Below, piece after piece: positions 1-16,836 of a stretch of 16,836 nt of DNA. Both the position numbers and the translations under genes were made by a program. Where the stretch lies: positions 21,424 through 38,259 of the forward strand of contig JBBSVV010000041.1 of NCBI GenBank assembly GCA_038046625.1. The letters are read 5' to 3'. The notes below the pieces were generated by a model. It saw only the letters and a program-made list of their open reading frames with translations, was not told where the DNA came from and did no database searches. How positions within the stretch are numbered: the stretch's first letter is position 1; the number at the start of each line of letters is the position of its first letter. Source of the stretch: an archaeon (GTDB lineage Archaea; Iainarchaeota; Iainarchaeia; Iainarchaeales; Iainarchaeaceae).

Positions 1-90
1 AACTTCAAGGGGAAAAAGCCGCTCTTAGGCACTGAAACGGAGCAGGGCGATTTAGAAGAAGAGCCGCAGAAAGCCAAAAGGAGGAAGTAG
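1..90 (+). CDS. 3' end of a hypothetical protein (partial, enters from left edge)
   Basis: Frame 1 is open from base 1 to TAG at 88-90 (NFKGKKPLLGTETEQGDLEEEPQKAKRRK*), which resembles a charged C-terminal tail. Confidence 0.5.
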   Translation, partial: NFKGKKPLLGTETEQGDLEEEPQKAKRRK

Positions 91-128
91 CGCGCTGGAT
101 TAAATGCTGCTTTATCGTTTTTTTATTT

Positions 129-473
129 ATGAAAAAACCTTCAAAGAAAGATCCAATCTTTGAATTTGAGAAATATTTTCGGGATTTGGAAACACGGCTC
201 AAGATTAAAGGCGACAAAACAATGCGCAGAGTTCACTTTGGCCGTTTCAGGGTTTTCTGCAAACTAATAATTGAGGGGTTTAATCGGGCATCAGCTGCAG
301 AAAAGCAAGCTTTGGCAGAGAACTTATTTGCCGAAGCCCGAAAACTTGAAATCCCACTCCCCGAGTTTCCTAGACAAGTACAGGCAAACATCAAATCTGC
401 AGCACGGGAAATACGGACACGCAGGGCTCTCGACAAAAAAGCCAACCCGAGGAATAGAAAAAAACTACTTTGA
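129..473 (+). CDS. Basic hypothetical protein (114 aa)
   Basis: ATG follows an AT-rich tract. K/R-rich ORF with no recognisable motif. Its 3' end overlaps the convergent gene by 9 nt. Confidence 0.55.
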   Translation: MKKPSKKDPIFEFEKYFRDLETRLKIKGDKTMRRVHFGRFRVFCKLIIEGFNRASAAEKQALAENLFAEARKLEIPLPEFPRQVQANIKSAAREIRTRRALDKKANPRNRKKLL

Positions 474-698
474 AATCTCGGCAAAGTGGAACAAATTTTT
501 TGCCTGCCAGTATAATGCGAGCGCCGCAACCCCTGAAACCCAGCCGCTGAAGTAGAACGAGAACGCGATCGAATCCCTTCCCGCGAGATGATTGGTGACG
601 CCCTGCATCATACTCCACATGAACAATGACGCGAGAACAACCCCCACAACAAAAAAGAAAACCGCTTTCACAAACATTTCAATTACTTGCTTGTCCAT
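465..698 (-). CDS. Small membrane protein (77 aa, two predicted TM helices)
   Basis: Two hydrophobic segments (AVFFFVVGVVLASLFMW; IAFSFYFSGWVSGVAALALYW). A TATA-like element lies about 23 nt upstream. Confidence 0.7.
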   Translation of the reverse strand: MDKQVIEMFVKAVFFFVVGVVLASLFMWSMMQGVTNHLAGRDSIAFSFYFSGWVSGVAALALYWQAKNLFHFAEISK

Positions 699-720
699 GC
701 CAAAAAAATGGGCGAACCCC

Positions 721-736
721 TATATAAGCTTTATAT
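721..736. promoter_or_regulatory. Back-to-back TATA boxes for divergent genes
   Basis: TATATAAGCTTTATAT lies about 23-25 nt from both the 698(-) and 761(+) start codons, the spacing expected for archaeal leaderless or short-leader transcripts. Confidence 0.5.
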
Positions 737-760
737 CAACTTCACAGGGAAAGTCATTTC

Positions 761-1423
761 ATGAAGGCAGTTCTCTTCGACCTCGACAATACGCTGATTG
801 ACTTCATGCAGATGAAAAAAATAAGCGTCGAAGCCGCAATTTCCGCGATGATTGATGCAGGCCTGAAAATGAAAAAAGAGGCTGCATACAAAAAGCTGTT
901 CGCGCTGTATGGCATTCACGGCATCGAGCACCAGCAGATTTTCCAGAAGTTCCTCAAAAAAGTTTCTGGAAAAATAGACTACCGGATACTTTCCAACGGA
1001 GTTGCCGCATACAGGCACATGCAGTCCGGTTACCTAACCCCTTATCCGCGCGTACGGAGCACCCTGCTTGCGCTCCGCGAAAAAGGCCTGAAACTGGGGA
1101 TTGTGAGTGATGCCCCAAGAATGAAGGCCTGGCTGCGCCTCGCGGAAATGAACCTCACGGATTTTTTTGACGTGGTCATTACGCTTGACGACACCGGCAA
1201 AAGGAAGCCGAGTTCATTGCCGTTCAAAAGCGCACTCAAAAAGCTCGGCTTCAGGGCCGAGGAAATATTATTTGTCGGCGACAACCCGGCGCGCGACATA
1301 GCCGGCGCGAAAAAACTCGGAATGAGGACCGCGCTCGCAAAATACGGCCAGATTTTCCCGAATAAAGGGGTTAAGGCAGATTTTGTCCTGAAGGACTTTT
1401 CGGATCTCAAAAAAATAGTTTAA
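761..1423 (+). CDS. HAD-superfamily hydrolase, subfamily IA (archaeal TIGR02253-like)
   Basis: Motif I FDLDNTL, motif II IVSD, motif III KP, motif IV VGDNPARDIAGAK. Confidence 0.9.
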   Translation: MKAVLFDLDNTLIDFMQMKKISVEAAISAMIDAGLKMKKEAAYKKLFALYGIHGIEHQQIFQKFLKKVSGKIDYRILSNGVAAYRHMQSGYLTPYPRVRSTLLALREKGLKLGIVSDAPRMKAWLRLAEMNLTDFFDVVITLDDTGKRKPSSLPFKSALKKLGFRAEEILFVGDNPARDIAGAKKLGMRTALAKYGQIFPNKGVKADFVLKDFSDLKKIV

Positions 1424-1496
1424 ACATATCTTTGTACCGGGAACCGAATTTTTTCTTCGCCGATATGTTTTTATACTTTCGAAATGTTGAGTTTCT

Positions 1497-1817
1497 ATGG
1501 CAATTGAAATATTTTTTTTCGGCATACTACTCATTGCGCTTATTTTGAATTTGGCCTTGTTTCTTGCAACAATTGCTGAAATTCTCCAAGCGAAAAATGA
1601 CGGCACTTGGAAAATACTTTGGGCTTTGGTATGCTTTGTCCTCGGGATTTTTGGGATAATCCTTTACCTTCTTATCGGCAGAAAGGACTTGCAGGGAAAT
1701 AAAATCGGTTTCATTAAATGGCTACTAATTGGTAGTTTGCTATTTATTGCCCTTTTAATGGTTTTTTTTGTTCTTACTTTTGTCATAAGTTCGGGAACTG
1801 CTGTAAGGACTTACTAA
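1497..1817 (+). CDS. Membrane protein with PLDc_N-like N-terminal domain
   Basis: K-I-L-W...LGIFGIILYLLIGRK resembles the phospholipase-D N-terminal signature (KxxW...GxxxYxxxGR). Three hydrophobic helices. Confidence 0.65.
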   Translation: MAIEIFFFGILLIALILNLALFLATIAEILQAKNDGTWKILWALVCFVLGIFGIILYLLIGRKDLQGNKIGFIKWLLIGSLLFIALLMVFFVLTFVISSGTAVRTY

Positions 1818-1923
1818 AAGCTTTTTAGTCATTCAGCGGATTTTATTCCCATCCGGCAACAAAGCAGGGGCAACATTCCCGCCTTGGCTTTGGTTTTAAT
1901 TCATTTGCCTTCAACTTCTTTGT

Positions 1924-2673
1924 ATGGAAACACGCGAACTGAACGCAAAGCTCGTAAAGGCAATCAAAACTTTTTTTGCGGAGCAGGGCAAAACAAAAGT
2001 TGTTTTAGGCCTGAGCGGCGGCATCGACTCCGCGCTTGTGCTCTCGCTGCTCTGCGAGGCAATAGGGAGGGAAAACGTTTCCGCTTTGCTGATGCCAAAT
2101 TCAGAAATAACTAAATACTCGAGCACAAAAGACGCGGAGGATTTCGCGAAAAAACTCGGCGTAAAGTATCTTGTTGTCCCGGTTGATCCGGTAATCTTGG
2201 CCTTTTCCGGCTCGATTCTGTGGAACCAAAGCGAAATAGCAAAGGCAAACCTCAATGCGCGCATACGCGCGGTTTTGCTTTACAATTACGCAAACTCCTT
2301 TGACGCGCTTGTTGCCGGCACCGGAAACAAGTCCGAGTTTTACCTGGGCTACTTCACGAAATACGGGGACGCTGCTGCGGACTTCTTCCCGATAGGAAGC
2401 CTGCTGAAAACACAGGTCCGGGCTCTCGCGGCATACGGGAAGCTCCCAAAAGGGTTTTTGGAAAAGGTGCCCAGCGCGGAGCTCTGGAAAGGGCAGGAAG
2501 ACGAAAAGGAACTAGGCCTTGCTTATGAAGAAATTGACGCTCTGCTTCCTTTGCTTCTGGGTGAAAAACAGGGAAAAATTCCCGCAGGGAAATTTGCGCA
2601 GGCGGAAAAAATCAGGGCTTTAATGAATGCGAGTGCGCACAAAAGAGCCGCGGCAAAAATAATAACTCTTTAG
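1924..2673 (+). CDS. nadE: NH3-dependent NAD+ synthetase
   Basis: LGLSGGIDS PP-loop, NLNARIR, GTGNKSE, GYFTKYGD, PSAEL..GQEDE. No glutaminase domain. Confidence 0.95.
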   Translation: METRELNAKLVKAIKTFFAEQGKTKVVLGLSGGIDSALVLSLLCEAIGRENVSALLMPNSEITKYSSTKDAEDFAKKLGVKYLVVPVDPVILAFSGSILWNQSEIAKANLNARIRAVLLYNYANSFDALVAGTGNKSEFYLGYFTKYGDAAADFFPIGSLLKTQVRALAAYGKLPKGFLEKVPSAELWKGQEDEKELGLAYEEIDALLPLLLGEKQGKIPAGKFAQAEKIRALMNASAHKRAAAKIITL

Positions 2674-2721
2674 AAAAGCCAAAGCTGTTTTCATGCCCCG
2701 TGTGCTCCCGCAAAGTGCGCT

Positions 2722-3045
2722 TCAGGCCTTCAGGTTGAAGTTTTTCCTCAGCGTCTCCTCCTTGATTCTCTTGTGCGAAATGAAAATGATTACGAGAATG
2801 AACCACGTCATGAACAGGGTCGCGAGGCCCCAGACTCCGCCGATGAACCAGATGACCCATGAAGTGAAAATCGTCACTGAAATGAGCGAGTAGCCGAAAG
2901 CCATGTAGAGGTACCACATTGTCTTTGCGACAACAACCATATCCACGAAAGGCTTGACAACGAGGATTGCGCGCACAGTGAGAAGCATAATGATTGTGAG
3001 CATGAACCAGTTCGCGAGAAGCATCACCAATTCGACAAAAGCCAT
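2722..3045 (-). CDS. Multi-pass membrane protein (107 aa; start re-called at MAFVEL)
   Basis: Strongly hydrophobic with a basic C-tail. The 45-codon upstream extension in the ORF track runs through low-complexity, intergenic-looking DNA. Confidence 0.6.
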   Translation of the reverse strand: MAFVELVMLLANWFMLTIIMLLTVRAILVVKPFVDMVVVAKTMWYLYMAFGYSLISVTIFTSWVIWFIGGVWGLATLFMTWFILVIIFISHKRIKEETLRKNFNLKA

Positions 3046-3192
3046 GAAAACCGAAATTAAGACACAAACCAAACATAAAAAACTATCTTTCGCAACAGCA
3101 CAACACAAAAACACCCAACAAACAACCAATACTGCTACATAACTTATTTGTGTGCGGGAAATAAAATACCTTAATCCCATAAAACTACTCGC

Positions 3193-3426
3193 ATGCCCCC
3201 AAAAATTTTTCCACTGGTTTTTTGCTCCCTCATTGTCCTGGCATTGATTTTTTCCGGCTGCCTCGCAAAGCCGACTAACACTATTCAGGTTTGTGAGGAT
3301 GCAAACTCAAGCGCCTTGCGCGACCAGTGCTATTTCGACCACGCGTTGCAGGACAACAAGCTTGGGAACTGCACGCAGATAATTGACCCGGATTTGAGGA
3401 ATTCCTGCATCAATTCTTTCCCTTAG
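3193..3426 (+). CDS. Small Cys-containing lipoprotein (77 aa)
   Basis: Signal peptide with lipobox-like IFSGC. The mature part contains C...RDQCY...A...C..I.D...RNSC. Confidence 0.72.
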   Translation: MPPKIFPLVFCSLIVLALIFSGCLAKPTNTIQVCEDANSSALRDQCYFDHALQDNKLGNCTQIIDPDLRNSCINSFP

Positions 3427-3511
3427 GGCGCATGGCCTTTTGGCCCATTGCCTTTGATTTTTTTTGGGGGTGCCCATCATTAATATATTTTTGAAGCGCC
3501 TTTTACTGTGC

Positions 3512-4018
3512 ATGCGATTTTCACTGCTATTGCCGATTGCATTTGCGCTCCTGCTGGTTTGCACTATCGCAACCGCGGCCGAGCCATTAAACCGCGTTTA
3601 CATTAAAAGCCATGCCGTTTCTCCCGCACAGATAACCGCGGGTGAATCAACACGCCTCAATTTGAGCATTGCGTGGCAGGATCTCGGGGTTCCATTCCAA
3701 GACATAACTTATGATATAACCTTGGTTAGAATCGGCTCCCCGGAAAGCCCGCAAATCCAAATACACGGAACAATCACGCCTGCAAATTCTTCAGGGGCGC
3801 AGGAATCCACGAATGAAATAATAACTACAACCTATTTTCCCCCAGGAGAGTACAGGCTGGCAACGCTCGTCTATTACGGCAATGACCCAAAGCCGGTTGA
3901 CTTGGCTTCCCGAATAATTTTTATCGGCAAGCAGTCAACGCCAATTCCGGATTTGAACGGAGCAGCGATAGTGCTGGCAGCGCTTGCCGCATTCTTTATA
4001 CTGAGAAGAAACAACTGA
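3512..4018 (+). CDS. Secreted beta-rich protein with C-terminal PEF-CTERM-like anchor
   Basis: ATG at 3512 gives signal peptide MRFSLLLPIAFALLLVCTIATA. C-terminus IPDL-NGAAIVLAALAAFFIL-RRNN has the form motif + TM helix + basic cluster. Confidence 0.72.
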   Translation: MRFSLLLPIAFALLLVCTIATAAEPLNRVYIKSHAVSPAQITAGESTRLNLSIAWQDLGVPFQDITYDITLVRIGSPESPQIQIHGTITPANSSGAQESTNEIITTTYFPPGEYRLATLVYYGNDPKPVDLASRIIFIGKQSTPIPDLNGAAIVLAALAAFFILRRNN

Positions 4019-4121
4019 AATGCCGCTGAAAAGCAGAAAAATTGTGATTTTGGGTCGTTGGCAAGAAACAGCCTGAAGCGAATAATTCCTGAAAATTTCC
4101 CAGGGTTCTTCCTTTTGCACT

Positions 4122-4484
4122 TCAGCTTGAGCTGAACCGCAGGGTTTTGCCGCTGAGTTCCTCTTCGCTCGCGCCAGAAAGCATTATGCCTACCATCATC
4201 CCTTTCTTGGCGCTTGAACCGTACTTGGACTCAATTTCAACAACCCGGAGCTGCCTGTCCTCAAGGAAAGCCTTCATGCCCTCCCCCAAAAGGCCCTCGG
4301 TTACTTCCGCAACAATGTAAACGTTCTCCTGGCCGTAGAATCTGCAGGCCTTTTTCACAAGCGCCCTGCCTTCCCCGCCCCGCGCTATTTTCTCCTCTAT
4401 CCTGCCCGCCGGCGTTGAAATCGCGATATGCGGCGAAACGTTATACCTTTTTTCTCCTCCGAATGTAAGGGAAACTAAGCTCAT
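4122..4484 (-). CDS. Hypothetical protein, possibly a stand-alone EF-Tu domain II-like beta-barrel
   Basis: GGAGG RBS 8 nt upstream of ATG. The segment IVAEVTEGLLGEGM...VVEIE...AKKGMMVGIMLSG resembles translation factor domain II. Confidence 0.6.
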   Translation of the reverse strand: MSLVSLTFGGEKRYNVSPHIAISTPAGRIEEKIARGGEGRALVKKACRFYGQENVYIVAEVTEGLLGEGMKAFLEDRQLRVVEIESKYGSSAKKGMMVGIMLSGASEEELSGKTLRFSSS

Positions 4485-4604
4485 GGTGGTTGCCTCCGAT
4501 TTTTTTGTGAAAAAAAATTGCAGTTTACTTTAATGCAAAGTAATTAATACAAACAGCGCAAATAGAATCTGAACTGCTTCACCCACAATACTTGGCTTTT
4601 CTTA

Positions 4605-4937
4605 CTATATATACTTTTTGGATTTTTTCCACAACTTAACTATTTTCGTTTCCCGCTTCTTCATGAACCTGCGCCTAATTTCGAAATTGTAGTTATCGCG
4701 CAAATGCTTCGCAATCAAATTAAAGGTTTGGGCATTTATCCCTAACCGCGTCAGATCAGCCCTAATTACCGGTTTTCCCTGGCCAGCCTGGTCCCTGATA
4801 TACCTCTCTGCAGCCAATATAGGTGAACGAGTTTTTGCTGATATGCTGTTTAGTGTACCCCGAGGAATAGCTTTTGGCTTGCCTGCACCCAGCCGCACAA
4901 GAGCCCTATTTTTCACGCCAGTTGCAGGATGTGGCAC
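4605..4937 (-). CDS. Basic hypothetical protein (probable GTG start MPHPATG; alternative start 4961)
   Basis: Open frame directly downstream of the HPF-like gene. K/R-rich, with a possible HTH-like segment. The start is uncertain. Confidence 0.5.
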   Translation of the reverse strand: MPHPATGVKNRALVRLGAGKPKAIPRGTLNSISAKTRSPILAAERYIRDQAGQGKPVIRADLTRLGINAQTFNLIAKHLRDNYNFEIRRRFMKKRETKIVKLWKKSKKYI

Positions 4938-4957
4938 ATTCACTCTTTTTAAGAAAA

Positions 4958-5269
4958 TCACTTCTTTTTCCCGAGCGCCTTCTTCGCTTCCTTGTCAAGG
5001 GCATCAAGCGCTTCCTTCAGCGCCTTTTCCGCGTCCCACTCCATGAACGAAGAATGCAGGCCCACTCCCTGTGCAACGGCTTTGGCGTGAACCTCAATCT
5101 GTTCGCGTTTGCCCTGTCCGTGGGTCCCCTTGAAGTGAATCTCCAGGGCAAGCCCCTCAGGCAGGATTGCCGCGAGCCTGTCATAACGCTTCTCAATCAA
5201 ATTCATCAATGCCAGCTTTTCAATGCCGCCCTTTTCAGGCATATTCGAAACCCTGATGTTCCTCTCCAC
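4958..5269 (-). CDS. HPF/RaiA-like ribosome-associated protein (103 aa, GTG start)
   Basis: GAGGTGG RBS precedes GTG at 5269. The pattern LEIHFK...IEVHAKA...LHSSFMEWDAEKALKEALDALDKEAKK fits the HPF/RaiA fold and size. Confidence 0.62.
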   Translation of the reverse strand: MERNIRVSNMPEKGGIEKLALMNLIEKRYDRLAAILPEGLALEIHFKGTHGQGKREQIEVHAKAVAQGVGLHSSFMEWDAEKALKEALDALDKEAKKALGKKK

Positions 5270-5390
5270 ACAACCACCTCGCTCCGTTAAAGTAATCGGC
5301 TTTCCGGATTTAAACTGCTTGCTGTTCGTTACCACAGACCAGTGACTGTGCGCTAAAATAGTTTTAGGAAAAAAGAAAGAGTTTTCCCGC

Positions 5391-5627
5391 TTAATCCTTG
5401 ATTTTTTTAATGCTGATTACCGCGGCGGGACAGACCTCGACAGCCTGGTTTGCAAGCTCGTCAGAATCAATCTCCAGTTCAAAAATTCCGGGGCTGACTT
5501 CCCTGCCGCCAATGAGTTCGGCCTTGCCGTTATCAGGGTTAATCCTGAAATGCTCCGAATCAACCGCAGCGCAGGGGCCTGCAGCAACGCAATTGTTCTT
5601 ATCATAAATAATCTTGAACCGAGCCAA
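5391..5627 (-). CDS. Single-cluster ferredoxin, probably [3Fe-4S]
   Basis: C13-V-A-A-G-P-C19 and C66-P. TTG start with GGTGA RBS and an upstream TATA (minus-strand ATATAAAT near 5665-5672). Confidence 0.88.
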   Translation of the reverse strand: MARFKIIYDKNNCVAAGPCAAVDSEHFRINPDNGKAELIGGREVSPGIFELEIDSDELANQAVEVCPAAVISIKKIKD

Positions 5628-5687
5628 GCAAAAATCACCGGATAGATATTACGCCGTGTGGCAAATTTATATGTTTTGCAGTGTTAA

Positions 5688-5856
5688 CAACCCAAATCAC
5701 CTGTGCGGTGATTTCCGTTGACGGAAAGTGTGGGCAACCCAATCCCCTAACGGGGATTCAGTTGACGGAAGGGCGGGCAACCCAATCCCCTAACGGGGAT
5801 TCAGTTGACGGAAGGGCGGGCAACCCAATCCCCTGCTGGGGGGTTTCCGTTGACGG
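5688..5856. repeat. Tandem array of four 43-47-bp palindromic units
   Basis: Units start at 5688, 5735, 5778 and 5821. Units 2 and 3 are identical (CAACCCAATCCCCTAACGGGGATTCAGTTGACGGAAGGGCGGG). Each unit folds as CAAC-NN-stem-loop-stem-NN-GTTG. The fourth is truncated at the hxlR stop codon. Confidence 0.92.
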
Positions 5857-6207
5857 CTAATTGACGCCCATGAGAGGATGTCGTGTGCGCTTTTCCTCAA
5901 TTGGCAGTGAGGCCTCGCCCCACTTCTCCAGCTCCGCAATGGCCTTCCTCAACGCGCTTCCTTTAGGCAAAGCCATGTATTCAATCTTCGGCTTTGGGCC
6001 AAGCACGAGGTTCTTCTGAATCAGCTTCATTGCCTCGAGCTCCTTCAGGCGCATTGAAAGAACCCTCGGAGTAAGCCCCGGAATGCTCTTCTGCAGCGCA
6101 TTGAAACCCCTTCCGGTCTGCGAGTTCACGAGTTCGCGCAATATTGAAAGATTGTACTTTTTTGCAGCGAAATTCTGGGTTTTTGAGAAGCTTTTGGGCT
6201 CTTTCAA
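5857..6207 (-). CDS. HxlR/DUF24-family winged-helix transcriptional regulator
   Basis: KYNLSILREL...GFNALQKSIPGLTPRVLSMRLKELE..KLI.K...PKIEY...KG..L...I.ELEKWG. TTG start with GGTGAG RBS. Confidence 0.87.
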   Translation of the reverse strand: MKEPKSFSKTQNFAAKKYNLSILRELVNSQTGRGFNALQKSIPGLTPRVLSMRLKELEAMKLIQKNLVLGPKPKIEYMALPKGSALRKAIAELEKWGEASLPIEEKRTRHPLMGVN

Positions 6208-6217
6208 AGAGGCTCAC

Positions 6218-6279
6218 CAACTATAAAAAACATAGTTGATATACTTTGTATACTTACTACTATTTAAATATCAACGATG
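6218..6279. promoter_or_regulatory. Divergent promoter region with overlapping inverted repeats (candidate operator)
   Basis: Perfect CAACTAT-N7-ATAGTTG (6218-6238). CATAGTTGATAT (6231-6242) and ATATCAACGATG (6268-6279) are complementary at 11 of 12 positions and flank the TATA-like TATTTAAAT. Confidence 0.55.
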
Positions 6280-6341
6280 CAATGGTACTACAAGAAATCT
6301 TTGGCTTCAAAGGTTTCACCTCTTGGTGGGGGTTAGAAAAA

Positions 6342-6473
6342 ATGGATTGGCTTGAATTTGTCGGTGAAAATAAGCAGGTTAGAGTTCCCAGGATTAAGGC
6401 CTCAAGCCTGGGTTTCGCTTACCGCAGGGCAAAAAGCCAATCCAAAACCCTTCTCGCAATGGCGAACCAATGA
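6342..6473 (+). CDS. Microprotein A (43 aa), paralogue of 9691-9852
   Basis: MDWLEFVGENKQVRVPRIKASSLGFAYRRAKSQSKTLLAMANQ. GGTGGGGG RBS-like tract upstream. Protein-level similarity to microprotein B. Confidence 0.68.
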   Translation: MDWLEFVGENKQVRVPRIKASSLGFAYRRAKSQSKTLLAMANQ

Positions 6474-6536
6474 GTCCGAGTTCGCCCTTGCCAATCTTCG
6501 CATTCTCTTAAATAACTTTTAGCGCAATAATTCCTT

Positions 6537-6797
6537 ATGCTGGAAATTCCATTCATTCAGCCGATTCTCGTTCTTTTGCTCGCGGTTCTGCTGATTTATT
6601 TTGCCCTCAAGCTTGGCAAACAACTGGTTCTGCTGCTCATCAACAGCTTCATCGGCCTCGTAATCCTCGTTATCCTGAATTTCCTGCCTTTCGCGAGCGT
6701 GGAAATCAATGTCTGGAGCATACTCATAACCGCGCTCGGCGGAATCCCGGGAATAATCCTTTTGATAATCCTGAGCCAGCTCGGAATAGCGTTCTAA
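6537..6797 (+). CDS. BofA-family (pro-sigmaK processing inhibitor-like) membrane protein
   Basis: LLINSFIGLVILVILN...INVWSILITALGGIPGIILLIIL matches the BofA-family N..G...N...IN......G.PG signature. 86 aa. Confidence 0.8.
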   Translation: MLEIPFIQPILVLLLAVLLIYFALKLGKQLVLLLINSFIGLVILVILNFLPFASVEINVWSILITALGGIPGIILLIILSQLGIAF

Positions 6798-6861
6798 CAA
6801 CAGCACACCGGCAATCAGCCCCTTCCAAAGTGAGTTAATCCAACGCGCTTTCCAATATATT

Positions 6862-7779
6862 ATGGGAGCTAATTCGTATCTCTGCATTCAGCCTCAGCGC
6901 CAGCGGGAGATAATTGCCGAACTGAAAAAACGTTCTGGTTTAACTTGGCCTAAACTGGCTGAATCGCTTAGTGTTTGCAGGAGCATGGCATTCAACTATA
7001 ATAGCGGCACTAATAGCATCCCTCTGAACAAATTTGAGAAACTCTGCAGCTTGGCAAAAGTTGAACCTGATTATTTCGGCAAATTCGAATTAAAAGAAGT
7101 GCAAAACCAACCGCACTCAATTACAGTGCCGCCTCTCGATTCCGAAGAATTGAGTGAATTTCTCGGTTTCATGGCCGGAGACGGATGCTTAACCGTGAAC
7201 TACGCAGTTGTAGTGAGTTGTGATGCAACCTCCGACAAAAGATATGTTTGGGAAGTGGTTGCTCCAAAGTTTATGCGGCTTTTCAGCCTCGCGCCAAATA
7301 TAAGAAAAATTAACCGAAACCTGCTGCAATGCAGGGTTTACTGCAAAAAACTCTTCGACTTTCTTTCAAAAGAAGCAGGTCTTCCAACAGGCCGAAAGAA
7401 AAATAAAATACGAATCCCTGAATTCATAATGCCCAACAAAACCCTAACTGCTGCTTTCCTTCGGGGTCTCTTTGACACTGACGGCGGCTTTCACAGGCAC
7501 AACCCGTTTTCCTCAAAAGTGGAATTTACAAGCTATTCTGAAAAGTTCAGGGAAGACATTGTTCAAGCCTTGATTTCGCTTGGCTTTAAACCCGTGAGCA
7601 TCAAAACACGGATTTACATAATGGCAAAGAGTGAAATCGCCAGGTTCTTTGCAACAATAAAGCCCAGCAACTTCAAGCACTGCTACAAATACGCCAAATT
7701 CCTTGAAAAAGGACAAGTGCCAAGGCACAGGGATATCGATTACAACTCTGAAGAATTTAAGAATTTTGGGTTACTATAA
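6862..7779 (+). CDS. Free-standing two-motif LAGLIDADG (DOD-type) endonuclease with N-terminal HTH
   Basis: LSEFLGFMAGDG and AAFLRGLFDTDG motifs, plus G.K...IRIPEFI. N-terminal LKKRSGLTWPKLAESLSVCRS is XRE-like HTH. No intein splicing termini. Confidence 0.9.
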   Translation: MGANSYLCIQPQRQREIIAELKKRSGLTWPKLAESLSVCRSMAFNYNSGTNSIPLNKFEKLCSLAKVEPDYFGKFELKEVQNQPHSITVPPLDSEELSEFLGFMAGDGCLTVNYAVVVSCDATSDKRYVWEVVAPKFMRLFSLAPNIRKINRNLLQCRVYCKKLFDFLSKEAGLPTGRKKNKIRIPEFIMPNKTLTAAFLRGLFDTDGGFHRHNPFSSKVEFTSYSEKFREDIVQALISLGFKPVSIKTRIYIMAKSEIARFFATIKPSNFKHCYKYAKFLEKGQVPRHRDIDYNSEEFKNFGLL

Positions 7780-7787
7780 CCTTACGT

Positions 7788-7858
7788 GCGCCTGTGGGAC
7801 AATGGTAGCCTTCGACCTTCCCAAGGTCGCGACCCGGGTTCGATTCCCGGTAGGCGCA
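7788..7858 (+). tRNA. tRNA-Gly(CCC)
   Basis: Acceptor stem GCGCCTG/TAGGCGC plus discriminator A. Anticodon arm CGACC-TTCCCAA-GGTCG. T arm CCGGG-TTCGATT-CCCGG. 71 nt, no intron, no encoded CCA, followed by TTTT. Confidence 0.96.
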
Positions 7859-8093
7859 TTTTGGCCTTTGAAAATGAGCCGAACCATGAAGGCGGGCAAT
7901 CCGCAGAAAACCAATGAAAAAATTGGCATGCTTTTTCCCAAGGTAATTTTCAATCAAAAGTTCGCCTATACGCTGATTGTCTAATAATTTGTTCCGTATT
8001 CGGATTCCGAACTGGGAAATATTTTATTCGGGAGCTCCGTTAGCTTGAACAAGGTGAACAGATCTGTATAACGCAGAATGAAACCGAAAAAGC

Positions 8094-8162
8094 GGAAACG
8101 GGCTAAGCCTGACTTGCTAACAAGTTGCCCCTTGGAATCTTTTGTGCAGAAAGCCCGTTTCC
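8094..8162. repeat. Intergenic 11-bp perfect inverted repeat enclosing a nested hairpin
   Basis: GGAAACGGGCT (8094-8104) pairs with AGCCCGTTTCC (8152-8162). Inner hairpin ACTTG-CTAA-CAAGT (8112-8125). Confidence 0.6.
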
Positions 8163-8220
8163 CTTACACTTATTTTATAACACGAATTCCACATTACCTC
8201 CTTCTCTAAGGGCAATCTTA

Positions 8221-8583
8221 ATGGAAAAACCGATTATTTCGAACGATTACTGGCAAAAAGCCTTCTCCCTGAATCCGGTTCTCGGCGAAGCAATCTCAAA
8301 CCCGAACACTGATTTCATGACCAAGCTGCTTTTCGATGCGCGCTTCTTCCAAAAGAAATTCGGCAAGGAAATAACCTACTGGAGCAGCGCGATTTTTGCA
8401 GCAAAACTCATTTTGAGTGAAAAGGGCTTCTCCGCGAAAGAACTCGCAAAAAAGGCGAAAGTGCCTGAAAAGCACATGAACGAGGTGCTTTCATACCTCA
8501 AAAACATGGCTGAAATAGAGGAAAAGAACGGAAAATTTGCCCTGAATTATGCGAGCCCGTTCTCAAAAATGTTCAAAAGCTGA
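8221..8583 (+). CDS. Hypothetical protein with C-terminal winged-helix-like domain (120 aa)
   Basis: ATG at 8221. FSAKELAKKAKVPEKHMNEVLSYLKNMAEIEEKNGKFAL has a wHTH pattern. Confidence 0.65.
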   Translation: MEKPIISNDYWQKAFSLNPVLGEAISNPNTDFMTKLLFDARFFQKKFGKEITYWSSAIFAAKLILSEKGFSAKELAKKAKVPEKHMNEVLSYLKNMAEIEEKNGKFALNYASPFSKMFKS

Positions 8584-8660
8584 AACCGGGCTTTGAAGCC
8601 GCTTCATTGTACGGGGTGAATTGAGTGCACCTTAAATAGTTTTCACTCATTCACTAAATT

Positions 8661-9215
8661 ATGCCGGGTGAACCAAAGAGGCATTCGCCGCTTGTTCAGC
8701 ATCTGGAAAAACAGGCGAGGGAACCAAATCCCCAATTTTTGGATTCGGGCATCCACAGGTTCAGGATAAGGCACTGGGGTTCGGAAAAGAGATTTGCATT
8801 CAAAAAAGGTGCCGGTGTAAGGCTCGGCAAGCAACTGAACCGCGCGCTTTCACTTTACCGGCAGGCCGAGGAAAAAGGGTTGGCGAATAGCACATACAGG
8901 GCTCACGTGGCAAAGAGTGTCGAGCTTCTGGTTGCAGACCTGGCCCAGCAATCCGTCATCGGTGAGATAGTCGCCGCAGCCAAGCAAAGGGCGGTTTTTC
9001 AGCAAGAAACCGCAAAATTTGACCAAAATAAAATCGATTCGGCTGAAAGCCAGAGGCTTTGGGACAATGTTTTGGGCGAAGCCGAAAAGAAAAGGTTCTG
9101 GGAAGAAAAATATGTTGAATTTTTGAGCGGCCTCGTGAAAAGAGGTTCGATTCCGGATTCATTGGAGCAGGAGATTCTGCGCCTCATTCAGGGAAGAATA
9201 ATCCCTGAACCCTAA
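8661..9215 (+). CDS. Hypothetical protein (184 aa, helical, charged)
   Basis: Long ORF filling the gap, with TATA-like CTTAAATA about 25 nt upstream. It ends 1 nt from the convergent thioredoxin stop. Confidence 0.62.
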   Translation: MPGEPKRHSPLVQHLEKQAREPNPQFLDSGIHRFRIRHWGSEKRFAFKKGAGVRLGKQLNRALSLYRQAEEKGLANSTYRAHVAKSVELLVADLAQQSVIGEIVAAAKQRAVFQQETAKFDQNKIDSAESQRLWDNVLGEAEKKRFWEEKYVEFLSGLVKRGSIPDSLEQEILRLIQGRIIPEP

Positions 9216-9216
9216 A

Positions 9217-9549
9217 TCATTTTATTCCGTTCTTTTCCAGCCATTCCTTAATCATGTCCTCGGACCAGGCGCCGACGAATTCATCAACGATTTCTCCGCC
9301 CTTGAACAGCTTTACCGCAGGAATGCTCATTATCCCGTATTCAGCACCGAGCTTCTGGTTGGCATCAACATCAACTTTTGCGAGAACAAATTTTCCGTTA
9401 TAATTCTTTGCCATCCTCTCAAGAACAGGCCCCAAGAGGCGGCAAGGCCCGCACCAAACCGCCCAAAAATCAACAACTATGGGGGTTTTCTTCGATTTTT
9501 CAATTACTTCCTTCCGGAAATTCGAGTCAGTTGCGACAACTTCAGTCAA
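9217..9549 (-). CDS. trxA: Thioredoxin
   Basis: VDFWAVWCGPC active site, KVDVD, cis-Pro SIP, FKGG. TTG start. Confidence 0.95.
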   Translation of the reverse strand: MTEVVATDSNFRKEVIEKSKKTPIVVDFWAVWCGPCRLLGPVLERMAKNYNGKFVLAKVDVDANQKLGAEYGIMSIPAVKLFKGGEIVDEFVGAWSEDMIKEWLEKNGIK

Positions 9550-9621
9550 AATACACGCCCCCCATCAAAAAAGCTTAGACAATTATTGCGGGGCGCAGTG
9601 TTTTAAACCGTAACGGCGCCG

Positions 9622-9665
9622 CGGCAAAAAAAATAAAATACCCAAAGAAGCCCTCTTTTTTGCCG
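9622..9665. terminator. Inverted repeat between microprotein B and trxA (terminator-like)
   Basis: CGGCAAAAAA (9622-9631) pairs with TTTTTTGCCG (9656-9665). The minus strand contains a T8 tract. Function is inferred from position only. Confidence 0.35.
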
Positions 9666-9690
9666 TGTAACGAAGCTTTTCTTTGCGGCT

Positions 9691-9852
9691 TCATGCTGTT
9701 GTTTTTTTGAATCCCGCGAATCTCGCGTTCTGCTTCACGAACTCTTTTGCGGCAAGGTTCAGCCTCCTGAGCCTCACAATGGCAGAGCTGACCTTTATGC
9801 GCGGAACATGCAAAGGATTCGGCGTTCCCGAAACAAATTTTCTCCAATTCAT
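9691..9852 (-). CDS. Microprotein B (53 aa), paralogue of 6342-6473; absent from the ORF track
   Basis: MNWRKFVSGTPNPLHVPRIKVSSAIVRLRRLNLAAKEFVKQNARFAGFKKTTA. GGGTGG RBS-like tract and BRE/TATA-like AAAAGCAAATATTTAAG upstream. Confidence 0.7.
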   Translation of the reverse strand: MNWRKFVSGTPNPLHVPRIKVSSAIVRLRRLNLAAKEFVKQNARFAGFKKTTA

Positions 9853-10047
9853 GCTAACCACCCGAATTTATCAGGGATTCCCAGCACTTAAATATTTGCT
9901 TTTTTCGGCGATAAGCGAAAAAATATTCGTTTTTGTCGTGAAAATTCTTGTCCTGCCCGAGAACAGGAAGCCCGTGAGGCGCCGAAGTTTTCCGTGCTTT
10001 CGGGGTACAATTAAAACCGCTTCGCACTAAGTTCTGCTTTGGTTTGC

Positions 10048-10857
10048 ATGGATGCGCAATCAACATTGAAACTGAACAGTGGTGGCAAGATTCCTGTTCT
10101 GGGTTTCGGCACTTGGGAGCTTCGAGGCAAAGCATGCGAGAATGCAGTGAGAGCCGCAATTGAAGCCGGCTACAGGCTTATTGATACCGCTTCATTCTAC
10201 GGGAACGAAAAAGAGGTTGGCGATGCAATCGCGCAAAGCAAGGTTCCGCGTCGGGAATTGTTCATAACCACAAAGCTCTGGCCCTCCGATTTCGGCAGCG
10301 AGGAAAAGGCGCTTGAAAAGAGCCTCTCGCTTCTGCAGCTGGATTATGTCGACCTTTACCTCATTCACTGGCCGCGCAAAGGGCGCACAAATTCCTGGAC
10401 AAAATTGGCGGGAATTGCCGAATCCGGAAAAGCAAAGAGCATCGGCGTAAGCAATTTCACTATAATGCATTTGGAGGAGCTGGCAAAGGTTTCCGAAACG
10501 GTTCCGAGTGTGAACCAGGTGGAGTTCTCGCCCTTCCTTTATCAAAAGGGGCTGCTTGATTATTGCCAAAAAAAAGGGATCGCTGTCGAGGCTTATTCTC
10601 CTTTGACGCGGGGAAGGAAGCTGGACGACAAAAGGATTTCGGATATTGCGCGGAAGCATTCAAAGTCAAATGTGCAGGTAATGCTCCGTTGGCTGATTCA
10701 GCACGGCCTGGTTCCGCTCCCCAAATCTTCGCACGAAGAAAGGATTCGCGAAAACATTTCCGTTTTCGATTTTTCGTTAAGCAACGAGGAAATGAAAATC
10801 CTTGATTCCATGGATGAGGGTTTCAGGAACACTTGGAACCCGGAGCAGATGGAATAA
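10048..10857 (+). CDS. Aldo/keto reductase (2,5-diketo-D-gluconate reductase-like)
   Basis: LGFGTW; catalytic tetrad in IDTA, FYGNE, ITTK and LIHWP; IGVSNF, NQVE, AYSPL, LPKS. ATG at 10048. Confidence 0.93.
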   Translation: MDAQSTLKLNSGGKIPVLGFGTWELRGKACENAVRAAIEAGYRLIDTASFYGNEKEVGDAIAQSKVPRRELFITTKLWPSDFGSEEKALEKSLSLLQLDYVDLYLIHWPRKGRTNSWTKLAGIAESGKAKSIGVSNFTIMHLEELAKVSETVPSVNQVEFSPFLYQKGLLDYCQKKGIAVEAYSPLTRGRKLDDKRISDIARKHSKSNVQVMLRWLIQHGLVPLPKSSHEERIRENISVFDFSLSNEEMKILDSMDEGFRNTWNPEQME

Positions 10858-10861
10858 CAAA

Positions 10862-10878
10862 AACCAAAACTATAAAAA
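10862..10878 (+). promoter_or_regulatory. BRE-TATA promoter, copy 1 (AACCAAAACTATAAAAA)
   Basis: Identical 17-mer at 11384-11400. TATA starts 30 nt before ATG 10901. Confidence 0.7.
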
Positions 10879-10900
10879 TACGGGATACCTGTTCTATAGA

Positions 10901-11368
10901 ATGAAGAAGCTTTTTTTGGTTGCAGGCTTTGCGCTCCTGATTCTTGCGAGCGGCTGCATCGGCGGCAATGGCAATGACACGAATTCCGATAGGAATGGCG
11001 CTTTCGGCGGAGGGACAGGTTCTCCTTCAAATGGCAATGGTTCGGGAGGTAGTAATTCTGGTGGTGGAAGTGGTTCCGGGGAAAGTTCTTCCGGATCTGG
11101 AGGAGATTCTATTTCATCATCATGGTGTTCGGGTAATAGAGGGGCTATAGAAACATTCAAAGGCAGACAAGCTTGTCACACTTCTACTCTCTCAGGTGAG
11201 GTATATACTTTTATAATAGACAAAGACTATTGGGTAATTCAGTCTCAAGCATATAACTATGAAGCACATTTTGTAAATCGTAAATGTACAGAATTGAATT
11301 GTTTAAGTGAAAATCCACAATCATTAGCAGCGTGTGAGCAATTCAAGACCATTTATTGCCCGGCTTAA
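10901..11368 (+). CDS. Lipoprotein with Gly/Ser-rich linker and Cys-containing C-terminal domain (155 aa)
   Basis: MKKLFLVAGFALLILASGC lipobox. The GNDTNSD.NGA.GGGTG motif is shared with the next gene. Confidence 0.8.
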   Translation: MKKLFLVAGFALLILASGCIGGNGNDTNSDRNGAFGGGTGSPSNGNGSGGSNSGGGSGSGESSSGSGGDSISSSWCSGNRGAIETFKGRQACHTSTLSGEVYTFIIDKDYWVIQSQAYNYEAHFVNRKCTELNCLSENPQSLAACEQFKTIYCPA

Positions 11369-11383
11369 ATAATTAGGCGATAT

Positions 11384-11400
11384 AACCAAAACTATAAAAA
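11384..11400 (+). promoter_or_regulatory. BRE-TATA promoter, copy 2 (AACCAAAACTATAAAAA)
   Basis: Identical to 10862-10878. TATA starts 32 nt before ATG 11425. Confidence 0.7.
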
Positions 11401-11424
11401 CTTGAAGAAGCCTTTGTTTTTAGA

Positions 11425-12600
11425 ATGAAAATACAGTTCTTATCAATTGGGCTAGTGTTAGCCGTGCTTGTGCTTTCAGGTTGCACTACTATAGGCACAG
11501 GCAACGACACAAATTCAGACATAAATGGCTTTTGGGGTTTTGGCTTTGGAAACGGAACTAATTCAGACGCAAATGGCGCAATCGGCGGCGGAACAGGATT
11601 CCCTTTTACCGGCAATGGCTCGGGCAATGGTTCCGGAAACGGCCCCGGAAACGGTTCCGGAGGGGGAAATAATGGCAGCGGCTCCGGCGGAAACAACGGT
11701 TTAGGCTATGGCGGCACCCCAAACCTTCAATGCGTGATTTGCACGAACAAGGCGGCTAACCCGCCATTCTGTAAAGGGTGCCTCAAGCTTTACGAGCTCA
11801 ATGCACAGAACCAATGTGTTCCAAGGCAATGCGGCAATGGCGCTACAAATCCGCCTCAATGTGATGTTTGCGGTTCCGGCCAGACTTGGTTCACTTACAC
11901 TTACCGCAGTTATGCTCAAGGCAACTTTAAGACCGGCGAGGGCTCTGGGCAGTATCTTTTCTCCGAGGATTTCGCGGAGCACCAAAAAAATCCCATAAAC
12001 GGCCCAAGCTTCAATGAGGAAGGCCTGATATTCAACTTAGGAGACGGCAGGGATTATTACGGTGAGTGTAAGCCTGGCCCTTCCGATTGTGCGAACGGAG
12101 CAATCAATTCGCCTTTCTGTGACATCTGCCCCGCCGGCCAGACGGATGAGGGCAATTATCCAAACCGCAATTGCATGTCGAGTTGCGCTGCTGCCACAGA
12201 AGAGAGCTGCAGCATTTCGATAGAGTTCAACAACAAGTATTTGCCTGCTGTTAATGAAGTGCTCAAATACAAGAGCAAGAAAACTTCGTTTTTAGTTAGT
12301 TCAGGTAATGGGAAGTATTACAAGGCTTCCGAATTCCCTTCTCAGGATGGTTTCCCGCCGCAGGGTTGTGAATTCGAGGCACTTCACGTTCCATCATGTA
12401 TTCCTGAAATTCCGGCAAGCATTCTTAACGCGTATCCCGCAGAAATGAGGGAAAAATTCCATCCTGAATTCGTCCAGAGAGTGGGTCCAATCCAGGAACC
12501 TTATTACTATACGACTGCAAGCCCGAAGGTTCAGGCCTGCATGGAAGAGCTGCGCAACAGGCTGAGCAAAATAACAGGGCAACCATTTCCCTCAACTTAA
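11425..12600 (+). CDS. Surface lipoprotein with Gly/Asn linker and three CxNxAxNxPxCxxC repeats (391 aa)
   Basis: VLSGC lipobox. Repeats CTNKAANPPFCKGC, CGNGATNPPQCDVC and CANGAINSPFCDIC. Followed by a T8 tract (12601-12608). Confidence 0.85.
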   Translation: MKIQFLSIGLVLAVLVLSGCTTIGTGNDTNSDINGFWGFGFGNGTNSDANGAIGGGTGFPFTGNGSGNGSGNGPGNGSGGGNNGSGSGGNNGLGYGGTPNLQCVICTNKAANPPFCKGCLKLYELNAQNQCVPRQCGNGATNPPQCDVCGSGQTWFTYTYRSYAQGNFKTGEGSGQYLFSEDFAEHQKNPINGPSFNEEGLIFNLGDGRDYYGECKPGPSDCANGAINSPFCDICPAGQTDEGNYPNRNCMSSCAAATEESCSISIEFNNKYLPAVNEVLKYKSKKTSFLVSSGNGKYYKASEFPSQDGFPPQGCEFEALHVPSCIPEIPASILNAYPAEMREKFHPEFVQRVGPIQEPYYYTTASPKVQACMEELRNRLSKITGQPFPST

Positions 12601-12615
12601 TTTTTTTTCACGGTT

Positions 12616-12735
12616 ATGACTGTTCCGAAAAAATGCCCCGCGTGCAACAGCTCGCGCATAAAATCCGTTGAAGACAACGGAGCACTCATAATTAAGTGCG
12701 CAAAGTGCGGCTTTGAAAGCAGGAGGAAAGCCTGA
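12616..12735 (+). CDS. Zinc-ribbon microprotein (39 aa); absent from the ORF track
   Basis: MTVPKKCPACNSSRIKSVEDNGALIIKCAKCGFESRRKA has CPxC...CxxCG knuckles. Confidence 0.72.
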   Translation: MTVPKKCPACNSSRIKSVEDNGALIIKCAKCGFESRRKA

Positions 12736-12839
12736 AAGTAAAAGTATAAGACCACCAAAACTTTATTGTAATTGAATGAAAACAGGAATTTTGCTGGCCG
12801 TGGTTTTGCTTCTTGCGCTTCACGAAAAATTTGTTCAGT

Positions 12840-12978
12840 TATAGCAGACCACAAAAGTTTTTCGGCATTTATGGTGGTCTGCTAGATAGCACCTGGTGCC
12901 CAATGGGTACTAGGCCTCGTCCCCGTAGGGGGCAAGGAACCATGAAAATCCACCGAATTACTTTATCGGTTTGCTATA
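12840..12978. mobile_element. Twin-hairpin MITE-like repeat, copy A (139 bp including a 46-bp internal insertion)
   Basis: Termini TATAGCAGACC...GGTTTGCTATA. The first 52 nt match copy B (16406-16457) at 49 positions. It overlaps the last codons of pgk. The repeat itself is directly visible; mobility is inferred. Confidence 0.65.
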
Positions 12979-14196
12979 ATTCTTTTCAAGTATTTCAAGC
13001 CCCGGCAATGGTTCCCCTGAAAGGAACTGCAGGAGCGCTTTTCCCGCGAGTGAAACGAAACTAAAGTCCTGCGCAACCAAACCAAAAGAAGTCAAAGCCT
13101 TTTCCGTGTCACCGCCTCCGATGATTGAGTAACAACGATGGAATGCGATTGCTTCCAAAACTTTTTTGGTGCCTACTGCAAAGGCCTTCTTTTCATACAC
13201 CCCCATGGGGCCATTGAAAACAACAACACTGGCGCCCCTAATATGCTCTTTGAAGAGTTCGCTTGTTTCCCTTCCAATGTCCATTGTGTCGAATTTTGAC
13301 GGCAATTCTTTCAACTGGGCTTCTTTTCTCTTGCCGCTATCCCTGGGTTCCTCAATCCCGAAGTCTTTTGCAAGGATAAGTTTTGCGCTGTGCTTTTTGA
13401 GTATTTCCCTTGCCTTGGGCAAGAGCTTGTCAAAGCCCTTTTCCCTGAAGAATTTTTCCTTTGCCCCGAAATCAACGCCCTGCGCCTTCAAAAAAAGTTC
13501 CCCGAACAGGCCTCCAACACATGCCTTGTTGCACAAATTGTTATCCAGCATGCCCTCAAGTAGCGATACCGAATCCGATAATTTTGCCCCGCCCAAAACA
13601 ACGAGCCTGTTTCCGCTGCCCTTGCCGTTCAGTTTATCGAGTGCCTCGAGTTCCCTCTGCAATTGGGGGCCCACCACACAAGGCATGTATTTTTTGAACC
13701 CAACAACTGATGAGTGCGGCCTGTGGCAAACGCTTAGGGCATCCTGCACGAACAGGTCTCCGAGTGGCCCGAGCTTTTTTATTACGGGGTCGTTCGCGTG
13801 CTCTTCCGGTGTTTTATCTTCCTGCTCTTCCTTTATGAAGCGAGTGTTGTCCAAAACAACAATGTCGCCGTTCTCCATGTTTTTTATTTCCGAAACATAA
13901 TCCGCTTCCCACTTCACGAACTTAACAGGCCTGTCAACGAACTTTTTTATGAAATCCGCGTGCCTCTTGAGTTCGATGAATTCCTCTTCGCCCGGCCTGC
14001 CCTGGTGCGAGAGCACAACAACTTTTGCTCCCTCCTCACTCAAAGCATAAATGGTTTTCGAGTGCTCGCGCAGCCTCGAAGAAATTACAACCCTGCCTTC
14101 AACAACGGAGCTGTTCAAATCGGCCCTCAGGAAAACCGTTTTTCCCTTCAAGGGGTAATCGAAAACATTTTTGTATTCCACTTTTGCCCACCGCAT
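12958..14196 (-). CDS. pgk: Phosphoglycerate kinase (archaeal type)
   Basis: RADLNS, SHQGRPG, DNTRF, HR, LGGAKLSD, DIG, NGPMGVYE, GGGDT, LPGLE. An alternative GTG start lies at 14181. Confidence 0.95.
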   Translation of the reverse strand: MRWAKVEYKNVFDYPLKGKTVFLRADLNSSVVEGRVVISSRLREHSKTIYALSEEGAKVVVLSHQGRPGEEEFIELKRHADFIKKFVDRPVKFVKWEADYVSEIKNMENGDIVVLDNTRFIKEEQEDKTPEEHANDPVIKKLGPLGDLFVQDALSVCHRPHSSVVGFKKYMPCVVGPQLQRELEALDKLNGKGSGNRLVVLGGAKLSDSVSLLEGMLDNNLCNKACVGGLFGELFLKAQGVDFGAKEKFFREKGFDKLLPKAREILKKHSAKLILAKDFGIEEPRDSGKRKEAQLKELPSKFDTMDIGRETSELFKEHIRGASVVVFNGPMGVYEKKAFAVGTKKVLEAIAFHRCYSIIGGGDTEKALTSFGLVAQDFSFVSLAGKALLQFLSGEPLPGLEILEKNYSKPIK

Positions 14197-14243
14197 TGAT
14201 TATGCGGGCTAATTAATAAATATATAATTGCTCTAGTCTTTAC

Positions 14244-15005
14244 ATGCCGTTGGTCGACCTGAAGGGGAAAATTGGCCTGCCTTTGAAACTGAACGGCTCA
14301 AAGCTCGTTTTCGGCAAAGGAATGAAGGAAACTGCAGTTGACACAAGGGTACGCGAAAGGATGCTTCCCGTGCTCAAAAACCCCTCTTCTTCCGCACCAA
14401 GCGGGTTCTATTACATGTACCGCGATGTTTGCCTTGAAAAGGATCGCGCAAAAATAAGGGCAAACAACCTGCGCTTTGACATCACAATCCTCCCCCCATT
14501 CAAGGTCGGGGACGAGTACAACAAAACTTTTGGGCATTTCCACCCAAAAGTGCAGGGTACAAACACTTGGTACCCCGAGCTTTACGAGGTAGTTCACGGC
14601 CACGCCCACTATCTATTGCAGAACGGTTCCGAATTTTTGGTTTTCGATGCGAGGCCGGGAGATAAATGTTTGATGATTCCCGGTTTTGCGCATATTACAG
14701 TGAATCCCTCGCTTTCCGAAACCCTTGTAATGGCGAACTGGGTTTACCCGGGCTTCAATTCCGATTACGCGCCGATTGAAAAAAACGGCGGCGCGGAGTG
14801 GTTCGAAACAACCCAAGGTTTTGTTCCGAACACAAAATATTCAAAAAATACGCCCGTGAAAATAATTTCTCCGCGCGAATTCAGCGAATTCGGAATCACG
14901 AAAAAGCCCATGTACCCCGAGGCAATGAAGGCGCCGAAGAAATTTGCGTGGCTTTCCAAGCCGCAGGATTTTTCTTCCAAATTTTCCAAATACCTGACGC
15001 AATAA
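14244..15005 (+). CDS. pgi: Cupin-type glucose-6-phosphate isomerase family protein
   Basis: YYMYRD, LRFDITILPP, KTFGHFH, PELYEV..G, PGFAHITVN, with cupin metal ligands H-H-E-H. Divergent from pgk across a 47-nt AT-rich spacer. Confidence 0.85.
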   Translation: MPLVDLKGKIGLPLKLNGSKLVFGKGMKETAVDTRVRERMLPVLKNPSSSAPSGFYYMYRDVCLEKDRAKIRANNLRFDITILPPFKVGDEYNKTFGHFHPKVQGTNTWYPELYEVVHGHAHYLLQNGSEFLVFDARPGDKCLMIPGFAHITVNPSLSETLVMANWVYPGFNSDYAPIEKNGGAEWFETTQGFVPNTKYSKNTPVKIISPREFSEFGITKKPMYPEAMKAPKKFAWLSKPQDFSSKFSKYLTQ

Positions 15006-15021
15006 ATGCTCAATTGCTTAT

Positions 15022-15156
15022 TTGGCAATCTTTAATAAGTTCGGGAAACAACCCGGGAAATACTATTTTCAGAAAAAGTTTTCCGCAGGCAAAATAGAGG
15101 TAGTATGTGAGAAAACTGGCAATAATTTAAAAGTAATAACGGTGTATTGGTGTTGA
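15022..15156 (+). pseudogene. 5'-truncated DUF4258-like (RelE/BrnT-fold) toxin relic
   Basis: Frame 1 reads ...GKYYFQKKFSAGKIEVVCEKTGNNLKVITVYWC*, ending 1 nt before the DUF2283 ATG. An in-frame stop at 14995-14997 leaves no room for the HA..R...R N-terminal half. Confidence 0.6.
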
Positions 15157-15157
15157 T

Positions 15158-15376
15158 ATGGATATAAGCTACGACAAGGAAGCTGATGCTCTTTACATAC
15201 GCTTCAGGAAAAAAGGGGCATTTTCAAAAAACAAAAAAATAGATCGGTCTACAATTGCGGACTTGGATGAAAACGGAAATGTTTTGGGAATAGAGCTTTT
15301 GGATGTCAGTAAGAGGTTCCCGGCTAAAGCAATTTCCGAGATTAACGTGAAAAACCTTGTTGTGACGGCAAAATAG
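15158..15376 (+). CDS. DUF2283-family protein (putative antitoxin)
   Basis: ISYDKEADALYIRF...IADLDENGNVLGIELLDVSK signature. 72 aa. Confidence 0.88.
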   Translation: MDISYDKEADALYIRFRKKGAFSKNKKIDRSTIADLDENGNVLGIELLDVSKRFPAKAISEINVKNLVVTAK

Positions 15377-15389
15377 ATGTTAAAACTTT

Positions 15390-16379
15390 TCAAATTTTCA
15401 GCTGCTTCACCAAATCAACGCAGCGCTGCGAGTATCCAAGCTCATTGTCATACCACGCAACCACTTGAACCAAATTTCCGCCGATTACTTTTGTGAGCTG
15501 CGAATCAAAAATGCTTGAGGCCTTGTTTCCGATGATGTCGCTTGAAACAAGGGGCTCGTCAGAGTATTCCAGGATTCCGCGGAGTTTTCCTTTCGAGGCC
15601 TCGTACATCGCCATGTTGATTTCCTTTACACTAGTTTCCTTTTCAAGCTCGGCCGTCACTTCAAGCAGCGAACCATCAGCCACAGGAACCCTGATTGCTT
15701 TTCCATCAATCCTTCCCTTCAAAGCAGGCATGACTTTTCCCGTTGCCTCGGAGGCTCCGCTCGTGGTTGGTATGATGTTCAGCGCCGCCGATCTCGCACG
15801 CCTCTCATCCTTGTGCGTTCCGTCAATAAGGTTCTGGTCTGCTGTGTAAGCGTGAATGGTTGTCATGAATGCCCTTTTGATTCCGAATTTTTCCTGCAGA
15901 ACCTTCATTACCGGCATTAAGCAGTTCGTTGTGCAGGAAGCATTGTCAATTATGTCCGCGCTCTTCTGCATGTTTGCCGTGTTCACGCCGAGCACGTAGC
16001 TCTCAATGTCGCCTTTTGCGGGCGCGGATATGATTACTTTTTTTGCGCCCGCTTTCAAATGCCCGCCTGCATCGTCCTTTCCGCGGAAAACGCCCGTGCT
16101 TTCAATAACCACATCAACGCCCAATTGTTTCCAGGGCAATTCTTCCGGCTTTACGCGTTGTGAAAGCACTTTCACTTTCTTTCCGTCAACAATGAGGTTG
16201 TCTCCCTGTGCCTCTATTGTTCCCACGAATTTCCCGTGCACTGAATCGTATTTGAACAAATGCAGCGCGCTGTTTATTCCGTCAGGGTGGTTGATTACCC
16301 ATTCAATGTTTTTCTCATTTATCCCGCACCTCAGAATAAGCCTTCCAATCCTTCCAAAACCGTTGATTGCAACCTTCAA
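15390..16379 (-). CDS. gap: Class I (bacterial-type) glyceraldehyde-3-phosphate dehydrogenase (329 aa)
   Basis: KVAINGFGRIGR, YDSVHG, ESTG, ASCTTNC, HAYT, NIIPTTSGA, RVP, WYDNE. TTG start at 16379 with GGAGGGG RBS (16386-16392). Confidence 0.96.
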   Translation of the reverse strand: MKVAINGFGRIGRLILRCGINEKNIEWVINHPDGINSALHLFKYDSVHGKFVGTIEAQGDNLIVDGKKVKVLSQRVKPEELPWKQLGVDVVIESTGVFRGKDDAGGHLKAGAKKVIISAPAKGDIESYVLGVNTANMQKSADIIDNASCTTNCLMPVMKVLQEKFGIKRAFMTTIHAYTADQNLIDGTHKDERRARSAALNIIPTTSGASEATGKVMPALKGRIDGKAIRVPVADGSLLEVTAELEKETSVKEINMAMYEASKGKLRGILEYSDEPLVSSDIIGNKASSIFDSQLTKVIGGNLVQVVAWYDNELGYSQRCVDLVKQLKI

Positions 16380-16405
16380 GCCAAACCCCTCCAAAATGAT
16401 GAAAC

Positions 16406-16497
16406 TATAGCAAACCACGAAAGTTTTTCGGCATTTATGGTGGTTTGCTAGATAGCAGACCAAAAATGCCGCCAAAATATTTTATTGGTCTGCTATA
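16406..16497. mobile_element. Twin-hairpin MITE-like repeat, copy B (92 bp)
   Basis: TATAGCAAACCAC...GTGGTTTGCTA-GA-TAGCAGACCAA...TTGGTCTGCTATA, giving two 11-bp stems. Direct repeat of copy A, immediately upstream of the gap RBS. Mobility is inferred. Confidence 0.65.
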
Positions 16498-16520
16498 ATA
16501 TGAATAAAGAAAATTTAAAC

Positions 16521-16550
16521 GTTGGGCTTGCCCGGCAGGGGGGGCCCAGC
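16521..16550. terminator. GC-rich hairpin directly after the stop codon of the last gene
   Basis: GTTGGGCTTGCCC-GGCA-GGGGGGGCCCAGC is an imperfect stem. On the minus strand it is followed by T-rich TTTAAATTTTCTTT. Confidence 0.4.
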
Positions 16551-16551
16551 A

Positions 16552-16836
16552 TCAGGATTTTATCACGCGCACGTTGTCGAAGGAAGTGGTTACGGGATTG
16601 TGCGCGTCATTATAGCCGATGCCCATGGCAACATGGACTTTGCTGACTGCTTGCGGAACAACAAAAGTGACTGTCTTTTTGGCCCACTCGCTTTCCCAGC
16701 CTTCAATAAAGCTTTGGTGATTGTAGTCATCGCTTGCAATCCCTGCATAGTAAGTGTTTCCGGAAGTTCCGGACTTTCCAAGGAAAGTCAAAGTTACAGT
16801 GTTTCCGGGGGAAACGTCAATGCTGTTGGAGTAAAT
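16552..16836 (-). CDS. 3' end of a protein with a CBM4/9-like beta-sandwich (partial, enters from right edge)
   Basis: Frame is open from 16836: IDVSPGNTVTLTFLGKS...SEWAKKTVTFVVP...TSFDNVRV*. The V.PG, W...T.TF and FDNV pattern is typical of carbohydrate-binding jelly-roll modules. Confidence 0.6.
   Translation of the reverse strand: MYSNSIDVSPGNTVTLTFLGKSGTSGNTYYAGIASDDYNHQSFIEGWESEWAKKTVTFVVPQAVSKVHVAMGIGYNDAHNPVTTSFDNVRVIKS

Follow-up and report, generated by a model that had tools for sequence, protein, structure and literature searches.

Conservation of frames and codon patterns across related genomes shows that the two short open reading frames described here, ORF A and ORF B, encode real proteins, which belong to a microprotein family restricted to one lineage. 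The conserved association of this microprotein is with an HxlR-like regulator, not with redox enzymes in general, and from comparison of the loci the microprotein and the HxlR-like gene look like a dedicated two-gene switch. Both frames lie in a 16,836-nucleotide stretch of archaeal DNA (the window), and their coordinates, strands and lengths had been given correctly in the first-pass annotation:

6342-6473, plus strand: ORF A, ATG at 6342 and TGA at 6473, 43 aa, a canonical family member
9691-9852, minus strand: ORF B, ATG at 9852 and TGA at 9691, 53 aa, a divergent unlinked paralogue

The ORF A protein (MDWLEFV...VPRIKASSLGFAYRR...SKTLLAMANQ) aligned with ORF B from Met1 of both, with one gap and 14 identities over 30 positions (BLASTP, single comparison, E 2e-6), as the first-pass annotation had described; MAFFT gave 15 identical columns. 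The codon differences that it had listed at shared residues were read directly in both frames (ORF A/ORF B: Pro CCC/CCG, Arg AGG/CGC, Ile ATT/ATA, Ser TCA/AGC and AGC/TCT). Using ORF A as a tblastn query against its own 986-kb assembly, we found ORF B at a marginal E value of 0.032, with the next match at 0.11. The relationship was settled by an HMM trained on 29 homologues from other genomes, with ORF A, ORF B and L011 excluded, which recovered ORF A at E 5.4e-17 and ORF B at E 6.7e-9 from the 27,312 six-frame ORFs of at least 20 aa in the genome; no third family copy was found in this search (next best E 0.17). ORF B matched model positions 1-32, and ORF A aligned end to end with orthologues of 43-46 aa.

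Judging from these alignments, ATG 6342 is the true start of ORF A, because residue 1 is the onset of homology in all relatives and because the open frame of several relatives begins at the same codon (43 aa: G012, G004, G007 and G020). The public protein collection holds ORF A as a 75-aa form with an upstream TTG start and ORF B as 53 aa (P0008 and P0011). The earlier statement that gene calling had missed ORF B and given ORF A a longer upstream start was only partly right, as ORF B is not missed everywhere.

The family comprises 32 distinct genes with intact frames (31-55 aa; 43-46 aa in 22 of them). Their start codons are ATG in 25, TTG in 6 and GTG in 1, and the consensus is M[DN]WxxFVKxxxxISVPRIKASxLGYAYRKxxxxQSSTLxALxR. 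A search of 196 genomes from the order found the family in 38 (E <= 0.01), and a search of 215 genomes from the phylum found it in 37 (E <= 1e-4), all of which belong to the one order. The hosts are tiny DPANN archaea. Among 1.84 billion representative proteins we found 18 matches, two of which were spurious repeat proteins. Searches of Pfam, NCBIfam and PDB gave no match, in agreement with the earlier view that the family is not a described one. Its label "unannotated" is not wholly right, since public records contain homologues of 43-46 aa, all called "hypothetical protein"; by these searches the family is uncharacterised.

The entropy of the family by codon position was 1.22/0.99/1.60, the third position being the most variable, and conserved columns mixed codon families (Ser TCN and AGY, Arg AGR and CGN, Leu CTN and TTR). 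The median dN/dS, a check that had been proposed earlier, was 0.49 over 130 usable pairs, a value of about 0.5 that suggests moderate constraint only. This pattern shows that the family evolves as coding sequence under selection at the protein level and, together with the profile matches, bears out the earlier reading of ORF A and ORF B as paralogous members of one protein-level family. The C-terminal SSTLxALxR, like the rest of the 43 residues, is kept across families of genomes with differing downstream genes. The proteins are hydrophilic (median GRAVY -0.41) and mostly basic (29 of 32, median pI 10.6), three being acidic or near neutral (pI 5.0-6.6). A monomer model of the microprotein (pLDDT 66.8, pTM 0.21) has two short helices around an extended VPRIK segment, and at this low confidence the microprotein may be poorly ordered alone. 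Since G001, which belongs to the same genus as the window genome and is 87% complete, lacks the gene, the microprotein gene is dispensable.

The gene upstream of ORF A is the constant partner of the family:

5857-6207, minus strand: gene for a winged-helix regulator of the HxlR type, 116 aa without cysteine, Pfam PF01638 E 3.2e-15, divergent from ORF A

A cysteine-free HxlR-like orthologue was divergent from and adjacent to the microprotein gene, on its upstream side, in 30 of the 32 loci, which span at least seven families, while all other neighbours varied. Thiol-based redox sensing is known for other HxlR-type regulators. Since the window protein contains no cysteine and the subfamily alignment has no conserved cysteine column, thiol redox sensing cannot be assumed here. 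We also searched the six genomes of the window's own family that lack the microprotein. No HxlR match at E <= 1e-10 was obtained in G009, G013, G016 and G018, and none at E <= 0.001 in G009, G018 and G022; G001 had only a 38%-identical HxlR paralogue, and the positive control (G006) gave E 3.4e-35.

The genes on either side of the pair and around ORF B are as follows:

4958-5335, minus strand: stand-alone HPF/RaiA-like (S30AE) gene, the last of the row on the hxlR side
5391-5627, minus strand: gene for a small 4Fe-4S ferredoxin, downstream of hxlR, Pfam PF13459 E 2.4e-10
6537-6797, plus strand: BofA-family small membrane protein gene downstream of ORF A on the same strand, Pfam PF07441 E 4e-11
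9217-9549, minus strand: thioredoxin gene, neighbour of ORF B
10039-10857, plus strand: aldo/keto reductase gene, divergent from ORF B

The HxlR, thioredoxin and aldo/keto reductase genes, and the divergent arrangement of ORF A and hxlR, had all been correctly identified. As an association of the family, "next to redox genes" did not survive the neighbourhood comparison, which upheld the link to HxlR alone. Within the available flanks, 15 of 32 loci had a ferredoxin gene on the far side of hxlR. The BofA-like gene followed the microprotein gene on the same strand, at 20-157 nt, in half of the 32 loci (16), each from the window's own family (f1). Many loci have T-runs and TATA-like boxes between the microprotein and BofA-like genes, and one genus has a hairpin followed by T-rich sequence, which would agree with the microprotein gene being transcribed as a unit of its own.

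The HPF/RaiA-like gene probably starts near 5245. Its 95-aa form scored 24.6 bits against PF02482 (cut-off 23.7), five of eight orthologues matched PF02482 at E <= 0.1, and the AF2 model (pLDDT 82) had HPF, YfiA and RaiA chains as its top Foldseek matches (TM 0.63-0.70). Within the available flanks, this gene ended the divergent row in 11 of 32 loci, all in the window's family, and none adjoined the microprotein-HxlR pair outside that family.

ORF B retains only the N-terminal module of about 25 residues (MNWRKFVSGTPNPLHVPRIKVSS). Three similar short copies were found, in G006, G007 and G010, and the four unlinked copies have only residues 1-25 in common, their C-termini being unrelated. The N-terminal pN/pS of these copies was 0.33-0.67 at pS 0.56-0.88, where synonymous sites are near saturation, and the short copies, ORF B included, could be decaying. 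None comes with a second regulator gene. The location of ORF B next to thioredoxin is peculiar to it, since the remaining three copies adjoin a pirin gene, a metallo-beta-lactamase/ODP-like gene (about 30 nt downstream of the G006 copy) and genes without a match, and the G010 copy is convergent with its neighbour. As had been claimed for both frames, ORF B has its own TATA-like box and RBS-like tract:

9858-9896, minus strand: ORF B promoter and RBS, TATA-like AAATATTTAAG (about 9886-9896) and SD GGGTGG (9858-9863)
9625-9640, minus strand: T-run TATTTTATTTTTTTTG separating ORF B from thioredoxin, then a TATA-like box at 9600-9609

T-runs terminate archaeal transcription, and ORF B probably forms a transcription unit by itself. 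No HxlR-type palindrome (TATAC-N3-GTATA or ACTAT-N-ATAGT) was found in its upstream region.

The region shared by hxlR and ORF A contains two candidate operators and the ORF A promoter:

6218-6238: palindrome CAACTAT-N7-ATAGTTG, candidate operator, overlapping the minus-strand TATA-like box of hxlR (6221-6231)
6240-6252: palindrome TATAC-TTT-GTATA, candidate operator, directly upstream of the ORF A TATA box
6263-6270, plus strand: ORF A TATA box TTTAAATA; in most loci of the window's family the conserved block TATTTAAATATCA lies equally far from the start codon

The second palindrome is unique in the 986-kb genome, and the first is the sole such flanked site, bar two unrelated ACTAT-N-ATAGT matches. 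Of the 30 linked intergenic regions, 27 contained the half-site ACTATA/TATAGT (null mean 6.0, maximum 12) and 15 contained AGTATAC/GTATACT (null mean 0.7, maximum 4); these microprotein-hxlR regions were enriched in A[CG]TATAC inverted repeats, and TTTAAA occurred in 24 of 30. From position and conservation, we infer that the HxlR-like protein binds these palindromes. With the usual archaeal TATA-to-start spacing, transcription of ORF A is predicted to begin near 6293-6297. The leader would then be about 45-49 nt long and would contain a possible hairpin:

6314-6332, plus strand: candidate hairpin of the leader, in which TTTCACCTC (6314-6322), identical to the 16S anti-SD, can pair with the strong SD GGTGGGGG (6325-6332)

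Since GGTG precedes only 12% of 652 long ORFs, the strong SD of ORF A is unusual in its genome. GGTGGG was invariant in all 17 own-family leaders, and the 16S 3' end reads ...GGATCACCTCCT in three relatives. The TTTCACC arm was present in 13 of the 17, in which, on the basis of conservation with no covariation, it can pair with the SD; the four leaders without it all come from one genus, and in more distant families the leaders are short and lack the arm. In the leader alignment 87% of cells were paired, shuffled controls paired equally well, and compensatory changes numbered 0. Fold z-scores were modest, -2.87 for the window leader against +0.35 to -2.5 for seven others. Rfam had no match in the window beyond tRNA.

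Most likely, the microprotein is an HxlR-controlled effector peptide. ORF A and the divergent cysteine-free HxlR-like gene would form a two-gene module, in which the regulator would bind the A[CG]TATAC inverted repeats between and partly over both core promoters. A single operator region would govern the microprotein gene as well as the regulator's own row (hxlR, ferredoxin, HPF/RaiA-like). In most own-family members, pairing of the anti-SD copy with the SD is probably a second gate, on translation, a role that we infer for the hairpin. The microprotein itself may work in trans by binding, as a small module, which the low-confidence model would allow, and its first 25 or so residues would be the indispensable part, because unlinked paralogues such as ORF B keep nothing else. 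We judge this whole proposal, from the coding microprotein paired with HxlR to shared operator, leader gating and trans-acting module, to be somewhat probable. As to the partner, our rough expectation gives the regulator and the ribosome or RNA equal, minor shares and the BofA-like membrane protein a small one; something else holds the largest share, short of an even chance.

The peptide might instead be the partner of the HxlR-like regulator itself, as co-repressor, anti-repressor or feedback element in a self-contained peptide and transcription-factor switch. The inheritance of the pair as a unit, the regulator's size (about 100 aa) with neither a conserved cysteine nor an obvious sensor, the joint absence of regulator orthologue and peptide from own-family genomes, and the poor order predicted for the peptide alone are all consistent with this. 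However, a dedicated regulator with a single target predicts adjacency and co-presence equally, and four unlinked paralogues persist without a second regulator gene; we consider this unlikely. Quite unlikely, in our judgement, is a more specific form of the first-pass suggestion of a nucleic-acid- or ribosome-binding peptide, namely a basic RNA- or ribosome-binding factor made with the HPF/RaiA-like protein, an archaeal counterpart of gamma-proteobacterial RMF and short HPF. The basic charge of most members, the HPF/RaiA-like gene with its Pfam and fold support, and the operator region common to both sides point that way, as does the reported concentration of stand-alone HPF/RaiA-like proteins in DPANN and Nitrososphaerales (PMC13324472). 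Yet the HPF-like domain is far wider than the peptide (135 against 38 of 196 genomes), G001 and G018 carry the HPF-like gene without it, the HPF-like gene adjoins the pair only in the window's family within the available flanks, three members are not basic, and Pfam showed no resemblance to RMF or to a family of ribosomal proteins.

A cis-acting leader ORF, whose translation, with the downstream hairpin and T-run, sets read-through into the next gene (BofA-like for ORF A; thioredoxin or others for the short copies), would fit the downstream BofA-like genes, the elements between them and the N-terminal-only copies, two of which precede genes (thioredoxin in the window, metallo-beta-lactamase in G006). 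We regard it as very unlikely: the whole 43-residue sequence is conserved above different downstream genes, the HxlR link is much stronger than any downstream link, TATA-like boxes stand ahead of the BofA-like start codon, and the G010 copy is convergent with its neighbour. That there is no gene, the similarity of ORF A and ORF B being chance or a conserved non-coding element, is scarcely credible; the marginal own-genome tblastn match, the missing Pfam match and a low protein-language-model "recognition" value would agree with it, but the 32 homologous frames, all intact and fixed in length, the codon pattern (third position, switches at Ser, Arg and Leu) and the HMM E values contradict it.

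The HxlR-controlled module resembles known systems in part. In HxlR-family systems with divergent targets (B. subtilis HxlR-hxlAB; the thiol-based sensors YodB and HypR), as here, a small PF01638 winged-helix gene stands back to back with its presumed target, with palindromic sites in the common intergenic region. Unlike them, the window pair is archaeal with TATA-box promoters and only presumed regulation, in place of an enzyme its presumed target is a protein of 43 aa that belongs to no known family, and thiol-based sensing cannot apply to its cysteine-free regulator. Firmicutes have regulator and small-peptide gene pairs (Rgg/SHP, RRNPP systems), in which a gene for a transcription factor is likewise inherited together with a divergent ORF some tens of codons long; however, the microprotein is hydrophilic, its N-terminus is not export-signal-like, and the HxlR-like protein is a wHTH of about 100 aa without a peptide-binding repeat domain. 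RNA thermometers (ROSE/fourU) and riboswitch expression platforms are SD-sequestering leaders; the ORF A leader, too, has a UCACCUC stretch, identical to the 16S 3' end, that can pair with the SD just before the start codon, but it differs in having no Rfam match, covariation, known ligand or temperature link, and in being present in part of the family only. Compared with RMF and short HPF, which act in ribosome hibernation, the microprotein lacks RMF similarity (no Pfam match) and has a phyletic pattern that mismatches that of the HPF-like domain; the likeness is that, in the window's family, genes for a small basic peptide and an HPF/RaiA-fold protein of about 100 aa flank a common control region. 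The latter protein is also similar to the DPANN stand-alone HPF/RaiA-like proteins (PMC13324472).

The first-pass annotation had proposed that two small open reading frames of the window, ORF A and its unlinked paralogue ORF B, form one microprotein family located next to redox genes. The family is real, and the observation was accurate. Aligned from the first Met by BLASTP, the two products shared 14 of 30 residues with one gap (E = 2e-6 in this single comparison), and the synonymous codon differences claimed for them are readable in both gene sequences. The genes and the features discussed below are located in the window as follows.

Microprotein genes, neighbouring genes and control elements (window coordinates)
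4958-5335, minus strand: stand-alone HPF/RaiA-like (S30AE) gene, last in the row with hxlR and ferredoxin
5391-5627, minus strand: ferredoxin gene
5857-6207, minus strand: hxlR, the HxlR-like winged-helix regulator gene
6218-6238: palindrome CAACTAT-N7-ATAGTTG, overlapping the minus-strand TATA-like box of hxlR
6240-6252: palindrome TATAC-TTT-GTATA, ending about 10 nt before the TATA box of ORF A
6263-6270, plus strand: TATA box of ORF A, TTTAAATA
6342-6473, plus strand: ORF A, from ATG 6342 to TGA 6473, 43 aa
6537-6797, plus strand: BofA-family gene
9217-9549, minus strand: thioredoxin gene
9625-9640: clear T-run downstream of ORF B, after which a TATA-like box precedes the thioredoxin gene
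9691-9852, minus strand: ORF B, from ATG 9852 to TGA 9691, 53 aa

The database checks that the annotation had suggested gave results of unequal weight. When ORF A was searched against its own 986-kb assembly by tblastn, ORF B was found at an E value of 0.032, a marginal value with noise starting at 0.11. A profile built from 29 foreign members recovered ORF A (E = 5.4e-17) and ORF B (E = 6.7e-9) from all 27,312 six-frame ORFs of at least 20 aa in the genome, and the next best match was at 0.17. Further homologues with intact frames, as anticipated for true genes, were obtained as well: a two-sequence profile detected frames intact from model position 1 in 18 of the 22 other genomes of the window's taxonomic family (the own family), and profile iteration yielded 32 distinct microprotein genes. 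Their products are 31-55 aa long (43-46 aa in 22 members), start with ATG (25), TTG (6) or GTG (1), and follow the consensus M[DN]WxxFVKxxxxISVPRIKASxLGYAYRKxxxxQSSTLxALxR.

The entropy of the codon alignment was 1.22, 0.99 and 1.60 at codon positions 1, 2 and 3, and conserved columns mixed codon families (Ser TCN/AGY, Arg AGR/CGN, Leu CTN/TTR). The proposed conservation at the protein level was also borne out by a median dN/dS of 0.49, calculated for the unsaturated pairs only (130 of 496). This substitution pattern indicates that the microprotein sequences evolve as coding DNA. In several orthologues a stop codon lies just 5' of the start, and homology begins at the codon matching ATG 6342; the 75-aa TTG-start form of ORF A among the public protein matches (P0008) is therefore over-extended. 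Small proteins of archaeal metagenome genomes are routinely missed or given wrong starts. Here comparative evidence alone establishes a 43-residue gene and also gives its correct start, its promoter, a candidate operator and the leader.

The microprotein was detected in 38 of 196 genomes of the order Iainarchaeales (E <= 0.01) and in 37 of 215 genomes of the phylum (E <= 1e-4), all of the latter within this order and spread over seven taxonomic families. It was present in 16 of the 22 other own-family genomes and was not found in G001, an 87%-complete relative of the same genus. Among 1.84 billion representative proteins the profile matched 18 at E <= 1e-3; two of these, the long repeat proteins P0019 and P0022, were rejected as relatives because they matched only through reiterated ISVPKIKGE-like or VPRVSSSAIRR-like units. 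A word-indexed search of 5.8 billion proteins returned 17 matches. Public names, where given, read "hypothetical protein", in records labelled "Candidatus Diapherotrites archaeon" or "archaeon".

Consistent with the earlier statement that the family was not recognised, Pfam had no match for ORF A, and 21 microprotein members searched against Pfam at E <= 1 gave two single chance matches only (Whi5, 0.0077; DUF4222, 0.12). The NCBIfam search gave one match only, at 0.09, the PDB profile search gave none at E <= 10, and the ESM Atlas search gave no usable match. Searches of the literature on archaeal HxlR proteins (judged by title or abstract) and on small proteins of DPANN, Iainarchaeota or Diapherotrites gave nothing relevant to such a gene. 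As far as these literature searches and the Pfam, NCBIfam and PDB searches extend, the family is undescribed, and we regard the protein family as new but its genetic arrangement as familiar. The public sequencing runs containing the stretch were nine DNA runs from three studies, six of them possibly its source, with no RNA run listed.

The neighbourhood was analyzed with profiles made from Pfam-annotated neighbours and run on all frames of the 32 distinct loci with 1.5-kb flanks. An HxlR-domain gene was directly upstream of the microprotein gene and divergent from it in 30 of the 32 loci, the two exceptions being ORF B and the second copy of the own-family genome G007. The own-family gene order places the HPF/RaiA-like, ferredoxin and HxlR genes on one side and the microprotein and BofA-family membrane protein genes on the other; within the flanks, BofA-like genes occurred in 16 loci, ferredoxin in 15 and HPF-like genes in 11. 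Beyond the own family, the HxlR-microprotein pair alone persists. Of the redox-gene context described in the first-pass annotation, the divergence of ORF A from hxlR stood, and the redox enzymes did not prove to be the defining neighbours. What defines the setting of the microprotein gene is its dedicated HxlR-like regulator, an unusual one without cysteine. Thiol-sensing members of the HxlR/YodB/HypR type depend on a conserved N-terminal sensing cysteine, which the window protein lacks: it has no cysteine at all, and no Cys column is invariant or nearly so among 16 orthologues.

Six own-family genomes (79-91% complete) gave no microprotein match. At E <= 1e-10, no HxlR gene was matched in four of them (G009, G013, G016 and G018), nor was one at E <= 0.001 in G009, G018 and G022; the positive control G006 matched at 3.4e-35. 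Given the completeness of 79-91%, these negatives are read as not found, rather than absent. The sole HxlR-like gene found in G001 is a 38%-identical paralogue. It is divergent from a different 44-aa, Cys-rich ORF (CCSGGVCSVCDCCICIC; locus L052, 1219-1353, minus strand, contig C19 of G001), beyond which lies a membrane protein ending in CxxC, and the two may be another HxlR/small-ORF pair. The window has an enlarged gap between the ferredoxin gene and hxlR, filled by three to four tandem 43-nt hairpin units (5692-5856; core AATCCCC-TAAC-GGGGATT), and the genome has similar 30-37-nt hairpin pieces on at least nine further contigs.

The start codons of hxlR and ORF A are 134 nt apart, with the two palindromes between them. 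The TATAC-N3-GTATA site has a single occurrence in the genome. ACTATA/TATAGT was present in 27 of the 30 linked regions, whereas 200 Markov resamplings averaged 6.0 and never exceeded 12; AGTATAC and ACTATAC were each present in 15 (Markov means, 0.7 and 1.0; maximum, 4 for both). Distant families have perfect palindromes, such as ACTATAC-ATA-GTATAGT. Both genomic features expected of an HxlR target were found, namely a divergent regulator gene next to it and a conserved palindrome between the two genes, and we infer that the palindrome region is the operator of the HxlR-like protein. No HxlR-type palindrome site was found at ORF B.

Judged from the TATA position, the own-family microprotein leader would be about 45-50 nt long. 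GGTGGG, mostly inside GAGGTGGGGG, was invariant in 17 of 17 own-family leaders, and GGTTTCACC(TC) lay 5' of it in 13. Because the rRNA of this genome is unassembled, the 16S rRNA 3' end was taken from three relatives, in which it reads ...GGATCACCTCCT; by this comparison the upstream leader arm (6314-6322 in the window) copies the anti-Shine-Dalgarno sequence. The other arm (6325-6332) consists of a six-base Shine-Dalgarno site with extra G's able to pair with U's. A strong Shine-Dalgarno site is not the norm in this genome, since GGTG was present at -25 to -3 in only 12% of 652 long ORFs. A leader hairpin was predicted in most own-family leaders, with z-scores from -2.87 (window) to +0.35. 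None of the eight pairs was altered on both sides, and 87.2% of the hairpin cells were paired in real leaders vs 87.7% in shuffled ones; shuffling makes no difference to pairing, since hardly any position of either arm varies. The anti-Shine-Dalgarno arm is missing in one own-family genus. The hairpin is a candidate translational gate, for which conservation is the sole argument.

The microprotein is basic (median pI 10.6; median GRAVY, -0.41), except for three members, all from one genus, that an acidic C-terminal tail makes acidic or nearly neutral. The AlphaFold2 monomer from a 35-row alignment was weak (pLDDT 66.8, pTM 0.21), with residues 3-9 and 35-41 helical and the middle part extended; as weak evidence, such a model is what would be expected for a peptide that folds on a partner. 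A complex prediction with two HxlR-like chains and the microprotein scored 0.00, which speaks neither for nor against binding.

Best supported is a module of two genes, one for the regulator and one for its effector, in which the leader hairpin is a candidate for a further control, at translation. A rather improbable alternative, on a par with the hibernation reading below, is that the microprotein is the ligand of the sensor-less HxlR protein, as an archaeal switch of peptide and transcription factor. The microprotein does not look like the secreted propeptides of Rgg/SHP and RRNPP systems, in which the N-terminus is hydrophobic or of signal type and the receptor regulator has a repeat domain: it begins with MDWxxFVK and is hydrophilic by its median GRAVY, and the window regulator is only an approximately 100-aa winged helix-turn-helix protein. 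If the microprotein works with the cysteine-free regulator, it would be a new component of archaeal transcription control; should it simply be an effector induced by stress, the order would still gain a new protein family that needs a name and an annotation. With its approximately 100-aa regulator, 135-nt control region and 43-aa product, the module is sharply delimited and experimentally tractable, and few dispensable genes would be expected to persist in a lineage with genomes of about 1 Mb, which is not known to have a cultured member.

A short frame 5' of another gene could also be a leader peptide for that gene, and in the window the 63-nt spacer between ORF A and the BofA-family gene has only a weak T-run, so that the two may be co-transcribed there. 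However, T-runs follow the microprotein stop codon in many loci, one genus has a hairpin and then T-rich sequence at this position, and TATA-like boxes lie 25-40 nt 5' of the BofA-like start codon. Moreover, the whole microprotein, including its C-terminus, is conserved though the downstream gene differs between families. The ORF A frame is therefore probably not a leader peptide.

In this downstream region, a 122-aa antisense ORF (6519-6887, minus strand) covers the whole BofA-like gene, is longer than it, and is probably spurious; longest-ORF gene picking mis-annotated the BofA position in several relatives. A 305-aa LAGLIDADG-domain ORF (6862-7779) stops 8 nt before tRNA-Gly(CCC) (7787-7859), and a LAGLIDADG ORF is also downstream of the HxlR-microprotein module in genome G021 (locus L012).

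The HPF/RaiA-like neighbour opens a further interpretation. PF02482 scored 24.6 bits for its 95-aa form against a cut-off of 23.7, and the 125-aa ORF scored 23.5, just under it. The AlphaFold2 model was confident (pLDDT 82), and its best Foldseek matches were bacterial HPF, protein Y/YfiA and RaiA chains at TM 0.53-0.70 (top matches 4hei_A, 8uu4_w and 4y4o_2y, with E-values of only 1.6e-3 to 6e-3). With both a PF02482 score at the cut-off for the 95-aa form and the HPF/RaiA fold, the protein is classed as HPF-like. Archaeal ribosome hibernation is a currently active field (PMC13324472, PMC13454478), and stand-alone HPF/RaiA-like proteins are reported from 8% of archaea, mostly DPANN and Nitrososphaerales (2026, PMC13324472). 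The Sri hibernation factors, which are 100-500 aa long (PMC13454478), were rejected as related microproteins.

The HPF-like domain was present in 135 of the 196 genomes of the order, either in short frames (about 105-160 aa) or in long ones (about 370-570 aa), the latter perhaps HibA-like fusions. The domain is thus far wider in distribution than the microprotein, and the two are not obligate partners. RMF, for which a Pfam model exists, is a partner of short HPF that binds the 30S subunit near the anti-Shine-Dalgarno sequence. None of the 21 members matched RMF or, the two chance matches excepted, any other Pfam family at E <= 1, and the likeness to the RMF-short HPF pair consists only in the own-family co-location of the microprotein and HPF/RaiA-like genes. 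We consider it rather improbable that an RMF-like microprotein is the missing partner of the DPANN stand-alone HPF/RaiA-like factor, co-released with HPF and ferredoxin from the HxlR operator and gated by its leader. One HxlR-controlled operator would then release all three together, and the anti-Shine-Dalgarno mimic in the leader would restrain microprotein synthesis until ribosome silencing is called for. Should the microprotein work with the HPF/RaiA-like protein, it would be a new component of archaeal ribosome hibernation.

Four own-family genomes, those of the window, G006, G007 and G010, have a second, unlinked microprotein copy. These short copies share MNW[RK]KF[VI]xxxPxx[IVL]xVP[RK][IL], then diverge completely and end after 29-53 residues; a strong Shine-Dalgarno site is retained. 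Over codons 2-23, pN/pS was 0.33-0.67 at pS of 0.56-0.88. This pN/pS at nearly saturated synonymous sites argues that the copies are old paralogues, rather than fresh duplications, in which the N-terminal module has been kept. An origin as gene-start duplications by mobile hairpin elements was rejected, since no flanks shared by the four copies and no repeat at the ORF B start were found.

ORF B neighbours the thioredoxin and aldo/keto reductase genes, the G010 copy adjoins a convergent pirin gene, and the G006 copy has a metallo-beta-lactamase/ODP-like gene 30 nt downstream; the neighbours of the G007 copy had no match. A loose oxidative-stress theme around the short copies is possible on this gene content. 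The pirin gene of G010 (contig C1, locus L046, 3205-3946, minus strand) is read as two overlapping ORFs with N-terminal Pirin and C-terminal cupin domains in different frames, which could be a frameshift or an assembly error.

Around ORF B, a 21-nt inverted repeat (19 of 21 complementary; 9078-9098 and 9672-9692) flanks the thioredoxin gene, its right arm overlapping the ORF B stop codon and its left arm lying inside a 184-aa ORF (8661-9215) of unknown function. A second inverted repeat, TTTTTTCG-N8-CGAAAAAA (9900-9926, minus strand), lies between the aldo/keto reductase gene and the TATA-like box of ORF B and may serve as an operator or as a terminator-like element acting in both directions. 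Farther along the window is an ordinary glycolytic cluster (12958-16475), with genes for phosphoglycerate kinase (12958-14196, minus strand), cupin-type glucose-6-phosphate isomerase (14244-15005, plus strand) and GAPDH (15390-16475, minus strand).

Follow-up and report, generated by a model that had tools for sequence, protein, structure and literature searches.

What is the short insert that interrupts one of two copies of an inverted repeat in this archaeal DNA, and does it move by itself? The window, i.e., the whole stretch of 16,836 nt that was analysed, corresponds to positions 21424-38259 of contig C41 in the source assembly, G000 (986 kb, 57 contigs, 84.6% complete). The insert in copy A of the repeat, 12892-12937, is 46 nt long and consists of two abutting 23-nt hairpins located inside the second hairpin of an 89-nt host repeat, between TAGCA (12887-12891) and AACC (12938-12941). 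This part of the window reads GTGGTCTGCTA GA TAGCA ^ CCTGGTGCCC AAT GGGTACTAGG ^ CCTCGTCCCC GTA GGGGGCAAGG ^ AACC ATGAAAATCCACCGAATTACTTTATC GGTTTGCTA TA (here and below, the caret marks a junction). Once the 46 nt are removed, the sequence becomes TAGCAAACC, which is complementary to GGTTTGCTA (12968-12976). The insert has no target duplication, as none of the bases that flank it is repeated. A preliminary description of this DNA had placed two 23-nt hairpins at the same coordinates, with 10-position stems, 3-nt loops, two G.T pairs in the first unit, and an excision that rejoins TAGCA and AACC without duplication; the letters and the pairing count bear this out. The bare pattern CCT-N17-AGG is not enriched within the window (5 occurrences versus 3.4 expected), and the case for the insert therefore rests on the hairpin family to which it belongs. 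The insert is probably a member of a family of non-autonomous mobile elements of very small size, referred to here as hairpin doublets, that would be served by an enzyme supplied in trans. The features of the locus, the host repeats of the doublets, and the sites that differ between genomes are listed in Table 1.

Table 1. Parts of the locus, hosts of doublets, and orthologous sites with and without a doublet. Positions given without a contig are those of the window.
Feature	Position	Structure or junction	Remarks
Left TA of host-MITE target duplication (copy A)	12840..12841		TA duplication shown by G001 C24 versus G000 C39:5540
Host MITE hairpin 1	12842..12884	TAGCAGACCAC, 21-nt loop, GTGGTCTGCTA	Inverted repeat; 94% identical to copy B
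Central GA plus TAGCA, part of the 5' arm of host hairpin 2	12885..12891		Reaches the insertion point
Doublet hairpin 1, 23 nt	12892..12914	CCTGGTGCCCAATGGGTACTAGG; 10-bp stem, loop AAT	8 Watson-Crick and 2 G.T pairs, the latter at stem positions 4 and 7
Doublet hairpin 2, 23 nt	12915..12937	CCTCGTCCCCGTAGGGGGCAAGG; 10-bp stem, loop GTA	8 Watson-Crick pairs, 1 C.A mismatch (position 4), 1 T.G (position 6)
Rest of host hairpin 2	12938..12976	AACC, loop, GGTTTGCTA	Minus strand: last six pgk codons and TAA stop (12958-12960)
Right TA of host-MITE target duplication (copy A)	12977..12978		
Copy B of host MITE, no doublet (empty reference)	16408..16495		TA at 16406-16407 and 16496-16497
Host A, the MITE		TAGCA^AACC (= GGTT^TGCTA)	
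Host B, 'pseudoknot-hairpin' element		CTATCT^TCGC..CTCGATAG	Downstream of CAACAG..CTGTTG hairpin
Host C		CCCCTGCT^TCGCAGGG	
Host D		Between hairpin and third tract of triplex-type repeats	tRNA 3' ends
Host E, solo end hairpin of IS200-like element	G000 C5:62553-62597	GCCCA^CGCC..GGGTAATTCAC	
Filled site, 54 nt	G000 C3:36583-36636	GAAAAGAAA^AAGCTG	Empty: G001 C28:4902^4903
Filled site, 48 nt	G000 C39:14639-14686	Host A	Empty: G001 C24, reading TAGCAGACC
Filled site, 45 nt	G001 C35:20051-20095	CTATGCGA^AGCATAG	Empty: G000 C5:11385^6
Filled site, 45 nt	G001 C43:110615-110659	CCATCT^TCGCC	Empty: G000 C50:26148^9
Filled site, 50 nt	G001 C29:170-219	ACTATCT^TCGCC	Empty: G000 C3:16849-53
Filled site, 45 nt	G001 C14 end plus C42 start, putatively joined across the contig break	Host A	Empty: G000 C7:30848

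The host repeat belongs to a family of miniature inverted-repeat elements (MITEs) with a TA target duplication. At one orthologous site, the element is present in C24 of the congeneric genome G001, used whole for comparison, and absent at C39:5540 of G000, which reads ...AATA^ATTGG...; since this filled/empty pair displays the whole element together with its TA duplication, copy A can be delimited as 12842-12976, flanked by TA. Copy B keeps the uninterrupted form TAGCAGACC...GGTCTGCTA. The 'TATAGCARACC' double hairpin is found at about 35 loci in G000, many of them at contig ends, and the empty junction GGTYTGCTA-GA/TC-TAGCARACC is present nine times. The census of host-MITE junctions gives 9 empty and 8 complete filled ones in G000 and 10 and 9, respectively, in G001, with inserts that are all 45 to 49 nt long; sizes obtained with a regular expression anchored on TAGCA and AACC were confounded by neighbouring hairpins and are left out of these counts.

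Copy A lies at the end of the phosphoglycerate kinase gene pgk (12958-14196, minus strand), in the neighbourhood of a GAPDH gene. The pgk product encoded here ends in ...LEKNYSKPIK, and those of its relatives end in ...LEKK, ...LEKA, and ...LEKK. As judged from these termini, copy A, on the minus strand, was inserted into the TAA that terminated pgk, and the repeat supplies six codons and a stop. Together with its doublet, copy A is 94% identical over 141 nt to the composite at G000 C50:18914-19054; other copies, in both G000 and G001, match it at 90 to 91%. Because copy A matches another composite at 94%, its doublet was probably not inserted in place at pgk. Alignments of this kind show MITE-plus-doublet composites to have spread as MITEs, and the MITE most likely reached pgk already carrying the doublet, whose insertion would predate the arrival. 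The pgk gene was not found in G001 with the query used, so the orthologous site of copy A is not comparable. As single-stranded DNA, the composite copy A is predicted to fold best as a long hairpin whose tip bears three small ones (free energies of -27.4 and -27.7 kcal/mol and z-scores of -4.1 and -4.8 on the two strands); empty copy B is predicted to fold as two hairpins (z = -6.2). At gathering scores, Rfam has no match at the site, its sole match in the window being a tRNA-Gly (7788-7858). ARAGORN finds nothing at the site, and no SSU rRNA gene was found in the G000 assembly.

A genome-wide search of G000 for CCT-N17-AGG, the pattern put forward in the preliminary description, yields 354 words, 20 of which leave no more than one stem position unpaired. 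The majority of them share the consensus CCTYGTMCCC-NNN-GGGKACRAGG, which is found 12 times in G000 and 10 times in G001 (reversed control, 0), far above chance, and includes doublet hairpin 2 of copy A; doublet hairpin 1 recurs in G000 at C18:18628 and C50:18978. A looser version of the family pattern has 28 matches in G000, of which 26 fall in 23 doublets, with a partner hairpin of 21 to 28 nt at a gap of zero, and the remaining 2, at C2:963 and C39:14006, are weakly paired in the stem and lack a partner. A rule-based scanner recognizes 21 doublets in G000 and 22 in G001. Eight more in G000 (C2:3268, C3:62087, C7:34144, C40:2889, C5:62553, C15:13866, C42:8, and C27:8148) were found by eye, having been missed by the scanner on account of an irregular partner or a contig end; the total for G000 is thus 21 to 29 doublets of 44 to 54 nt. 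Outside the scanner doublets, each genome has 16 family-type matches. The well-folded ones among them all have an abutting partner or a contig end, and the rest are 20-nt look-alikes in coding regions. No single hairpins and no triplets were found in the whole genomes of G000 and G001. Going by these counts, the mobile unit is the doublet and not the single hairpin.

The commonest frame of the doublet is [CCTTG-X-loop-X'-CGAGG][CCTCG-Y-loop-Y'-CAAGG], with 11 matches in G000, 12 in G001, and none in the reversed control; close variants exist. In copy A, the frame is CCTGG..CTAGG plus CCTCG..CAAGG, with G.T and C.A at position 4. In the doublet, the conserved letters have dyad symmetry around a central AGG^CCT; the two strands therefore look alike, each with T.G in its 5' hairpin and C.A in its 3' hairpin at position 4. 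From its base upwards, each hairpin has a foot of 3 bp, a fourth stem position that is unpaired, an inner stem of 5 to 8 bp with almost any sequence, and a loop of 2 to 6 nt. Among 48 distinct hairpins from the scanner, which did not require an irregularity at position 4, this position is non-Watson-Crick in 46 (TG in 19, CA in 19, and other mismatches in 8); positions 1 to 3 and those from 5 onwards are paired. Over 91 distinct hairpins with 44 distinct inner arms, the inner stems are 97% Watson-Crick, versus 50% with the arms cross-paired; part of this larger set was gathered with a pattern that fixes the feet, and the inner-stem figure is the only unbiased one. The doublet family conserves its shape, its 5-nt feet, and one irregularity, not the sequence of its stems.

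Mapping the flanks of every doublet in G000 and G001 onto the other genome reveals six orthologous sites that differ only by a doublet of 45 to 54 nt (Table 1), with best flank alignments that are 87 to 99% identical. None of the six clean sites has duplicated bases at its junctions. The cut lies between two A (equivalently, two T) at five of them and at A^G in the sixth, the G001 sequence opposite G000 C39:14639. The bases around the cut are biased (CGA^AG, GCA^AA, AAA^AA) and form no single target word. In these alignments, doublets are shown to be gained or lost whole, precisely and without target duplication, usually between AA/TT. A collinear orthologue was not found for 7 of 26 doublets in G000 and for 8 of 22 in G001.

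Doublets occupy loops or junctions within at least four unrelated host repeats and one solo IS200 end hairpin, and in other genomes their flanks, dozens of them, are dissimilar. The doublets at G000 C5:33405 (host C) and C48:9584 (host B) are 96% identical, as are those at G001 C33:13373 (host B) and C35:20051 (host C), and a further pair in G001, C20:11546 (host A) and C23:11729 (host B), is 91% identical. Such near-identical doublets (91 to 96%) in different hosts argue for a mobile unit of its own. The site at G001 C35:20051, empty in G000 and with a 96% twin in another host, looks like a recent insertion. The end hairpin at G000 C5:62553-62597, the intact form of which is found in at least seven IS copies in G001, appears when interrupted to be in the derived state. 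These two cases argue for real insertion rather than loss alone; for the six sites as a set, we infer gain versus loss from the unrooted comparison of two genomes. The preliminary description took the insert for a second minimal hairpin element, distinct from the host repeat and placed precisely within it; copies throughout the genome and hosts with and without it uphold this view. What the doublet sites appear to have in common is a position in or beside another hairpin, with no single fixed geometry. A stricter rule, by which the doublet always stands directly on a closing stem, was dropped: a flank-to-flank run of at least 5 pairs is found in 9 of 66 doublets versus 2.6% of about 5,000 random control sites, an enrichment that is not general.

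Part of the filled/empty pattern can, even so, be due to gene conversion among paralogous copies of the host repeats. At some of the six sites, SNPs are found within 8 to 11 nt of the junction, as expected from such a process, and this clustering within about 10 nt is exemplified by AACCGCC at G000 C39:14639 versus GACCACC in G001; one clean site, however, is free of SNPs for about 48 nt on either side. In its full form, this explanation dispenses with independent transposition and treats the doublet as an optional segment of host repeats that is passed on or removed by gene conversion or template switching. It would agree with the spread of copy A as a composite and with the location of all six clean sites inside multi-copy host repeats known in both filled and empty forms. 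It is nonetheless unlikely to be the whole story, because identical or 91 to 96% identical doublets are found in hosts with unrelated flanks, one doublet sits inside a solo IS200 end hairpin, the flanks across genomes are of dozens of different kinds, and entry into each type of host would in any case require an insertion that is independent of homology.

The phyletic distribution of the doublets is narrow. Of 41 relatives searched, 7 contain the family pattern, and these 7 all belong to the same taxonomic family (reversed controls, 0); the doublet frame is present in 15 of 23 genomes of that family (reversed control, 0). A public scan with one genome per species gives at least 112 loci. Among the 113 matches listed, 49 fold as two hairpins, all in records with archaeal titles; these 49 are mostly from Iainarchaeum/Diapherotrites, the others being labelled 'archaeon' or, in one case each, a Micrarchaeota MAG and Thaumarchaeota. 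Of the 64 non-folding matches among those listed, the 60 bacterial ones are in line with chance; four archaeal matches fail the strict fold rule, and at least one of them (L114) is a real doublet. The frame has no matches in viral contigs.

A pair of hairpins with strong covariation, a conserved frame, and an irregularity of the wobble type (U.G in the 5' hairpin and C.A in the 3' hairpin, whichever strand is read) might also be a selected transcript module, i.e., two protein-binding RNA hairpins that do not move. The presence of doublets at gene ends and beside tRNA genes would suit such a role. We regard this as quite improbable, given the six presence/absence differences between congeners, the occurrence of doublets in repeats that are unrelated to one another and within an IS end, and a dyad-symmetric frame with two similar strands, more in keeping with DNA than with an RNA read from one strand; Rfam has no matching family. 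The public sequencing runs listed as containing the locus include no RNA run. An archaeal bulge-helix-bulge intron, for which a 4-bp helix between exon and intron ends would have to separate two 3-nt bulges, was rejected by inspection of the junction sequences, as the last bases of the flank cannot pair with the 3' end of the doublet.

The preliminary description had gone further and read the insert as single fixed-length 23-nt cassettes added one by one. This matches copy A, both units of which have the same length and geometry, and finds no parallel elsewhere. Host copies in the two whole genomes carry 0 or 2 hairpins and never 1 or 3, no site with one or three units being found. Hairpin length varies between 21 and 29 nt and doublet length between 44 and 54 nt, and the two hairpins form one dyad-symmetric frame, with CCTTG/CAAGG outside and CGAGG^CCTCG at the centre. 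Addition in unit steps is therefore very improbable, and the lengths are not fixed. The associated idea of an enzyme that inserts palindromic cassettes stays an inference.

Seven public DNA runs from two studies hold at least half of the sampled words of the locus. Unitigs extend over the left junction (12873-12938, 12873-12920, and 12862-12931) and over the right one (12902-12962), so that independent public assemblies cover both junctions, for which the preliminary description had proposed a check with raw reads; this support is partial, since no unitig extends 31 or more letters both to the left and to the right of a junction. In the same runs, no contigs skip the insert, i.e., represent an empty allele of this locus, and loose contig ends that continue as the empty form of the repeat are most simply other genomic copies. 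An artefact of assembly or binning at a repeat, for which the location of many host-repeat copies and some doublets at contig ends might speak, is hardly credible, as the composite sequence recurs in 4 runs (2 studies) at the unitig level and in several other, independently assembled genomes of the family.

In the mechanism proposed here, the doublet would move as folded single-stranded DNA and a structure-specific cut-and-rejoin enzyme would be supplied in trans. This enzyme might be dimeric and bind one hairpin per subunit, which would account for pairs, never singles, as the unit. In an excised circle, the outer joint would read CAAGG^CCTTG and the inner one CGAGG^CCTCG, differing solely in the position-4 letters; speculatively, these letters may mark the one joint that can be cleaved. 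To our knowledge, HUH/Y1 'peel and paste' transposition, as in IS200/IS605 and REP/RAYT, is the sole transposition chemistry with these outcomes, and it provides the best available model, since no duplication is left and excision is precise. A tyrosine or serine recombinase with a core overlap, or a 1-nt duplication, was rejected, as no base is common to the ends of the element and the target.

The Y1_Tnp domain has 7 matches in G001 at E<=0.001 and 8 at E<=0.01, mostly at contig ends. They possess the HUH (DHVH) and Y---Q motifs and belong to a multi-copy IS200-type element with its own end hairpins. Neither Y1_Tnp nor TnpB was found in G000, where the IS is probably unassembled, as solo end remnants and a contig starting just past an IS site suggest. 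A Y1 match is found in 8 of the 15 doublet-bearing genomes (none in the other 7) versus a single weak, stop-containing match among 8 doublet-free genomes; this co-occurrence is only a lead, as the genomes are kin and the assemblies incomplete. Outside G001, no doublet shares a contig with tnpA; in G001, none lies near tnpA, and no tnpA flanked by doublets was found. The resident IS200-like ends have the hairpin CCCAYNNC-TTTA-GNNRTGGG at some distance from the tips of the element and finish in ...TAATTCAC, unlike the CCTTG frame of the doublets, which reaches the very tips. Cleavage of the IS608 type uses linker and guide segments; its geometry cannot apply as such to the doublets, which lack these segments. 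An enzyme of the Y1/HUH type is thus a possible candidate that we hold tentatively, and an enzyme of another type is a possibility of equal standing.

Among known systems, the closest kind is the bacterial REPIN/BIME. In the published accounts of REPINs, the replicative unit is a doublet of short inverted imperfect palindromes rather than a singlet; the hairpins are kept by compensatory change, excision is precise, and the elements are extragenic, multi-copy, and non-autonomous (PMC3116915, PMC6006769). The archaeal unit likewise is an inverted pair of palindromes with its hairpins kept and with precise gain and loss. In contrast to REPs, its heads are CCTTG/CCTCG and not the conserved GT[AG]G reported for REPs (PMC6006769), and no RAYT was found, whereas the cognate RAYT of REPs is usually single-copy and REP-flanked. 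The spacer is zero, which results in two separate hairpins rather than one long one, and doublets, unlike REPINs, are often nested inside other repeats. Their 44 to 54 nt compare with the 71-bp spacing between the end 16-mers that is reported for the GI REPIN (PMC3116915). The available text of a survey of Y1 enzymes lists archaea with IS200-type enzymes only and none of the RAYT type (PMC6006769).

Doublets resemble IS200/IS605 elements in that both ends carry a hairpin, gain and loss are precise, no target is duplicated, and Y1 genes are present in the genus. They differ in that the end hairpins of the resident IS are unlike the doublet frame, the doublet has no linker or guide segments, and its cut apparently falls within an AA dinucleotide, with base conservation to the left as well as to the right. 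The target of IS608 is a word of 4 to 5 nt on one side only, and the miniature derivatives of IS200/IS605 are palindrome-associated elements (PATEs). Like classical MITEs, doublets are small, non-autonomous, and multi-copy; in contrast to them, doublets have no target duplication at the six clean sites, whereas their host repeat has the TA duplication. Like the T-shaped terminal hairpins of parvoviruses (the AAV ITR) and integron attC sites, the doublet would be recognized through its folded single strand and unpaired bases, not through its sequence. The predicted fold of copy A, with two hairpins of about 9 to 10 bp and 3-nt loops atop a longer stem, resembles these in shape only, with no sequence or genomic relationship. 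A literature search on Iainarchaeum hairpins and on DPANN miniature inverted repeats, covering titles and the beginnings of abstracts, returned no description of the doublet. The family is apparently undescribed and apparently among the smallest mobile units seen.

A bolder reading, which we consider rather doubtful, is that doublets represent a new class of structure-defined mobile DNA of the DPANN. A unit of 44 to 54 nt, composed of nothing but two recognition hairpins, would be excised and reinserted in exposed loops, between two adenines, and the enzyme would either be of no known transposase type or be an IS200-type Y1 enzyme with a second, unrecognised specificity. If so, archaea would have a counterpart of REPINs that lacks the spacer and ranks among the smallest transposable units known, and the invariant unpaired position 4 would mark the cleavable foot of the hairpin and keep the pair together.

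REP/REPIN-type elements and their domesticated transposases are regarded as bacterial, and the doublets of Iainarchaeia, inserted precisely and without duplication, would extend this single-strand mobile DNA to archaea. With a conserved frame of 5-nt feet and a free inner stem, the doublet is a very small, sequence-tolerant substrate for finding the enzyme, and the six clean filled/empty pairs are ready-made test substrates.

The nesting of elements, here a doublet within a MITE that itself occupies the pgk stop codon, explains part of the repeat mosaic that breaks the assemblies of these genomes of about 1 Mb. At other sites, G000 and G001 differ by whole host elements, some with target duplications of 35 to 42 nt, and some orthologous sites hold different doublets, e.g., C40:2889 in G000 and its counterpart on C22 in G001.

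The host MITE of the studied hairpin doublet (two abutting imperfect palindromes) has landed in the stop codon of pgk, the phosphoglycerate kinase gene, with duplication of TA (see the table). The gene now ends in six repeat-derived codons (YSKPIK), followed by a stop within the MITE; in relatives, the protein ends in ...LEKK* or ...LEKA*.

Doublet-bearing sites differ between the source genome (G000) and its congener (G001). Two whole "pseudoknot-hairpin" elements, each carrying a doublet and flanked by target duplications of 35-42 nt, are found in G001 but not at the G000 sites. At one orthologous tRNA-flanking site, both genomes contain doublets, with different stems and feet, suggesting that the doublet was either replaced or diverged rapidly in place. 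At a MITE site shared by both congeners, G001 has the double hairpin plus a doublet, whereas G000 has a single 45-nt hairpin. The MITE can thus switch between one and two hairpins, by collapse or expansion.

A multi-copy IS200-type element, encoding a Y1 transposase of ~150-165 aa, breaks contigs of G001. Its end hairpins have the form CCCAYNNC-TTTA-GNNRTGGG, and its right end reads ...GGGTAATTCAC. Its only traces in G000 are solo right-end hairpins and a contig that begins just beyond an IS site, so the element is probably missing there because it was left unassembled. A solo IS200 right-end hairpin in G000 has its stem split by a doublet at GCCCA|CGCC; this doublet has variant feet, with TCT..AGA in the second hairpin.

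Features discussed, by genome and contig (C) or window position
Feature	Location	Strand	Remark
MITE insertion in pgk	window 12958-12981	minus	TA duplication; target, TAA stop codon
"Pseudoknot-hairpin" sites	G001 C22:5892, C22:8613; G000 C46:4252-4293, 6693-6727
tRNA-flanking orthologous site	G000 C40:2889-2939; G001 C22:20075-20136
Shared MITE site	G001 C20:11426-11711; G000 C14:12627-12822
IS200-type element, G001	C12:1350-2100, C5, C16, C6, C33, C40, C41, C32:13600-14300
Traces of IS200-type element, G000	C6:1-66, C53:11237-11273, C3:28979-29008, C31:5951-6265, C36:7767-7800
Doublet in solo IS200 right-end hairpin	G000 C5:62553-62597
Tandem array	window 5692-5856		3-4 units of ~43 nt
ORF with two CxxC pairs	window 12616-12735	+	39 codons; just upstream of MITE
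Phage_integrase/Xer-type tyrosine recombinase gene	G000 C41:19772-20257		E = 1e-49

In the tandem array, the GC-rich hairpin of each unit is AATCCCC-TAAC-GGGGATT, and CCGTTGACGG also recurs in every unit. A comparable motif (G000 C5:62400-62540) adjoins the solo IS200 end. The short ORF encodes a putative small zinc-ribbon-like protein with two CxxC pairs. The tyrosine recombinase gene, which precedes the window by ~1.2 kb, is the only one of its type in G000; G001 has two.

Follow-up and report, generated by a model that had tools for sequence, protein, structure and literature searches.

Correia and RUP elements are TA-duplicating prokaryotic MITEs. IS630 is described as producing a 2-bp duplication at a CTAG target and Tc1 as using the target CAYATATRTG (PMC2577343), and the related ISY100 is reported to duplicate TA and to need ends of 24 bp (PMC2170065). 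A survey of 30 archaeal genomes lists 19 MITE-like families for which no partner was identified (PMC3852290), and DPANN genomes are reported to be able to hold many MITEs (PMC11602168). The literature on MITEs yielded no description of the twin-hairpin family reported here, although the supplement of PMC11602168 may list its sequence unnamed. The window analysed here, a 16,836-nucleotide stretch of an Iainarchaeota contig, contains two copies of an archaeal TA-flanked MITE-like family that apparently has not been described before.

Two copies flanking pgk, pgi and gap

Both copies lie on the forward strand. With its two TAs, copy A occupies positions 12840–12978 (139 nt, or 93 nt without a 46-nt insert), the element proper spanning 12842–12976 between TA at 12840–12841 and TA at 12977–12978. 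Its left half (12842–12884) consists of an 11-bp stem and a 21-nt loop carrying the conserved end motif AAAG-T-NN-TTCGG, and is followed by a central GA spacer (12885–12886). Copy B occupies 16406–16497 with both TAs (92 nt) and has the same parts: left half 16408–16450, GA 16451–16452 and right half 16453–16495. Over the left 52 nt the copies match at 49 positions and differ at positions 8 (G in A, A in B), 14 (A/G) and 40 (C/T), of which 8 and 40 form one compensatory pair; the right halves show the opposite swap, A..T in copy A and G..C in copy B. The extents of the two copies, the GA joint, the 49 matches over 52 positions and the two opposite compensatory swaps had been noted in the sequence-only reading and were confirmed when re-measured, as was the lack of a transposase in the window, none being named by Pfam among the 26 ORFs scanned (of 104 listed). 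The two copies belong to different sub-lineages. The 46-nt insert of copy A (12892–12937), a GC-rich double hairpin of the form CC...GG lying between TAGCA and AACC, belongs to a separate repeat family and has no duplication at its site; in another copy of the element, one sister genome has it and the other lacks it at this position (C39:14586 versus L143:3604).

Between copies A and B, Pfam names PGK, GPI, DUF2283 and GAPDH. The pgk gene (12958–14196, reverse strand) is followed by pgi, of the cupin type (14244–15005, forward), which belongs to a vertically conserved block, by a small DUF2283 protein (15158–15376, forward), for which tblastn gave no match in the gap and pgk loci of relatives, and by gap (15390–16379, reverse), whose start is probably the TTG at 16379 according to alignment with relatives. 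Copy A landed in the TAA stop codon of pgk, adding YSKPIK to the C-terminus; the present stop (TAA, 12958–12960) lies inside the copy, the ancestral TAA is restored on its far side at 12839–12841, and the pgk of relatives ends about six residues earlier. We propose that copy A was tolerated because, by hitting the TA of the stop codon, it brought in another stop six codons further along. Copy B lies between the ribosome-binding region of gap and a TTTAAATT box (16512–16519, reverse strand), 22 nt past this box, whose position and conservation suggest that it functions as a TATA box. The distance from the TTTAAATT box to the gap anchor codon is 140 nt with copy B and 50 nt without it, the corresponding distance in relatives being 45–58 nt in 14 of 17 and 75 nt in one, with two lacking the motif. 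Copy B would make the gap leader about 90 nt longer, and gap expression may shift as a side effect.

Copy number, form and turnover of the family

An nhmmer profile of the element found 32 loci in the window's own genome (G000, a DPANN genome of about 1 Mb), none in the same genome reversed and 35 in the sister genome G001; matches are present in 13 of 22 family relatives. Doublets dominate, with 85 dimer loci (length window of the search, 88–97 nt) against 7 monomers listed. The dimers measure 89–95 nt including both TAs, 54 of them being 93 nt long, and the element without its flanking TAs is a short, multi-copy and non-coding unit of about 89 bp. Among 74 distinct dimers, 54 have a 2-nt spacer between the halves; the halves are heterotypic in 20 of 22, for which two sub-lineages, rather than selection, may be the source. 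Each end, about 26 bp long, reads TAG-N-ACC-N3-AAAR-T-N2-TTCGG after the flanking TA and forms an imperfect inverted repeat with the other, the conserved motif being sited in the AT-rich loops of 20–25 nt; conservation figures for the end motif are inflated because the copies were chosen by it. Deletion between internal direct repeats can give single-hairpin copies, and the discordance of monomers (3 of 7) involves numbers too few to weigh alone. The 23 gaps holding copies in G000 are tandem (11), divergent (8) or convergent (4), with unrelated neighbour genes of all kinds, and an open frame runs into the TA with TAA or TAG beyond it at 6 of 23 copies in G000 and 5 of 27 in G001.

The two sister genomes are 93.2% identical over 707 kb, and both flanks could be placed in 31 element-site comparisons (14 of 23 G000 elements and 17 of 27 G001 elements). 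In 8 of the 31 comparisons a clean single TA in one genome faces TA-element-TA in the other; this count excludes C7, C39:908, L140 and L115, which were matched via a paralogous host repeat. Of the others, one shows TC, one opposite orientations and one a monomer facing a dimer. Within G000, where a host repeat occurs both filled and empty, the element and one TA make up the difference. The element is mobile: its copies are scattered over the genome, enter TA in both orientations with duplication of that TA, and are gained or lost between sister species. Empty TA sites in relatives had been named beforehand as a check on mobility, and the comparison of G000 with G001 supplied the eight clean ones. 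The archaeal MITE-like or structured-repeat family supposed in the sequence-only reading is supported as MITE-like: it is short, non-coding and multi-copy, with inverted ends and TA duplication at empty sites.

The target is more than a bare TA. YTAR is found at 60 of 84 target sites, compared with 28% of intergenic TAs, and RYTARY at 31 of 84, compared with a background of 6%, so that a palindromic target, (A)RY-TA-RY(T), is favoured; several insertions lie at the central TA of another hairpin repeat, which does not fit YTAR. Sequence alone cannot separate a duplicated TA from a shared core dinucleotide. The TA of copy A is a putative target duplication by analogy with the eight orthologous empty sites of other copies; G001 gave no gap or pgk match, which leaves A and B themselves without an empty orthologous site for comparison. 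In contigs assembled from 4 of 9 sequencing runs, two of which cover the copies at a depth of about 10–25-fold, no sequence was seen that leaves out A, B or the block with a clean junction. A low-depth joint from 16386 to 16558 spans unknown letters, could come from a relative and was left uncounted.

Hairpins, mobilising enzyme and alternative readings

Folding z-scores range from −4.8 to −9.2 over the four strands tested. As RNA, the local and end-to-end folds are about equal in energy, and both copies reach their minimum-energy structure in the end-to-end fold; as DNA, the twin-hairpin fold has the lower energy in 67 and 63 of 74 dimers. Covariation is seen in the local stems (14 of 21 pairs; 79 cells, a value reached by 0 of 500 shuffles, in a test inflated by the kinship of the copies) and not in the end-to-end pairs (6 cells, with 500 of 500 shuffles as high). 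The earlier argument that covariation speaks for local hairpins over end-to-end pairing holds on covariation and DNA energies, though the RNA minimum is end-to-end. Stem mismatches are balanced (G-T 26/26, A-C 17/14), so neither strand of the element is favoured. An apparent excess of inner-arm mismatches (63 versus 25) was gone in an unbiased set from G000 and G001 (10 versus 14).

We consider it probable that copies A and B are non-autonomous MITE insertions of about 89 bp, mobilised in trans by a transposase of the IS630/Tc1-mariner type, and that their bracketing of the block is due to chance. Such a DDE transposase, now absent or unassembled, would bind both ~26-bp ends, excise the dimer and insert it at a staggered TA. 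Most simply, the dimer may have arisen from two one-ended units of about 43 bp joined in inverted orientation, leaving both strong ends outward, and within each half the inner 11-bp arm could have been kept complementary to the outer one by template-switch repair of the short hairpins or by selection against the long end-to-end fold. The link to IS630 drawn from the sequence stands as far as TA duplication and target motif are concerned; a cognate transposase with matching ends was not found. Two class genomes (G019 and G173) do have IS630 elements that start with TA followed by TAG at both ends. DDE_3 matched in 5 of 215 class genomes, not in G000 nor in the copy-rich G008 and G003, and HTH_Tnp_IS630 in 1 of 61, a match of another family. 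The ends of the two IS630 copies in G001 differ from those of the element, and the best in-register likeness to an IS630 end was 16/26, an AT-rich match among 50 comparisons and in a genome without an element copy. Searches of five copy-rich genomes for DDE_Tnp_1, DDE_Tnp_4, rve, RVT_1, IS1595, HTH_32 and IS110 gave matches in G001 alone or in none; the ends of the G001 transposase genes inspected do not match those of the element, and a tyrosine recombinase match in G000 is single-copy. Viral contigs yielded two junction-only matches and one end-pattern match, with no full element as far as inspected and no IS630 relative. Those unpaired end matches that were inspected belong to copies that carry the insert or have decayed, with no recognisable transposase adjoining, as judged by eye from their ORFs, and no autonomous element with the same ends was found in these genomes, which are incomplete assemblies (84.6% for G000).

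A double-strand DDE mechanism needs no local hairpins, yet local hairpins covary. The stems and the DNA energies would be accounted for if the hairpins, or a double cruciform, were read by a HUH nuclease of the REPIN/RAYT kind or by some unknown enzyme of the host, with TA as a shared core, a reading that we regard as unlikely. It gains from the parallel of mobile doublets and remnant singlets with REPINs as described in PMC3116915, and from other repeats: an unrelated family of about 90 bp is likewise built as a twin hairpin (441 of 456 local pairs versus 389 of 456), and a third twin hairpin, of 52 bp, sits at a TA site that the element also uses. However, Y1_Tnp is absent from G000 and from the copy-rich G003, G008 and G011, no element copies flank the Y1 genes at the 7 inspected, and the palindromic target with symmetric ends fits a DDE dimer. 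Orthologous empty sites of the unrelated family reveal a 3-bp duplication (TWA), as would suit an enzyme that makes staggered cuts and differs from the one acting at TA, and template switching is reported to create covariation without function (PMC8794818). A bolder version, which we hold to be doubtful, would make these families an Iainarchaeota class of ~90-bp 'palindromes of palindromes', with TA, TWA or no duplication, that converge and nest in one another, the twin-hairpin shape plus end sequence licensing movement by a structure-reading recombinase outside the transposase families searched. If shape, not sequence, does license movement, an unknown mobilising enzyme would be indicated.

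The position of the copies invites two further readings, both of which had been raised from the sequence. Co-option for the regulation of gap and pgk would draw on copy B, whose place downstream of the box predicts its transcription into a structured leader, on copy A, which forms the pgk 3′ end, and on the covarying stems. It is improbable: the element is missing at all 37 such loci of relatives (17 of 17 gap and 20 of 20 pgk), copies adjoin genes of all kinds in tandem, divergent and convergent gaps, mismatches show no G-U strand bias, sites turn over between sister species, and the Rfam 15 covariance models matched the window four times at E ≤ 5, each time outside copies A and B. That the copies form a composite transposon which moved pgk-pgi-gap is suggested by three pathway genes enclosed by direct copies 3.6 kb apart, and is hardly credible. 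Family relatives keep the identical gene order without the element, copy A cuts the stop of pgk, copy B parts gap from its promoter and would leave the enclosed unit without one, the copies are of different sub-lineages, and the contigs without a joint skipping the block add a weak further point. Adjacent pairs within 3.6 kb number 6 in G000 against a mean of 3.3 under random placement (P=0.10), and at least one such pair arose in 97.6% of 5000 simulations. It had been said in advance that many copies would make the bracketing coincidental; with 32 loci in the genome and spacing at chance level, it is no more than chance gives, and A and B were most probably inserted independently of each other.

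Relation to known mobile elements

The family places actively turning-over MITEs in a 1-Mb DPANN genome, a type usually considered streamlined, where they alter the ends and leaders of genes, as with the C-terminus of pgk and the 5′ leader of gap in this window. The family also calls for caution, as strong covariation is here a mark of mobile DNA, not of regulatory RNA. With REPINs and BIMEs, as described in PMC3116915, the element shares an inverted palindromic pair as the mobile unit, remnant-like singles and nested elements; unlike them, it has no RAYT/Y1 gene adjoining any copy examined, an exact TA duplication and AT-rich, motif-bearing loops. The main texts on archaeal MITEs that were searched do not name an Iainarchaeota family, and the census supplement may carry its sequence; with archaeal MITEs (Sulfolobus SM elements and orphan MITE-like repeats) it has in common that it is multi-copy and non-autonomous, with inverted ends. 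With TA-duplicating prokaryotic MITEs (enterobacterial RU/ERIC, MITEEc1) and the IS630/Tc1-mariner elements paired with them (ISY100, IS630) it shares a short, non-coding body, inverted ends of about 26 bp, TA duplication at a palindromic YTAR target, and landings between genes and in stop codons that lengthen C-termini (PMC2759123, PMC2170065, PMC2577343). What sets the present family apart from these is its DPANN host, the lack of a partner sequence match among those searched, and halves that are covarying hairpins without end-to-end covariation.

Copies A and B at the pgk-pgi-gap locus

Re-examination upheld the sequence-only reading of two direct twin-hairpin repeats. Copy A (12840-12978) is bounded by TA on either side and consists of a 43-nt hairpin joined through GA to another hairpin, which a 46-nt insert splits; copy B (16406-16497) has no such insert. 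Across their left 52 nt the two copies are identical at 49 positions, and the differences include one compensatory pair. Pfam agrees that the copies enclose pgk, pgi and gap, also naming a DUF2283 gene there, and detected no transposase among the 26 window ORFs that were scanned, in line with the earlier reading. Rfam gave no match over either copy. The DUF2283 gene and a short upstream frame (15030-15376), which may be its relic partner, occupy an interval between pgi and gap in which relatives' loci showed no DUF2283 gene.

Copy A entered the TA of the former TAA stop of pgk. The pgk frame now runs into the element, adding YSKPIK before a TAA stop within it, and the C-terminus of relatives' pgk is about six residues shorter; on the far side, the duplicated TA re-forms the old TAA. 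Copy B lies 22 nt downstream of a TTTAAATT box. Since the distance from this box to the anchor codon is 50 nt once copy B is subtracted, and 14 of 17 relatives show 45-58 nt, copy B would have inserted near the predicted transcription start, and a long structured leader should now be expected.

It had been proposed that the copies mobilised the glycolytic cassette as a composite unit. Synteny across 22 family relatives contradicts this: gap (located in 17) and pgk (in 19) mostly adjoin, pgi included, in unchanged order, and a profile search found no element in any of their 37 gap/pgk loci. In the window's own genome, G000, six adjacent element pairs lie no more than 3.6 kb apart, against a mean of 3.3 when 32 copies are placed randomly at intergenic TA sites (P=0.10), and the genes beside other copies are unrelated. 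Copies A and B thus flank pgk-pgi-gap by chance, and assignment to the composite transposons was rejected.

Elsewhere in the window, a ferredoxin gene and an HxlR gene are separated by an array of ~43-nt repeats in tandem (5692-5856), every unit of which carries a short GC hairpin and terminates in GTTGACGG. A LAGLIDADG-domain ORF (6862-7779) stops 8 nt short of a tRNA gene (7788-7858). Two predicted secreted Gly/Asn-rich proteins (10802-11368 and 11425-12600), neither with a Pfam match, have a diverged 83-nt repeat in common.

Dispersal and target site of the element

The genome-wide search suggested earlier, run with a profile, established a multi-copy element, with 32 profile loci in G000, 35 in its same-genus sister G001 and none in the reversed G000 genome; counting by motif yielded 33 clusters in G000 (986 kb, 84.6% complete). 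BLAST matched 13 of 22 family relatives. Pattern searches matched 15-16 of 215 class genomes and 38 stretches of the species collection, of which many carry the title Ca. Iainarchaeum andersonii and some that of other DPANN; they also matched 63 stretches from metagenomes, diverged subfamilies among them. The host is accordingly taken as a member of the Iainarchaeota (DPANN). Five metagenome stretches (L206, L207, L208, L217 and L222) have the left end in common, followed by longer GC-rich sequence, with the right end absent nearby and positions mostly at contig ends. No description of the family was found in the literature searched, though the supplement of an archaeal MITE census (PMC11602168) may list it.

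The element is almost certainly mobile and inserts independently. In the comparison of G000 with G001 (93.2% identity across 707 kb), 14 of the 23 full elements of G000 and 17 of the 27 of G001 could be anchored on either side by their flanks. The empty TA sites sought in relatives do exist: at eight clean sites, leaving out shared, untidy or paralogous-repeat-matched ones, a single TA in one genome corresponds to TA-element-TA in the other. This evidence comes from copies other than A and B; for these two there is no corresponding empty site, as neither gap nor pgk was hit in G001. Other sites showed TC (one), opposite orientations (one) or a single-hairpin monomer against a twin-hairpin dimer (one). 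One empty site lies within the window, at 2666-2669, close to where the NAD synthase gene ends; G001 carries the element there (L154:12393).

Flanks of 84 sites display a symmetric target preference, (A)RY-TA-RY(T), with YTAR at 60 of them versus 28% of G000 intergenic TAs. Both element ends have a ~26-bp motif in common, which partly reflects how copies were selected. The 46-nt insert of copy A (12892-12937) enters TAGCA/AACC with no duplication, and at one G000/G001 orthologous site the copies differ solely by this insert. Its family also occurs outside the element, for example at C3:38312, C5:33430, C13:14497, C48:9608 and C53:4005 of G000.

Hairpin pairing and a second twin-hairpin family

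The earlier preference for local hairpins over end-to-end pairing holds for covariation and DNA energy but not for RNA energy. At the variable stem position, local pairing is seen in 71/74 and 73/74 halves of the distinct dimers, against 22/74 for end-to-end pairing. Two-sided changes affect 14 of 21 pairs of the twin-hairpin structure, a level reached in 0 of 500 shuffles, and end-to-end covariation is no better than shuffles, in a set of 44 of the 74 sequences that omits the most diverged subfamily and in which kinship of copies inflates the shuffle test. DNA energy favours twin hairpins in 67/74 and 63/74, whereas RNA energy is tied (39/74 and 41/74) and the RNA minimum-energy fold of copies A and B is end-to-end. 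Stem G-T and A-C mismatches are balanced, so neither strand is favoured as RNA; selection in host mRNA is still compatible with this balance, because copies lie in either orientation in transcripts.

Movement guided by the twin-hairpin structure itself is unlikely. The same shape recurs in a second, unrelated ~90-bp repeat of the same genome, the TWA family (TATC...GATA, GC, TATC...GATA), which speaks for such movement. Such stems can arise and persist by template switching without function (PMC8794818), so covariation alone is no proof of a structure-reading enzyme. The TWA family also pairs locally (441/456 vs 389/456), and its central TA is the insertion site of several element copies. Its G000 copies include C36:2346-2435, C51:2079, C57:2642 and 6572, C4:9066 and C48:6970, with others on C7, C39 and C16. 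Empty sites show the TWA duplication, with an exact 3-bp difference in 6 of 20 compared copies whose flanks were both fully placed; TWA duplication is reminiscent of IS5/PIF-Harbinger elements. The element duplicates TA instead, and this difference argues for separate enzymes that make staggered cuts and for a shape imposed by the host or by replication; the common shape keeps alive the idea of a single enzyme for both. A third twin-hairpin element, 52 bp and TA-flanked, occupies C16:15290-15343 of G000, at a site where G001 holds the element studied here.

Comparison with known transposons

Profile searches of G000 gave no hits to DDE_3, Y1, IS4/5, rve, IS1595, IS110 or reverse transcriptase, on incomplete assemblies, from which repeats often drop out. 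The two IS630 copies of G001 have ends unlike the element's, and IS630 elements of two other class genomes, G019 and G173, begin with TA|TAG at both ends and diverge inward. A TWA-family end (L140:14627-14656) resembles these G019/G173 ends (L176, L264) in register at 18-19 of 26 positions; those elements are apparently TA-flanked, and the sequence is AT-rich. Membership of the REPINs was rejected, the inspected Y1 genes having no element copy beside them.

The suggested IS630-family attribution is supported by TA duplication and YTAR target; no transposase with matching ends, of IS630 or other kind, was found in these incomplete assemblies. The element shows the features of MITEs, save that the searches of these assemblies turned up no autonomous partner, and it probably behaves as a MITE of IS630/Tc1-mariner type that duplicates TA. 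For IS630, Table 1 of PMC2577343 gives a 2-bp duplication and a CTAG target, and for Tc1 the preference CAYATATRTG; ISY100 duplicates TA and requires ends of ~24 bp (PMC2170065).
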